A stretch of DNA of 63,828 nt, counting the filler, from Hyphochytrium catenoides (taxonomy: Eukaryota; Protista; Hyphochytriomycota), in the NCBI GenBank assembly GCA_900088475.1. It is 6 parts of 6 records of this genome, joined end to end, with 100 filler letters (N's around TTAATTAATTAA, not from the genome) between each part and the next. Parts side by side here need not be neighbours in the genome. Positions count along the whole stretch, not along the records: positions 49,752 to 62,632 come from FLMG01002126.1; 5 more parts are not named here. One strand, 5' to 3'. Both the position numbers and the translations under genes were made by a program. Below, piece by piece: positions 1 to 63,828 of this stretch. Numbering within the stretch: position 1 is the stretch's first letter; the number at the start of each line of letters is the position of its first letter. The notes under the pieces were generated by a model, which was given only the letters and a program-made list of their open reading frames with translations, did no database searches and was not told the origin of the DNA.

Positions 1-445
1 GAGAGAGAGAGAGAGAGAAAGAGAAAAGGAGAGAAGGAAGAAGGAAGGGTGACGTAGAGGAAGGAGAAGAGGTTAGGCACAAAAGAGATATGGTTTGCCA
101 TAACGACGGATGTCAACTCTAACAACAATGTTGAAAGGCAGCACGGAAAAGAGAGAGAGAGAAAGACCAAGAAGTGAGAATAATGTTCAGAAAAAAGCCT
201 AAATGCGAAAGAGGACAAAAAGGAAGTGAGAGAGCGAGAGAGAAAGAGAGACGAGGGAGATGAGAGAAGCAAGTTTCAAACCTAAATCACTTAGCTATTA
301 GACGCTAACCATGAGAATGCAGAGTGAGAGCAGGCTCAGAGAGGAAGAGCAGGAAAAAAAGAGACAAAACAAAAGGGAGAGAGAGAGACAAAGCAGCAAG
401 ATGGAGAGAGAGAGAGAGAGAGGCAGAGAGAGAAAGTGTGCTAAC

Positions 446-554
446 CTAGGTATTGAGAGGGAGAGTTCATGGCGCACTGGATATATATCATCTCCGCTGT
501 CATTTCTCTAATATTCGCATCGACAGAGCGANNNNNNNNNNNNNNNNNNNNNNN

Positions 555-598
<44 letters not shown>

Positions 599-1228
599 AA
601 ACAGATGAGTTGAAGACGAGAGCGAGACCGAAAGACTAATGGCGCGCGAATTTTAACCACCTCCCTCACCTCATTTTCTTAAATTTTTTCCTCTCGCCCT
701 CCTTCTTTTGTCTGTCTCTCTCTCTCTCTCTCTTTCCTCTTCTCTCTCTCTCTCCCTCTTTTGTGTCACGCGTTTCCCTCAGCTTCCTGGGTTCATTGAG
801 GTTCGCCTTCTCGTTATGTGCTTTCACCAACTGTCCCTCCCCCTTCTCTCTCTTTCTTATTTCTCTCTCTCTCTCTGTCTTTCCATCTCTCTCCCTCTCT
901 CTCTTCCCCTCTCTCTTTCTCTTACCGTCCTGGCTGACGGGAGCCGCCTTGGCCATAAGATAAGCGCGATGTAGACTCCTCACTCTCCAGCTCTTTTGAT
1001 TCTGGTAGAGAAGAACCAGAAGCAGCAGGAAATAGTCCAAGGACACCTGAAGAGAAAAGAGAGAGGGTGTCAGAGAGAGAGAGAGTGAGAGAGAGAGAGA
1101 GAGAGAGAGCCTTGAAGCTTTCTTCTATAGAAGAGAAAGCTGCGGAGAGAGAGGGAGCGCCATGGTAATGTTTAAATAGTAGGGAAGAAGATAAGAGAAA
1201 GGCACTTTGAAGAGAGAGAGAGTCTCAT

Positions 1229-1316
<88 letters not shown>

Positions 1317-1670
1317 GAAGAGGAAGGGAAAGGACAAGCAAAGAACCCAAGGCACCTTCATCTCCGTATCGGAGGCAACATATGTGGAGCCGTAGATCTT
1401 CTCTAACTCCCCGCCCAAGACAGGAATCTCTCTCGCTTCTACTAGAGCCTTCATAGCCTGAGATAGACAGATGTGGAAAGAGGGAGATAGAAAGACACAA
1501 GGAAGAGAGAAAGAGAGAGAGAAGAGGAAAGGACAGAGAGAGAGAGACACAGAGAGAGGGACAGCAGAAGACAGACGCACCGAGGCAGGATTGGCGCATG
1601 CCATCAGTGAAAGAGAACGAAGCGAAACACTAGAACTAACCGAAGTGTAAAGTCTTTCAATCTTTACTCC

Positions 1671-1715
<45 letters not shown>

Positions 1716-3077
1716 CCTAGGTCTTTGCTGCTCTCATTTGCTCTCTCTCTCTCGAGTTTGCTCTCCCTTACCAAAAGGCCTACAGGCCGCTGTCTCCCCG
1801 CCAGAGCCATAGCAGACCGTGCCCTTCCTGCGATAGCTTCCTTCAGCGCAGGCTCTGCGACGAAAGAGAGAGAGTCTTTTCTCTCTCTCTCGCCTTTCTC
1901 TCCCTCGTCCATGACTGCAGGATCCAGCTCAAAGGAGAAGATGCGGTAGACGGTTCGGAGGAAGAATTTCGCCTTCAAAGTACAAATAAAGGCGGTTGGA
2001 CCAAGTATCTCTGTGGGCTTATCGAACTCCAGGCCCCACTGTGAGGAAGGGAGAGAGNNNNNNNNNNNNNNNNNNNNNNNNNNNNNNNNNNNNNNNNNNN
2101 NNNNNNNNNNNNNNNNNNNNNNNNNNNNNNNNNNNNNNNNNNNNNNNNNNNNNNNNNNNNNNNNNNNNNNNNNNNNNNNNNNNNNNNNNGGCGGAGACAA
2201 GGGTGTAAGCGTCCTTAAGAGAGAGAATTAGGAGATGAATATGTCTCTCTCTCCCCCTTAACCCAGAGTTCAACCTTATCTCTCTCCTCTTTTTCTCTCT
2301 CCTTCTCGCTCAGCTACGAGGAGTCTCCCTCTCTTTCTGGGCTTCTTTCTTTCACAGTTGTCACGCTGGCTATTTGCGTCTCTCCTCTCAGGAAAAAGTC
2401 TCTTCCTTGATCCAATTCCTCTCTCTCTTGTTCTTTTGGTTTGTCTGTCCTCTTTTTTTATTCTTGGTCGACCTAAGTAATCTCGATCTTCTTTCCTATT
2501 CCTTCCTCTTTCCTTCTCTCTCTCTCTCTGCTTCTCTTCTGTCGCTCTCTCTCTCTCTCTCTCACCTTCATGCTGTCCAGTCCCTCTCTCGCCCAGATAT
2601 AGAACTCAATGCATTCTGCATCCATAGAGTTCTCTAACATTGAAGCGAAGAGCTCTACATCATGATACTCAGAGCGGAGAGAGCCCAGCATCTCCGCGAT
2701 CTGACAGCCCATCTGAGAGAGAGAGAGAAAGAGAGAGAGAGAGCGAGAGAGCAGAGAGAGAGAGAGAGAGAGAGTAAAAGACATTCAGAAGTAAGGGATA
2801 TGATGAGCTCTACATCGGAAGAGAGAGCGAGTTGTTATGGGAAGAGCAACCCCGACAGGGAAATAAAGACAACGACAGGAGAAGGGAGAGAGAACTAAAG
2901 AGAGAGAGAGAGAACAAAAAGAACGAATGCGCGGTAACAAGGAGAGATAGAACAGTACAAAGGGGCTAAGAAGAGAAAACAGAGGTCAATCACAGATAAG
3001 ACGGAAAGACAAGAATAAGGTAAAGAAGGGAGAGACCGATCCCAATAACTTCTCATTCGTCCTTTCTCTCTCTTTCT

Positions 3078-3115
<38 letters not shown>

Positions 3116-3716
3116 TGGTATTACCTCTTCTGCCTCTACTCTTTCTTTCTTCTGCTCCAGCATCCAGTGGAAGGCAAGCTGCGCGATGGTGAGTCTCTTC
3201 TTGAAGAGAACATCAGAAAGTTCGTCTAGTCGCCTCTTTAGAGTTAACAACTCGGAGAAAAACGTCCGGAGCGTTGTCAGTTGACTGAGAGAGAGGGATG
3301 AGAGAGAGAGAGAGAGAGAGGGACGAGACAGAGAGAGAAAGTAGTTAGGAAGGAGAGGGCATAAGCCTGCTAAGCAATGCCATGTAGTTGGGCAAGAGGA
3401 ATGCGAAGGTGAGAGAAAGAGACATTGAAAAAGAGAGAGAGAAGGGACAAAATGCTTACTTCTCAGGAAGAGAATAGCCTCGTACAATAAAGAGGTGGGA
3501 GACAGAAAGAGTGGAGAGAAAAAGGCAAGAAAGCGTGGCAGGAATTTGAGATAGACAGAGAGAGCGGGAGGGAGAGGGAGAAAGACAGATAGAGGGAGAA
3601 AGGGAGAGAAAAGAGAGGGACACACAGAGGGAAAGAGCCAGAGAGACAGTCATAGAAAAGAGAGAGAAGAAAGAGAGAGGCGCATAGAGACAGAGGAAGA
3701 NNNNNNNNNNNNNNNN

Positions 3717-3768
<52 letters not shown>

Positions 3769-4477
3769 GAGAGGGAGGGAGGGAGAGGGAGAGAGGGAGG
3801 GAGAGAACGTACATCTGAACGGTTGCCTTGTCTACCAGTGGCGTGGAGAGCACGGTCGCAGTCTCAGAGTTGTCAAACTCTGAGCCTTCCATAGAAATAG
3901 ACGGGAGAATGGCGCGCTTGGTGCCTTTCTCTCTCTCTCCTTTCTTCTTCTTCTTCTTCTCACCAAATCTGTCTCCCTTTAGTCTCTCCTGCCAGCCAAA
4001 AAGTGAAAGATGAGAGAGAAGTGACAAAGATATCCAACGGTGGGATAAGGAATGAAAGAGAGAAGAAAGAGAAGACAAAGAGAGATAGAGGGAGGCTTAA
4101 GAAAGGAAAGAGAGAGAGAGTGAAAGAGAGAGAAAGAGGAAGTAACAGAGAGAGCAAGTGGGCTGTGGACAACAGCAGACAAAAGATCTAGGAATGGAAC
4201 AAGAAGAGGGAGGAGCTTCATAAAGTTTTTCTATGAAGAGAGAGAAATGGGTAGAGAGTGTGAAGGAGAGCGTAAAGGAGAGAGAGAGAGAGAAATACAG
4301 AGAGAGAAGCAACGAAAGAGTGAGAGGAGCCAGAAGAGAGAGGCAGAGACAGAGAGAGAGAGAGACCAAAAAGGAGTTTATTTGTTACCTGTCGGGCTTT
4401 CCAGCGAATGAGAGTGAGGAACTCGCAGTCCTGCAGAGGCAACGGATCGAGGAAGGTGTCCTCAGCAGCTGATCCGC

Positions 4478-4514
<37 letters not shown>

Positions 4515-5150
4515 GAAAGAAAGAGAGAGAGAGAAAGAGAAATCAGCCACCGCCAGGAGCTAAGAGAGGAAAAGCAGGTGGAGAGTGTGAGGTGACTCTA
4601 TGACCGCTGCTTGTTGTTTCATTCTCTCTGTCGGTTCCTTGTCTCTCTCTCTCTCTTTTCTCCTGATCTTCTTTCTCTCTTCCTCCCCTTTACTGTCTCG
4701 TTGTCTCTCTCTCTCTTCTTCTCATTTCTGCCTTACCCTTCAATAAGTTTCTTTGGTCCCTCTCTCTCTCTCTCTCGTCACTTACCTCCTGAGGCTGCCC
4801 TTACTCTCCCCAAAGAACTTTCCTCCCGCTTGCTTGAGCGGAGGAGGCGTCTGTCAAAAGAAAGAAGACAAATGATGTTACGGGTCTCCTCCGTCTCTGT
4901 CTTTCTCTCTCTCGTTCTCTCCCCCTTTCTATCCTTCTCCCCCTCTCTTCTCTCTTCTCTTACTCGTCCTCGTGTTCTCTTCCTCCCTCTTTTATGGGAC
5001 TCTTCCTCAGGCTCTCCTTCCCTCTCGTCGACAAGTTGTGGCTTATTTTTCTCTTTGTTCATTTTTTCTCTTCTCCCGGCCCCATCTTTAGTTGTATGCA
5101 CGGCTCTCTTTATCAGTTCTCTCTCTCTCTCTCTTTCTCTCTCTCTCATA

Positions 5151-5182
<32 letters not shown>

Positions 5183-5949
5183 AATCTATTTATCTATCTA
5201 TCTAAAGTGCAGCCCTTGTATTCTATCTTCCATTTCTCTCTCTCTTGTTATCTCTCTCTCTCTCCTTTTGTTCTCTCTTTCTCTGTCTCACCCTTGGTCT
5301 GGCCGCGGCGGTGGGAGAGACTGGTCGCGCTTTCGATTTCTTTCTTCCCGCGACGCTCTTGGTCTCTTCTGTCTGTGAAGGCTCCTCAGCCACCACCGGG
5401 CGCTAAGGAAACAACCAGGGTCAGTGTCCAAAGCTCTTTCTTCTCTCTCTTTTCTCTTCTTTCTCGCTCATATTTTATTGTGCGTGTGTGTCTCTCTCTT
5501 TCCCCCGCTGTCTCTCTCCCCCCGTTATCCCTTCTCCTCATATAACTTCTATCTCTCTCTTTCCTTATGGGCCTCCCTCTTCGTATGATCTCTCTCTCTT
5601 TCCGTAGGTAATTTTCTCTCTCTCTCTCTCTTTCCCTCTCTCTCTCTCTCTTCTCTGTCTCTCTCTCTCTGCTTCTTTCTTCTCTCTCTCTCGTTCTCTC
5701 TCTAACCTCGATGTTCATTTCCTGCCCGGTGATGCCAGTTCTGTCCGAGATATTTCCGCTGAGAGATCTCTCTTCTTCTTCCTCTTCCTCTCTCTCTCCC
5801 GTCATAATATCAGCCTGCACGTCTCTCTTCAAATCATCCAGAGCCAGAACCACAGAGTGACGGGAGACGCGGAAGGAGGCAGAAGACTCTGTCTTCTTTA
5901 ATGTCTCCTCTAATGTCTCCTCTGTGTGTGAGAGAGAGAGAGAGAAGGC

Positions 5950-5981
<32 letters not shown>

Positions 5982-6439
5982 GGACAGAGAAAGAAAGAAA
6001 AAAAGAGAGAGAGAGAGAAAGGGAGAGAGAGAGAAAGAGAGAGACAGAGAGAAAGAGAGAGACAGAGAACGATAGAGACAGAGAGAGGGATGGTCAATAT
6101 GTTCAGGACGAATTTAAAAGAAGAAAAGACGAGAGACTGAGATGGAGAGACAATCGCCCAGAGCAAAGCGACAGGACAAGCAAAAGGCGGAAGAAGCAGA
6201 GAGGCAGAATCATATGGAGAGAAAGAGCATAAAAAGAAGAGAGAGTAAAGAGGAAGACAGAGAAAGAATGGATAGAAAACAAGATTTGAGAGAGAAAAAG
6301 CTTGGACCTGAAGTAGAAGTGGCAGAGGAATGCCCGAGATCATGAGCGACGGACAGGCAACTTGAACCCAGACAGAGAAAAAAGAGAGAGAGAGAAAGAG
6401 AGAGAGAGAGGCAAAACGAAAAGAAAGAGAGCAAGCGAG

Positions 6440-6472
<33 letters not shown>

Positions 6473-9330
6473 CAGAGAGAGAGAGAGAGACAGAGACAGA
6501 GACGGGGGACCGCGAGAGAAGAAGAGAGAGAGAGAGAAAGAGAGAGAAAGAAAGAAGGAGAGAGCGACAGTCTTACTGTCCATCGCCTGCACTTCCTTCC
6601 TGATATTCTGCTCCATTTTGAGTTGGTCTCTTAGCCGCTGAAGTTCTTCCTCCGCCGCTTTCAAACGAAAGATCTCTCCCTCCAGAGTGCGGATCGTCTT
6701 TCTCTCTCCATAGATTTCTTCCTGGTAGGCTTTCTTTAGAGCGCTGACCTGCATGAGAGAGAGAGAGAGGCGGGAAGGGAAGAGGGAGAGAGAGGGAGAG
6801 AAAGAGCGTAAGTGGAAAAGAGAGAGAGAACAAAACAGGGACAGAGAAGACCGCGAGAGAGAAAGAAAGAGAAGAAGTGGGCGAGAGAGAGAAAGCATTT
6901 GGGGAAGGGGGAATAAAGAGTCAAATAGATAATTGGGAGATACTGCGATTCGGGGAGAGAGAGAGAGAGAGAGAGAAGGGTTAGAGAAGAGACAACAAGA
7001 CACGGCAGAGAGAGAGAGAGAAAGACTATCGGGTTGCCATTATGGGGAGAGAGTGAAAGAGAAGTAGAGATGAAGAGAGAGAGAGAGATAAAGAGAGAGA
7101 GAGAGGGAAAGAGGGAAAGAGAGAGTCCAGTCTTCGGTTGTGACCTCTGCTTCATGGCCCTTCTCCGTCTCTTCCTGCCGTCTCCTTGCGGCGGTGACCT
7201 CAGCCTCCAGCTAGTATAGTAACCAGTGAGAGAAGAGAGAGAAGAGAGAGAAGAGAGAAAAGAGAGAAAAGAGAGAAAAGAGAGAAAAGAGAGAAAAGAG
7301 AGAAAGAAAGAGAAAGAATCACAAGAGTAGAAAGAATGGGGTTGATAAGAGAGTGAAGGCAAACGTGAAAGAGAAGAGAGAAGGAGGGAAAGAGTGAGAC
7401 ACGGGGTAAGACCATGAGTGAGACAGAGAGAGAATGAGAATATACCCCCGGAGAGGAAAGAAAGTCCGAAGCAAAAAGAAGAGAGAGAGAGAGACACACC
7501 AAGAGAGAGAGAGAGAGAGAGACACTTCTAGAGAAAGTTTGAGAAGAGAACACGTTACACTACAGGTAGAGATCTTGCAGCACTTGCGAGAGAGATGCCC
7601 GTAAAGAAGGTTGTGAGAAGAGCCGGGGCTGTCTCTCTCTCTCTCTCTCTCTCTCTTGTTTCCCCTTGTTACCTTTCTGATCTCTTCCTCAAATCTCTGT
7701 CTCTCTCCTTCAATGACGGTGACTCTTTCTCTCAAGGCAGAAATCTCTGCTTCCGCATTCTGCAGCGTTGTCTTTCTTAGAGAGAACTGAGATGGGAGAG
7801 AGAGAGAGACTCTGCTCTGACTCCTCCTGCTGGTAGAGAGAAGACCCTCCGTGGAGGTGATGCTCTGAGTCTCTCCTCCCTCAGTTAGTCTCTCTTCTTT
7901 TCTCGAGTTTCGTCGGGGAGAGAGAGAGGCGGTGGAAAGAGAGAGAGACACTTGGGGCGGAGAAGAGGGAACGGACGATATGAGCCTTTCTTTCAGCTTG
8001 AGAAGAGGTTGTGCCTCGGCCTGCCCGAGTGAGAGAGAGAAATGAGAAAGAATAATAATGATAGAGAGAGAGAGAGAGAGTGAGAGAACGGAGAAAGAGA
8101 GAGCACAGAGAAAGACAATGATAGTTAATTGTCTTGTGAAGGAAGGAGGAAAAGGCATTGCAAGACAGACACAGAGAGAAAGTGACACGAAAGGAGAGAG
8201 ACCCCATAGAGAGACAGCAAACGGGCAGAGACAAAGAGAGAGAGAGAACACAAGGACCAGCAAAAGAGAGAGCGATGAGAAGAAAAAAGGAGAGCAGAGA
8301 AGGGAAGAGAGAAGAACCACAGAAATGCAGGAGGAGTCTGAGCGAAAGGAAGAGTGGGAGAGGAGAGAAAGACAGTGCGTGAGAGAGAGAGAGAGACAGA
8401 GAGAGAGACAGTGTGTGCGTGTGAGTGAGAGAGAGTGAGAGAGAGAGAAAGAAAGAAGAGGGCGAACTCTCTTACCGGTGGCACTGTAGCCAATGACGCT
8501 GTGTCTTCTTCCGACACTAGCACTTGATCTTTAATCAGAGAAAATTTAAAGGAAGAGAGAAAGTGAGTAAGAGAAGAAATTCCGAGGGAGAAAAAGCGAA
8601 CGAAAGAGAAAGACAGGATATCACGGGAAGAGAGAGAGAGAGAGAGAGAGCATTAAGATAGAGCTCAATACAAAAATCCTGTAAGGTTTCGTTCTGTATA
8701 AAGGTTGATAACTTTCCCTCCAACTCTTCCGTCATCTATCTAACTCTCTCCCTCTCTGCAATCTCTCTCTCTCTCTCTTTCTTTCTCTTCTCTCTCTCTC
8801 TCTCCCTGCCATACCTTCATAGGCCAGTTCCTGCACTTTCCTGATCTCTGTCATTTTTCGGTTGATCTCCAGAAGAGCCAAAGCTTGGGCCTTTGCGACT
8901 GGCAGTATCTGTAGGAAAAGAAAGTTTCTCTCTTAGCGGAGAATCTCTCTCTTTTTCTTCCCTTTGTAACTTTTTCTTCCCTCTGTCTCTCTTCCTTTTT
9001 CTCTTCGAGGAGAATCTGTCTCTTCTTCTACCCTTTGTAAACTCTTTCCTCCCTCTGTCTCTCTTCCTCTTTTCTCTTCGGAGCTCGATGTTCTCCACGC
9101 TGTTATCCTTTTCATCTTTTCTCTTCTTCAGACAACTATTTCTCTCTCTGTGTTCCTCTTTCGTCGTAACTCTCTTTCTCTCTCTCTCTCTTCTCATTCA
9201 GTAGACATATCACTAACTCCCCTAGTGCCAGTCTACCTTTTCCTCATTCTTCGCTTTCGTCGCTTACTCTCTCCCTCTTTTTCCTTTCTCTCTCTCTCTC
9301 TTCCTCTCTCTCTCTCTCATTCTCTCTGTA

Positions 9331-9366
<36 letters not shown>

Positions 9367-9553
9367 ATTCTCTCTGTATCTCTCTCTCTCTCTCTCTCTC
9401 TGTATCTCTCTCTCTCTGTATATCTCTCTCTGTATCTCTCTCTCTCTCTCTCTGTATCTCTCTCTCTGTATCTCTCTCTCTATATACCTGTCTGGCTATC
9501 TCATGCAGTGCATGCTGATAGATAGTCAGAGCTTTACTGCTCGCCGTGGAGAC
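446..9553 (-). CDS. Multi-exon coiled-coil protein (>=750 aa, both ends unresolved) with an N-terminal axonemal dynein light chain p28-like motif; probable flagellar protein
   Basis: Phase-consistent GT-AG exons: <9553-9488, 8908-8815, 8528-8476, 8020-7673, 7210-7145, 6748-6577, 5921-5707, 5402-5292, 4850-4786, 4476-4389, 3988-3813, 3284-3125, 2712-2566, 2038-1772, 1457-1356, 1046-926, plus a probable exon at ~531-446. Spliced peptide includes IYQHALHEIARQ|ILPVAKAQALALLEINRKMTEIRKVQELAYE, long heptad-rich segments, and EYHDVELFASMLENSMDAECIEFYIWAR. The 5' end lies in the N-gap 9554-9720. Confidence 0.75.
5149..5203. repeat. (TCTA)n tetranucleotide microsatellite (intronic)
   Basis: TATCTATCTATC... 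run directly visible. Confidence 0.85.
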
Positions 9554-9883
9554 NNNNNNNNNNNNNNNNNNNNNNNNNNNNNNNNNNNNNNNNNNNNNNN
9601 NNNNNNNNNNNNNNNNNNNNNNNNNNNNNNNNNNNNNNNNNNNNNNNNNNNNNNNNNNNNNNNNNNNNNNNNNNNNNNNNNNNNNNNNNNNNNNNNNNNN
9701 NNNNNNNNNNNNNNNNNNNNTCTCTGTTCTCTCTCTTCTTGTTACTTTGGTCCCTCTCATTCTCGGTCATGGTCAACCTGTTCTACCTAGTCTCTCTTCT
9801 CTCTCCTGCTTCTCTCTCTGCTTCTCTCTCTCTCCTTGTCTCTTCCTCTCCCTGAACGTTCCTCTCTCTTCCCTCTCCCCCAG

Positions 9884-10411
9884 AATGGTCAGAAGCAACG
9901 CGAAAGACGCTTGAGAGCACGCAGAATCTCATCAAGAACCCTCCTCAGATGGACGACAAGTTCATAGAAAATCTATGGAACTCTCCCCTTCTCCCCGACC
10001 TGACCTGGGGCTTCGTCACCGGTTATCTCTCAGGCTTCGCGGCACAGAAAGCGGCCCGGACGGTGGCCGTGGCGCTAGGATTGGGCTTCATTCTCTTCCA
10101 GGGCGCGGCGTACAGCGGGTTTATCAAGATTGACCATAAGAAAATCAATGAGGCGTTGTCGAAGTATGTGGACGTGGATAAGGTGAGGCAGGAAGAAAGA
10201 GATGACGAGAAAGGGAGAAAGAGAGAGCAAGGAGAACCCCAAGAAGAGAAAAAGCAAATCGTCGTCGAGCTTCTTCTCTCGCTGAAGCTGTCTCATTCTT
10301 CTCTCTCTGTCTCTCTTTCGCTCTCCTCTCCTTTGTACCATGCGTCTTCTCCCTCTTCCAAACTCGCACACTAACCCTAATATTTGTCTTGCCTCTCTCT
10401 CCCTCTCTCTC

Positions 10412-10456
<45 letters not shown>

Positions 10457-10605
10457 CNNNNNNNCATTTCTCGTCTTGGCAGGACGGTAAGATTAGCAGA
10501 GAAGAGCTCTCGAGACTCTATGGCAAGACGATGGAAGTGCTGCAGTTCGGCATCCCCTGTGGAGGCTTCGCTGCAGGCTTTATCATAGGCTTCAGAAGGC
10601 GATGA
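9884..10605 (+). CDS. FUN14/FUNDC-family mitochondrial outer membrane protein with an EF-hand loop (5' exon probably in the gap)
   Basis: Exons 9884-10182 and 10483-10605. FUN14-type motif LTWGFVTGYLSGFAAQKAARTVAVALGLGFILFQGAAYSGFIKIDHKKI and C-terminal GGFAAGFIIGF. The splice junction gives DVDK|DGKISREE. Confidence 0.88.
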
Positions 10606-10822
10606 GTGCCTTCGATATAAGTCTTGCTGGGATGGTTGACGGCGTTCCTCTCGTTGTCCCTATGTCTCTCTCTCTCTCTCTCTCTCTCGCTCGCTCTTCT
10701 TTAGTCCGCTCCGGTTTCCTTCAACCGTCAGCCCATGCATGTATACGGATAAATGGTGTGGACTAGAGCATAAGCACCAGAAAAAGGAGGAGAGAATGAG
10801 AACAGGAAAAGAAAGAGAAAGG

Positions 10823-10876
<54 letters not shown>

Positions 10877-11455
10877 ATCCCCTACATGTAGCTTGTGTGT
10901 ACTTGCACTCATCTGTCCCTCTCATTCCAATGTATCATTGGTTCCAAGAAGTGGTGTCGAGAAAGTAAATAGAGAAGCTTCTCTATCAGACAGAAGAGGA
11001 CAGAACGAGAGAGAAAGAGAGAGAGAGAGAATCAGGGAGGAAGAAAGAGATAGCAAAGAAAGCTCCGAACTGAGACATGACAGCCAGGGGAGTTTTATCG
11101 TCAGTAATAAGTAAGACGTCATACCCACAGCTTGTTTGTTTTCTCCTTTACCTTTCAGTCAGCGCTCTCTCTTTCTCGCTCTTCTTTGATTCCCTTTACA
11201 AGTTCCCTCTCCGTTTCCTTACTGTTGACTCTCTCTCTCTCTCTCTCTTGAGGTATTGTCGACTCTGAACTCTTCTTGCCTGGCTTGACTATTATGACGG
11301 CCTGCAACTCCTAAAAGTTTGCCCAAACTGTGCACTTAAGATGCCCCCGGTGCTGCCTAACCATGTCTCTCTTTCCTTTCTCTACTCTCTCTCAGTCGCC
11401 ATAGACTAGTTTACAGAGATGGTAGCGCAATGCTCATTGCCAAAGAGAGAGAGAG

Positions 11456-11751
11456 AGCTTCCTTCTCTTTGAAAGAAGTAAAGATTTTCTTCTCTCTCTG
11501 TCAGTACCTACGGCCTCGATGTAGCTATCCATCCATACCAAAAAAAAAAGAGAGATACATTTATCAAAAACTATACTCTCTCTCTCTCCCTCGAGGGAGA
11601 CGAGGGAGAGACAGCTTCCTTCTCTTTGAAAGAATTATAGATTTTCTTCCCTCTCTGTTAGTACCTACGGCCTCGATGTAGCTATCCATCCATACCAAAA
11701 AAACGAAGAGAGATGCATTTATCAAAAAACTATACTCTCTCTCTCTCCCTC
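11456..11751. repeat. Tandem duplication of a ~140-bp non-coding unit (copies ~11456-11592 and ~11613-11751)
   Basis: Both copies read AGCTTCCTTCTCTTTGAAAGAA...AGTACCTACGGCCTCGATGTAGCTATCCATCCATACCAAAAAAA...CATTTATCAAAAA...CTATACTCTCTC. Confidence 0.9.
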
Positions 11752-12239
11752 TTCTCTAAGGTCCTGCACTAAGAAATGATAGAATGGTTCGAAGCTATTG
11801 CCTACCTCTACCTCTCCCTAAGCTAACTACTAAGAGAGAAAAAGAGAGAGAGAAAGAGAGACTACATGGAGAATGCCTAACCTACTGTCTACTTCTCCTA
11901 CATTCAAGCTAAATAAATAGAGCATTTCATAATAAAAAGATAGATAATAAAAAAGAGGAACAAGAGAGAGACCAGCACTATTGTCCCGGAGTTCAATGGG
12001 AAGCCCGATTTGGCGACCGGATTGGTAGTAGGAGCGGGAGAGAGAAAGAGAACGAAAGAGAGAGCAGCGGGAGGGGGAGGCAACTACTGCTCTAGACGAA
12101 GTGAGGCCATGACGACTGATGGGAAAAGGGAGAGAGAGAGAGAGAGGAGATGGACGCGCCCAGGTAGGTAGCCGGGCCTACCTCGACCACCGTCATCTAT
12201 GGAGGTAGAAAGAGGGCTCAAAGGACCGCCTTTCCTCGG

Positions 12240-12280
<41 letters not shown>

Positions 12281-12301
12281 TCCCAAGTTCTTCATCACGG
12301 T

Positions 12302-13432
12302 CTAAAGTTCCACGACAGTGTTGCTCGACTGTCGGATTAGATCTTCGAAAGAAGAGACAGTGGCAGCAGAAGAGCACGATCCCGCTGTCTCTCGGCTGGT
12401 TACGTTTGACACTCTCATCTTGGGCTCCACGTACGAGCAAGAGAAAGACTGAGAAGAGGGAGAAACACCTTGCCAACAGTCTTCTCTCACTCTCACTTTC
12501 AGCTGCTGAGGAGACGGAGAACGAGGAGAGAGCGACGGGGAAGACAGAGGCGAAGAAGGTGGAACCTCCCAGGAGGAGGTGGTGCTCACCTCTAAGAAGT
12601 CTGCTAATAATTGCTGAATCTGAGAGAGAACAGTGCCGTCGACCATGGGAGGGAGAAGAAGGAGCTCTCCAAATATTTGGACGACGTCTGTCATCCAGGA
12701 AGAGAGAACAGAGCACATGTCTCTCCTACTCTTTCTCGTATAGACCAGCCTTCGAGAGGGAAACTGACAGACTTTCTCCAGTCTGGCTTTCCAGGAGAGA
12801 AGAGAGAGAATGCCATACCTCATCTCTCCCTTGCTACTGCCGAGGAGACGCAGAAGAGAGGAACGGAACTCTCTAAAGTCAGAGAAGCTTCTCCTGATGT
12901 ACCAGGTCCCTATGCTAGCCATAATGATCATCTCATACTGTCCAGGCGTTCTCTTCCGAGAGAGAGAAGAAGAAGAAGAGACGTTGGTTCTCTTCCTGAG
13001 AAGCGGAAACCAGGAGGAGGAAGAGGAGGTTGGTGCTGCATGGGTAGAGGACCTGTTGTTTTCATCTAGAGACGGGAGAAGAGGGAGGAAGAGAGAAGAC
13101 TCTTCAATTTTGCTGGGCCTTGTTCCTCCTTCTGTTCTCTTTTCTAGAGTTGAGAGTCGATGTCCCCGGAGGGAGAGAGAAGAGAAGCTTCCCAACAGGC
13201 TGACGCTCTGCTCTGGAGCAGGTGGAGCTGCGGGAGAGAGAGAAGGAGAGAGAGAAGGAGAGAGAGAAGATGATGAAGAGAGAGAGGAAGAGGAAGGAGG
13301 AATCCACTCTACCGTGATGGACTCTATGATGCCAACAGAATGATAGGGCATTTCTTTCTCTTTCTCTCTCCATTGTGGGAGAGAGCAGAAGGGATTCACA
13401 GGCGCCAGAGGCGCTTCTTGCCCCAGGCCCAT
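12302..13432 (-). CDS. PX (Phox homology) domain protein with Ser/Pro-rich disordered flanks; start codon uncertain (13432 or 13351)
   Basis: Single long ORF with PX signature YEMIIMASIGTWYIRRSFSDFREFRSSL...FPSRRLV...RRDMCSVLSSWMTDVV...LLADFLEV. Confidence 0.75.
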   Translation of the reverse strand: MGLGQEAPLAPVNPFCSLPQWREKEKEMPYHSVGIIESITVEWIPPSSSSLSSSSSLSPSLSPSLSPAAPPAPEQSVSLLGSFSSLSLRGHRLSTLEKRTEGGTRPSKIEESSLFLPLLPSLDENNRSSTHAAPTSSSSSWFPLLRKRTNVSSSSSLSRKRTPGQYEMIIMASIGTWYIRRSFSDFREFRSSLLRLLGSSKGEMRYGILSLLSWKARLEKVCQFPSRRLVYTRKSRRDMCSVLSSWMTDVVQIFGELLLLPPMVDGTVLSQIQQLLADFLEVSTTSSWEVPPSSPLSSPSLSPRSPSPQQLKVRVREDCWQGVSPSSQSFSCSYVEPKMRVSNVTSRETAGSCSSAATVSSFEDLIRQSSNTVVEL

Positions 13433-13820
13433 AGGAGAGAGAGAGAGTAGGGTGACCTCTTTTCTTTCCCTCGCTTTCTTATCCAACAGGTGGCAAAGAG
13501 AGGGTAAGCACTCTCTTCATACTCCTATCGCTATAGTGTGAACCACCGTCCTTCGGAAGAGAGACTGCTGTCCGTCCAATGCGCAGTGTACGAGGGAGAG
13601 AGAGAGAGACTTGAAGAGAGCAAAGAGAAGAGATGCAGACACTGATGAGGTCGCGGGGAAAGAGACAGAGATTGAGAAATCGCTGACGAGGAGGAAAAGC
13701 TACAATGTGTTGATGAGCGAAGTGAGTGATGGAGCTTCAGTACCAAGCTCTGCGCTAATGGAGCGAGACCGCGCTGATGACGAACGAGATTGCTATTGTT
13801 TGCAAGAGCGAGCGCCAAAT

Positions 13821-13874
<54 letters not shown>

Positions 13875-16800
13875 TAAAGACGGGGAGAGACCGAAGTCTT
13901 AGAAGCAAGGTCGACGGGCTCTTCAGAGGTCAGACCGAGAGCCAAAGTGGGTGGGGAAAGACATTCATCGTCTCATCAGAAAGAGAGAGCAGCAGCAGCG
14001 ATGAAGGTGTGGGGAGAGGAGAGAGACGCCCTCAAAAGTTGAGAGGGCAAGCCCACGGCAATGCTCATAGGTCCAAGCAGAAGGAGAATAGACAGAGAAT
14101 CTCCCTTTCTTTTCACTCTCTCTCTCTCTTTCTCTCTTCTTGTCTATCATTCCAGTTGATGGAGCCAGAGAGAGAAGGGTAAACTTGCGAGGATAGAGGA
14201 GGACAGAGAACAGGAGGCGCAAGGTGGGGTGAGCACTCACTAGACCCCGAAAGAGAGAGAGAGAGCGAGAGAGAGAGCGAGAGAGAGAGAGAAAAATAGA
14301 AAGAGAGGAAGAGAGAGAGAGAGAGAGAGAGACGGACCAAGAGAGAGAAGTGTAGGTGTTGATGAGAGCGAGAGAGAACGACGCAGAGGCAGCCATTATT
14401 TAGGAAAACTGATGGGCAGCAAAGATGGGGATGTCGGTCACTATGACAAGACTGGAGTGTAGAGAGACAGAGCCATGAGAGATATACTTAGACTATAGGC
14501 TGAAGGGATAAAGAAGTGAGAGAGAAGTGATGTGAGATAGAGTCGGGTCAGACGGTTGGGTTTGACTTCCATCAGCAGCTGAGCCAGACTGATCACCCAC
14601 CCCCACCCAAGGATAGCCGGTAACGACGATCCCAGAGGTTGAGCTTTGCGGGAAAGTATTTCTTGAAGACTTCCTCCTGAAACTTAATGTTTTCTCCAGT
14701 GAAAGTGACCCTGCCGATATGTTTCGAAGGTTCACTGAATGGTTTTGTATTTATTATTTTCTGACCTCATCTTGACAACAACTGTTCATCTCTATGAACT
14801 AAATAATATATAGGGTTTGCCAGCTATACCCGGCACTCTGTCTCATGATCACCATCTTTCAGATAAAGTGAGGTGGTTTTTGCCGCCTTCCTATTTTGCC
14901 TCTCTGTCTCTTTCTTTCTTCCTCTCTCTCTCTCTTGGTCTCTCTTTCTGGGCTCTCTTATTATGACTCTCTCTCCGGGGTTCTGTCATATCTCTCTTCC
15001 CTCTGTCTGTCTCGCGCTCTCTGTCTTTTATTATAGGCACCACTCTTCATCATCATTTCCCATCATCACGACTTCTTACTTCTTCTTCATTCTTCTTCTC
15101 TTCTTTCTTACTTCTTCTTGTTTACCTTCCTTTCTAATGTTATCTCTTCTTCCTTTCAATGCATGACAAGGAAGCCGCAAGTCTTGAGAGGACGGACGAC
15201 AGAGTGACTCACTAGATATGACTACGAGCACCAATGTTAATCATAATAGCCCCGCAGATAGTGGCGACGACGGATGAAGAAGAGACGCGGATAGATATCA
15301 GTATATATCTTCCTCCTGCAGACAGAAGAGAATAGTGCCATAGTGCCTGGAACAGAAAGAAAGGAAATTGAAGAGCAAGAATTCTCCAAGAAGAGATATC
15401 AATAATAATAATAAAGGGAGAAGTAGGAGAAGACGAGACGACCAAAGGGGAAGAGAAATGAGAGGTCCTTCTCTCTTCACTCTTCCTCTTCTCTCCTTCC
15501 TTGCAAGGAGTGGTTACCTCCTCCTTCCATTCTTGACTCTTCTCTTCTTCTTCTTGCTCCCCTAATGCCAGACAAGAAGGAAAAGTCGGACCGAGAGGGG
15601 AGAGACAGGAGAGGGAGATCTGTTCGGGGAAGCTTTGTCGTCCCTTAGTCCCCGTCCTCACGACGTGCCTGCTCTTGCTGCCCGTCTGTATATTTGTATA
15701 TTCCTAGTAGTTGACCTTAGGACAAGATGCAAGCAGCTTTGGCAGCACATCAGCCGGCACAGTTGATAGTAAACGGATCATGAGAGAAGAAGTGAAAGCC
15801 AACGGAGCGAGCGAGTTAACAATAATACAGCTGATGATGAATGGATATCTCTTTATTATGACGATATGAGAGAGAAATTGCCAACCATGACTATGGGCAC
15901 CAGCGACGATAAAGAATGAGACAGACGAGGACAAGAAGAGCCGTTAAGCCTGAGACGCAAGGTGCAGCCATTCAAACTACTTTGCTTTGTCCAAACTGAC
16001 GAATGCCTGTGTGTTTGAGGGACATTATTCTCACCTTCTGGGTCAAAGCAAAAGAATCAGTATAATAGCTTAGGTGGTCCAAATACTATCAGCAAGAAGT
16101 CCTCTTCATTTCCTACTCTTCTCTTTCTGTCCCATTCTGTCTTTATCTCTTGTTCGTCCTCTCCTTTTCTGCTTACTCTTCCTCCTCTGGTGTCATGTAC
16201 GTTTGCCACCACATAGGAGAGCGGTGAGGAACGGGGAGAGTAGATACATATGTGAGTGGATCGACGGGCAAGAAGACACCAGTCAGTAGCCGCTCTCATT
16301 CAAGAGCCCTTTCTACTAGCAATGCGAGGACTCTTATAAGCAGCTTCTCTCTCTCTATAGCCTCAGGCGCTTATTATCTAGCAGATAGAAAGCAGTCAGT
16401 CATATCTTTGCCATGGATGGGTGCCTTTCCTCCTGCTGAAGAAGAAGTGGAACTGTGCAGCCATATCTTGTTAAGCTCTCTTTTTTCTTTGCTTGTACGT
16501 CTTCAAGCTACTTCCTACTACTCGACAGTATAATGCTGAACAGGTAGTAGTGGGGCGTCTCACTTGTCTCTAGCGCGGACGACCTTTCGTGGTACCCTGC
16601 AGGCAGCACTGCGATAAACAGATTTCTCTGACGCTTTTCTTCTCACCTTTGGTGCTAGCAAGCTTCAACTTCATCATCAGTGACACTCATAGGCAGCAGG
16701 TGCCACGGCGCTTCCATAAGGCTTTCTGACAGCTGTCTCTAGAAGAGCTCCCATAGGGGAAGCAGCGGCAAAGAGCAGCTCTCATCAGCACTGCACTCCT

Positions 16801-17244
16801 CTGTCACTCCTTACCTACCGTCAACAAGTTGGCCGCTGTCTCCATCAGCACATTCATATCCTCCCAACCACAGGGACGGACGGCGCTTGGCTCTTGGCTC
16901 AGCTTTTGCACTTTGCGCGCCACTTCGATGATGATGCGCCAACGGGAAACATTTAAGATTCATTGTATCTTTCCTCTCATCACCAAGGCCTAACGTTGAC
17001 TATCATATCTCCGAAGCTTTCGTAGGGCGAAATGTTTCACTGGCCTTTCTCTTCTGCAGAAGTGGACCGTCTGCCCTCCCTCCTCTCTGTGGTTCGGCCT
17101 TTCCAAGTACTGTTTTACCTTTATTTTCGGGAATTACCTTTTGGGCATCTATCCAAATTTTACACGGTTAATCACTTAGCTAGTCGTGGGGACGTCTCCA
17201 ATAGAGCGCAATTTTCGTGTCCCATGGGATGCTTTATGGCTGTA

Positions 17245-17278
<34 letters not shown>

Positions 17279-18098
17279 CCCTGTCAAACGAGAACGAGAG
17301 AGAGAGAGAAAGAGAGAGAGACAGAGGGTCGAAGCAGTGGAGAAGGATAACGAGGAAGACAAATAAAGAGAGAAGTAGACAAAGCGCTAGAGAAGTCGAG
17401 AGATCGGGAGAGAAAGAAAGAGTAGAGATTGAGAGAGAGAGAGAGATTGAGAGAGAGAGAGCGAGAGAGAGATAGCGAGAGCGAGAGAGAAAGAGACTAC
17501 TCGTCCAGCAGACCTCTTGGGGGCGTATTTTTACTTCGGTTCTTATGATAAAGACCGTCACAGCGATAGTAGAGAAAAGAGAAGAGAGACTCTTGGTAAG
17601 TTCACAGTCCACAGACAGCAGCTGTTTGAAAGAGCTAAGAAAGACAGAAGAGAGACAAGTCATAGGCCATAGACGGAATCAAGCGCCGCGGCAAGTAGAC
17701 GACGAATGACAACGCGGAACCGCGGAGAGAGAAGAGAGAGGCCGACAAAGAGAGAGAAAGAAAGCGAGGAATATAAAACAGGGTAACTCAAGACTGAACT
17801 GAGGAGGAAAGAGAAAGAGACAGGAAGATCTGTGGCCCAACAAGGCAGTCGAGGAGACAGCTTCTCAGCCAAAAGCTTGTTGAACACGGGCGATTGTACC
17901 GCTCTGGTTTCTCTTCTCTCTCTCTTCCGTGGTTGTCTGTCTCTCTTTCTGTGGCTTGGAGGGGCGCCAATGGGCCTCTCGCACTCCTTTGTCTAGAAAA
18001 CTTAAACGTTCTCTCTCTGGCTTGACAAACGCTTGAGGGAGAGAGAACGGGAGACAGAGAGAAAGAAAGAGGGGGAGACAGAAAAAAGAGAGAGAGAG

Positions 18099-18241
18099 AT
18101 GGCGTTCACTCAGGAGCAATACCACGTGATAGAACTATGCACACGCGTGGCGGCTGGCTTCAGTATCATCGGCACGTTGGCGCTCATGTTTTCCTCTTTG
18201 AAGAAGAAAGAGCGCTTGCGNNNNNNNNNNNNNNNNNNNNN

Positions 18242-18289
<48 letters not shown>

Positions 18290-18977
18290 GGTCCATCCAT
18301 GATGCACGTCGTCGTCTTGATTTACTCTCTGCATTTTTAGGCAATCGCTTTTGCCCGCCCTTTCTTCTCCTTTCCTTTCTCCTGAGAATCCTTAGCTCTT
18401 CGTTCTCTTGCTTACTCTTGGTTATACTCTTCCTCTCACTGGTTGCGATTCTCTTTCTCTCTCTCTCTTTCTTTGTATCCTCTTAATATCTCTCTTCGGC
18501 AATTCCTTCTCACTCTTTCCCTCTCTCTCTGTCTCCCGCTCTCTCTCGTAGCCGATCAGGATTTCTCATTGCCGGGGATTCAAGCTCACTTTGCATTGCG
18601 CAAGGCTTTGGTGTGATGTACTTCCTGATAACAGTGAGTTCCCAACCCTCTGTCTCTCTCTCTCTCTCTGTTTTTCCTTTCGCGCTCTCTCTTCTGCTTG
18701 CTTCTAAGTAGACACAAGAGGACGGCGTAGGGACCGGACGAATAGAGAGAGTCAGCGAGAGAGATTAGTGACGCAGAAGTGACACATCATAGAGACATAG
18801 GCTGAGCAAGAGAGCAAGAGATAAGAGAAAGAGAGAGAAAAACAAACAGAAGGCCAGGAAACACTGCCAGCCGTATTACGGAGGTGCAATCAACCTTCTC
18901 TCTCTCTCCCTCTTTCTTCTCTCTCTGTCTCTCTCACATTAAGCTCCGCTCTCTCTCTCTGGCACACAATAACCTCC

Positions 18978-19016
<39 letters not shown>

Positions 19017-20139
19017 TTGTCTCTCTTCACTTCCAGTCAATTGCCTGGACAACAGTCCTTGCTTTAAACCTTCTCTTCACGACTGTGGGTCACCGGAAGA
19101 AAGAGCAGCTGGAAAGCTATGAGATCTACTATCACTTCTTCTGCTGGGGCGGGACGCTCATCTACGCGGGCGTTCTTCTTCTTCCTTTCGTCCACTTCCG
19201 TTCCTCGCCTTTCTATGGCAATGCGGATTTCTGGTGCTGGATCTCTAAGGATTACAAGGAGTATCGCATGTATCTCTTCTACATCCCGCTCTGGATCGCC
19301 TTTCTCTTCATTCTTATCTGCTACTTATGGGTCGGGAGAGTGCTGAAGAAGAGCACTGACAAGTAAGTTCCTCTCTCTTTTCTCTCTCTCCCTCTCTCTC
19401 TCTCTCTCCACACACACGGACCCACATTCTTTCTTATATTAGTCTCTGTCTCTCTCGTTCTCTTTCCCTTCTTCCTTCCGCTGCCTCTCTCCTCCTTTCT
19501 CTCTCTCTTTCTCTCTTTCTTTCTCTCTCTCTCTTTCTTTCCTTCTCTCTCCCTTCTCTTCCTCTCACCTTTCCTCCTCCTCTCGGTTCTCGCTCTCTCT
19601 CCTCCACCTTCTCTCTGGCCTTCTCTCTTTTCTGGAGTTACAGTCTCTGCTTCCTCGCCGCACGCTTTCTCGTCGCACGCTTTCTCGTGGACGCTTCTCT
19701 TTCTGAGCTCCCTACTCAGTGTCATCCTCTCTATACGTTGAGGAACAGTCATGCTCCTCCTTCTCTTGGTTGAGATCAATCTTCAAGACCTTGAAGCTCT
19801 CTCTTCGTGTGTCTCTCTCTCCCTCCCTCTTTCTTTCTCTCTCTCTTTCTAGGCTGCTGACCTGTGTTGCTTTCTTTATATTTCGTCTTCTGCTCGCTCA
19901 CACGCCGGCACCATTTGTCCTCGTGTCTTTGTCTTCTCAAGTCGATCTTCTCTTGCTCTCTTTGTCTCTTTGTCTCTCTCTCTCTCTCTGTCTCTGCCCT
20001 CTCTCTCTATCCCACTCACACACTCTCTCTCTCCTTGCATCCCTTCTCCTTTTCACTCTCCCTCTCCCATCTCTCCCCTCCCCAACACACTCTCTCTCCC
20101 TCCCTCTCCTCTCTCCCTCCCATCTCTCTCCCTCCCCAA

Positions 20140-20172
<33 letters not shown>

Positions 20173-20629
20173 ACAGTATGAGCAGTAAGACCGAGAACCA
20201 AAAGAGCATCGCGCGGATCAACAAGCGCTACGTCATGAAGACGAACATGTATCTCCTCATCTTCTTCGTCGCCTGGTTCCCGCCCACCATCAACCGCATC
20301 CACATGATCTTTGACCCCAAGAACCCTATCTACACCCTCGCCATACTGCACGCGGTAACGGACACCTCTCTCTCTCTCTCTCTCTCTGTCTCCCTCTCTC
20401 TCTCTGTCTCTCTCTCTTTGTCTCTCTCTCTCCGTCTCACGCTGTCGCTCGTCCTATAGCTACGTATTAGGGCGTTTATCTTACTGATACTCTGCTTATC
20501 TGAAAGGCTAACCTGCCCGCTTAATCTGTCTCCACATTGCTCTTTTCTCAACTCTCTCTCTGTGTCTCTCTCTTTCTCTTCTCTCTCTTCTCTCTTCCTC
20601 TCTCTCTTCTCTTTTCTCTATCCTCTCTC

Positions 20630-20665
<36 letters not shown>

Positions 20666-21149
20666 GATCCTCGTCCCTCTCAACGGCTTCCTCAACTCTC
20701 TCGCCTATTTCTGGGGCGGCGCTTGCATTCGCTGGTGGAGACGATCGGAGAAGAAAGACCCAAGAACGGCAGCAGACGAGGCAGACAAGACAGCTTCCCA
20801 GTCTATAAACAGCGATCTGATGTACCAGCGCTCCTCTTCCGCAGACTCTGACGTCGCGATGCTGACGCCGATCACGCCAGGAGGAGTGTTGACCAGGGAA
20901 GAGAGAGAAAGAGACGAGCTGGCTGGAGGAGGAGGGAGAAGGAGAGAAAGAGGGCCGCTGCCCTCGATCGTCACTGCCTCTTCTGATGAGCTTTTCTGGT
21001 CCGAGCGATCTTCAAGCAGTAGATTTTCTTACTTTGACGGGATGTCAGGATCGGGAGAAGAGAAAGGAGAGATCTATGAGTTTATCGAGGAAGGACAGTC
21101 AGGACAGTCTCCTCATGTCATCACCAGGAGTACCGTGCGCCGTATCTAA
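18099..21149 (+). CDS. 7TM GPCR, cAMP-receptor-like (cAR/Crl/GCR1-type)
   Basis: Exons 18099-~18220 (runs into an N gap; the TM2 exon is not visible), 18552-18633, 19037-19362, 20177-20354, 20667-21149. Motifs LCIAQGFGVMYF, SIAWTTVLALNL, YEIYYHFFCWG, FWCWIS, LFYIPLW, YLLIFFVAWFPPTINRI, LVPLNGFLNSLAYF. Ser-rich C-terminal tail. Confidence 0.9.
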
Positions 21150-22436
21150 AGGCGCTGTGTGGGTGGTCGGGGGAACAGAGAGAGAGACACACTCTCTCTC
21201 TCTCTCTCTCTCCTCTGTCCTTTCAGTACGTTAGATGTCTCTTCCCTTTCTCTTTTTATGGCTGCATCTCATTAGCGGTCCGCTGCCTTTTTGTAGATGA
21301 AAAGTCCTTCTTCTTCTTCTCTCTCCTCTCTCTCTTTCTCTCTCCATCTCCGCCATCATCAACGTGCGGGCAGCTACCATAGACAGTCTTCTTTATGGTC
21401 CCTTTCTATGAATTATACAGAGTTTCTCATTTGTACATCGGCCATCGACAGGAAGAGAGGACGAATGAGAAGGATGCTCCTCAATTGTTGCTGTTAACCT
21501 TCTCTCTCTCTCTCTCTTTTTCTCTCCTTCTCTCTCTCAAGCCAACTCTCTTTCTTTCTTCTTCGGGGCCAGACTTAACCTCATCAATCTCTCTGCTTGG
21601 TTCTTCTAACTAACCAAGGACGGGCCTCTCGCTTGTCCTTCGACTCTGAGTTTTCTCTTCTTCGTGCCTTCTTCACCAGTCCTTGCTCTTCTCTCTCTTT
21701 CTTGTGTCTTCTTCTTCCCTCTCCCCTCCTCGCTTTTTGCACCTTCTAGTAGGGTCATCTCCTCTCTCTCTCTGTCTCTCTCTCCTCGTCTCTCTTTCTC
21801 CCTTTGTAGCCTCTGCGGACGCTTTTCTACTATGGAGATGGAGCGATGGCACTATTTTATTGATAGAGAATAGGAGAGACAGAGTTGACGATGCGAAATG
21901 GCCACAAAGAATCGAAGAGATGCGTCTTCCACCGTCCTTAGCACCTTTGGATGAGAGACAGAGGCAGCAAGAGAGACAGAGGGATCAAGAGAGAGAATGG
22001 GCTGGAGGAGATGATGCCCAGGAAGTCATTCTCTTCCGTCTAACGGCGGCTTTATGGCGAAGGCCAGAGAGAACGACAGCAGAACGGAGAGAGAGAGAGA
22101 AGGGAAGAGAGAGAAAGGGAGAGAGAGGAGAAAGAAGGGATGAAAGAGCCAGCCCGCCAGAAGAGACCTGCGTGAGAGACGCAAGCAGGTTCTTCAAAAA
22201 AAGGCCGCAGAGCATCAAGAAGGAGAGAATAAAGAAGAGAGAGAGAATGACACTTTGCGCGGCAGTCTCACCATCTTTTCTTCTTCTCGTCTTCTCTCTC
22301 TCTCTCTCTGGCGACGGAAGGTTGCTGTCTCCCACAAGATGAGGCGGTTCCAACGTCAACATCATCCTGGCCACTCCTTTAGCTGAAGACGCACCTCTGA
22401 ACGGCCGCAGCTTTTGTGTCTTATGGTCTCTCTTGC

Positions 22437-22494
<58 letters not shown>

Positions 22495-22843
22495 TCTCTC
22501 TCTGTTTTCTCTTCTTGTTTCGCTCTGTGGCCCTCAGGTCTCGCCATCTCTTTCTCCTCACAGCCATTCCATTGTCTTCCTTCCTGCACACAGATAGTAC
22601 TCCTAGGGCAGGTCATGACTCGAATGATAGCATCGAACTGCAAGAGCGGGAGAGAGAGAAAAAGAGAGAGGGAAGTATAGAAAGAAAGAGAGAGAAAGAG
22701 AGAGAAGCAGGACGAATAGACGAAGAGTGAAGGTGCAATGCGGCCTTGATACTCTTTTGATGCGTCGGATTGAAGGTGACGGTCGCCCGCCTAGGACATA
22801 AATGTCAGTAGAAGAGCTCCTTTGGCCCTGCCCTGCTACAACA

Positions 22844-22876
<33 letters not shown>

Positions 22877-23216
22877 CTCTCTCTCTCCCTCTCTTTACTT
22901 CCTCCCCCTCTCTTTCTTTCGCTCTAACTCTCTCTCTCTCTGGCACCACTCTCTTCTCTCTTCTTGTGCCGCAATCGCTACTCGTAGAGAAAGAGAGAGA
23001 GAGAGAATGAAAGAGAGAGCAGTGCAGTAGTGGGAAGAAGGAGAGAGAGAGAGTCGGCGGTAAAACCAGACGTGGCAGGTCCTGACAGTTATGATCAGCA
23101 AGAGAAGACGCATAGAGGGCGAAGAAGAGCCAGTTTTTGGTCAAGAAAGACATGCAGCTTCTCATCTTCTAAAGCTACCAACAAACCCGTGCACAGTGTG
23201 GCCTGCAATGATCTTC

Positions 23217-23256
<40 letters not shown>

Positions 23257-25410
23257 GCGTTCTACTCGTTCTCTTCTCAGCCGTGTCCATAGAGGTCGTT
23301 CCGCTTCTAGAGGTTGACTGGTTAGGAACTGCGGGTGATGTGCGCTGACAGAAAAAAGAGAGAGAGAGAGAGAGACAGAGAGAGAGAGAGAGTCAGTAGC
23401 GGGTACAACTGTAACATAAGACCATCTGCGGACGTTTTTTTTGTTGTCCCTCCACTCTACTGCCGGGATCTCCTCCAAATAATGGAGAGAGAGAGAGAGA
23501 GATCCAGAGGAAAGACGCTCCGTGTACATGTATATCCCTCTTTCCATGTAAAGAGAGAGAGGCGCAGAAAGGATCTACTCAACAGAGAGAGAAGAAAGAG
23601 ATGTAGAAAGAAAAAAAAAGAGAGAGAGAGATAGATAGACAGAGAGAGAAGAGTACTCGTACCGTAACAAGCATCCAAGCGGCGCGGAGCAGAGGCTCGT
23701 TGCGTCCGTCGTACACCATCTTCACCATCTGCATGTTTCAGAAACAGAGAAAGAGGAAGAGAGAGAGAGAGAGAGAGAGAGAGACTGGGACTTTAAAATA
23801 TTGTTGGTGCAGGAAGAGCCAGTTGCATCTTGTGCCTACGCTTCTATCGCATCCTTTGAGATCCTGACGAGTCCCCTGAGATGTTCCTATGATCTTCCAT
23901 CTTTTCTCTCTCTCTCTCTCTCTCTCNNNNNNNNNNNNNNNNNNNNNNNNNNNNNNTCTCTCTCTCTCTCTTTCTCTCTCTCTCTTTCTCTCTCTCTCTC
24001 TTTCTCCTCCTCCATCTCCAAATTGATGGTGTCCTGACCTACCATCTTCTGAATATCTCTTGCGCTCTGATATTTGAAGTTGCCCCTTTCTCTTTCATCG
24101 CTCTCTGTTTCATAACTACTAAGTTGAGCTCTCACGGTATCTCTTCTTACTCTGTTTTAGACATGTTTCCTCTGTCTGTTCATATTATGTATCGTATGGC
24201 TATATAAGCTTTCCCTCGGCTCAATTTTTTTAAAACCTAGACTACATTTAATCTGCCCAAACTAACAAAAAGACGACTATCTTTATATGCTTTCCTGAAA
24301 AGATCATAACCATAAAAAGACAATCTAAATCTCAAAGAACAATAAAAACCGTGAAATAGCTTTTATTACCCGAAGCTGAAGAGAAAAGGCCCGAAAAGGA
24401 CAGCCAAAGGTCTCTGCTTCCTGTAACATTCAGTCCACCCTTTCTCTGTCTTGCCTCCTAAAAGACTCCTAAAGACAGAGGACAACCTTTGTAAGAGCTC
24501 CCATTTCTGGTACCTCTTGTGTTTTGGTCAAGGAATAGAAAAACAAAGGAAAACTGGAAATGGGTCCCCACCCGTTCTCTTCAAATATTAACTACTGAGA
24601 AATAGAACTTGGGAAGAGGATGGAGTGAGACGCAGCCTAGATTCTGGAGCGCCATCTTTTCAATCTTTAGAATATCTTTGGTCATGACATTTTGAATTAT
24701 TACTACTCCGTTCGTAATCATTTTGATTTTGATCATTCCACCATTGTGTGTATTACCACGCCACTCTAGTCAGCGAGGATCGAGTTTTGGGCCTCTCACC
24801 AGGGCGATCCCTGCAATAATAATTGGCGCCATCTGGGCGTTATGTAGCTTTATACTGGTCAGTAGTAATGTAATTTTGAAGGTCCAAGACTTTCTTAGCC
24901 TCATTGCACTGAGGGCGGCCTAAATAGACCCTTTTGTCTGGTCCACTAGGGGAGATACTTGTCTATAGACACAAAGGGATACGGCGCTTGGCCAGACCAA
25001 CTTCGGCTCAACTGGAAAAGCTTCTCTAGGTTCCATTCAATAGTCTCTTGAGTCTCTCCATACATTCGCCGCCTTAGGGTTTTTAAAGGCCTATTAGCCT
25101 AGAAAATAACTCGAACCTTATCCGCCTTTCGTTGCATATGAGGGTCAAAGCAGGATGGGCTCCCTTCCCTCCCTCATCAGAGGCGCAGAAGGCCATCAAA
25201 AATGCAAGAGAGGGAAGACACCACCACCGTCACACAGAACAGGGAGATGCTCACCCCAGGTAGCCACGGCTTCAACAAAGGAATATTGGATTGTTTATAC
25301 TGAAAGCGGTGGTTATTTATCAGTGGGGTATCGGCGGTGCGCACCCTGTTTGAAGGTGGAGGGAAAGAGAAATGCTCATTGCCCTACTTTCTCTCTCTCT
25401 CTCTCTCTCT

Positions 25411-25510
25411 NNNNNNNNNNNNNNNNNNNNNNNNNNNNNNNNNNNNNNNNNNNNTTAATTAATTAANNNNNNNNNNNNNNNNNNNNNNNNNNNNNNNNNN
25501 NNNNNNNNNN
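25411..25510. other. Artificial contig spacer (44 N + TTAATTAATTAA + 44 N)
   Basis: Six-frame stop 12-mer at 25455-25466 flanked by equal N runs. Confidence 0.97.
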
Positions 25511-25748
25511 ATGTGCTCCTTAGGGTGAGAACAGTGTCCCTCTCCGTTCACTTTCTCTCTCTCTTCCGCTTGCTGTCTCTCCTTGTCCTTCTCTTTCTTT
25601 TTTCTTTCTCTTCGACTTCTCTGTCCCAGTGTGCTCCGTGTCTTTGGCTCTCTCTCTCTCTGTTATCTCCCGTCTTCGATCCTCCTTATCTCTCTCTTTC
25701 TCTCTCTCTCTCTCTTTCTCTCTCTCCCTCCCTCTCTCTCTCTCTCGT

Positions 25749-25791
<43 letters not shown>

Positions 25792-25801
25792 TTCTTTTTC
25801 A

Positions 25802-25840
<39 letters not shown>

Positions 25841-26789
25841 TTCCTCACTCTCTCCTGTTTGTCCGCTCTTTCTTTGTCATCATCCAAATCCCGCAAGGAA
25901 TTCCCTTGTCCTACTACTAGGACGGTCTCTGTCTCTTAGACCCTACCTCACTCCTCGGTTTTGCTTATTTACCCATTTCTCCCTTTTCTCCCTTTCCTTT
26001 TGCTAATAATCATCTCTTTCTCTCGCCCTCTCCTTCTTCTCTCTCGCCCTCTTCCCCGCTCCTTTTCTCCTTTCTCTCTCTCTCTCGCGTGCAAGTCTTT
26101 TATTCCAGAGGATGAGAGTCTGACTGGGGATGAATTCATCGCTGCTGTTGCTGTTCTGCACGCTGACCTTCCCCCAGAGACACGCATGGAAGGTCCGGCT
26201 CACTCACTTCTCCCTCCGCGCCCTGTCTCTCCTCCTCCTAAATCTCTCTCCCGAGCTTTCTATCTCTCTCTCTCTCGGCCTGTCCGCGATCGCTTTCTCT
26301 CTCCACTGTTCTTGGCCTCTAACTTTCAGTATATGCCCGATCTCTCTCTTCTATCTCTTTCTCCTCTTCTTCTTCTATCTCTCTCCCTCTCGTTGTCTGA
26401 CTCTTTCGCCTTCCCATTTCGTTCACCTTCTCCTCTTCCGATCTTCTGCAGTTCATCTTCTTCTGCTTTTCTCTTTCTCGTAGAGTCTTCCGCTTCCCCA
26501 AGTGCTTCGCTTTCCTTCATTAGAATAGCGATGTGAGCTATTTGTTCTTCATATTTGTCTCTCCTCTCCCTTCCTCTTCAGCAACTTGTGCTCTCTCCCT
26601 CCCCTCTCTCTCCTTCTCTTTCGCTCTCTCTCTCCTTCTCTTCCGTTCTCTCTCCTTCTCTTCCGTTCTCTCTCCTCCTCTTGCGCTCTCTCTCCTTCTC
26701 TTCCTCTCTCTCTCTCCTCTTCTTCCGCTCTTTATTTTCTCTTCTTACTCTCCCCATCCAAACTATTCTCTCTCTCTCTCTCACACACA

Positions 26790-26827
<38 letters not shown>

Positions 26828-27126
26828 TCCCTCGGCCTGAGCTGCAGTCTTCTTCCGAGCTTACGATTTAGACAGAGACGGCACCGTGGACCCAGATGAC
26901 ATCTTCCAGGTAGTGCGCTTTATAATAGGCAGAACTATGAGCAACGAGCACCTTGCGCACATCTGTGAGAATATCCTTCACGAGTGGCCGGTCGACGGAA
27001 GGATACCGCTCAGGCGATTTGCTAAGGTGAGCAGCGTTGGAGAGAGAGAGACAGAGAGANNNNNNNNNNNNNNNNNNNNNNNNNNNNNNNNNNNNNNNNN
27101 NNNNNNNNNNNNNNNNNNNNAGAGAA

Positions 27127-27159
<33 letters not shown>

Positions 27160-27639
27160 AAGAGAGACCGAGGAAAGAGAGAGACAGACAGACAGCGGGA
27201 GAGAGAGAAAAGAGCGAGAGAGGGAGAGAGGGAGAAGACAAAAAAAGGGAAGACGGGGAAGAGTGAAATACAGAGAAAGAGAGAGAGTGTGAGAAAGAGA
27301 GAGTGTGAGGTAGAGTGAAAGAGAGAGTCATAGTCAGACGGACCGAGAGAGGACTGAAGGGAGGAACCGTGGTGGAAGAGAAAGCGGGAGGAAAGAGAGA
27401 ATTATCTTCTTTTCCCATCACTCTTTCACTCGTATAACCTCTCCCCTTTCCCTAACATCTTCCGAGAGTCGTCCCTAGCTTGCTCCTCCTGCAGCATCAT
27501 AGCGCCTCTCTCTATCTTTTCTCTCTTTTCCTAAACAATCAAAGAAGGCTTCCTAATCTGACACACACTCTCTCTCTCTCCTTCCCAGCTATTCTACAAT
27601 TATGAGATCGACAAGGTCGTCACCTTGAGATTCTCGTAG
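25511..27639 (+). CDS. Calcineurin B / CHP-like EF-hand protein, 5'-truncated by the contig start
   Basis: Exons <25511-25524, 26096-26192, 26848-27026, 27589-27639. Spliced peptide EFIAAVAVLHADLPPETRME|VFFRAYDLDRDGTVDPDDIFQVVRFIIGRTMSNEHLAHICENIL...RRFAK|LFYNYEIDKVVTLRFS* follows the CnB pattern ([31 protein letters not shown]) and has a CHP-like C-terminus. Confidence 0.85.
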
Positions 27640-28198
27640 AAGAAAAGTTGAGGGAACGCCAAGCCATCGAGAGAAAGCTCTGTGAGCCACAAGACAAGTC
27701 ACACTTTCCTCTCTCTCCTCTCCTTTCTATCTTCACGATATGTGTCTTTCTTCTCCTGTCCCCGAAGAATATCATGAGCCTCTATAGCAGCAGTGCCTAT
27801 CTTGCTGAAGCTTCTTTCCTGTCTCTCTCTCTCTCTCTCTTGTCTCCGCACTTAGCCGTATTCTTGTTTCTTGTGACGCAGCTCCTCTTTTTCTCTCTCT
27901 CTCACTTCTCAATCTTTCATAGCAAGCCACCCTGCAGAGCGGGGAAAAAGACCGAAGCTCGACGTCTCTCTAGGTGTGCCAGCACTAGTGGGAGACTGCC
28001 GGGAATGGAAAGAGAGAGAGAGAGAGAATCAAAGAGAGAAGCAAAGCTGTGCAATACCATCATTAGAAGTTCAGGCACTTCCAGGCCATCTCAATCGTTT
28101 ATACAGCTTTATACATGCTGCGCTTAGGATCACTACCTCCCCTCACTTGCCATATGTACAGTTAGGCTCAGAAGAGAGAGAGAAGCCCACAAAGAGAA

Positions 28199-28230
<32 letters not shown>

Positions 28231-28246
28231 GCCTAGCCCTCGACAG

Positions 28247-29725
28247 CTACTCCTGAGGAGGATACAGAGCCGAAGAAAATGCATTTCCCTGTCTTGCCTC
28301 AGCCATGAAAGAGATAAATTGTCTCCCTCCTTCGAATGTCATAAGAGCTATATCCTTCACAATGAACGCGCTCTCTTTCACGCCATCCCAAGACGCCCGA
28401 AGTAGTCCTTTCTCTCTTACTCTCTCTCTCAAGAGAGTATTCAGTGACTTCACGCGCCGTAGCAGAAGGCGGTAGGAGAACCTCAAGCTAATCTATGGGA
28501 GAAGCAAGAGTTAGAGGAGAGAGCTTGATAGTTGAACAAAAGAGAGAAAGAAGAGGAGATGTGACGAGGAAGAGAGAGAAGAAGTGGAAGACTATCGGCT
28601 CAGGGTCAAGTGATTTCCATAGAGAAGCACCATCTGGAGCCAGAGAGACACGCCAAAGGGCAAGCGACGGCCAAGGAGAAGAAGAGAGAGTGCATATACA
28701 GGCAGAGAAGAGAGAGATGGGTACCCTGGTCAAGAAGAAAGAGAGCTTCGCCGCCTTCAACAAGTCTGCCACAGCGGCCCAAGCTACGGAGACGAAGTCT
28801 GGAGCAAGCTTCTCAGCAAGCACTGCCACGGCCACCAGACTAGACGCTGGGATCTGGGTGTGAGGTGCGACGTGAGATACAAATAATTGTGAGAGGAAGA
28901 GAGAAAGAGAGAGAAAAAGAGAGAGGGTGTGTACCATCTTGTCATCACCTTAGCAGTAGAAGATATAAAGCTCTGCTAATAAAGAAAGGAGTCACGGGAA
29001 AGAAGACGCCGAGAGAGAGCAAGAAGGATGCCTTGAAAGTCTACTGCCCAGCCATGCATGTATGAAAATCCCAGACAAAGCAGAGAAAGGCCGTTGAAAG
29101 GCAGAGAGAAAGCCATGGGATCTGCCCAGAGGAGAAAGGTCAAGACAACAGAAGAAGAAGCATTGTCTCCGCACCAGCAGCCAGACAAAGGGAAGGCCCA
29201 GCGTGCCGAGGAAGACAGCCCAGCCGGGATTTTGCTTGATCAGGAGAGTCAGAGACGAGAGCTCTCTCGACAGCTCTCTCTGTACCACTCCAGGCTCTGG
29301 AACCAGTCTCGGCTGAGAGTCTCTTCTCTTTCCCTGTCCTGGCGTCTGCTCTACCCTTCGGGTTCCGTTTTGAGTTCTCTTTCTTCTTCTCCCCTGTCTC
29401 TCCCCATCACCGTCCTCTTCTTCCACTATCTCCTCTATTTGGATGCGTGCAGAGCGCGATGAAGCGGAAGTTCGAGGGCGATCGTCACCTAGCAGCGTGT
29501 CTGATACAACCTTTGCAGCCTGAAGAGATCAATCTTAGAGACCAGGAAAGGATGAGAAAGAGGCACAGACATACAAACAAGAAAATAAGAGGCAGTGGCG
29601 GCGAGACAAGAGAGAAAGACAGTGCAATACATTAACGAGAAGCAACACACACAGAGAGAGAGAGAGAGGAGAGAAAGAGAGAGAGAGANNNNNNNNNNNN
29701 NNNNNNNNNNNNNNNNNNNNNNNNN

Positions 29726-29756
<31 letters not shown>

Positions 29757-30817
29757 AAAGAGAAGAGCCACTTCAATTAAAGGACTGAGAGAGAGGAACT
29801 GCGATGGACCTTGCAAAGCACTTGAGCTGCTGCGGTCGACAGCTCGCTGGCCAGCTCAATTTCCTCGCGCGTCACTTCTGCCAAAGCAGCTTGGGTCTCT
29901 ATGACTACTTGCTATGGAGCAAGAGAGAGAGAGAGAGAAAGAAAGCGAGAGGAAACTGAGAAATATAGGCAGAGAGAGTGAGCGAGAGAGAGGACAAACA
30001 AGAGGCAAAGCATCACCCACCACAGACAAAGGCAATAGTAGCGCATGAAGAATAGCCCCTCTCTTCGCCTCTTTCTCCTTTCTTCGCTCTCTAATCACTT
30101 TTTTCATCACATTCTGTTCACGCCATAGGTCGCTCTCTCTCTCTCTCTGAGTTTCTCGCTGTCTCTCCCTGTGTCTCTCTCTCTCTCTCTTTCTATCTTC
30201 AGCTTACCTGCGCAAAACTAAGAAACTTGGTCACATCCTCCTCACGCACATCCTTCATCTGCGCTAGCAGCTCGTCTCCCTGAGGCTGAATAACAAGCTC
30301 GGCACTGGCAGACGAGGTCTGAAGGGAGAGAGAGGAGGACGACGAAGAAGAGAGATCTTCCAATTGTGGCCTCGCCTGCTGGAGCCATTCCTCGTGGCGC
30401 TGCCCTGTAAGGACAACAATGCCAAGAAAGAGAGCGAGAGAACGCGAGAAAGAGAAGGGAAAAGCGAGGGAGAGAGAGAGTAAGAGAGAGAAGTAAGGGC
30501 AATAAATTAATGTTGGAACAAGTAAGGAGCAAGAAAGAAGATAATGGAGCGACTAGACACAGACGGAAAAGAACATGAAGAGAGAGAGAGAGAGAGAGAG
30601 AGAAAGAAAGAGGGAGAACGAAGACGGCCAACTCCCAAACAGTTTGGAGGGTTGAGATGGACGGAAGAAAAATAGTGATTTGAACAGAATGGTACGAACA
30701 GGCAGAAGGAGAGAGGAGGAGATCGAAGACGGGGAGACAGAAGGGAGAAAAAAGGAGCGAGAGAGAGAGAGAGGGAGAGAGCGAAAACGAGGAAAAAGAA
30801 AGAGAGGAAGGGAGAGG

Positions 30818-30856
<39 letters not shown>

Positions 30857-31667
30857 CTAGACTAGCGCCCGCAGCACCGAACAAACGATATAAAAAAGCA
30901 AAGCCCTAGTAGAGAGAGGCAAGCCTTGGAGGCGTGTGACGGCCCTACCGACGCGCTTCGCACTAGCGGTAAGTCTCTTTATCTCTTCTCCATCTTCTTG
31001 CGTCTTCTCCAGCTTCTGGGAGAGAGAAGAGAGAGAGCCCTGGACTCTCTCCAGAGCGTCTTCCATTGCATCTGCGAGCTCTCTCTGATCTATGGACTCC
31101 AGCAGCTCCTCTGCCTGGATCAGGAGAGAGGAGATGCCTTGGTGCATCGCTTGTCGCATCTGCCGCACTGAGAGAGGGGAGAAGGAGAGGTAAGTGATTA
31201 GGAGGAAAGGAGCTCAGAAGAGAGAAAGGGCAATGAAGAGGGAGAGACAGGGGAAAGAGAAGAAGAGACAACGGAATGAGAGAAAGAAGAGAGAGAGAGA
31301 GCGAATGGAGAGAGAGAAAAAGAGGAGAGACGAGAGAGATATGGACTCACGAGCTGGAGAAGAGATGACAACAAAAGACAGAATAATGCTCCGAGAAAGA
31401 CTTCACCTACTAAAGAAGAGAGAAGAGAGAAGAGAGAAGAGAGAAGAGAGAGAGAGAGAGAGACAGAGAGAAGAGAGAGAGAGACGGCCACGTACTTTCT
31501 TCTCTATCTATCTCGGAAAGGACCTGTGCCTCATTGCTCGTCGGATACATGGGGGAAGAGGAAGAGGAAGCGGGAGACAGAGCTGCGCTGTTTCCCTCAT
31601 AGAGATGGCCCATCATTGCCCTCAGCGCCTCCTCCTCCACTCCAGCAGCCAAGTTCAGAGCCGACAT
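28247..31667 (-). CDS. Hypothetical protein (~481 aa): helical/coiled-coil N-terminus and hydrophobic, probably transmembrane, C-terminal region
   Basis: Phase-consistent exons 31667-31496, 31167-30949, 30404-30208, 29911-29810, 29519-29175, 29031-28996 (tentative), 28853-28725, 28492-28247. Hydrophobic stretch GWAVFLGTLGLPFVWLL|ASFLLSLGVFFP|IPASSLVAVAVL. Confidence 0.72.
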
Positions 31668-31718
31668 CTCTGCGGTGGGTTCGAGTCAGTCTGTGTATGA
31701 AAGAGAGAGAGAGAATGG

Positions 31719-31766
<48 letters not shown>

Positions 31767-32599
31767 AGAGAGAGAGAGAGAGAGGCTTACGCTCTTAGAA
31801 GGTAATAGCTCTTGACTCTTTCACGCTTAGTCTTTCTCTATCAAAGTTCTCTTGGGTAAGTCACTTGGCTTGGCTCAGCGATGGCTCAGCCCTTCGTTCT
31901 CTTTTGAGGAGCGAGCGCTGTGCTTTCTCCTCTTTCACTTTCCTTCTCTGCTGGCTGACAGCTCTCTCGCAGTCTCTCTTTCGGAGAGCAAGAGAGAGAA
32001 AGAGAGAGGGACAAAAAGAGAGAGAGGTCTGTCTGTTGCTGCTGATCTTGTCTTCCGTCTTCCGCCTCTGCGCCGGGAGAGAGAGGCTGAGGACTGCAGG
32101 GAAGCAAGTCAATGAGGGAGAGAGAACCGCAGCAGCGGACCACGAGGCAGCCAGCAGCTGCAGAAGGACGTAGGCAGAGCACGATTGTGGAGAAAGAGTG
32201 AGAACAAGACAGCAGAGGAATAGTTGCTAGGAGGGGAGAGAGAAAGAGAGAGAGAGAAGAAAGAAAAAAGAGGACAAGCAGGGGAACAGAGAGAGAGAGA
32301 GAGATGGAGAGACAGAGACAGAGACAGAGAGGGAAATACAGAGACAGAAAGAGAGAGAGGGAGAGAGAGAGAGAACACGAGACCGAGAGAGAGATAGTCA
32401 GAGAGATAAAAGAAGTCACAGACCGATAGAGAAACAGAGAGAGAGAGAGACAGAGAGAGAGACAGAGGTGGAGTAAAGAAGATAGTAACCTCTCTTCTTT
32501 GTAGAAAGTGCAGAACCCAATACAGAGTCAATCTAGATAGACGCAGTGGTGAGACAGAGATCCTCCTATAGCTTGTATTTTACTTTATAAAGCTCTGTA

Positions 32600-34800
32600 A
32601 GAGATGTCTAGCTCGACGAGTCAGAGGACTGCGAGATGTAGAAACCCCAGCACGCTAGCCTCGTTCTGAAAAGACAACGTGACTCGTCTCTCATACTCTC
32701 AGAACTTAGGACCTCGAGGGCCTGGGAGAAAGAGGTAGCGCGGGCTCGGAGCTCCGTCCGTAGCTGGACAGAGACCGAGGAACAGAGAAGCTCTTCCGAG
32801 CCTGGCAGAGAACCACGAGGCGTGTCAGCTAAGAAAGGTTTCTGGAGACTGATGCCACGCGCCAGGGTCATTCAAGAACGTCTCCGTTCTGGCGCCAAGA
32901 GCTAGGGAGTTCCCGTGGCTCTCGACAACAGAGGCGGCGTTCCTTCTATTGGAGCTCCTCGCCTGTGGAGATCCGAGAGAATGCACTCCCTGCCTATCAA
33001 AACAGGTTGACCAGCATGCGAACGTCAGGCTGGAGCGCGACTTCTTCTCAGTCTAAGGCTACTATCTCAAGCTTCTAGAGGGCCTGAGGCAGGACTATTA
33101 AGCCAATGTTGAGAGAGGAAATTCCCGCCTCTCGTAACCAAGCTCACGTGTCTGGCGAAGGCGTGCTCATGAGCGATACTTCAGCTTTAGTCTTAGGCGC
33201 CCGTCTTCTAGGCCTCCTTTCTGCAAGGCTATTGTGGGCTCCTCAGCGAGCTATGCCTTCTCTTGTTTATCTCAACCCAGCAGACCGGCCATGTCGCTGC
33301 CTCTTTGCGCCATGATAGACCATGGGCATGGGGCAATAATGTGCGGAACTCTTGTCAGAAGAGAGCCCGTGACAGACATGACAGCCCCTGACTTTAGATG
33401 GCGAGAGAGGCGGTGACGTCAATGGAATCATCATTCTATTAGTCTCTAGTGGACAAGTGGCTGCCCGGCTCAAGCTCCTTGACTACCTGGCGCTTTGACA
33501 GGTGCCGCACCACTGGCTCTGGCCAAAGGTCTCGCGCTACACGATCTAAGGGACAAGCCATCCCCTAGGCACCGCAAGACCTGGTAGTCAAAGGCTGATA
33601 GCTGAGCCACTAGCAAGAAAATTGATTATGGCCCAGTTGGAGCGTGGCAACAGCGCCCCGTCTGCCCTGAGGCCAGCAGCGTGGCATCCTGCAGGCACGA
33701 GGACGAGGCTAACTGGACCGCTATATGAAGCTTAACGTTATGAAAGAGAGAGACATTCTTTCGAGTCATGCTGAGGTGTATGGAGGAGAATGGAGGTTAT
33801 TGTTGGCTACGATTGCCTTGAGAATGTGAAAGGAATGTCCCTCGGCCCAACTGCAAGAAGACCTAGCGCCAATGCCGTCATGATGAGACTCTGAACTTGG
33901 TTAAAAAGAGGCTGTCAGATGCACAGAGCATTGTCAATCTTCAACTACTGGCGGCATGAGGGCAAGGCCAGCTAACCATAGTCGTCATTCTACCTTGAAA
34001 ACGCATCTTTCTCTCTCTAGCTAGGGAGCTGACCAATATTGCATCAAGCATCGAGGAGCCAGGCCGAGGGCGACATCCTCGTACCATTGGACCACACAGC
34101 TAAGCAAGCACCAGCAGCAGGCTGAGCCAACGTATTGACTAGGAGCGGCGGCTCTCTTCAAGGAAGCTTCAAGGACATTCTCATTAGCCTGGTGCGCCTG
34201 GCTTTGTCTCAATCTTCATCTCTCCTTTCTATGAGTGCAAAGCAGCAGACGCACCATCCTCGTTACGTCGTTATTGCCAGCAGGATCTTCATCTGGTGGT
34301 GCTGATAACATCGTCAGTGCTTAAGATGCGGGCTCCTTCCTGTTGACTCTATAATGAAGAAGGCGCCTGTTATGATGATAAGAAGGGCAGGACAGGTGAC
34401 GTGGAGCGCTGTGCAAGCACACCTCGCGCTTTCTGCTCTGCACCAGGGCCAGGAGGACAAGTCTCTCTGGCTGCTCTCCTGCCGCCTTTGAGTCAGTGTC
34501 GTAGGGTAGAAGCGCAGCCAGTGCCTATACTAATAATCTTCTCTCTAGGAAGCTCTGGGAAGGTTCAAACTATCCTCATCCTTCTTCATACTGCTGACCA
34601 GGCGGGCCCCGTGGACGGTAGTGAGCAACATTCCTTGAGGCAGAAGAGAGAGACTAGCGCCGTCAACCTTGTTCGCGCCAGGTGCATGAGCAACTGCTGG
34701 GTCTTTGGTCTACATCTCTCATCGGCCTGGTGCGGCAGTGGGAGAGCAGATCTGACAAAGGCCAAAAAGTGAAGAGAGAGGGTAAGAGAGACAGACAAGC
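32600..34800 (+). pseudogene. Decayed coding-like sequence (possible transposon or gene remnant)
   Basis: Microsatellite-free block with a protein-like frame interrupted by TAA: 32901 AREFPWLSTTEAAFLLLELLACGDPREC...RDFFSV*GYYLKLLEGLRQDY*ANV. No family recognised. Confidence 0.3.
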
Positions 34801-35104
34801 TGCATCATAGTTGCTCTTGGTTGCACCTAAGCCCAACCCCAAGCTGGCGAGCTGGGCGGGTGCAGGTGAAGGGAGGACAGGGATGAGAAGCAAGAAAGCA
34901 CGGAGGGAAGAATGCAGAGCAGCAAACAGAGGGGCTGAAGTGGGGGTGATCTCTGGGACAACTGCAGAGCAAGAGAGAGAGGAAGAGCGGAGCGACGGAG
35001 GAGAGAGAGATATGGATGGAAGGCAGACAGGACAAATGACAGGAAGAGAGGAAGATGGGGAAAACAGAGAGGGAGGAAGTTCGAAGGGAGAGAAGTGATC
35101 AATA

Positions 35105-35148
<44 letters not shown>

Positions 35149-35618
35149 AGAACCTTTTCGAACATCAGCGGCGCTTGGCTTGTGTTGGTGTTATCACAGA
35201 GAGTAGGACATTAGGGCCTGATTCCTTAATATTCCTAATAAGCAGCCACATTATTCGCTTTATAGTTCATTAAGGGGTTTAATATCAAGGATCGGGGGGC
35301 TTTGGGTCTAACTTCGTTGAAGCTTTCGACCAAGAGGCTGTTTCCTTGCTCGTCACTCCTACAGGTGGGGGACAGGAGGACAGAGAGAGAGAGAGAGNNN
35401 NNNNNNNNNNNNNNNNNNNNNNNNNNNNNNNNNNNNNNNNNNNNNNNNNNNNNNNNNNNNNNGAGAGAGAGAGAGATGTTGAGAGAGAAGCAAGAGAGAG
35501 AGAGAGTGCAGCCGAAGAGAGAGTGCAAAGAAACAGAGTGGGGGGATGGATTTGTCCGCCTTATTACAGAACGGTAGTTGCCTACATAGCAATGATGAAG
35601 GGAGAGAGAAGAGAGAGC

Positions 35619-35668
<50 letters not shown>

Positions 35669-36185
35669 AGAGGAAGACATTCATCCACGTTCACCTCTCT
35701 CTCTTGGTTCGGCTGGGTTGATGTCGTCTGGCACTGGCTTGCTCTCAGCATTCCCCCACGTTTGAAGTCACTGCTTGTCTCTTCTTTCTCCGCCTCTGTT
35801 CCTGCCGCCACCGGCCCTTTGCCTCTTTCTCTTTCTCTCCCTCTCGCCTCACCTATTATAAACACACTGTCGGCGGTCTCTCAACGCCCCCAGTTCCTTC
35901 ATTTCTCGGCGTGTGCGGGTTCTCTCTCCTGCTCGCTAACAAGTTTTGATTATTGAGAGCTTAGAGAAGAGACAGCGATGGGTGGATTGGAAAGCAGCCT
36001 TCTACGAGTCCTTTCCGCTTAGCAGGGAAGAGAGCCAAATTGATATAACCGGGAAAGGAGGAGAAGGGAGAAGAGCATAGTCAAAAGAGAAAGAGAGCGA
36101 GAGAGAGAGAAAGAGAGAGAGAGAGAGAAAGGACGAGGAGAGCCCTCTCCAGTACGACTTTACTCTTTGCAAATTTCTGGAAAGA

Positions 36186-38977
36186 ATGAGTTTCCAAAGC
36201 CCAGGACCCAGTCCGTTGAGCGTAAAGGCAGAAACGGGAGAGAGAAATGCAGAGGAGAGAGAGAGCTCTGCAATGTTGGCTGGTCTTGGAGCTGCTATGC
36301 CACTCTCTCTCTCTTCTTCTCTTCCGCCGCAAACCTCTCATCCTTCCCATGACAGCTCAAACCTTCTCGACACTCTTTCCTTTCCTCCTCCTCCCCCTTC
36401 TTCTTTCCCTCTCTCCATTGCTGGCTTCACCGGCAACCTTCTGCCTCCCACTTCTTCTCTCTCTCTCTCTTCTCCTTCTCCCGCCTCTCTCTCCTCTTAT
36501 CCGTCCCTTCCCCAGCCTAACAACCTAGGAATATTGGGGGAGAATGTCTCTAGCGGCAGTGGGAGCTTCTCTTTTGACATGGCGATGAGTCTGTATGACT
36601 CTGCTTTCTATGAAGATCCTCAGAGCCAGACCTTTATCCTCCCAGAGGCACAAGTGATGACCTGGGAAGACCTGGTGGAGATGATAGACACGCCTGTCTC
36701 TCTCCTGATGGGAGAAGAGGAGAGAGAGAGGGAGAGAGAGAGAGAGCAGGGAACAGAAGAAGGCTTGGGCTGTAGCAGCCCCGGGACAGAGTCAGGAGAG
36801 TCGACAGAGCTAGGTGAGGGAGGACAGGGAGAGATGCAGGATGGACCCTCTCCTCCGCCTCCCTCTCTCAACAGTTCAGGCTCTTCTCTCTCTCTTCCAC
36901 TTTCTTCTTCTCTCTCTGCTTCTTCTGTCGCCATGCAGAGCTCCACGATAATCCCAGGGATAAACAGAGTCGGGCTGAACCAGCTTCCGGCTTTGCCTCC
37001 CATTGTCATAGGCTTACCGTCTTCTTCCGGAGAGAGAGGAAGTACGACTCTCTCTCCCTCTACACCTCCAATCATCAAGAAAGAAGGAAGTCTGCTTCTC
37101 GATGACCCGCTCTGCAGAGAGCAGCAGGCAAATCGAGAGAGAGAGAAAGAAGGAGAGACACCTTCTGTGCGAGGCAGTGCCGTCAGCCCTGCTGGAGCTC
37201 GGAGTGATGCAGCGTGGAGAAAGCAGATCCGACAGGAACAGAAGAAAGAGGCAGCAAGGAGGATGCGTTATCGGAGGAAGAAAGAGTATGAAGAGCTCAA
37301 GTCTCTTCTGAACCAGACAGAGGAGATCAATTTTTCTGCCCTCCAGGGAGAGATAGCCAAGTTGGATGACAGGAAGATGCAGCTGCGGAACTACATCAAT
37401 GGCCTGATCAGTATCGCGCAGACGGCAGGGAAGAACCTTCCTATCCCGCCTGACTATAGCACGGAGCCAGAGGTTGTCCGAGTGCAGGTGGGCGTCCTCT
37501 GCTTTAACGCTTTCTCTCTCTGCGATGGCTCTCAGTACCTTCTCCCTGCGCTAGGACGATGGATTGGGCTCATCTTCTTCAATTGCCATAGATCTTCCTC
37601 TCGTTTGCACGTAGGCTTGACAACTCACGGTCTCTCTCTCGCTTCCCGTTGTGTTCTTCTCATCTATGGCAGATCTCCGACGCAGAGCTTGCTGCGCTGC
37701 GCAGCCTTAGTGTCTCTCCTGACCTCTACTTGGACCTCTACAATCTAGCTGTGAGGACAATCTTAGGCTTGGACAGCTTTATGGAGCTGCTGAAGAGCCG
37801 AAAGAGCGTGTTCTCTCAGAAGAAGTTCTTCCGCTGCACGACGGTTCCTATGACAGTGAGCAGCGAGATGGGCTTCGATGCCGCAGGAGTGAGGCATGAC
37901 ATCATTCAGTTCAACTTGCAGAACCTAACTTATGACTATGTCTTGGCCAGGTAGGAGAAACAAATTTGCTGCTGCTCTGTTCGCGATGTTCAAACTAGCA
38001 CTTGACGTGAGCCTTATCAGCAGGCTCAGTGTGCTCTGGATTCATTTGATTGTCCTTCATCTTCATCACTCTGTCCTCATGAGTTGCAGCTGTGAGAGCA
38101 TGCAGAAGTCATCGCTTCTTTCCTTCTCCCCCCACAATTTTGCCGTTCTCTGTCTCCCTCCTTCCTCTCTTCTCTCTCTCTGTCTTCGTTGGCTTCGTCT
38201 CATTGTGTTTCTCTCCCTCTCTCTCTGCCTTGTTTTCTCTCTCTGTGGTTCCCCCTCACTCCCAGTGTCTCTCACACTCTCTCTCTGTGCCTCTCTCTTG
38301 CTCTGTCTCTCTGTTATTTATTTTCTTGATATCGCGGCTCGGTACTCAATGATCTCCTCTTTCGTCTTTAATTGAAATCTAGTTACCATGCCTATCAAGA
38401 TGCGGAGGTCATACAAGGGAGCAACATCTATCGTGTGCTCTGCCAAAAGTTTGACGACAATCTCCGCCTTCAGTACGCGCGGTACATTCTCTCCAACCAA
38501 AGCAAAGTCGCGGGACACTTTGTTCTCTCAGCCTCGCACAAGTACTCAGAAGAGAAGCATGTCTTCGTCCATGCTCCTGTCAATTTTCCGGAGCTTCCGC
38601 TTCTCTGGCCCGACGTATGGAGCCCTACGCTTAGAGGAGATGTGCTGGAGAAGACAGAGAAAGGCGCCACACTGACAATGTACCAACTTCATAGAAGAGA
38701 CTTTGCCTCTCCCTCAGATCTTGAAGATTTGCTGAAGGAGCTTCGCAGTGAAGGCGACAAGTATCAGAACATTGACCTAGTAGGCATTATCCATAGAGTG
38801 GCGGCCCTTTACGGGAGAAAGACAGAGGTGCTGGTGGACACCGCTAAGAGTTCTCTCTTTCCCAATGGAGTTGGAGAGGGAGGAAGTACGGACGAAAAAG
38901 TAGGGGCAAATACGGCGGGCCAAGAGGATAGTGGAGACTTGGGCGGACTGCCTTACACCTTCCACGTGGGCATTTGA
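36186..38977 (+). CDS. bZIP transcription factor (~724 aa) with a C-terminal START/SRPBCC-like domain
   Basis: Exons 36186-37487, 37673-37950, 38383-38977 (phases consistent). Basic region RQEQKKEAARRMRYRRKKEYEELK followed by a zipper (LQGEIAKLDDRKMQLRNYINGL). The C-terminal alpha/beta region (YRVLCQKFDDNLRLQYARY...HVFVHAPV...GDVLEKTEKGATLTMY) resembles START-like folds. Confidence 0.8.
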
Positions 38978-39936
38978 GGGCACCGAGTCCCTGTAACTTC
39001 TCTCACACTTTCTACCCGTTCCCCCGATCTCCTGCACAGCTGATCCCCACATTTCGAAGGGGAGACAGGAGCGTCTACCTCTAACACGGTCTCGAAGAGG
39101 ACCAGAAGATCTACTGAGATGCACTTCTCCTTGAGGGCCTTGTCTGCGAGTAGCACCAGTGACTGTCTTCTTGACTTAAATGTGTGTTCGCCCATCGGTG
39201 GTCGACCTCTACTCTTCTGGTTCGTCTTTCTTTGGCACATTTCCTAGCATTACTTTTACTCTCTCTCTCTTTTATTCTTCCATTTTATCGCACTGCAAGC
39301 GCTATTTATTTGCTATCTATGAAGGACAGAGCATGCCTTACTATACGTTATAAAAGAGTCGATCAACCACATTACCCCATACGCTCTCAGGCTGTCATCC
39401 GCAGCCTCCTCTAGAACAGCTGCTCAGTAGGTATCCGCGAACCACCAGACAGAGTTCAATGGTACTTATATGGACGTTAAACCTAGGACTATAGACCGGT
39501 TAGGGGAAAGGTTAGCTTTTCTTCTCTTCTTCTGCCTCTTCTTCTTCTTCACTTTCTTCTTCTTCTAGAATTAGTCTGTTAGTAGTGATAGTAGTAGAAA
39601 AATCATAGAAAAAAAAATTTCCTTGTTCAGAATAAGAAGAGAAACAAGAAAGAGCTATAATAGAGGAGGGCCAAAAGAAATAAGAAGAGCAAAGCGGCAA
39701 GGACTTCACCCGACCTTTTTGAACAGGATCAAGTCGTTTTCCTATCTCGCATCATTGGAGAGGAGGATGAACTCCCCGTTTCTTCGGTGGCCCCTCACCA
39801 GCCTCTGGTCAATGCCCGGCCCTTGGGGGCCGGGTGAAGCCCTGCCTCTACTACTTTTTTCACTCTTTCCTTCTGTGTTTGGCCTACTATAGTTCTTTGT
39901 AGTTTCTCTTTTTAGTCTTCGTAGTAGTAGAACTAC

Positions 39937-41105
39937 ATATTTCCGTCTCTTCGTGTTCTCTAAACAGTAGTTGACTGCATCCTCTTCACTACTAATTTCT
40001 TGATAATATAGGCCACGTCTCTTCTTCCAAAAAATGAAACGTACTCGATATTTGCATCTCTTCGTGTTCTCTAAACAGTTAGTAGTCGACTGCATCCTCT
40101 TTACTACTAATTTCTTTCTTGATAATATAGGCCACGTCTACTCCAAAATTAGAAGAATGTAGTACGTACCCATTTGCATCTCTTTGTGTTCTCTAAACAG
40201 TAGTCAACAGGTTACGTCGCTCGTATTGGTCATGCCGCTAAGCTCGCTCGTTATTATGCGGATGGCTGTGCTGCAGCAGGATATGGCTTTGTTCCGCTTG
40301 TATGGGAAACGTTTGGTGGTGCAACGGAGGAAGTCCATAGATAGCACTCTACGTCACTGGATCCGGGCGATACATGATAGAACTCTAGATGTGGAGGGAG
40401 AGTTTCTTTGTCTTCCCTTTTCAATTCTATCTTCTATGGCAGAATATCTGTTCATATCCAGCGGTCCAATGCGCAGATGGTCTCCGCACGTCTTCCTCTC
40501 CCACGAGCCCTCCAGGAAGTAATCCTGCAGCAGGTTCCTGGAGCAGTCCTTGGTGGGTTGGTTTAGGGAGAGTAGTAGTAGTTGTAGTAGGTGTCTAGGA
40601 GCGAACAGCAACAGCAACAACTGCAGCAAATCCGAAGATGGAGGAGAGGTGGAGCCGCCGCAGTCCAGAGGTTTTAGTATAGACCTTAAGAGCTGGTACA
40701 TTTATTAGTACTAGGGTAGTATAGGGATTTGTAGTAGTGCTCTTTGATGCTTTCTAGTAGTAAGAGCTTTCTAAAAGTGGTCAATAAAAGTAGTAAGGAG
40801 TAAGTAGTCCATAGTTCCAGATAGCTAGATAGTTACTGTTTTCCATTTTCCCTCATCAGTGGATTCTATACTGTTCTCTTCTAAAAATAAAGTCAGTAAT
40901 AAGTAACTAAAAAAAGGGGTCAACTGCAGCCTCTTTACTACTACTTTCTTGATAATATAGGCCACGACTCTTCCAAATCTTTCTTCTAAAAAGAGAACGT
41001 ACTCCGTAGTACTTATTTGCATATCTTCACCTTCTTCAAACAGTAAACGATGATACACTCCTTACAGTACCATTTTCTGGATGATAAAGGCCACATCAAC
41101 TCGAA
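39937..41105. repeat. Degenerate tandem repeat, ~110-120-bp unit, about 4 copies, with the third copy split by a retrotransposon
   Basis: Unit core ATTTGCATCTCTTCGTGTTCTCTAAACAGTAGTCGACTGCATCCTCTTTACTACTAATTTCTTGATAATATAGGCCACG at ~39937, ~40048, 40171-40208 + 40919-41007, and a diverged copy at ~41013-41105. Confidence 0.85.
40209..40918 (+). mobile_element. 5'-truncated CRE-clade (RLE-type) non-LTR retrotransposon 3' end with A-tail and 6-bp target-site duplication
   Basis: Frameshifted peptide GHAAKLARYYADGCAAAGYGFVPLVWETFGGATEEV...TLRHWIRAIHDRT...FYGRISVHIQRSNAQMV matches the CRE C-terminal endonuclease pattern (KxxKY...FxPLxxETxGG...RLSVxxQRxNA). A7 at 40909-40915. GTCAAC at both 40203-40208 and 40919-40924. 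Confidence 0.85.
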
Positions 41106-41203
41106 TAAAAAGCGGGAATAATCATTATATTTATGATCTTTACTTCAAGTCACTTGGAGCGCTCATAACTATTATCGTAGCTATTGATTGAATCGACACA
41201 AAC

Positions 41204-41728
41204 TCAATAATACGCGAATGCCTGTTTCTCAGCCGGAGTCATACACATCCATTCCCTAGCTAATATTTTGGCGTAATCGCTGTGACTACTATCCGGATAC
41301 TTCGCGCATAAGTATGATCTTCGGGTAAAGGTGAAGTGAAAGTAATCTTGCAGGGTTTGACGAGGGGCTTGTTGTCTTTGGCGTCTTCTTCTGTTGTTGG
41401 ACTTTTGCAAGTCAGCGGTTGTTGGCAATATCATCATTTTGTCGTATACTTCCTTGTGCTCTGAAGCGTATGTCTCATATGGAATCTTTTCGGCGGGGGT
41501 TAAGCGCTCCCATTCGTCCGCTAGCATCGCGGCCTCCGCTTGCAACATGTTCTCATCTTCATTCGCTAGTATGCAGGCTCTAGTTTGTTCCGCTCTCATG
41601 TTTTGGAACTCGACATCCTCACACAACCTCTTGTAGTCTTCCATGGTGTTGATGTCGGGAGGAGGCTGTGGGCGCAGCTGTGGTCTGCGCTCGATGCAGT
41701 ACCAGGAGAACGCCGATATGGGTCCCAT
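41204..41728 (-). CDS. Intronless tandem HMG-box protein (174 aa)
   Basis: Box 1: PISAFSWYCIERRPQL...LADEWERLTPAEKIPYETYASEHKEVY. Box 2: APRQTLQDYFHFTFTRRSYLCAKYPDSSHSDYAKILAREWMCMTPAEKQAF. Confidence 0.85.
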   Translation of the reverse strand: MGPISAFSWYCIERRPQLRPQPPPDINTMEDYKRLCEDVEFQNMRAEQTRACILANEDENMLQAEAAMLADEWERLTPAEKIPYETYASEHKEVYDKMMILPTTADLQKSNNRRRRQRQQAPRQTLQDYFHFTFTRRSYLCAKYPDSSHSDYAKILAREWMCMTPAEKQAFAYY

Positions 41729-42372
41729 GATGATGATGGAAAAAGCGACTGAGCTCGCTGGTGTTGTATAACGGGTTCTGGATTTCCGTCACTTCTCGCT
41801 TGTCTGGCAAAATAATAGTGATCTTCTTGGGTGAAACGCGGGACGTGTCATCACACAGGACAACCACCAGCAAGAAGGGTGATTGAAAAACAAGCTTGAG
41901 TAGAAGAGAACAGTGGTGAGTAGTAAAAAAAACCATTTACTGCTGTACCACCACCTCTAAACCTTTTTATCCTTTATAATTGTGAAGGGCGGACTCTTTG
42001 ACTGACTGTCTGAGTGATTGTCAAAAGTGAGAACGCTAGGAAGTAGAACCTTCTACCTTGTACCAATGCAATTTTTCACAGCTCTGGCTTTTGTGGAAGT
42101 AGTAAGTCTATGTTACCTGCATAAAGTCTAGCAGTAGTTCAAGTACTCCAATTATTAGGCTTCCCCATCTAGTGAGTAAATAAAAGTACACGAATTGGAC
42201 TATTAACTTTCGGTCCATTTCGGTGGCTTTATATTCGGCCATCTGGGTCGGGTAGCTCTGTTTACTTACTGCCCAGAACCTTCTCAGAACCCATAAAGCG
42301 TTATTTTAGGGACCGGCCCTCCCAAACGCTATTCTCCGAAATTCTCATGATGGAACTTGCAATTCTACGGCC

Positions 42373-42472
42373 NNNNNNNNNNNNNNNNNNNNNNNNNNNN
42401 NNNNNNNNNNNNNNNNTTAATTAATTAANNNNNNNNNNNNNNNNNNNNNNNNNNNNNNNNNNNNNNNNNNNN
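42373..42472. other. Artificial contig spacer
   Basis: 44 N + TTAATTAATTAA (42417-42428) + 44 N. Confidence 0.97.
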
Positions 42473-44175
42473 TCATTCATTTGGTGCTTCTGCCTGAATT
42501 AGACGGAGAGTCTACGAGAAGAACTACTTGCTATTTAGTGTCTCCTCGAAATTAAGGAGGTGACAGTCGTTATAGCGGTTCTACCAGTGATAATATACCA
42601 AAAGTAGCGAGAGAACCTGGGAATCAATTTCTCTAGGAAGAAAACAAGGTTCTTAATCTTTGCGTCTATTATAGGATTGAATAAGACCCTAGAGAATGTA
42701 CAATTCTACCCAAATTATTGAGGTACTATATCTGAGGCTACTATTACCCGTGGAGGTTTATAGAAAAAAATTATACGACAATATTGGGACGACGTTGAGA
42801 CGTAACACCCACAATATGGCCAAAGGAAAGAGGACAGCGCTAGAATAATCATCAGAGCTATTTCCCGAAACATGAACACAGATGCTTTCTTAGTCTAATG
42901 GTCACCAGACAGAGCAGGTCAAGACCTACCGCTACCTATACAGTAAATACGTATGTATGTGGCAGCCAGAGCGAGCAATAGATGACATACTTTTAGAGCA
43001 TCATGAGAATCACTTAGCGAGAGAGACAGAATGCCGTGAGATATCAAATCTCGGATAATAACGCAGGGCAAATCCCATTATGAGAGTCAGAGTGTCATTA
43101 GAGGTGATTTTCAACCTCCATAATCAGGAAGGAAAGGTTTGGAACGAGAAGCCCGTGAGAGAGACAGAATGAGAGACAGAGAGAGAGAAAGAGAGAGACA
43201 GAGAGAGAGAGAGACAGAGAGAGACAGAGAGAGACAGAGAGACAGAGAGAGACAGAGAGAGAAAGAGAGAGAGAGAGAGAAAGGGAAAGAGAGAGAGAAA
43301 GGGAGAGAGAGAGAGAGAGAAAGGGAGAGAGAGAGAGAGGAAGAAGAGTGAGTCAGGAGAGAGAGCAAAAGCTGAAGGTCGAAGTGTAGAGGGGAACAGA
43401 GAGAGAGAGAGTGAATGGAAGAAGAGGTGCCAAGCAGACATCAGCTTGCATGGGAGTAGAAGTGTCAGAGTCGACAACAATCTTTCATTGGCGATGGCGA
43501 AAGAGGCTCAACAATCTTCTGCAGAAGGCGTCTAGGTACCATAACCAAGGACCAGGGAGACACATTATTGAGAGAGAGGAGGAAAAAACATGAGAAGAGA
43601 GGGAGGAGAGGGAATTGAAGAGAAAGACAGAGAAAGAGGAAGAAGAGAGGAAGAGAGAGAGAGGATGAGAGAGAGGGAGGATGAGAGAGAGAGAGAGAGT
43701 TGAGAGGTATTGAGAGGTACACCAGACAGCAGATGTCTGAGACATAATAGCAAAAGTTCAATGATAAAGCTCTAATAAGACACCGATATCATCAGAGAGA
43801 GCTCAGTTTGCCGACAGAGATTGGCGCTACTGGCGCTCTTCTCTCCTCGTGGCTTCTCTTTCCTGGCTTGTCTCTCATAGCTGTGACCTGAGGAGGGAGG
43901 AGAGAGGATAAAGCGAGAGAAGCAGAAGTGGTCTTTCCCTCTCTCTCTCAACCTCCTCTCCCTTGTGGTACACAGCTCTCGGGTCTGTAGGACAGCAGCT
44001 GTCAAGTCCTCAATAGTTTCTAATTTCTGCCTCTGTCTCCTTCAATTGCTCTCTCCTTCCTCTCCTTGTCCCAGGTTATTCCCTCTCCTCCTCTCTACCA
44101 CTTTTCCTCAAAGTGTCTCTGTTATTAAGTCTGTCTCTGTCTGTCTATCTCTCTCTCTCTCTACTATAGAGGCCA

Positions 44176-46152
44176 ATGGCCCGCTATTGCTTCTATTTCT
44201 GCGGCAGCCGCGAGGCTCTGGCTCGTGATGTTCTGGACCCGGCTTTGCCGCTCGCCGCCGAAGGAGAGAAAGAGGAGAAAACAGCAGGGAGAGAAGAGAC
44301 AGAAAGCAGTGGAACAAAGAAAGAAGAAGGGAGCGAGCTTCTCTCTGTTTTTCAAGAAGCAGACGATGATGAGACTCCTTCCTGCAGCACAGAGGACACT
44401 GAGGCGAATGGAAAAGACAGCCAAAGCGGAGCAGAAGCAAGAGAAGACATCCCGTCTCTCTCTCTTCACCGGGCTTCTCTCTCCTCCTCCTCTCCGTCTT
44501 TAAAACTGAAAGAGAAGAGAGACCATGACCCTGCACAAGACACGGAAGAGCCTACGGCTGCTCAGTTTAGCAGAGAAGAAGTAGTAGAAGAGAACGGGGA
44601 GAAAGACGAACAGGCCTCGATCTCTCTCCTCCTCGCAAACAAGTGCGAAACGGGGGAGGAAGCTGACAAAGAAAGACAGAACAAAGAGGACAAACAAAGA
44701 GATAGTCAGGGGTCAGAAGCAGGAAGAGAGGAACAAGAAGAAGAGGTACCAGGAGAAGAAAAAGAGAGAGAAACTGACGACTTTGAAGAGCACAAAAGGA
44801 GAGCCAGGCGTCTGAGAGAGAGAGTGAAAAGCTTCATTAGGGCACAGAAGGAACTAAGGAAAGAGAGACAGAGAAGAAGCAGTCTCACCTCTCAAACTCC
44901 CAGCCCAAGAAGCTCAGAAGACAGTCCTCTTCTGGATAAAAGAGAAGGAAACGCAGATGTCGCTGACAACGCCCAGAGCCTTTGGGGAAGAGAGGAGGAG
45001 AAAGAGTCTACACTCTCTTCTTTTAGCTCCCAAGAGAGACTCACTACTACCAGCAAAATAGAGAGCAGCGCAGGGCATGTTGTCTCATCAGAACAGGATG
45101 AAAGAACTCTTCTCAGCTTTGGGAAGGCAGATAACTGTGCTGGAAGTGGAGCCAAAGCAGAAGAGAGAAGATCCAGCCTTTTGGAGAGAGACGAAGAGAG
45201 AAAGCCACGACCTGAACAGCAGCGCAGCCTTATTCTTTCCCTCGAAAGAGGAGAAGCCACCGAGATGGCCAGAAGAGAGCGGCCTCGCTCTATCTCGTTG
45301 GATATCCAGCTACTGATACGCAATAGGAAAGAGGAAGAAGTTGAAGACCTTCGAGGCGACGCTGAAGAAGAGAAAGACTTACAAGAGGAGGAAGATGCCA
45401 CCGAGAGAGAGAAAGCAGCTGCGAGAGAAGAAAGCAAAGACACGTACAGTGCAGTGTCTTTTGCATCTTCCTCTGTGTCGACTGAGGAAGGAACACGAGG
45501 AGAAGGACTCAGTAATTGTGCAGTTGACTTTACGGAGCACAAGGAGAGAGCGAAGGAGCTGCGAGACAGAGTGAAGAGCTTCATCAGAGTTCAACAAGCA
45601 CTGAAGAGAGAGAGGAAGAGACGCCAGACCGTCGGGGGGCCTTCTCCTCCTAAACTTGTTCGCAGATATAGCTCTGACGAGCTTCTAGGCAGCTCCAGAG
45701 GGCTCTCGAACAGTCGTTGGCCCCTGGAGACAATCAAGACCATAGAGAGCAAGAAGGATGATAACGTGACGGCGGCAAGTATAGAAGGAGAGGCGAGGGT
45801 AGAGGAAGAAGAGGAGCTCAAAAGAGAGGAGAGGACCAGCCATACAGCGGTGTTGTGCAGTCTTTCTTCTAAGTCTCCTGCCCCTGTCGCTACTGTGGAG
45901 GAGGATAAAGCTCTGCCTTCATCCCTTGTCTCTAAACTCTCCTCGTCCGCCTCAACAGCCAGCGCAGACTCCAATGGTGACAGAGCAGAAGACACGTCCA
46001 GAGAAAGCTTCAATCACAATGGTGAAGAGAGAGGATGCCTGAGAAGGAGCGTAAAGGACGGCCTTCAAGGGGAGGAGTTGCGGATGCATTCACCAGTCTT
46101 AGATAAGGAAAGGGCGAAGAAGGAGCTGTCTCTGGTCGGTCAAACCGCCTGA
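44176..46152 (+). CDS. Hypothetical Glu/Ser-rich low-complexity protein (658 aa) with a duplicated ~35-aa basic helix
   Basis: 1977-nt intronless ORF that is not pure microsatellite. Repeats DFEEHKRRARRLRERVKSFIRAQKELRKERQRR and DFTEHKERAKELRDRVKSFIRVQQALKRERKRR. Confidence 0.75.
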   Translation: MARYCFYFCGSREALARDVLDPALPLAAEGEKEEKTAGREETESSGTKKEEGSELLSVFQEADDDETPSCSTEDTEANGKDSQSGAEAREDIPSLSLHRASLSSSSPSLKLKEKRDHDPAQDTEEPTAAQFSREEVVEENGEKDEQASISLLLANKCETGEEADKERQNKEDKQRDSQGSEAGREEQEEEVPGEEKERETDDFEEHKRRARRLRERVKSFIRAQKELRKERQRRSSLTSQTPSPRSSEDSPLLDKREGNADVADNAQSLWGREEEKESTLSSFSSQERLTTTSKIESSAGHVVSSEQDERTLLSFGKADNCAGSGAKAEERRSSLLERDEERKPRPEQQRSLILSLERGEATEMARRERPRSISLDIQLLIRNRKEEEVEDLRGDAEEEKDLQEEEDATEREKAAAREESKDTYSAVSFASSSVSTEEGTRGEGLSNCAVDFTEHKERAKELRDRVKSFIRVQQALKRERKRRQTVGGPSPPKLVRRYSSDELLGSSRGLSNSRWPLETIKTIESKKDDNVTAASIEGEARVEEEEELKREERTSHTAVLCSLSSKSPAPVATVEEDKALPSSLVSKLSSSASTASADSNGDRAEDTSRESFNHNGEERGCLRRSVKDGLQGEELRMHSPVLDKERAKKELSLVGQTA

Positions 46153-46399
46153 TAACAAGATAGAGAAGAGATACGGGATTGGTCAGCCGAGGAGAATGGC
46201 CAAGACTAGGTTTGGATAGAAGGTGGGCGCCATAAGAAGGTTGGATGTATATCCTTGGACAAAGTTTGTTCTGATTCAAGTACAGTGGCTAAGGCCCTAG
46301 CCATGCCGGTAATAGTCTAACTCTCCGTTCATGCTGTTGCCCATCGTCATCTGTTCCGTCTTCTCCATCATGCGTGATGACCCATTGCCTCTTTAATCC

Positions 46400-47260
46400 C
46401 ACGGCAAGACTATTATATCCCACTCTTTCTCCTCGCGGCTGTTGCTTCTTGTTGCTCTTCTCGCTACAAATAGCTCCACCAGCACATCTTTACTGATCTC
46501 TTCCGAAGGTCTAGGATACAACTGCCTCCGTAGGGCAAACTCCTTAGCTGCTGGCCAGGCATCCTGCCACTTAATCTCTACATAATCTGAACCACGTTGT
46601 TATGCCATGCTGTGGCTCTGCATCATGGCTGTGCCCTCTCCGTAACTGAACAGCCCCTGTGTTCTCCTTTACCTGCTGAATCTGTCTCTGACTGTGTGCA
46701 TCTTGAACAGCCCTTGTTGTCCTGGCCTCCACCTGCATCATGCCTTCTTTATTGCCCAGCTTTTCACATGGTGAGCTTCTATCGACAATGCGATCTCTGA
46801 TCTTCAGATCTTCATCTTCTGGAGCTTCATCTGAAGCGTCTGCGAATTTCTTCGTCAACTGCTACTCCCAGAGTTTCTCAACCAACTCCAAACATATTCT
46901 CGGATTAATAGGTTTAACCTCGGTGGTGGTAATCCATCGTCATAAAGACCAAGCTACTCTACATAAGCATTTTTATTCTCGGCATTCCCGGCACCAATTA
47001 TCGATTGGTTTCTCTAAATCTAGGGGAAGGTCTTCTCATACAGTTATTACCAAGGTGGTGGTGTCCTTGTGAAGGGGGGAGGAGAGTGATTGTGAACACC
47101 TAAAACCCAGTCACCCTTGTCAAGTCTATATCTCACTATGAATCTGTCTTGCAATCCGTTTCTTTGGCTACCGGTCTTTTTAGAGTCAAAGCAGCTTGAT
47201 GAAGGTCCCTCTGTCTTGCCCAATCATATATCTATCACAGTTGTCTTTCTTGAACACCCC
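46400..47260 (-). pseudogene. Decayed coding-like sequence, possible retroelement remnant
   Basis: Protein-like frame broken by stops (NWCRECRE*KCLCRVAWSL*RWITT...LWE*QLTKKFADASDEAPEDEDLKIRDRIVDR). Microsatellite-free. Family not recognised. Confidence 0.25.
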
Positions 47261-47360
47261 NNNNNNNNNNNNNNNNNNNNNNNNNNNNNNNNNNNNNNNN
47301 NNNNTTAATTAATTAANNNNNNNNNNNNNNNNNNNNNNNNNNNNNNNNNNNNNNNNNNNN
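47261..47360. other. Artificial contig spacer
   Basis: 44 N + TTAATTAATTAA (47305-47316) + 44 N. Confidence 0.97.
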
Positions 47361-48816
47361 AGAGCGAGAGAGAGAGAGAGAGCGTGTCAAGAGCAAGGTG
47401 GCTGTCTGTCTCTGCAAAACTTCTGTATATATCTTAGGGGACAATCATGGGAGAAGACACGGGCCCATCAACCTTTCCCTCCACCATGAAGAAGCCAGTC
47501 AAAACGCAGTAGAAACGTCTCTGGCACGACCCGAAACATTGGTGTCTCGGGTTTACACAGCTGATTTATTCAACCGTGACTCAAATTACTCGGATAAACC
47601 GTATTCGAGTCCCACCGGTTGGATGGGCTTTGAATATTACTATCGATATTTCTCATTATAACGATATACTGAAGGGAGCCCTTTACTGTATTATTACTGT
47701 GTGGGATCAGGTACACTTCCAGTCTTCCGTCTTCTACAAGTAGAAGGGAGCGCTTTAGTTTGAATTAGGCGGGCACAGGTAGGAACTAGACTTTCCTAGT
47801 CTTTTTAGGTTTAGGAAGAGACGATTATCCTAGTTCTAACTGGAGCGTTCTAGGTGGGGAACGAATAGTTCTGTACCTAGCAGGAACATCCTTAGCAGTA
47901 ATTAGCAGGAGAGTAGAGTGGTAGACTGGCAGTAACGGTCTTTTTAATATCATCGTCCTGTGCACTCTCACTGCTGGCTGGCTGATGGATTTCTCTCCTT
48001 TGAATGCGCCTTCCTGCGTTGTCTTCAGTCTTGATCATCAGTCACCATCACCACCAGCATCTTCGCTTCTCTTGTTCACGGGAGGCATATCGGCTAATCT
48101 ACAGCGTGTACGGTCGCTGCGGTGTAGCGTTAGGTGGGTTGTTTGAGGTGCAGCAAGACAAACTGAGGCCTTATATCAATTGCTGCTAGTAGGCAGCAAA
48201 AAGGGGCTCCGTTTGCCCCCTTTATCTCCACTAACTACTTACTCGCGAATGTTCTGCGTCTGCGCCAGTATACTCCTCACCTGAAGCAATAAGGTGAGCA
48301 TCAGTCCCTTACTATGACATGATGTGACCCTTATGATGCTTGCACTAGATCGTTGACTTACACCTTGCAATAGAGGACATCCTGCATAAGAGGCATTGAC
48401 AAGTACCGCATTTTTCCGGGTAGGACCTGTAGATACCCTGACGTTCAATTTGCACCACCAGAAAAGTGTGTTTTCATATAACCCCTACTTGGAAGTGCAT
48501 TGGCGACAACCCCAGGTTAGATCTGAGCGGCCAGCTAACACTGACCAATGAGAACATGACAGCGGCCCTAAAACGCTAAATCAATGTCAATGGTGGGTCG
48601 CAGCCCACTGCCCTTGTGTTGCCCTTGCAGCAGAAGAGAATGTATACAACGATGGATACGTGTGCCCCTGTATTTTGTAGTAACCTGGTGACGGACGAGC
48701 CAAACAATATTATTATAGATTAGCACTTAGAGAACGTATAGAAGACATTCTGTTCCTGACGGGACAACTGAATATTCGGAGGCGGCACCAGCATATGTGT
48801 AAAGAAGGGAGGCACC

Positions 48817-49651
48817 TTAGGCCAGAACTTCCTGGATCTCGCATGCCAGGCCTTTGTAGCCCTCGAAGCACTCACAATCCCCTGTGTCAGCTGCACAGTA
48901 CCCTCTGCCGGAGCATGGGATACTCTCTGTCAAGGGATGATACTTGACGGACCAGGATGGAGACACTTCAAAAGTCTCGCCCACCATCTGGTAACTGCCC
49001 TCTATCTCTGGGAAGCTTTTCTTTACCAGGATACCCTTGCTAGCTGGATGATAGCCAGAACTACGGACAGAAACATCCACATAAAGTGGTCTCTGAAGAC
49101 CGGTGGTGCCAGGAGTTTGGGGAAAGTGAACAGTAAACAGGCATTGTTGTCTATTTTCCTTGTTCACCAGAAAACTTGAACCTTCGCCTTCTTGGTTTAC
49201 ATCAGAATTAGGGTTTCTGTCAAAAGCATAGAATGCAAGGACATTTTTCACCGTCAACCCAGTGGCTAGCTGGCCGTGAGGAATAGCTCGTAGTGCATTT
49301 TCAAGCTCAGTCGCAGCATCGTCGCACTCTATCTCCGGGGCTGTGCCCTCCTTTAAAGTAATTGCCTGGGTGGTCCAGTCACCGCCATACGGATCAAAGT
49401 ATGTGACCACGAATTCAGAAGGGTCTGCCAGTGGGTAATCATTTCCTTTATAGGTCATTCCGTGGTAACGCATGCCTACCCGAAGCCCTTGGACTTGGTT
49501 GGTCTGACGAATCGGACCCTTCGGACCGATGTACACGGTCGTTAGGGGATCATCACCATGTGGGCAGAGTCGGTCTTGGCATGCGGGGCCAGTCCATCCC
49601 CTATCACATGCGCAGACCATAGTCTTCTGCCGTTCCCAGAGGTCGTACTTA
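48817..49651 (-). CDS. Tubular mastigoneme (Sig1/Ocm/Mas-family) EGF-like protein, C-terminal part (5'-truncated)
   Basis: Frame is open from the contig edge: KYDLWERQKTMVCACDRGWTGPACQDRLCPHGDDPLTT ... PCSGRGYCAADTGDCECFEGYKGLACEIQEVLA*. The YxLW...CxCDxG...RxCPxGDDPLT motif and terminal CSxRGxC...CxCFxGY...C pattern are typical of stramenopile mastigoneme proteins. Confidence 0.82.
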
Positions 49652-49751
49652 NNNNNNNNNNNNNNNNNNNNNNNNNNNNNNNNNNNNNNNNNNNNTTAAT
49701 TAATTAANNNNNNNNNNNNNNNNNNNNNNNNNNNNNNNNNNNNNNNNNNNN
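49652..49751. other. Artificial contig spacer
   Basis: 44 N + TTAATTAATTAA (49696-49707) + 44 N. Confidence 0.97.
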
Positions 49752-49782
<31 letters not shown>

Positions 49783-50032
49783 GGAAGAGAGAAAGAAGGT
49801 TTGGGGGCAGAGGAGCGTGGCATTGAGTGCAGAGGAAATTGGGGCCATCGCGGCAGCTCAGCCTGCCATGCTCATCGTTGATGACGGGCAGGGAAGAGCT
49901 TGAGAAAGGAGGCCTCCTACAACCACAATCGCCGCAAAAGAGAGGCACGTGAGAGAGAGAAAGAGAGAAAAGAGAGAGAGAAGAGGGACCGAGACCAACC
50001 TGTGTCTCTCCTCCGCTACCACTCCGGTTCCA

Positions 50033-50235
50033 ATGTCCTTCAAAGTGGTTTATATCCCGTGTGACGGCTCTCAGCCGCTGGCGGAGTGGGACATTCCGAT
50101 CCCTGAGGGAGAGGAAGACCGCTGCCTCACTGACAGACTGAAGAGACACTTCAACCAAGACAACGCCACGCTAGACAAAGAGAAGTATAAGCACCAAGTA
50201 GTCAGCCAGGTAGGAAGAGAGAGGAAGAGAGAGAA

Positions 50236-50292
<57 letters not shown>

Positions 50293-50627
50293 GAGAGGAA
50301 GAGAGAAAGAGAGAGAGAGTAAGAAAGAAAGAAAGAAAGGGACAGAACTGTGTAAACGAGGATGAAAAAGCGAAACAGGGCCGTTCCGGAGAGGCGAAAG
50401 GGAGAGACAGGGAAGAGAGAGTGGAGAGAGGGAAACACTCGCAGAGAGAAGGAGCAGAGCAGAGATTAAGAACGAGAAAGCAGCACTGGACATTGTCACG
50501 ATCTCGCTCTCGCTCTCTTTGCTCTCTCACCCTTAGTCGAGCTCTCTCTCGTTCTTCCTTCTCTCATACCCTATCTTCTCCTATCTCGGACTCTCTCTCT
50601 CTGCGTCTCCCCATCCCTCTTTATTGA

Positions 50628-50658
<31 letters not shown>

Positions 50659-51708
50659 TGTGTCTCTCTCTCTCTCTTTTCCTCTCTGTCTCTCTCTCTT
50701 TCTCTCTCTCTCCCAGCTCCCTCAGGGCACGACCCTCCGGCCCGAGATGCTGGACATGATCCTGGCGATGGACTCTCTGGTGGACACAGTTCCTTTGCTT
50801 TTGAACAGGAGAGAGGCGAAGTTCATCGGCGTCACGCTCTACGTCGATGACAGAGGAAGTGCCAAGGGCTTGCCTTTGAATGTTAGGGCTTCTGACATCG
50901 CCAGCCAGTGCGGGAAGCCCATGCAGGTGCTCGGCGATGCGTTCATTGGGAGAATGTACGATAATGGTGAGCAGTAGGGCCTCTTCTCTCTCTCTCTTTC
51001 TCTTGCTATCTCTCTCTTTCTCCCTCTGTCTCTGTCTGTCTCCTTTTCTCTCTGCGTCTCTCTCTCCTTATGTCTCTTTTCTTTTCCCTCTTTCTCACAG
51101 ACACCGAGAGATCTTCTCCGGTTACCCGCTCTGTCTTTGTCTCGCTGGCTTCCTATAGAGCCCCCATTTCACTCTCTCTCTCTTCATGCTCTCTCTTTTT
51201 CTCTCTGTCTTTGTCGTGCGTCTCTCTCTCTCTTTTGGTTTCCTCCTTTACCTCTTGTTTCTCTCTCTGTCGCAGGAGCTCTCCTCCTCTGCCCTATATT
51301 ATTCCTGGTATTCTCTCGCTGCGCTTCTGTTCTCTTCCTTGCTTCTTTCTCCTGGCAGCAGGTCAGTTAATCCTCCTTTCTCTCTCTCTCTTTTTTCTTT
51401 CTCTCTCTCCGCCGTCTTAAGATGATGACCTGAAGCGCCTGGACTTCACCCTGAAGGACCTGGACAGCTCTGCTTCCTGGATCAAGAAGGCAAGAGAGAT
51501 GAACAAACAGCTTGCCGCCGCTGCTAGTAGAGGAGAAAGTGGTAAAGGAGAGAGAAAGATGACGGGAGAGAGAGAGAAAAGCTGCAACTATGTTGATTGT
51601 GCCGCTCCTGCCTCTTCCCGCTGCAGTCGCTGCAAGAAAGTTTTCTATTGTTCAAAAGAGCATCAAGTCGCTGACTGGAAGGCTCACAAGCGCCAGTGCG
51701 CCGCTTAA
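50033..51708 (+). CDS. zf-MYND protein (~237 aa) with a conserved N-terminal globular domain
   Basis: Exons 50033-50209, 50717-50966, 51422-51708 (phases consistent). C-terminal MYND finger CNYVDC...CSRCKKVFYCSKEHQVADWKAHKRQC. N-domain motif LYVDDRGSAKGLPLNVRASDIASQCG...VLGDAFIGR. Confidence 0.88.
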
Positions 51709-52173
51709 GATACGCGCGCGAGCGCGAGAGAGAGAGAGGAAAAAAGAAGAGAGAAAGAGAGAGAGGGGTTATGCTTGATGGCCAAAGATAAGAAGTGTTT
51801 GAACTAGGATATCAAAGAGGAAAGTACAGGATATAAAGATCTCCTGATGACGCTGCTAGGAGAGAAGTCAGTCGAGGATGAGGACACCTTTTCTTTCCAT
51901 TCTCTCTCCTTGTAAGAGTTGAATTTATTTATGTACAGGCCTGAGTCCCATCCTATCGAAGAGAGATGTCCCTCTTCATATTTCTTCTTCTCTCCCTTTT
52001 CACTTCTTCTCTACTTTCTGTCCCTCCAACTTCTTGTCTTACAGCTAGCAGAGAATCTCAATCTCTCTCTCCCTTGGATGCCTCTCTCTCTCCCTGTCTG
52101 CGATGAGTCTCTTTTTGCAGCCCGCGTCTGAACCAGTTCTGAGAGCAGAGAGAGGAAATGAAAGGGTTTAGGG

Positions 52174-55100
52174 CTATTTGTCTGGTGCGGTGAGCGGCAG
52201 ATGGAGACGCTGCAGCGCTTCTTCCCTAGTCAGCCATATCTCCTCTTTCTCTCTGTCTCTCCCATAAAGTGTGACCGCTACTCTGGTGGGAAGACGTGAG
52301 TCTATCCATTGCAGCCTAAGCTCGATCTCTCCTGCTATAGCTCTTTCTGCAGCGGAGTGCGAAGAGAGAGAGAGAGACGTAGGTAGCCTCTTCTCCCAAA
52401 ACTTTCTTCTCTTCAGCGGGAGGATAGCGTGATATACCTTCCCTCCTGCCAGCTCTGCCATGGGGATCACAACCTGCCATTGACAGCGAAACACATGGAA
52501 AGAGAGAGAAAGAGAATGAAGACAGAGAATATGGAGAGAGTGAGAGAGAGAAGCTGACATTTGCGGCAGGGCTTTACGCTAGGGTGAACTATATCCCTGC
52601 CCAGAATTATTGCAGAGATGAAGCGTAAAAGATTCTAGAGGAGAGGAAAGAAAGATAAGGGAAGGGAAGGGAGAAAGCAAGAGAAAGAGGAGAGAGACAG
52701 AGAGAAAAAGAGAGAAAGAAGAGATTGTCTGTCTGTATGAGTGAATGGCCAGGTGCCCACCACTCACCTCTCCTACATAGCTTCCAATCGCCCCTGTGGC
52801 TCCATTTCTCTCCTTTCTGCCCCCTCCCATGAGTCTATTATACACAGTGAGGGTCACTCTCTCTCTCTTGTCAGTCACCGGGACCTCGAACCTCTCTCCC
52901 CAGCGCGGCTGCGTGGTGCCCCAGCGGACAGAGGTGTGGAAGAGAGAGGAAGAACAGCGGATCTCACAATAGCGATCATTCAGGAGAGAAGAAGAGGAAG
53001 GAAGGCGCTTCGCTCCGATGACGTAGAGGCAGAGAATGTCAGGAGTAAAGACCAATCTCTCGCCTCTTCCTTCTCTTTCTCTCTCTTCTTTTACTTCTCT
53101 CTCTGGGCTAGAGTCGTGAGGGTAGTAGTCCAAAAGCTTGGAAATGGTGGCCTGGCGATAAAGTCCAGGCTCCGAAGGATCAGATATCAACACTGAAGCT
53201 CCGACCTGAGAGGGAAGAGAGAGAAAGAGACAGAGAGATAGAGTGTTTGTTACTCCCCCGCACCGAGCTTACACCCCACGACGCTGCAACATACGAGGAT
53301 GCTCCGCGAAAGACGGGAGTGGGAGGCAGAGGAAAGAGGCTTTTGAGAAAGAAAGAGAAGAAGAGTCAGAAACGCACAGAGTCCCCGAATAAAAGGGAAA
53401 GAAAGACTCAGAATGTAACGTAACACACATTGCCGAGGACAGAGAGACAGAAACTGAGTGAGGCACACAGCCAGAGAGAAAGAGAGAGAACGAGAGAAAG
53501 GTAGAGGATTTGAGAGGGGCATCAGCGGTCAGGATGGGCTTATTGACTAAGCGGGACTGTGGCTGGAGAAAGGAGAGAACTACCTCAAAGAAGTCTATCA
53601 TGGTCGGCACCCAAGGGCGGCACTTCGCCCTCGGCACCCAGACGGCGACATCCTTAGAGTTGTGATGCCAAGAGAGGAGAGAAGAGGAGGAAAGAGAAGA
53701 GGAAAGAGAGGAAGAGAAACCCAAAGGCTCTCTTCTCTCGAGGTCTTCCTTCCCTCCGTCGTCCGGCCGCGGGCTTACACTGCTTGGAGACCCAGACGGT
53801 GAGAGTGCAGGAGGGCACACTCCAGAAAAAGAGACCTGGTCAGTGGAAAGGAAAGCAACAGGTCAAAGAAAGTCTATGAGAAAGAGACAGCGGTCAAGAA
53901 AGAGACTCAGCGAGAGGATTAAGGCAGATGACTCAAAGGTGGTAAGGGTCCCGAGAAATGAAAGAACCCTTGGCAAGGCAGAGCACCTCTCAGTCGCTGC
54001 AAATAACAAGGGAAGAGGGTAGGAAAGAGAGAGAGAGAAAGAGAGAGAGAGAGTCAGGCTTGTGGAGATGGGGAAAGAGGGAAGGTCGCAGAGAGCAGTG
54101 AGAGGCATTCAAGACGAGCAGATAGAAAACAATAGTGAAGGATGCAGAAAGAACGATTCGAAGAAAGGAAAGAAAGAAAGAAAGAGAGACAGAAAAAGAG
54201 GCACCTGTAGCTTGTCGGTTCCAACCCAAAGCACCACCGCCGAGTAGAATTCAGCAGTACCTCTCCCATCCCTCTCTCCCTCTACTAATATCTCTCTCCC
54301 TATCATCTGCATGGAGCGGTGCACCGCTGCTTTCTGTCTTCGACTCCTTCTCTTGATCTCCACTCTCAGTGCGGCACTCTGCCCGTGCACACTGCTTCGG
54401 AGCAAGAAGAGAGAGAGAAGAGTGAGATGCTCCAAGAGAGAAAAGGCAATGAGTCTCTCTACATTTGTTAGGCAATCCTGCACGGGGCCGTAGGTCTCCT
54501 CGCTCACAGGACATCCCCAGAGTACGTCTAACCCTCCCGTAGTGTTAACAAAGAGTCCAACAGCCACGGCGAGAGACAGAGAAGAGAGAGAGAGAAAGAT
54601 TCTCTCCCACTGTCCAATGCCATGCGCTCTCTGAGGCATTGCCCTGCGATAATCAATGCAAATCCTCACAGCATCAAAATGCTGGGCAGCCAGATTGTGC
54701 AAGAGGGCGCAGAGGGCGCAGAAGGGCCAAACAATGGAAAACATAGTCACCACCGAGAACTGCAGTGCCATCCGAAGGAAGTCTTCAAAAGGAGAGTAAG
54801 AGGAGAATGAGGAAAGCTCTAAGATCTCTGTCGAAGATCGACAGAGATCACGGCAGTTCCACTCTTTCTTTAGCCTGAGCCGGGAAGACAGATCGCGACA
54901 AGCGCCGGCGGACGAGGCAAAGCGAGTCTGAGATGAGGAGAGAGACTCCTTCATCCGCTGGTACCAAGGGTCAGACGATTCCAAAGCTACGTGTGGGGAT
55001 AGGGAGCCCTCCTGACATAGCGACAGCGTGGAAGTACAGAGACATAGATAGTAATGTTCGTAGGGAGAGTAACCGGCGGAGAGAGAAAAATGGCGCAGGG

Positions 55101-57830
55101 AAAGACACATTTTGTTAGAAAATGAGAAGAACAAGAGGTAGAGAGGTAGTAAAGGAGGCGCGAAAAAGAGAGACAAAGACCGAGCGAGAGAGAGATATCG
55201 GAAAAGATGCAGACAGCAATTCCTTACCTCGACCGTAGAAATAATCCGTTCGTCCTCTTCTTCCAAGCTTGGGCTCCCTACCATTGCCTTGGGCAGAGCA
55301 GCGTTCTCCTCTGTCTTCTCCTGTTGATTCACATTCCTTTTCACGCGGTTACCAACATACATCTTCACCGCTCTCCCTGCGTCCACGAAGGCATCAGAGG
55401 TGGAGAGGAAGTGCTCCCTTCCTCTTCTAACTGCCTTTCTTAGCAAGACTGGAGCAAAGGTGTTGACTATGAGGTTGAGCAGCTGCGTCACAATGAGTGG
55501 AGTGACAAACGCCTTATCCATAGCCAGTCTCCCCTCTCTCCACTCCCTTGCGTACAGCACTCTTCCTCTAAAGGTGAGGAGCTCATTGCTATCCACATTC
55601 TCCTTGATCCAGTGCTGCAGCTCTGCTCCGTACGGAGTGTACACGAAGGCGAGAAGAAAGAACCAGGAGAAATAGCCTGTCCATACGAAGATGAAGGTTT
55701 TAAGCGTGTAATGGTACTCTCTCTCCTGCAGCGTCCGCCAGTTCTCCCATAGGGTCCACCGATGACTTGCCCAGTCAAAGAACGCGGTGAAAAGAATGTC
55801 AATGGCTAAGCCTAGGATGATACCTTGGACAAGGATGTACAGCCATCTCGCGCTCCCAATATGCGCCGTTGCCGTCGGAAAACAACCAAGAAAGGAGGAA
55901 CAAGGGGGAGAAACGGCGCCGAGGGCGCAGTACGCCTCACAATCTGCCCCGTACTCGGAAGAGAAAGGCAGACGACGGCGGCACGCCTCGAGGCAGGAAG
56001 ACAATGTCCCACTGCAGCGTGGATCCCCGCATTGTGGGGTCATGACTGCTATGATATACCACTGAGCGAAGAGAGCTACCAGCACTATGACGACAGAGAT
56101 GCAGATGAGAGCAAAGAGAAAAGACAGAAGACGTTTGAGAGTGCGGGCAAGAGCGCTGTACTCTTTGACCTCCACATACTCTGGCGGCTCCCCTTCTTCC
56201 GCTATGTTCACCTGTCTGATGCGATAATGCTTAAACTGAGGGTTCTCCTCTTCTGCCTCCTTGTAGAACATCACTCCGTAGCGTACTCTTAGCTTGTTCT
56301 CTAGCCTCTCCCACACTTTCAGCATGCACGGTGCCCACACCAGAGCCACCAGAAGTCCAAACAGAGAGAGACACGAGGCATACAGTCTATAGTCCAGCCA
56401 GCGGAGTGAGAGCCAAAGGAGGGTGCCAACGATCGCGATGACTTTAAGAGAATCCACATAGTGAGAGACAAAATGAAAATAGAAGGCAACTTTCAGGCCA
56501 AAGTGATTCTTAAAGCGGAGAAGGACGAGGTTCTTTCGTGCGCTATTGCCCGTTATACTGCGCCAAAGGCCCATGATCTCATTGTTGAAGTGTGGGTCAT
56601 GCAACGGGAAGATGGCATGAATCGCTGGATCTGTGTTCTCTTCGATCCCTGACAGCCCAGCACCAGGAGGAGAGACGTTGGAAGAGCGGCAGAGTAAACG
56701 GCCCAGAGCTTCGAGTCTCTCGGCAGGACTGAGGCGTCTTTTCTCTCTCTTTCTCTCTTCCATCACAGAGTCCATCTCTTCCTCACTATACAGTTCTGCC
56801 ATTCTCTCCAGGCGAAGGAGCCTGTCTTCTCTCTCTACCAGCCATTCTGGCGCATGGAGAAGGAGAACAATGTAATCCTGAGAAGTCCTTGTAGGTTGGA
56901 GTTCTGTTAGCCTCAGTTCTGCGCTTATAAGCCGACGAAGGAGGTCGAGCTGTGCCTCTTCCTCTCTCTTGTCTCTCCTAAGAATAAGGGCGAAGTCATA
57001 CTCTAAAGACGGACGGAGGTTGCACAGAGCCACCAGCTCTCTGTCTAGGACGATGCACTTGGTAAAGCGCCGCGCCACAATCCTTGTCCTTATATCTCTC
57101 TCTTGCATCAGGTCTCTCTCCATCTCTTCTCTCTTTTTATCTCCCTTCGAGGATACTATGGAGAGAGCGCCAAAGTGATCGTAGCGGGAGAGGTTGCCTC
57201 TCTCCTCCCAGTTGGCAGCTCCGTCTCCACTAGGTCCCGGTGAGTGTACAAGGCGAGAGACTTCTCCTGTTTCTATTATAAATAGCTTAGAAAGTGCCTC
57301 TTCGTGGGTGGTGATGACCTCGTCCTCTTCATAGATCAGCATCTTGCACAGCGGAGCAAGCTCCCGAAGCTCTTCGATCTGGAGGAAGAGAAGTCAGCCA
57401 TAGAGACAGATCGAGAGAGAGAGTTCAAGAGAGAGGAGCGAGGAACATGAGAAAGAGACACAGTGAGTAGGTGAGTTAGAGTAAGAGAGAGAGATAATAA
57501 GATCCGTTAGAGCATGGGAAGGCTGCAAGTACACAGCCGAGAGAACAGTGGCAAGAAAGCGGGGAGGGGAGTCGACGCAGCCCTACATAGCAAAAAAAAG
57601 AGAAAGGCACCTTCGGCGTCATACTAATCTGTCTCTCTGACCTGAAGCTGCCTTAGTAGCGGCACGTCCTGCAGGAAAGAGACACTGATCTCTGTGTTCC
57701 TCCTGGTGGCCGCATCAATCTTAGAAAAGAACAAGGGGCTGCGGCGCCGCCCATGGCTGGAAATGACGTGAGGATCCTCCTTAGGGCCTTGGATGGCTGG
57801 AGGCGCCCTCTTACGCAGTCGAGGAAGCAT
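52174..57830 (-). CDS. Anoctamin/TMEM16-family protein (~1378 aa) with N-terminal cyclic-nucleotide-binding(-homology) domain and C-terminal Tudor-like and C2 domains
   Basis: All phase-0 exons: 57830-57642 (start uncertain), 57378-55228, 55011-54205, 53835-53584, 53205-52768, 52473-52174. CNBD: FLQDVPLLRQLQ|IEELRELAPLC...LFIIETGEV...DHFGALS...IVARRFTKCIVLDRE. TMEM16: IFPLHD, KNHFGLKVAFYFHFVSHY, WTLWENWRT...YTLKTFIF, PFEDFLRMALQFSVVTMFSIVWP, DAVRICIDYRR..PQRAHGIGQW, LEHL. C2: LCLYVIGAKRL...DRYCEIR...TTQPRWGERFEV...GEIELRLQW. Confidence 0.9.
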
Positions 57831-59251
57831 GGCGTCGCCGTCCTCCAAAGACACCTGTCTCGCCCTTTCACACTACAGCTAATGCAACCATCACTCTTCT
57901 TCACGAGGAGGAGGCAATCATTAAAGAGATCATCTAGTTCCTCTTCTCTCCCTTGTGGTCCTCCTATTCGTCGGAGCTTGAAAGCCAGGTTGTCAGAGCT
58001 GTGGCTGGGGAAGAAGCAGCTTGGCAGCAACGCCTTCTTCCCACAGCAGCAGGTCGTCGATGATGGAGACGAAGCTTCATAATAAACGCGATGGCGTCTC
58101 TTTCTTCGTCTGATTCTGAACAGCGCAGTGTCTCTCTATCCATGCAACTTTACACAGCGAATGATTCATAGATTTCTAGCCCGTTGTTATATTACTGGTT
58201 ATTGGACCATGTCTTCGACAGTCTGGGACATTGAAATATTGAAGTTTGCGGGCGGGCGTTAGAGTCTTCCCCCAGGACTTGTCATTTTGATGACTGATGT
58301 GTCGATGATGAGAGAAGAAAGGAGGAGGAGGAGGATGTGAAGCAGCAGCAGCGGACGGAGACTGCTCCTGAGTATTATTATATATTGTGAAGCCTTTCTT
58401 CTTCGCTCGTTGTTGTTGTCGTGGTGGTGATCGCAGCAGCAACATGCCTTGCTTCTTCTTCTTTGATGCTGCTCCTGCGGTGCCCTCATCGAGAGGAGGA
58501 CTATTGGTGATCAGCAGTTCTGCTTGTGTGATCGATGAGGGAGGACAACATCGACCAGCAACGTAATAAAATCTACTCCGTAAATTATCTTCTAGTGGTA
58601 GTGAACTCTTCATGATCAGTCAGTCCGCCCTATCAATATTGTTTGCTTCCCTCTTGCTTGCCTGTCAGGCGGAGAGAGGCCTTTGCTTGGAAGCAGTTGT
58701 TATCACCCTGGCACTATTGTCATCAAGATACAATAATCAATCTTTAGCGAAAAAGTGTTCACCGGGCAGCTACTATTATCATGTACGGCACTACTAGACT
58801 AGTGGTAGTGTGGTTGAAGAAGAGTTCGCTGCTGGCATAGACGAAGCTGCTCTCCCTCTTAGTTAGTAATAACCACCAACAGTCACACTAGGGTTGTTGT
58901 CTAATCTTTATAGCGCAACCATAAGGCATGTCTTGCCTCCTCCTCCGCTAGCGCAGCACGCTGTAAGACTAAATAACAAACACCCCAGACTCGCATTTAG
59001 AAGTTTTTTCTTTCTGGTCACTAAAGAACATGCCTCATCGCAAGAAAGCCAAATATATTTAAACCTTCATTCTTCTTTCTGCCCCGATTTTTGAATACTT
59101 TTGCGTATCCTCTAAGGAGCTAGTTCTCTTCTCGTCTATGTCAAGCAACAAGACACCCCGCCTCTTTTCAGACGGGATCTCAGAAACAGCAACCACTGCT
59201 CAGCCATCTACTACCTAGACTTTACCTGTCATGCCAAGCAGCGACGAGCTA

Positions 59252-59671
59252 CTACTTAGGCAAGAGGGGATCCCGATGCGCCTCTGGTGGATCCAGATGG
59301 ACTCCGAAAGGCGCAAGAGCGAGCCGAGCGAGCTTTAGATGCGCCCAAGCAAAGGGAATTCCGATAATGGTCACAAACATTGAGAGGGACCAGAAGAGAT
59401 GGTTTATCGCTAGCACGATGCCCAATGGTAGCCAGAGGATGTTTAGACACAGAGATAGTAGGCCACTGGATCCCACAGTAGGGGCGTTATCCACGTTTAG
59501 AGAGAAAGGGAGAAGGGAGAGCCAGGCAATTTTGAAACATTGAAATCCAAAGGGAATGCCAACAATGGTGAGACAGAGCACCAGGCCCACGGCAGCCCAA
59601 AGAAGGAAGGACTCAATGCCTCCAAGCAAGAGCCAGAGTACGGTCAACAATAGCTCGAGAAGTTGATTCAT
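59252..59671 (-). CDS. yccF: Stand-alone YccF-family (inner membrane component) protein, 139 aa, intronless
   Basis: Two YccF half-repeats: LWLLLGG...LCLTIVGIPFGFQCFKIAWLSLLPF and LNILWLPLG...TIIGIPFAWAHLKLARLALAPFG. Confidence 0.88.
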   Translation of the reverse strand: MNQLLELLLTVLWLLLGGIESFLLWAAVGLVLCLTIVGIPFGFQCFKIAWLSLLPFSLNVDNAPTVGSSGLLSLCLNILWLPLGIVLAINHLFWSLSMFVTIIGIPFAWAHLKLARLALAPFGVHLDPPEAHRDPLLPK

Positions 59672-60557
59672 GCTTGCGCGGAATGGATGTGGAGGAGGAG
59701 GAAGCCTTTTCTGCCGGTAGAGACACGATGATGATGTGCCGCTAGTGCCTTTCGTTTCTGGTGTAAGGTCACAATATTTGAGAAAGCTTGTAAGGATCGG
59801 CAACAGGCCGCCCGGCCAGACTGGAAGCCTAGACTCTGACTGGCAAGTCTATGTTGTCTCTTTTGTTGCTGACACTTTCTTGCAATAAATTAATTATAAA
59901 GCCTGGCGTGAGCCTTCGCAGAGCAAGTTGATTGGATAGTACGTATTGACTACGAGCATAGACGACCAAAGAGCCCGAAGTCTGGCGAAGTCGGTTCAAC
60001 TGGACTGGCAGCAGCTGCTGCAGTGAATGACCGGAGATAAAGAAATGACTGAGAAATCGCACGATGCATAGCGGAGCCTCTATTCCAACAAGGCAGAGCA
60101 CAGACCACCAGCAGCGGGCTGCGGCGCGGCAGGACATACAGGCCGCTGCCGCTCAAGAACATCGATGAAGGAGCTTGGAAATGCAACTTCGGAACAGAAA
60201 AGACAATGGCAGAAGCTTCTGATCAGTGTGGATCCGCGGTAGATAAAGATACGCAAAAATAGATAGCCGCAGTCGGTAGACAGAGAGCCACCAAACTGTT
60301 GTGATGACGCCAGACAGAGCCTAAAGGTTTGCACCGTTTAGCGTGACAGAGTCAAGTATGAAAGGAGAGACAGAGTACGGAGAGATAGGTAGTACGTCAA
60401 GACAGAGCGTTGTAGAAGAGAGACAGAGCGACGGGACAGAACATGTTAGGGGAACAGCCATAAAGTTATGAGGTCTGTCTGAAACGGTTATTGTTCCCCA
60501 TCCAAAGGGGGGCCAAGCGATGCGGAGTGTACATACACTGGACAACAACAACTACAA

Positions 60558-60804
60558 GTGGTGCGTACCTTCGGCTACCTAGGTATCCATATGCCCCATC
60601 CCCGTGTTAACCTTAAACCACGGTACTCACCACCTATGAGACCAAGGATCCTAAGACGATAAAGGGTCAATCCCACACTTTCCCCAGGATCTTATGTGTG
60701 GGGACCCAGAATTCCCCCTGGTCCTCAACACAAAAAAGTAGGTTTGGTACTCAGGAGCCATATCTCTCGATGAGGGTTGCCTATGTCCTGAGGGAGCTAA
60801 ACCT
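60558..60804 (+). other. Candidate structured RNA/DNA element (three consecutive long stem-loops)
   Basis: Paired segments: 60558-60569/60622-60633 (11 of 12), 60637-60644/60719-60727, 60664-60678/60696-60707, 60740-60748/60796-60804, 60750-60756/60786-60792. Confidence 0.4.
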
Positions 60805-61094
60805 CTATCTTATTGTGCCGAATGCCTCCTCTAGCTTGTCCCTTAGTCAGCTCTGTCTCGTAGGTTGAAGTTGGTGGGAAATAAGTTCAGAAGGGCCAGC
60901 AGGAGGGCGGGTGGGCGGTACATACAGGCCAGGGCGGGCATCTCTGTAGGAAAGGAGAGATTCTCTCTTCACATCTCTTCCTCTCTTTCTCTTTTCTCTT
61001 CCTTCTGTCGTCCTCTCCTCCTTTTCCTTCTCTCACTCTTTGTTCCTTGTTTCCATCTCTTTCTCTCCATCCTCTCTCTCTCTCCATCCTCTCT

Positions 61095-61270
61095 CTCTTT
61101 CCTTTCCCTTTCCCTCCCTCTTTCTTGTCATTCCTCTAACTGTTTCTGTCATCTCTCTCTCTCTTTCTCTCCCTCTCGCTCTTTCCTTTCCCTCTCCCTC
61201 CCTCTTTCTTGTCATTCCTCTAACTGTTTCTGTCATCTCTCTCTCTCTTTCTCTCCCTCTCGCTCTTTCT
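61095..61270. repeat. 84-bp tandem duplication (2 copies) in CT-rich sequence
   Basis: CTTGTCATTCCTCTAACTGTTTCTGTCATC at 61124 and 61208. Confidence 0.85.
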
Positions 61271-62111
61271 CTTCCGCCTCTCTTTCTTCCCTCCAGGCCT
61301 CTCTCCCTTTCTCTCTCTCTCTCTCCCTCTTTCTCTCTCATTCTATCTCTTTCTCTATCTTTCTCTCTTTCTCTCTCTTTCTCTCTCCTTTTTCCTCTCT
61401 CACCACTAAGGCCAGGAATCTCCAACATGTTCCTACCTTTGGAAGATGGTTCTTTCCTCCTGCGCCTGCATCTTGGAACCACCATCGCCTGGATTCTTTG
61501 GTCTCTCTCCCTCGTCAGGTCCCTGCGCACGTGTGGCTGCTGCGGCATCTGCTCGAACCTCATGGAACATCACGCTTCCCATTGGCCCGATGGACGTCAT
61601 CTCCTTCGCTCAGGGACGCGTTGCGGCTCCCAATGTATTTTCCTTTCCATCTACACGGCTGGCCTCTGTCTACCATCATCATCGGTCGTCTTATCGTCAG
61701 CAGCTGCCCGCCCACAGACCTTCACTTTATCCGCTGCCGCCAGCCATGCTTCTCTCTTCTCGGAGCGTCCAATGCTGGAGCTTTGGGTTCAGTGAGAGCA
61801 CCGGAGGCAGTCGACAGAACAAATCATGACGAGGCCAAAATCTTTCATTAGCAAGTTCTGTCTCCCCTCTTTCTCTCTCTCTCTCTCTCTCTAGCTCTCT
61901 CTCTCTTTCAATGTATCTCCCTTTTCTCTCTGTCTCTCTCTCTCTGTCTCCACGTGGCTGTCCGACATCATCGCTCTCCGGTCTCGGGACGCTTTGCATT
62001 TCTCACTCTCTTCTCATTATAAATAGTTCTAGATTGACGTTCCACCACCTTTTCCTACCAGCACCCAACCGGCTCGCCGACCACGCTCGTTTTTTATTTC
62101 CTTTTATAAAA

Positions 62112-62155
<44 letters not shown>

Positions 62156-62260
62156 TTCTTTCTCTTTGTCTCTCTCTAGTCTCACTACTTTTTATCCTTC
62201 GCCGTCAACACACCATCCTCTCTCCTCTCTCTCTGTCTCTCACTCTCTCTCTCTCTCTCA

Positions 62261-62296
<36 letters not shown>

Positions 62297-62632
62297 GGAC
62301 TTTTTGGGCGACCTGCTGGCTGTGCATGAGAGTCTCTCACCAACGGTCAAGTATCTCCTCTGTTGATTGTTCTCATCTTCTTGTTCCTATGAAGAAAGTC
62401 ACAAAGAAGTAGGAGACGAAGCTCCTTGCGCTCAAGTCAGAGCCGCGCTATCCGCTCACTTATCTACGAGAGAGAGAGAGAGAAAAAAACTCTTTCTGAG
62501 CTCTGACCACTGGACACTGAATAAAACACACATAATAAACCGACAGAGAAAAGGCTTTCTCTCTCCTCTCATCTCGGCCTCGTCTCTTCTTTCTCTCTCT
62601 CTCTCTCTCTCTTGTCTTCTGCACCTCATTTT

Positions 62633-62732
62633 NNNNNNNNNNNNNNNNNNNNNNNNNNNNNNNNNNNNNNNNNNNNTTAATTAATTAANNNNNNNNNNNN
62701 NNNNNNNNNNNNNNNNNNNNNNNNNNNNNNNN
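62633..62732. other. Artificial contig spacer
   Basis: 44 N + TTAATTAATTAA (62677-62688) + 44 N. Confidence 0.97.
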
Positions 62733-63211
62733 CAACCGCGAAACAGACAAAGTTGGGTCTGAGGAGAGGGCACAAGATTAAGCATCGCATCGACAGCATC
62801 CAGACGAGAGAGGACAGAAGATGCATACGAAGAGACGAAGGGGTCAGAGCCAATGGGAACGCCTAATAGTTCGACGCCATCCGCATTGACTAGGCGAGAG
62901 ACCGCCGCAGGGAAAAGCGGAAGACGCGCCGGGTCCATATTAGGCCACCATAGTTCGCACTTGCCGAGGTTCAGCTCCAAGCCAATGTGTGGGCTACGTT
63001 CTTGAAGAATGGCAAAGGCCGCGGCGACATCCTCGACCGAGCCGATAAGAGTGCCATCATCAAGGTACCAAGCATGAAGGTCCAGAAAAGGAACAGACGC
63101 AGCAATATCAGTAACGACGGGATGAAGAGCTAAAGCGAAGAGCAAAGGACCGAGAGGGTCGCCTTGTTGGACACCACAGGAGCTGGCAAGCAGATCAGAG
63201 CCGTGAAACAT
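62733..63211 (-). mobile_element. CRE-clade non-LTR retrotransposon reverse transcriptase fragment
   Basis: GVQQGDPLGPLLFALALHP, AWYLDDGTLIG, GLELNLGKCELWW, GVELLGVPIGS. The RT begins abruptly just before the QGDP motif. Confidence 0.92.
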
Positions 63212-63828
63212 TATTGATTTATTGCTACTACTGACGCTACTAATAGACTAATCCTATAAGAAGAAGAAAGAGAAAAAGAAGAAGAGGAAGAAGAAGAGAA
63301 GAAAAGCTAAGAAAAGCTAAGAAGCCTTAGGCTCTTCCATCATCTCAGCTCGACCTGCTCCCTGCTCATCATCAGTAAAAGAAGAATCATAGTTGATTTC
63401 CTCAGTAATGATGAGCGGAGAAGAAGGAGGAGGAGGAAGAGGTGAACCATCAGCAAGCATATCCTCATCAGCAACCATGTCATCACCAGCAACCATCATG
63501 TCAACACCGTCGAGCTCAGCCGTCGCGAGACAAGCAAGAGAAGGGTCCAGCTGTTCAAGAGGAACGCGCTTCAAAATTTGAAGTGCATTTTCTTCGTGAA
63601 TGGCCAAAGACACTCGCGTATGAAGGCGTAGGCCCATAGCTAAGCGAGACCAAGGGCCAAGATGCCGAGAACCATCAAGAGCGGAGCGGTCACATTGAAG
63701 CTTCACCAGGTGACCCACACAATCAACGACACCTTGCATAGCTCCCCAAAACGACTCCCAGACGAGCGGAATAAACTGCAGCACTACAGCCTTACAAGGA
63801 ACCTCATATTTCTTGAGCTTCGCCTTCT
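63212..63828 (-). mobile_element. 3' end (RLE endonuclease C-terminus plus 3'UTR) of a second CRE-clade element
   Basis: KAKLKKYEVPCKAVVLQFIPLVWESFWGA...LHTRVSLAIHEENALQILKR with stop at 63317, then a (TTC)-rich UTR ending AATAAATCAATAAT. Confidence 0.8.

What the first reader, a model, noticed from the sequence alone, without database searches (positions are those of the whole stretch)
52174..57830. CNBD-anoctamin-Tudor-C2 fusion: candidate new class of TMEM16 channel/scramblase
Seen: six phase-0 exons splice into one ~1378-aa frame ordered cyclic-nucleotide-binding fold, full TMEM16 membrane domain, Tudor/Agenet-like barrel, then a second barrel containing a C2 domain. The CNBD and TMEM16 parts are continuous within exon 57378-55228, so that fusion does not depend on my splicing model. 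Known: animal and fungal TMEM16s are gated by Ca2+ bound inside the membrane domain and lack a CNBD; CNBDs regulate CNG/HCN/KCNH channels. Inference: a TMEM16 controlled through appended cytosolic domains. I do not know of this architecture being characterised.
Basis: partly seen in the sequence, partly recalled or inferred. Interest (0 to 1): 0.9.

Follow-up and report, generated by a model that had tools for sequence, protein, structure and literature searches.

The report
TMEM16 gene with CNBD and C2
This is a real six-exon gene for a TMEM16 (anoctamin) membrane protein that has a cyclic-nucleotide-binding-type domain in front and a Tudor-like barrel plus a C2 domain behind, has lost most of the family's usual calcium switch, and belongs to a small uncharacterised family otherwise seen only in oomycetes.

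Summary
On the minus strand, six phase-0 GT..AG exons (57830-52174) splice into a 1378-aa frame. Pfam finds Anoctamin (3e-71) and C2. A family profile and an AlphaFold model of the window's own N-terminus both match cyclic-nucleotide-binding domains (CNBDs) of PKG and PKA. The barrel between the TMEM16 domain and C2 gets only sub-threshold Agenet/Tudor hits. No RNA run was available. All five junctions are bridged without a break by profiles built from oomycete homologues alone. One homologue carries the whole architecture in a single uninterrupted 1644-codon ORF. Strain or allele variants fall 29/35 on codon position 3 (p = 2e-9).

The architecture is therefore real, but not unique: at least 20 full-length oomycete proteins share it, all unnamed or auto-named, and no paper describing it was found. 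The window copy is the most divergent member.

Three of the five acidic Ca2+ ligands are replaced (E452N, E506R, E535A, nhTMEM16 numbering). A basic residue at E506 is what makes yeast IST2 a Ca2+-independent scramblase. The CNBD's phosphate-binding cassette is non-canonical, so cyclic-nucleotide gating is unproven.

Verdict: a new variant of a known kind, most likely a Ca2+-independent scramblase-type TMEM16 controlled or targeted by its appended domains.

The parts
57642..57830 (-). Exon 1 (63 codons from ATG 57830). Its last ~13 codons begin the CNBD ('SFLQDVPLLRQLQ'). The 5' end of the gene is not verified.
   Evidence: An oomycete-only N-module profile aligns across the exon 1/2 junction (model residues 51-355, E 6.7e-61). 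2 of 3 listed variants are at codon position 3.
57379..57641 (-). Intron 1 (GT..AG, CT-rich).
55228..57378 (-). Exon 2 (717 codons): the rest of the CNBD, the TMEM16 N-terminal cytosolic domain, and TM1-TM6 of the anoctamin domain, all in one uninterrupted exon.
   Evidence: Anoctamin 9.4e-43, residues 290-693; nhTMEM16, afTMEM16, TMEM16K; 15 of 16 listed variants at codon position 3.
57019..57378 (-). CNBD-fold domain (exon-2 residues about 1-120): an eight-stranded beta roll, F69-G70, a long helix at 81-94 in place of the short cassette helix, and R94 and R97-T98 just before beta7.
   Evidence: AlphaFold model, pLDDT 74.6. Foldseek against PDB: the best hits are CNB domains of PKG, PKA-R, CRP and CNG channels, probability 1.00, E down to 5e-9. 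Family profile against PDB: PKG/PKA CNBDs at 3e-10 to 1e-6. Cassette alignment.
56503..57006 (-). TMEM16 N-terminal cytosolic domain, directly following the CNBD.
   Evidence: aligns to nhTMEM16 112-306 and afTMEM16; plain TMEM16 proteins hit profile positions 127-285.
55462..55476 (-). TM6 positions equivalent to nhTMEM16 N448 and E452. They are N and N here, so the acidic ligand is lost.
   Evidence: alignment; invariant 'N...N' across the family.
55012..55227 (-). Intron 2 (216 nt, GT..AG). It is in frame and free of stops, so it reads through as part of the 1077-aa ORF. Its CT-rich, Leu/Ser/Phe-rich translation looks like the other introns. Not verified by RNA.
   Evidence: It lies in the variable TM6-TM7 linker.
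54205..55011 (-). Exon 3 (269 codons): TM6-TM7 linker, TM7-TM10, and the first strands of the post-membrane barrel ('AEFYSAVVLWVGTDKLQ'). Its start may lie anywhere from 55011 to 54927.
   Evidence: Anoctamin 2.2e-28, profile positions 316-460; 5 of 6 listed variants at codon position 3, including 54904, 54913 and 54925.
54673..54783 (-). TM7 and TM8 positions of the Ca2+ site: D503 stays D (54783-54781), E506 becomes R (54774-54772), E535 becomes A (54687-54685), D539 stays D (54675-54673).
   Evidence: alignment to 4wis_A, whose numbering matches the published ligands. Family pattern is D..H/R and A...D. IST2 precedent for a basic residue at E506: PMC12618243.
53584..53835 (-). Exon 4 (84 codons): the rest of the first Tudor/Agenet-like barrel, with a Ser-rich low-complexity loop of about 45 aa.
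   Evidence: Junctions 3/4 and 4/5 are bridged by the oomycete C-module profile. Pythiales homologues also have a variable Gly/Ser loop at this place. Agenet is sub-threshold in 11 of 17 homologues.
52768..53205 (-). Exon 5 (146 codons): the first two strands of the second barrel, an acidic linker, and the N-terminal two thirds of the C2 domain (from about 53046).
   Evidence: Pfam C2 4.5e-9.
52174..52473 (-). Exon 6 (99 codons plus TAG): the last C2 strands (to about 52306), then the conserved 'LQWIDSRLPTRVAV' segment, which corresponds to the post-C2 strands in the orthologue model.
   Evidence: 5 of 7 listed variants at codon position 3.

Best explanation
The locus is one expressed-type gene encoding a very divergent member of a small TMEM16 (anoctamin) subfamily. 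In named sources that subfamily is otherwise found only in oomycetes.

Shown here:
- A CNBD-fold domain is fused directly in front of the normal TMEM16 N-terminal cytosolic domain.
- A complete ten-helix anoctamin domain follows. By sequence it is closest to the fungal and TMEM16K scramblases.
- After the last helix come a small beta-barrel region with weak Agenet/Tudor similarity and a C2 domain.
- The canonical Ca2+ site between helices 6 and 8 keeps only two of its five acidic ligands. The position of E506 carries Arg here and His in oomycetes.

Inferred: as in yeast IST2, where a Lys at that same position takes the place of Ca2+ and makes the protein a constitutively active scramblase, this protein most likely moves lipids, and perhaps ions, without needing Ca2+ at the membrane site. 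The appended modules would supply targeting and any regulation. The C2 lacks most Ca2+-ligand aspartates in the window copy, so it would act as a Ca2+-independent binder of membrane or protein. The CNBD-like domain would act as a ligand sensor, or, like the KCNH homology domain, as a ligand-free regulatory module acting on the adjacent cytosolic domain.
For: Gene model and single transcription unit:
- All splice sites are canonical and phase 0.
- Oomycete-only profiles align through all five junctions.
- A homologue encodes the whole architecture in one uninterrupted ORF, L001 870-5804.
- 29 of 35 exonic variants lie at codon position 3, p = 2.3e-9, spread over exons 1, 2, 3, 5 and 6.

Domains:
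- Anoctamin 3e-71 over the full profile.
- CNBD by profile, by an exhaustive search that pulled in hundreds of multi-CNBD proteins, and by fold.
- Barrel region: Agenet, Tudor_4 and chromo-like hits below threshold, and Tudor/Agenet clusters as nearest neighbours in the protein atlas.

Ca2+ site: N448 stays N, E452 becomes N, D503 stays D, E506 becomes R, E535 becomes A, D539 stays D. The same pattern holds in all 21 homologues checked.

IST2 precedent: three acidic residues are substituted, K443 sits at the E506 position and replaces Ca2+, scrambling is Ca2+-independent, and the C-terminus binds the plasma membrane (PMC12618243).

Nearest solved relatives by sequence are the scramblases nhTMEM16, afTMEM16 and TMEM16K.
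Against: - No transcript evidence was obtainable: no RNA run was listed and only DNA runs hold the locus.
- IST2 keeps the helix-6 Glu that pairs with its Lys, whereas this family has Asn there. Oomycete members carry His, not a fixed positive charge. The Ca2+-mimic analogy is therefore partial.
- No activity, localisation or ligand-binding data exist for any member.
- The C-terminal structure was modelled on the Achlya orthologue, not on the window protein, because the window's C-terminus is split over four exons.
- The Tudor/Agenet assignment is below every curated threshold, and the profile search of PDB found nothing.
- The linker between the membrane domain and the C2 is short in the window copy, unlike the long disordered tether of IST2.
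Confidence: 0.6

Rival explanations
1. One reading: a TMEM16 scramblase or channel that is gated by cAMP or cGMP binding to the N-terminal CNBD, which acts on the adjacent cytosolic domain in place of Ca2+.
For: - The N-terminus has a genuine CNBD fold, placed directly against the TMEM16 N-terminal domain in one exon.
- The Ca2+ site is degenerate, so another input is needed.
- The window copy has Arg-Thr (R97-T98) immediately before beta7, and a family 'ER' arginine one residue out of register.
Against: - The Glu of the FGE motif is absent in 22 of 22 members.
- The canonical Arg column holds Asp in the window and V/L/A/P in oomycetes when aligned with canonical CNBDs.
- The nearby Arg is present in only 16 of 22 members.
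- The window has a 17-residue insertion in the cassette, and that stretch has low model confidence.
- Pfam cNMP_binding is below its gathering threshold in every member tested and absent on the window pieces.
Confidence: 0.15
2. A transport-dead TMEM16 that serves mainly as a membrane tether or scaffold, for example at contacts between organelle and plasma membrane, with the C2 binding the opposite or the same bilayer and the barrel binding a partner protein.
For: - The Ca2+ ligands are lost.
- There is a C-terminal C2 whose best structural matches include the C2 domains of the extended-synaptotagmin tethers.
- The TMEM16 relatives IST2 and ANO8 act as tethers (PMC12618243).
- Pythiales homologues carry a disordered linker of more than 100 residues before the barrel.
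Against: - The membrane domain is highly conserved over its full length within the family and under purifying selection.
- IST2, long thought inactive, proved to be an active scramblase.
- The window copy has only a short linker.
Confidence: 0.13
3. An ordinary Ca2+-activated TMEM16 that merely carries extra domains. Ca2+ would still bind through the remaining Asp and Asn residues, or through the C2 domain.
For: - D503, D539 and N448 equivalents are retained, and Asn can coordinate Ca2+.
- Oomycete C2 domains keep about three of the five acidic loop positions (read against the established synaptotagmin motif).
Against: - Arg or His at E506 and Ala at E535 remove two central ligands and add positive charge.
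- The window C2 keeps only one of the canonical aspartates.
Confidence: 0.07
4. A gene-model artefact: the C-terminal exons (barrel and C2) or exon 1 belong to separate genes, or the locus is a pseudogene.
For: No RNA evidence was available. Intron 2 is only inferred. The 5' end is unverified.
Against: - The homologue profile runs continuously across every junction.
- The oomycete contig L001 carries the architecture in a single ORF.
- Every full-length family member has both end modules.
- Variants show a codon-position-3 bias in exons 1, 5 and 6 as well.
- There are no in-frame stops.
Confidence: 0.03

Closest known systems
Uncharacterised oomycete proteins, e.g. Achlya hypogyna 'transmembrane protein' (P0001, 1436 aa), Aphanomyces spp. 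'C2 domain-containing protein', and Pythium oligandrum / Globisporangium ultimum 'Cyclic nucleotide-binding domain-containing protein'
   Same: The same collinear architecture (CNBD-like, TMEM16, barrel, C2, C-terminal strands), the same altered Ca2+-site pattern, and the same cysteine-rich extracellular loop.
   Different: They are only 36-40% identical to the window protein, which sits on a very long branch (4.46 against a median of 0.28 changes per column). It groups with the family at 86/87 support, but its place inside or outside the oomycete clades is unresolved. The window has Arg rather than His at the E506 position, a 17-residue insertion in the CNBD cassette, a more degenerate C2, and five introns, where one homologue has a single ORF.
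Saccharomyces cerevisiae IST2 (TMEM16-type ER scramblase and ER-plasma-membrane tether)
   Same: It is a TMEM16 with three of the five acidic Ca2+ ligands substituted and a basic residue at the nhTMEM16 E506 position. It also has a C-terminal cytosolic extension ending in a lipid-binding element. IST2 has been shown to be Ca2+-independent (PMC12618243).
   Different: IST2 has no CNBD, no barrel and no C2. It uses a long disordered linker with a polybasic end, and it keeps the helix-6 Glu that this family has changed to Asn. Membership in the IST2 clade was not tested and is not claimed.
nhTMEM16, afTMEM16 and TMEM16K (Ca2+-activated lipid scramblases with solved structures)
   Same: They are the best sequence matches among solved structures for both the N-terminal cytosolic domain and the membrane domain.
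   Different: They have a complete Ca2+ site and no appended CNBD, barrel or C2.
CNBD-regulated membrane proteins: CNG, HCN and KCNH channels, and the sperm Na+/H+ exchanger SLC9C1
   Same: A cytosolic CNBD-fold module is fused to a membrane transport domain. SLC9C1 and CNG CNBDs appear among the profile and fold matches. The KCNH homology domain is a precedent for a CNBD fold that does not bind cyclic nucleotides (established knowledge).
   Different: The membrane domain here is unrelated (TMEM16). The CNBD here is N-terminal rather than C-terminal to the membrane domain, and its cassette is non-canonical.
C2 domains of extended synaptotagmins, ferlins, Munc13 and cPLA2
   Different: Most Ca2+-coordinating aspartates are missing in the window copy. 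The C2 is inserted between strands of another small barrel.

Membership tests
TMEM16 / anoctamin (PF04547) | Significant match to the Anoctamin profile over its whole length | tested here: met
   E 3e-71, 241 bits against a cut-off of 28, profile positions 2-460 of 460. The match splits across exons 2 and 3 as positions 2-309 and 316-460.
TMEM16 / anoctamin (PF04547) | Five acidic Ca2+ ligands plus Asn on helices 6-8 (nhTMEM16 N448, E452, D503, E506, E535, D539) | tested here: not met
   The positions read N, N, D, R, A, D in the window and N, N, D, H, A, D in 21 homologues. This argues against ordinary Ca2+ gating, not against family membership; IST2 is an accepted member that lacks the site.
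TMEM16 / anoctamin (PF04547) | N-terminal cytosolic domain preceding TM1 | tested here: met
   It aligns to nhTMEM16 112-306 and afTMEM16 103-303. Plain TMEM16 proteins hit profile positions 127-285.
TMEM16 / anoctamin (PF04547) | Lipid scrambling or ion conduction | not testable with these tools
   This needs reconstitution or electrophysiology.
Cyclic-nucleotide-binding domain (PF00027 / CAP-ED fold) | Beta-roll fold with flanking helices | tested here: met
   AlphaFold model of the window's own residues (pLDDT 74.6). Foldseek probability 1.00 to PKG, PKA-R, CRP and CNG CNB domains, E down to 5e-9, TM by target 0.5-0.65.
Cyclic-nucleotide-binding domain (PF00027 / CAP-ED fold) | Sequence match at curated significance | tested here: inconclusive
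   Pfam gives no hit on the window pieces and only sub-threshold hits on homologues (15.7-22.7 bits against a cut-off of 27.5). The family profile, however, hits solved CNBDs at 3e-10 to 1e-6 and hundreds of multi-CNBD proteins.
Cyclic-nucleotide-binding domain (PF00027 / CAP-ED fold) | Phosphate-binding cassette F-G-E ... R-[ST]-A | tested here: not met
   FG is invariant, but Glu is replaced by A, M, V, I, T or S in 22 of 22 members. The canonical Arg column holds D (window) or V/L/A/P (oomycetes). A nearby Arg is present in 16 of 22. The window has a 17-residue insertion.
Cyclic-nucleotide-binding domain (PF00027 / CAP-ED fold) | Binding of cAMP or cGMP | not testable with these tools
   This needs binding assays on the isolated domain.
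C2 domain (PF00168) | Profile match above the curated threshold | tested here: met
   36.9 bits against a cut-off of 22 on exon 5; 45-68 bits in homologues.
C2 domain (PF00168) | Eight-stranded beta-sandwich fold | tested here: met
C2 domain (PF00168) | Five aspartates of the Ca2+-binding loops | tested here: not met
   In the window, the first loop-1 Asp is Ser, the second is kept (in 'DRY'), and loop 3 reads 'VYNRL' with an 11-residue insertion. The ligand positions come from the established synaptotagmin motif, recalled from memory.
Tudor / Agenet ('Royal family') barrel | Profile match above the curated threshold | tested here: not met
   Agenet is hit in 11 of 17 homologues but below threshold (best E 3.2e-4). 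Tudor_4 and Chromo_MORC2 are also weak. The profile search of PDB found nothing relevant.
Tudor / Agenet ('Royal family') barrel | Five-stranded SH3-like barrel fold | tested here: inconclusive
   The orthologue model shows strands at 19-110 before the C2 and at 275-303 after it, but fold searches were dominated by the C2. Atlas feature neighbours are Tudor_3/Agenet clusters at 0.70-0.76, which is lead level only.
Tudor / Agenet ('Royal family') barrel | Aromatic cage for methyl-lysine or methyl-arginine | not tested
   There was no reliable residue-level alignment to a solved Tudor domain.
IST2-like Ca2+-independent tethering scramblase (functional analogy only) | Basic side chain at the nhTMEM16 E506 position replacing Ca2+ | tested here: met
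   The window has Arg at 54774-54772; oomycetes have His; IST2 has K443.
IST2-like Ca2+-independent tethering scramblase (functional analogy only) | Long disordered C-terminal tether ending in a lipid-binding element | tested here: inconclusive
   A lipid-binding-type C2 is present. The linker is short and folded in the window, but includes more than 100 low-complexity residues in Pythiales homologues.

The most novel reading that the evidence does not exclude
This family would be the first TMEM16 in which the membrane Ca2+ switch has been handed over to a cytosolic ligand sensor. A small molecule, a cyclic nucleotide or something else that fits the altered cassette, would bind the N-terminal CNBD and open the lipid or ion pathway, with the C2 and barrel module setting where in the cell this happens. 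That would be a ligand-gated scramblase of a kind not described in any organism.
Probability: 0.15. Interest if true: 0.85.

Novelty: new variant of a known kind. Interest (0 to 1): 0.6.

Why it matters
TMEM16 proteins are the textbook Ca2+-activated chloride channels and lipid scramblases. The only well-studied exception to Ca2+ control is yeast IST2.

This gene and its oomycete relatives are a second, independent lineage in which the Ca2+ site has been dismantled, with a basic or His residue at the same key position. Uniquely, a CNBD fold, a Tudor-like barrel and a C2 domain have been bolted on. That makes two open questions testable. One is how TMEM16 gating can be rewired by cytosolic domains. 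The other is whether lipid scrambling can be placed under second-messenger or protein-partner control.

The family occurs in animal- and plant-pathogenic oomycetes (Aphanomyces, Saprolegnia, Pythium insidiosum). No close counterpart with this architecture turned up among 1.84 billion representative proteins outside the family, so it is also a lineage-restricted membrane protein worth characterising.

Tried and rejected
- RNA evidence. The look-up of sequencing runs was busy three times and then listed no RNA run. With kind 'any' it listed only DNA runs of a coded organism, plus three tiny runs that hold none of the locus. Read laying on these gave no splice information. All the joints it reported had 20-30-nt sides in GA/CT repeats and are artefacts.
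- Upstream exon. A profile of the oomycete N-terminal leaders against all six frames of 57300-60300 gave nothing better than E 0.18. The true start remains open.
- Tudor assignment. The profile search against PDB sequences found only chance matches.
- Organism identity. The neighbouring YccF-domain ORF was searched, but it found only bacterial and metagenomic YccF proteins at 60% identity or less, so it says nothing about the host. The organism stays unidentified. I therefore do not claim that the family extends outside oomycetes.
- Spliced protein in other tools. The spliced 1378-aa protein was not handed to Pfam, the structure tools or the search tools, because it has no reference. It was analysed only in scripts.
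- Rejected reading. The 1077-aa ORF 54109-57342 is not the coding unit. It reads through intron 2 and into intron 3.
- Alternative model not resolved. An extra intron might lie inside exon 4 (a GT at about 53820 and an AG at about 53651), which would remove the Ser-rich loop. Homologues also have a variable loop at that place, so I kept the simpler model.

Full report
**1. What is in the sequence**

The finding lies on the minus strand of the piece 49752-62632. The mechanical ORF list shows a 1077-aa ORF at 54109-57342, with shorter minus-strand ORFs on both sides of it. Reading the DNA and translating candidate exons gives six exons:

| Exon | Coordinates |
|---|---|
| 1 | 57830-57642 |
| 2 | 57378-55228 |
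| 3 | 55011-54205 |
| 4 | 53835-53584 |
| 5 | 53205-52768 |
| 6 | 52473-52174 |

Every intron is GT..AG. Every exon length is a multiple of three.

The long ORF is longer than exon 2 because intron 2 (55227-55012, 216 nt) happens to be in frame and free of stops. Its CT-rich sequence and its Leu/Ser/Phe-rich translation look like the other introns.

**2. Is it one gene?**

No RNA-seq run could be listed. Only DNA runs of a coded organism hold the locus, so splicing could not be seen directly. Three independent lines take the place of RNA evidence.

- *Collinear homologues.* A protein search found oomycete proteins of 1436-1644 aa, 38-40% identical, carrying Anoctamin and C2. A profile search then found 28 family members. 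Every full-length one has both the N-terminal module and the C-terminal module. Profiles built from the oomycete sequences alone align to the spliced model as single domains. The N-module covers model residues 51-355 (E 6.7e-61) and crosses the exon 1/2 junction. The C-module covers 1107-1366 and crosses junctions 4/5 and 5/6. A short segment, 1033-1054, crosses junction 3/4.
- *A single ORF elsewhere.* On the contig that encodes homologue P0003, the whole architecture is one uninterrupted ORF of 1644 codons, L001 870-5804. The fusion therefore does not depend on any splicing model.
- *Purifying selection.* Contigs of a DNA run of the same species label differ from the window at many sites. 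Of the 35 listed differences that fall in my exons, 29 are at codon position 3 (binomial p = 2.3e-9). These include sites in exons 1, 3, 5 and 6. Variants at 54904, 54913 and 54925 place the start of exon 3 upstream of 54925. Acceptors down to 54927 cannot be excluded.

The 5' end is not settled. ATG 57830 is the first in-frame ATG of exon 1. The oomycete proteins have 100-160 extra N-terminal residues, and no matching exon was found upstream.

**3. The domains**

*TMEM16.* Pfam Anoctamin scores 3e-71 over profile positions 2-460 of 460. The best solved relatives by sequence are the scramblases nhTMEM16, afTMEM16 and TMEM16K, ahead of TMEM16F and TMEM16A.

*CNBD.* Pfam finds no cNMP_binding on the window pieces and only sub-threshold hits on homologues. 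Other evidence is stronger:
- A profile of the N-terminal module (window plus four homologues) hits the CNB domains of PKG and the PKA regulatory subunits in PDB at E 3e-10 to 1e-6.
- Against 1.84 billion representative proteins, the same profile collects hundreds of multi-CNBD proteins on its positions about 5-120, and plain TMEM16 proteins on positions 127-285.
- An AlphaFold model of the window's own exon-2 N-terminus, built with a 22-sequence alignment, has mean pLDDT 74.6. Its top Foldseek matches are CNB domains of PKG, PKA-R, CRP and CNG channels. Probability is 1.00, about 118 residues align at 4-5 Å, and TM by target is 0.5-0.65.

The fold assignment is therefore sound.

The ligand site is not canonical. 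Stacked against canonical CNBDs (family alignment), the family differs as follows:
- It keeps the FG of the cassette but never the following Glu (A, M, V, I, T or S in 22 of 22).
- The canonical Arg column holds Asp in the window and V, L, A or P in oomycetes.
- An Arg one residue out of register is present in 16 of 22 members.
- The window has a 17-residue charged insertion that the model builds as a long helix (residues 81-94), with R97-T98 just before beta7.

Binding of cAMP or cGMP can be neither asserted nor excluded.

*Barrels.* In the same model, strands lie before the C2 (19-110) and after it (275-303). At sequence level, 11 of 17 homologues give sub-threshold Agenet hits (best 3.2e-4), with Tudor_4 and a chromo-like family also appearing. 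Nine of the ten nearest named clusters in the protein atlas are Tudor or Agenet families, at lead-level scores. A profile search of PDB found nothing. I treat 'Tudor/Agenet-like' as likely but unproven.

**4. The Ca2+ site**

The pairwise alignments to nhTMEM16 print the relevant helices with the published numbering.

| nhTMEM16 ligand | Window | Oomycete homologues |
|---|---|---|
| N448 | N | N |
| E452 | N | N |
| D503 | D | D |
| E506 | R | H |
| E535 | A | A |
| D539 | D | D |

A motif scan of 21 homologues gives the same pattern throughout. Three of the five acidic ligands are gone, and a basic or titratable side chain sits in the pocket.

The structural paper on yeast IST2 reports the same kind of change. 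Three conserved acidic residues are substituted. Lys443 at the E506 position 'replaces Ca2+' through salt bridges. The protein is a constitutively active, Ca2+-independent scramblase, and its C-terminus binds the plasma membrane (PMC12618243). The analogy is partial, because IST2 keeps the helix-6 Glu that this family has lost.

**5. Most likely function**

Shown:
- It is one gene.
- It encodes a TMEM16 with a CNBD fold, a barrel region and a C2.
- The Ca2+ site is non-canonical and that state is conserved.
- The gene is under purifying selection.

Inferred:
- It is a scramblase-type TMEM16 whose activity does not depend on Ca2+ at the membrane site.
- The appended domains provide targeting and regulation. 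The C2 would bind membrane without Ca2+.
- The CNBD-like module would act on the adjacent N-terminal domain, with or without a small ligand.

I put the whole picture at about 0.6. Rivals:
- Genuine cyclic-nucleotide gating, about 0.15.
- A transport-dead tether or scaffold, about 0.13.
- Ordinary Ca2+ gating through the remaining ligands, about 0.07.
- A gene-model artefact, about 0.03.

**6. Comparison with what is known, and novelty**

The exhaustive profile search found the complete N-module (CNBD plus TMEM16 N-domain in one stretch) in only two cluster representatives among 1.84 billion, plus a few fragments.

Named members are all oomycetes: Achlya, Thraustotheca, Saprolegnia, four Aphanomyces species, Pythium oligandrum, P. 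insidiosum and P. brassicae, Globisporangium and Lagenidium. No Phytophthora entry was listed, which is not proof of absence.

They are annotated as hypothetical or auto-named proteins. Five full-text searches found no paper describing a CNBD-anoctamin fusion. The only oomycete mention was an 'anoctamin-like protein' in an antigenicity table.

In a maximum-likelihood tree the window protein groups with this family against plain TMEM16 proteins (support 86/87). It sits on a very long branch, and its place relative to the two oomycete clades is unresolved. The window's own protein is not in the databases searched, and the organism could not be identified.

So this is a new, very divergent member of an uncharacterised subfamily. 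The subfamily itself is a new variant of a known kind (TMEM16), not a categorically new system.

**7. Verdict**

Interest is 0.6. The architecture, and above all the conserved replacement of the Ca2+ switch, would surprise a TMEM16 specialist and is directly testable. However, gating through the CNBD is unproven, and relatives already sit unstudied in public databases.

Noticed in passing
window 59252-59803 (-): A 183-aa ORF with two YccF 'inner membrane component' domains (Pfam 2.1e-28) lies about 1.4 kb upstream of the TMEM16 gene on the same strand. Its best database matches are bacterial or metagenomic YccF proteins at 60% identity or less, which is unusual for a gene in an intron-rich eukaryotic locus.
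   Followed up: partly
window 49949-50365 (+) and 50624-50977 (+): Two plus-strand ORFs look like exons of one small gene. They translate as 'MSFKVVYIPCDGSQPLAEWDIP...' and '...LLNRREAKFIGVTLYVDDRGSAKGLPLNVRASDI...'. The second gives a weak DUF3846 hit (E 0.004, below threshold).
   Followed up: partly
window 49752-62632, e.g. 53250-53520, 53900-54200, 61040-62300: Introns and intergenic DNA are packed with (CT)n/(GA)n-type low complexity, so that many ORFs translate as SLSLSL or ERERER. These tracts caused every 'joint' reported when DNA contigs were laid on the locus, and local depth spikes (for example 882 at 53300-53499).
   Followed up: partly
window 52100-58099: Contigs of a DNA run with the same species label differ from the window by up to 5-10% (110 of 248 laid pieces were 90-95% alike). 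Small indels occur only in introns and the 3' flank. This means either high heterozygosity or a different strain.
   Followed up: partly
window 55012-55227 (-): Intron 2 is exactly 72 codons long, in frame and free of stops. An ORF-based annotation would read it as coding and insert a hydrophobic 72-aa stretch into the TM6-TM7 linker.
   Followed up: partly
window about 55860-56030 (-); P0001 residues 558-621: The family has a cysteine-rich extracellular loop with eight cysteines that are invariant in the five-sequence alignment (C558, C563, C572, C576, C598, C602, C614, C621 in P0001). It probably forms a disulphide-stabilised ectodomain specific to this subfamily.
   Followed up: no
P0161 (Thraustotheca clavata, 2587 aa), P0168 (Lagenidium giganteum, 2366 aa), P0157 (Pythium insidiosum, 1686 aa); L001 6714-8304: Several deposited oomycete gene models fuse this gene with neighbours: SPT5 domains in P0161, PH plus B56 in P0168, and P0157 is named 'pantothenate kinase'. 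On contig L001 the PH and B56 genes are separate downstream genes, so those fusions look like annotation artefacts.
   Followed up: partly
window 60865-61851 (+): A stretch translating as 'FLSLSLPLSCHSSNCFCHLSLSFSPSRSF' occurs twice in tandem within a long low-complexity ORF. This is a local direct duplication in non-coding-looking DNA.
   Followed up: no

Follow-up and report, generated by a model that had tools for sequence, protein, structure and literature searches.

TMEM16 proteins are usually defined by their activation by Ca2+, and the canonical site for two Ca2+ ions is built from residues of helices alpha6-alpha8 (N448, E452, D503, E506, E535 and D539 in nhTMEM16). The sole characterised exception to Ca2+ activation that we found in the literature searched is yeast IST2, whose 2025 structure revealed a lysine in place of Ca2+. 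This residue, Lys443, occupies the position of nhTMEM16 E506, forms a bifurcated salt bridge linking alpha6 and alpha8, and "replaces Ca2+" (PMC12618243). Long thought inactive, IST2 was shown in the same study to be an active scramblase that operates constitutively, and a separate report likewise describes its scrambling as insensitive to Ca2+ (bioRxiv 10.1101/2025.02.13.638165). Here we describe a TMEM16 gene of Hyphochytrium catenoides and its oomycete relatives in which a comparable substitution is combined with two appended domains, one cyclic-nucleotide-binding-like (CNB-like) and one C2.

Gene model, fold and closest relatives

The window (the whole stretch of H. catenoides DNA analysed, 63,828 nucleotides) contains a TMEM16 gene for which an exon-intron model was built from homology and a splice-site scan (Table 1). 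A raw ORF of 1077 codons (54109-57342, minus strand) matches the Pfam Anoctamin family (PF04547) with E 3e-71 and 241 bits (cut-off 28 bits), covering positions 2-460 of the 460-position profile, and tblastn places residues 120-809 of the Achlya protein P0001 at 57372-55294 (E 1e-151) and residues 939-1163 at 54882-54202 (E 2e-43). The peptide joined across the 263-nt intron yields a segment shared with the orthologues ('KKFLAGVEEF..L.D.EL..LA'). Further upstream, RSPLFFSKIDAAT of the first exon is a weak match to the Saprolegnia N-terminus; the upstream limit of this exon, and with it that of the gene, is a putative one. The exon 53584..53835 may contain a further small intron within its Ser/Leu-rich part.

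Table 1. Features of the H. catenoides TMEM16 gene (positions in the window)
Feature	Position	Strand	Evidence or detail
TMEM16 gene	about 57854-52174	-	
Upstream exon, start of CNB-like domain ('...VSFLQDVPLLRQLQ')	57642..57854	-	frame ends CAG|GT, donor GT at 57641-57640; joins 57378 in phase 0
Intron, 263 nt, GT...AG, CT-rich	57379..57641	-	read from sequence
Large exon: CNB-like domain, cytosolic N-domain, TM1-TM6, start of TM6-TM7 insertion	55228..57378	-	tblastn, Pfam Anoctamin, AF2
Rest of CNB-like domain	56958..57378	-	Pfam cNMP_binding, phmmer to PKA RII-alpha
Cys-rich extracellular loop ('MTPQCGDPRC...GCFPT'), kept in oomycete orthologues	55861..56043	-	AF2 pLDDT 73-86
TM6 motif QLLNLIVNTFAP	55450..55485	-	N623 at 55474-55476, N627 at 55462-55464
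Probable intron, 216 nt, GAG|GTAAGG ... TGTCAG|GAG, in cytosolic TM6-TM7 loop	55012..55227	-	splice-site scan
Exon: end of TM6-TM7 insertion, TM7-TM10, start of C-terminal extension	54205..55011	-	tblastn; donor CAG|GT at 54205/54204
TM7 motif DFLRM	54769..54783	-	D854 at 54781-54783, R857 at 54772-54774
TM8 motif LHNLAAQHFDA	54670..54702	-	A886 at 54685-54687, D890 at 54673-54675
Intron	53836-54204	-	homology-guided splice scan
Exon of C-terminal extension ('VSFSGV...KDVAVWVPRAKCRPWVPTMIDFFE')	53584..53835	-	homology-guided splice scan
Intron	53206-53583	-	homology-guided splice scan
Exon: second small beta-rich segment and most of C2 domain (C2 = 52768-53055)	52768..53205	-	Pfam C2, BLASTP
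Intron	52474-52767	-	splice scan
Last exon: C2 end and conserved C-terminal motif 'ELRLQWIDSRLPTRVAV'	52174..52473	-	tblastn with P0001, P0003, P0004 C-termini
Stop codon	52174-52176	-	

The nearest solved relatives by sequence are nhTMEM16, afTMEM16 and human TMEM16K (phmmer against PDB, E 9e-28 to 6e-21). The same three proteins are the best Foldseek matches of the AF2 model (mean pLDDT 80.9, pTM 0.78, with pLDDT >90 in the core and over most of the large exon), at E 1e-13 to 6e-17, and the ten-helix TMEM16 fold is recovered with probability 1.00 and TM-scores (target) of 0.60-0.71. Common to them and the H. catenoides protein are a TM7-TM8 block that aligns without gaps, a cytosolic N-domain and the 'RRP.P.R..IG.W' motif. 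Unlike it, they are Ca2+-stimulated, with an N/E/D/E/E/D site that is complete; none of them has a CNB-like or C2 domain, the Cys-rich loop or the long insertion between alpha6 and alpha7.

The nearest kin of the protein are stramenopile sequences. It clusters with P0001, P0002, P0003 and P0007 at 99% SH-aLRT, branching outside these four sampled oomycete-type sequences. The oomycete orthologues (37-43% identical by BLASTP/phmmer, up to 46% over trimmed columns) share its architecture, a CNB-like domain followed by the TMEM16 core and then by a C2 domain at the C-terminus, with the Cys-rich loop present as well as the C-terminal motif. In databases they are labelled as hypothetical, 'transmembrane', 'C2 domain-containing' or 'cyclic nucleotide-binding domain-containing' proteins. 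As judged from its exons and alignments, the locus is an intact multi-exon TMEM16 gene of the stramenopile (oomycete-type) subfamily.

The 216-nt probable intron keeps the frame and contains no stop, and the raw ORF therefore runs straight through it; the intron is CT-rich like the others, and its translation has an AF2 pLDDT of 31-57. This read-through is what a pseudogene, or a set of substitutions generated by translation or by the gene model, could appeal to. Against such a reading, all exons are open, splicing signals are canonical, and conservation extends to the C-terminal motif and the stop codon, while the residues of the former Ca2+ site lie in long exons with conserved flanks and recur in seven independently assembled orthologues. 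We regard it as barely credible, since the conservation among orthologues effectively refutes it.

The former Ca2+ site and its basic residue

According to the original prediction, three motifs (TM6 QLLNLIVNTFAP, TM7 DFLRM and TM8 LHNLAAQHFDA) have exchanged Glu for Asn, Arg and Ala at the canonical site, with neighbouring motifs intact. The motifs lie on the minus strand where it had placed them, and the three losses emerge both from HMMER residue equivalences (phmmer against PDB, with nhTMEM16 as reference, counted from chain residue 492 for TM7-TM8) and from an independent 56-sequence MAFFT alignment, in which the same eight columns read NNDRHNAD versus the canonical NEDENNED. Three of the five acidic ligands are gone (E452 to N627 in alpha6, E506 to R857 in alpha7, E535 to A886 in alpha8), and two are kept (D503 as D854, D539 as D890). 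The Asn ligands N448 and N532 are retained as N623 and N883, the latter in an invariant column, and H882 aligns with nhTMEM16 N531. Because the flanks are conserved and TM7-TM8 align to nhTMEM16 without gaps (phmmer against PDB), no other register restores the ligands. A scan of TM6 revealed no further acidic residues, the single additional one near the site being E853, adjoining D854. Overall, the protein lacks the set of five acidic ligands found in Ca2+-activated TMEM16 proteins.

In 131 TMEM16 representatives, the nearest ones in which TM7-8 is complete, position E506 holds E or D 108 times and position E535 holds E 107 times, and the triple substitution is confined to the H. catenoides protein and its orthologues; by this comparison the triple pattern exceeds chance. 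Seven orthologues (including Achlya, Aphanomyces and Globisporangium; 38-46% identical) carry N, R or H, and A at the three positions with both Asp kept, the named carriers being P0001, P0002, P0003, P0007, P0020 and P0058. The full degenerate site is seen in Achlya hypogyna P0001, Aphanomyces astaci P0002 and Globisporangium P0058, as in H. catenoides; Globisporangium P0004 and Pythium insidiosum P0008 show the TM6 part of the pattern only, and Saprolegnia P0005 ends before TM6. Being common to all orthologues, the loss of the site is under selection, and on this comparative evidence the substitutions are not decay.

The arginine itself is another matter. Its conservation, which the original prediction proposed to check, did not hold up: of the seven closest relatives five have His at the E506 position, and P0007 alone has Arg as H. 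catenoides does. The suggestion that this Arg acts as a built-in cation gains from the precedent of IST2 K443, which, like R857, is a basic residue at the E506 position. It loses from the lack of conservation and from the missing partner: K443 of IST2 has a Glu partner that is still present on alpha6, whereas alpha6 of the H. catenoides protein offers only an Asn (N627), with D854 on alpha7 available instead.

In other respects IST2 (PDB 9hhe) resembles the H. catenoides protein in its TMEM16 fold, a degenerate alpha6-8 Ca2+ site, the retained alpha8 Asp (the D539 equivalent, D890 here), additional structure following alpha6 and an extension at the C-terminus that could reach another membrane. 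This extension is a disordered polybasic tail binding OSH6 in IST2, as opposed to folded modules plus a C2 domain in H. catenoides, whose protein also has an N-terminal CNB-like domain. Common descent with the Saccharomycetaceae IST2 was considered and rejected: IST2 ranks 50th in Foldseek (12% identity), behind nhTMEM16, afTMEM16, TMEM16K, TMEM16F and TMEM16A, it is absent from the phmmer matches to PDB at E<=0.001, and the nearest kin are stramenopile. Since IST2 is not an orthologue, the likeness is convergent. A basic residue at the E506 position has at least three independent origins on a 62-row tree. Other protist proteins have Lys (P0023, P0127) or Arg (P0026, P0009) at this position, or Lys at the E535 position (P0029, P0037, P0038, P0063, P0126), which puts a positively charged side chain within the former Ca2+ pocket, as in H. 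catenoides; they differ in forming separate clades and in retaining other partners, and a Pfam domain scan of these clades detected no CNB/C2 fusion.

These observations suggest that the two-Ca2+ site between alpha6, alpha7 and alpha8 was rebuilt as a charge-balanced polar cluster. Without the acidic cluster the two ions would no longer be needed there and probably could not be bound; the basic side chain at the E506 position would stand in for the cation, pairing with D890 and D854 (as Lys443 does in IST2 with its own partners) and hydrogen-bonding the alpha6 Asn residues. A protein that still binds Ca2+, with fewer ions or lower affinity, might instead hold a single ion at D854, D890, N623, N627, N883 and perhaps E853, the Arg or His swinging away. 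The strict conservation of the two acidic and three Asn ligands across orthologues and the proximity of E853 to D854 are in its favor, but such an ion would sit beside a cationic Arg within the pocket, and from the similarly reduced site of IST2 Ca2+ escapes fast in molecular dynamics with no effect on activity (bioRxiv 10.1101/2025.02.13.638165; PMC12618243). We consider residual binding improbable.

Appended domains and control of the core

The CNB-like domain scores below the 27.5-bit Pfam cut-off for cNMP_binding (PF00027) in H. catenoides (E 0.013, 15.9 bits) as well as in the orthologues (15.7-19.5 bits). The H. catenoides sequence alone matches the CNB domain of PKA RII-alpha by phmmer (E 0.0016), and a subfamily profile (A1) matches PKG (E 8e-12), PKA-RII (E 5e-8) and, over positions 9-122, PKG1 (E 3.5e-6); by these profile matches the N-terminal domain is homologous to solved CNB domains. 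Its phosphate-binding cassette is divergent, with FGA for FGE (57154-57180) and hence no Glu, an insertion of ~18 residues ahead of 'IRTRIVA' (57073-57096), and an Arg column that is not conserved among orthologues. Any regulatory role of this domain is speculative.

The C2 domain is detected more clearly (PF00168, E 7.8e-9, 36.1 bits in H. catenoides and 45-79 bits in the orthologues, versus a 22-bit cut-off), and by BLASTP it matches the Achlya C2 domain, which in turn matches those of ferlins and synaptotagmins. With loops assigned by eye (against the ferlin and synaptotagmin alignments), H. catenoides has 'NDRY' and 'VYNRL', with about one of the five Ca2+-ligand Asp, while Achlya has 'LDPY' and 'VYNHD', the orthologues retaining more Asp. 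Membrane attachment or tethering is the more likely role of this domain than Ca2+ sensing. No mention of a TMEM16 fused to CNB-like and C2 domains was found in the searchable literature. The original prediction mentions neither these domains nor the introns.

A C-terminal membrane-binding module on a TMEM16 body recalls ER-PM tethers, and the core could be imagined as transport-dead, a mere anchor or tether for the two modules. That is quite improbable given how well the transmembrane core, TM3-TM8 included, is conserved (pLDDT >90; 38-46% identity), and given that IST2, too, was once taken for inactive. Rather, with Ca2+ replaced and with fungal scramblases and TMEM16K as the nearest characterised relatives, the core most likely moves lipids, and perhaps ions, without Ca2+ at the site. 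On balance we favor a TMEM16 protein independent of Ca2+ at this site, probably a scramblase, that would be either constitutive or controlled via its appended domains.

The introns and the CNB-like and C2 domains leave regulation by something else as open as constitutive activity. Candidate controllers of the core would be both appended domains, CNB-like and C2, and the cytosolic insertion of roughly 200 residues between alpha6 and alpha7. A strictly gated, non-constitutive protein could respond to the binding of a cyclic nucleotide or some other ligand by the CNB-like domain, to lipid or Ca2+ at the C2 domain, to phosphorylation of the insertion, or to protonation of the His/Arg. The conservation of both domains along with the core across orthologues, the placement of the insertion directly after the gating helix alpha6 (one continuous 72-residue helix in the AF2 model) and the prevalence of His at the E506 position speak for it. 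On the other hand, the cassette is devoid of its Glu and its canonical Arg varies across the subfamily, the H. catenoides C2 domain, with loops assigned by eye, is devoid of most Ca2+-ligand Asp, and the literature searched holds no experimental precedent for a non-Ca2+ ligand gating a TMEM16; this possibility is one we hold only tentatively. More specifically, gating may have moved from Ca2+ to a CNB-domain ligand or to protonation of the pocket His/Arg, with the C2 domain placing the protein at a membrane contact site, a scenario that seems doubtful at present.

Implications for the TMEM16 family

The H. catenoides gene and its oomycete relatives bring a cationic side chain to the helix position identical to that of IST2, with an independent origin in a supergroup of eukaryotes other than that of yeast. 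Protist sequences around them show several further origins, and what looked like a peculiarity of yeast becomes a route that evolution has taken repeatedly. The natural Arg and His variants are on offer for probing how the alpha6-alpha8 interface controls the lipid groove, and the CNB-like and C2 fusion suggests a new way to regulate or position a scramblase. If the transfer of gating were true, this would be the first case of a non-Ca2+ signal switching a TMEM16 scramblase or channel. The carriers include important animal pathogens (Aphanomyces, Saprolegnia, Pythium insidiosum), whose membrane biology is of practical interest.

Substituted residues at the Ca2+ site and the gene model

All three motif strings behind the original prediction of a dismantled TMEM16 Ca2+-binding site were found in the translated window on the minus strand, within a 1077-codon open stretch (54109-57342, minus strand) that matches the full Pfam Anoctamin profile (E 3e-71). 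Searching all PDB sequences with phmmer gave nhTMEM16 as the best match of the window protein (E 9e-28), followed by afTMEM16, TMEM16K, TMEM16F and TMEM16A. The alignment with nhTMEM16, gap-free across the TM7-TM8 block, showed the predicted replacements of Glu by Asn, Arg and Ala at E452 (window N627, TM6), E506 (R857, TM7) and E535 (A886, TM8), with N448 (N623, TM6), D503 (D854, TM7), N532 (N883, TM8, invariant) and D539 (D890, TM8) kept. The same columns were recovered in a separate 56-sequence MAFFT alignment (NNDRHNAD in the window versus the canonical NEDENNED). As also predicted, the motifs flanking the site are conserved. No acidic residue is present in TM6 in the alignment of the site to nhTMEM16, and no alternative register gives back the lost ligands. 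Residual binding of a single Ca2+ ion at the site would be improbable.

The open reading frame, previously taken for the whole gene, makes up a portion of a multi-exon gene whose CNB-like, C2 and C-terminal pieces all lie on its strand (see table). In this homology-based model, the peptide across the 57642/57378 join matches the N-terminal domain of orthologues. The four inferred downstream introns (55012-55227, 216 nt; 53836-54204, 369 nt; 53206-53583, 378 nt; 52474-52767, 294 nt) are all multiples of 3 in length, so that the coding sequence from 57378 to 52174 stays in a single reading frame. The first of them is a probable in-frame intron (GTAAGG donor, CT-rich, pLDDT 31-57) falling in the cytosolic TM6-TM7 loop, away from the site; the homology score is slightly higher for the unspliced form, and the loop is poorly conserved there. 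It contains no stop codon, and its retention could leave the protein unbroken. When the gene start was sought upstream of 57854, the N-termini of seven relatives gave weak, inconsistent tblastn matches; a candidate 58-nt intron near the 5' end was rejected as breaking the frame.

Features of the TMEM16 gene and its neighbours in the window
Feature	Position	Strand	Basis or remark
TM6 motif QLLNLIVNTFAP	55450-55485	minus	read from translated window
TM7 motif DFLRM	54769-54783	minus	read from translated window
TM8 motif LHNLAAQHFDA	54670-54702	minus	read from translated window
Upstream exon with CNB-like start	ends 57642 (CAG/GT), joins 57378 in phase	minus	sequence reading
Exon	55011-54205	minus	homology-guided splice scan
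Exon	53835-53584	minus	homology-guided splice scan
Exon	53205-52768	minus	homology-guided splice scan
Last exon	52473-52177 (stop codon 52174-52176)	minus	homology-guided splice scan
ORF with two YccF inner-membrane domains	59252-59803	minus	PF03733, E 2.1e-28
Likely multi-exon gene, described as upstream	49949-51708	plus	DUF3846-like segment, C-terminal MYND zinc finger

The YccF domain is best known in bacteria; here the YccF ORF adjoins the TMEM16 gene on a eukaryote-like contig. In the plus-strand neighbour the MYND zinc finger (PF01753) scores E 4.7e-12 and the DUF3846-like segment is below threshold (E 0.004). Intergenic and intronic DNA from 49752 to 62632 is dense in (GA)n/(CT)n microsatellites (e.g. 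50216-50319, 50628-50712, 61056-61387 and 62117-62295), which yield long spurious SLSLSL or ERERER ORFs on both strands; an 84-bp tandem repeat (~2.5 copies) occupies 61060-61337.

Conservation of the site pattern in oomycete orthologues

A word-index search retrieved oomycete proteins at 37-40% identity from Achlya hypogyna, Aphanomyces astaci, Globisporangium ultimum and Saprolegnia parasitica, and an exhaustive representative search (2879 matches, 39 with E < 1e-30) added Pythium insidiosum, Globisporangium splendens and other assemblies. Neither a relative of more than 46% identity nor an entry in the 50%-clustered library was found. Among the 131 nearest TMEM16 representatives with complete TM7-8, the E506 position is Glu or Asp in 108, the E535 position Glu in 107 and the D539 position Asp in 121. 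When the site residues of all 155 retrieved proteins were tabulated, the pattern of TM6 Asn, TM7 Asp..[Arg or His] and TM8 Asn..Ala...Asp was seen only in the window protein and six orthologues: P0001 (Achlya hypogyna), P0002 (Aphanomyces astaci), P0058 (Globisporangium), P0003, P0007 and P0020. This conservation contradicts the reading of the gene as a pseudogene or artefact, which we rejected as hardly credible. The Arg itself proved not to be generally conserved: besides the window protein, it occurs in P0007 (N-terminal region 76% identical to that of Achlya), the other five having His.

When 62 cores were placed in a maximum-likelihood tree, the window protein, P0001, P0002, P0003 and P0007 formed one clade (99% SH-aLRT), in which the window protein branches outside the other four with 100% support. 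The rebuilt site is therefore ancestral to the clade and has persisted at ~40% overall identity, which reflects selection and not erosion. The topology suggests that the window sequence represents a lineage lying outside those Saprolegniales-type and Pythium-type sequences that were sampled, in a gene tree that is not a species tree.

On the same tree a basic residue must have arisen three or more times at the E506 position (in the window clade, in P0009 and in P0023). At the E535 position Lys or His must have arisen at least twice, once of these in a separate oomycete paralogue clade. This paralogue clade (P0029, P0037, P0038, P0063 and P0126, from Pythium brassicae, Aphanomyces astaci and other assemblies) carries Lys at E535, Ile or His at N531 and Ala, Gly, Gln or Asn at the TM6 Glu, a second means, distinct from the first, of putting a cation into the former Ca2+ pocket. 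P0009 (Logan SRR9993446, L002 111-3068), a 985-residue anoctamin near the window clade, has a site more reduced than that of the window protein (TM6 Asp, DYLRM, E535 to His, D539 to Cys), and neither a CNB-like nor a C2 domain was detected there. Two very long anoctamin-domain proteins (~1900 aa), P0048 and P0165 (Saprolegnia parasitica and S. diclina), read DHHNAH at the site positions of TM7-8 and contain TM7-8-like matches in more than one place.

Predicted fold and comparison with IST2

The AlphaFold2 model of the core (56-row alignment) has a mean pLDDT of 80.9, exceeding 90 through the helices, and a pTM of 0.78; Foldseek put nhTMEM16, afTMEM16 and TMEM16K at the top, ahead of TMEM16F and TMEM16A, with yeast Ist2 (9hhe) at rank 50. 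Alpha6 (55306-55521, minus strand) is predicted as a continuous helix of 72 residues that extends deep into the cytosol (pLDDT 80-90); after it comes an insertion of ~200 residues that orthologues have too. A Cys-rich extracellular loop (55861-56043, minus strand; ~9-10 Cys by eye; pLDDT 73-86) is inserted in the core, and its conservation extends to the oomycete orthologues; no counterpart was seen in the aligned fungal or animal relatives.

The Ca2+ site is already known to be missing from one TMEM16, yeast IST2: according to the 2025 IST2-OSH6 paper (PMC12618243), this protein does without the conserved site, scrambles constitutively and has K443 linking alpha6 and alpha8 by a bifurcated salt bridge in place of Ca2+. 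Another group found its scrambling unaffected by Ca2+, which departs the site in simulations (bioRxiv 10.1101/2025.02.13.638165). R857 takes the position of IST2 K443 (an equivalence that runs via nhTMEM16 E506, per PMC12618243) and D890 is the equivalent of IST2 D476, which gives the predicted "built-in cation" a precedent in a solved structure. The extra helix following alpha6 in IST2 likewise recalls the extended alpha6 of the window protein. On the other hand, the alpha6 partner is Glu in IST2 but Asn in the window protein, and most of its orthologues have His at the K443 position. As Ist2 is a distant relative, the resemblance is convergent.

Appended domains and proposed activity

Among cyclic-nucleotide-binding domains, a profile of the N-terminal region matches that of PKG (8e-12) and those of PKA regulatory subunits (5e-8), and the window fragment by itself matches PKA RII-alpha (E 0.0016); Pfam cNMP_binding stays below threshold, and the phosphate-binding cassette is disrupted in the window (FGA for FGE, plus an insertion). 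By sequence homology we class this domain as CNB-like. Gating by another signal, received via the CNB-like domain, the insertion or the His/Arg position, would be possible though unlikely.

The C-terminal exons specify a pair of short beta-rich segments together with a C2 domain that passes the Pfam threshold (E 7.8e-9); they finish with the conserved motif ELRLQWIDSRLPTRVAV. In oomycetes the C2 is similar to those of ferlins and synaptotagmins. Where Ca2+-binding C2 domains have Asp, the window loops read NDRY and VYNRL (assigned by eye); because most ligand Asp are missing, the idea that the C2 domain takes over Ca2+ sensing was downgraded. The window protein might also be a non-transporting tether, which we judge decidedly improbable. 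The literature on TMEM16/anoctamin proteins in oomycetes (including Phytophthora), and with CNB and C2 domains, yielded no published account of the subfamily, of the CNB-like/C2 fusions or of the N/R-H/A site; a 2018 superfamily survey makes no mention of such fusions, and the orthologues stand in databases as hypothetical proteins.

Overall, the analysis shows the substitutions, how they are conserved, the fold and the domain arrangement; for the activity we favour, with somewhat better than even confidence, a TMEM16 protein, probably a scramblase, that would need no Ca2+ at the canonical site: the cationic side chain would neutralise D854 and D890, and the activity may be constitutive or under the control of the appended modules, with the C2 domain serving in membrane attachment.
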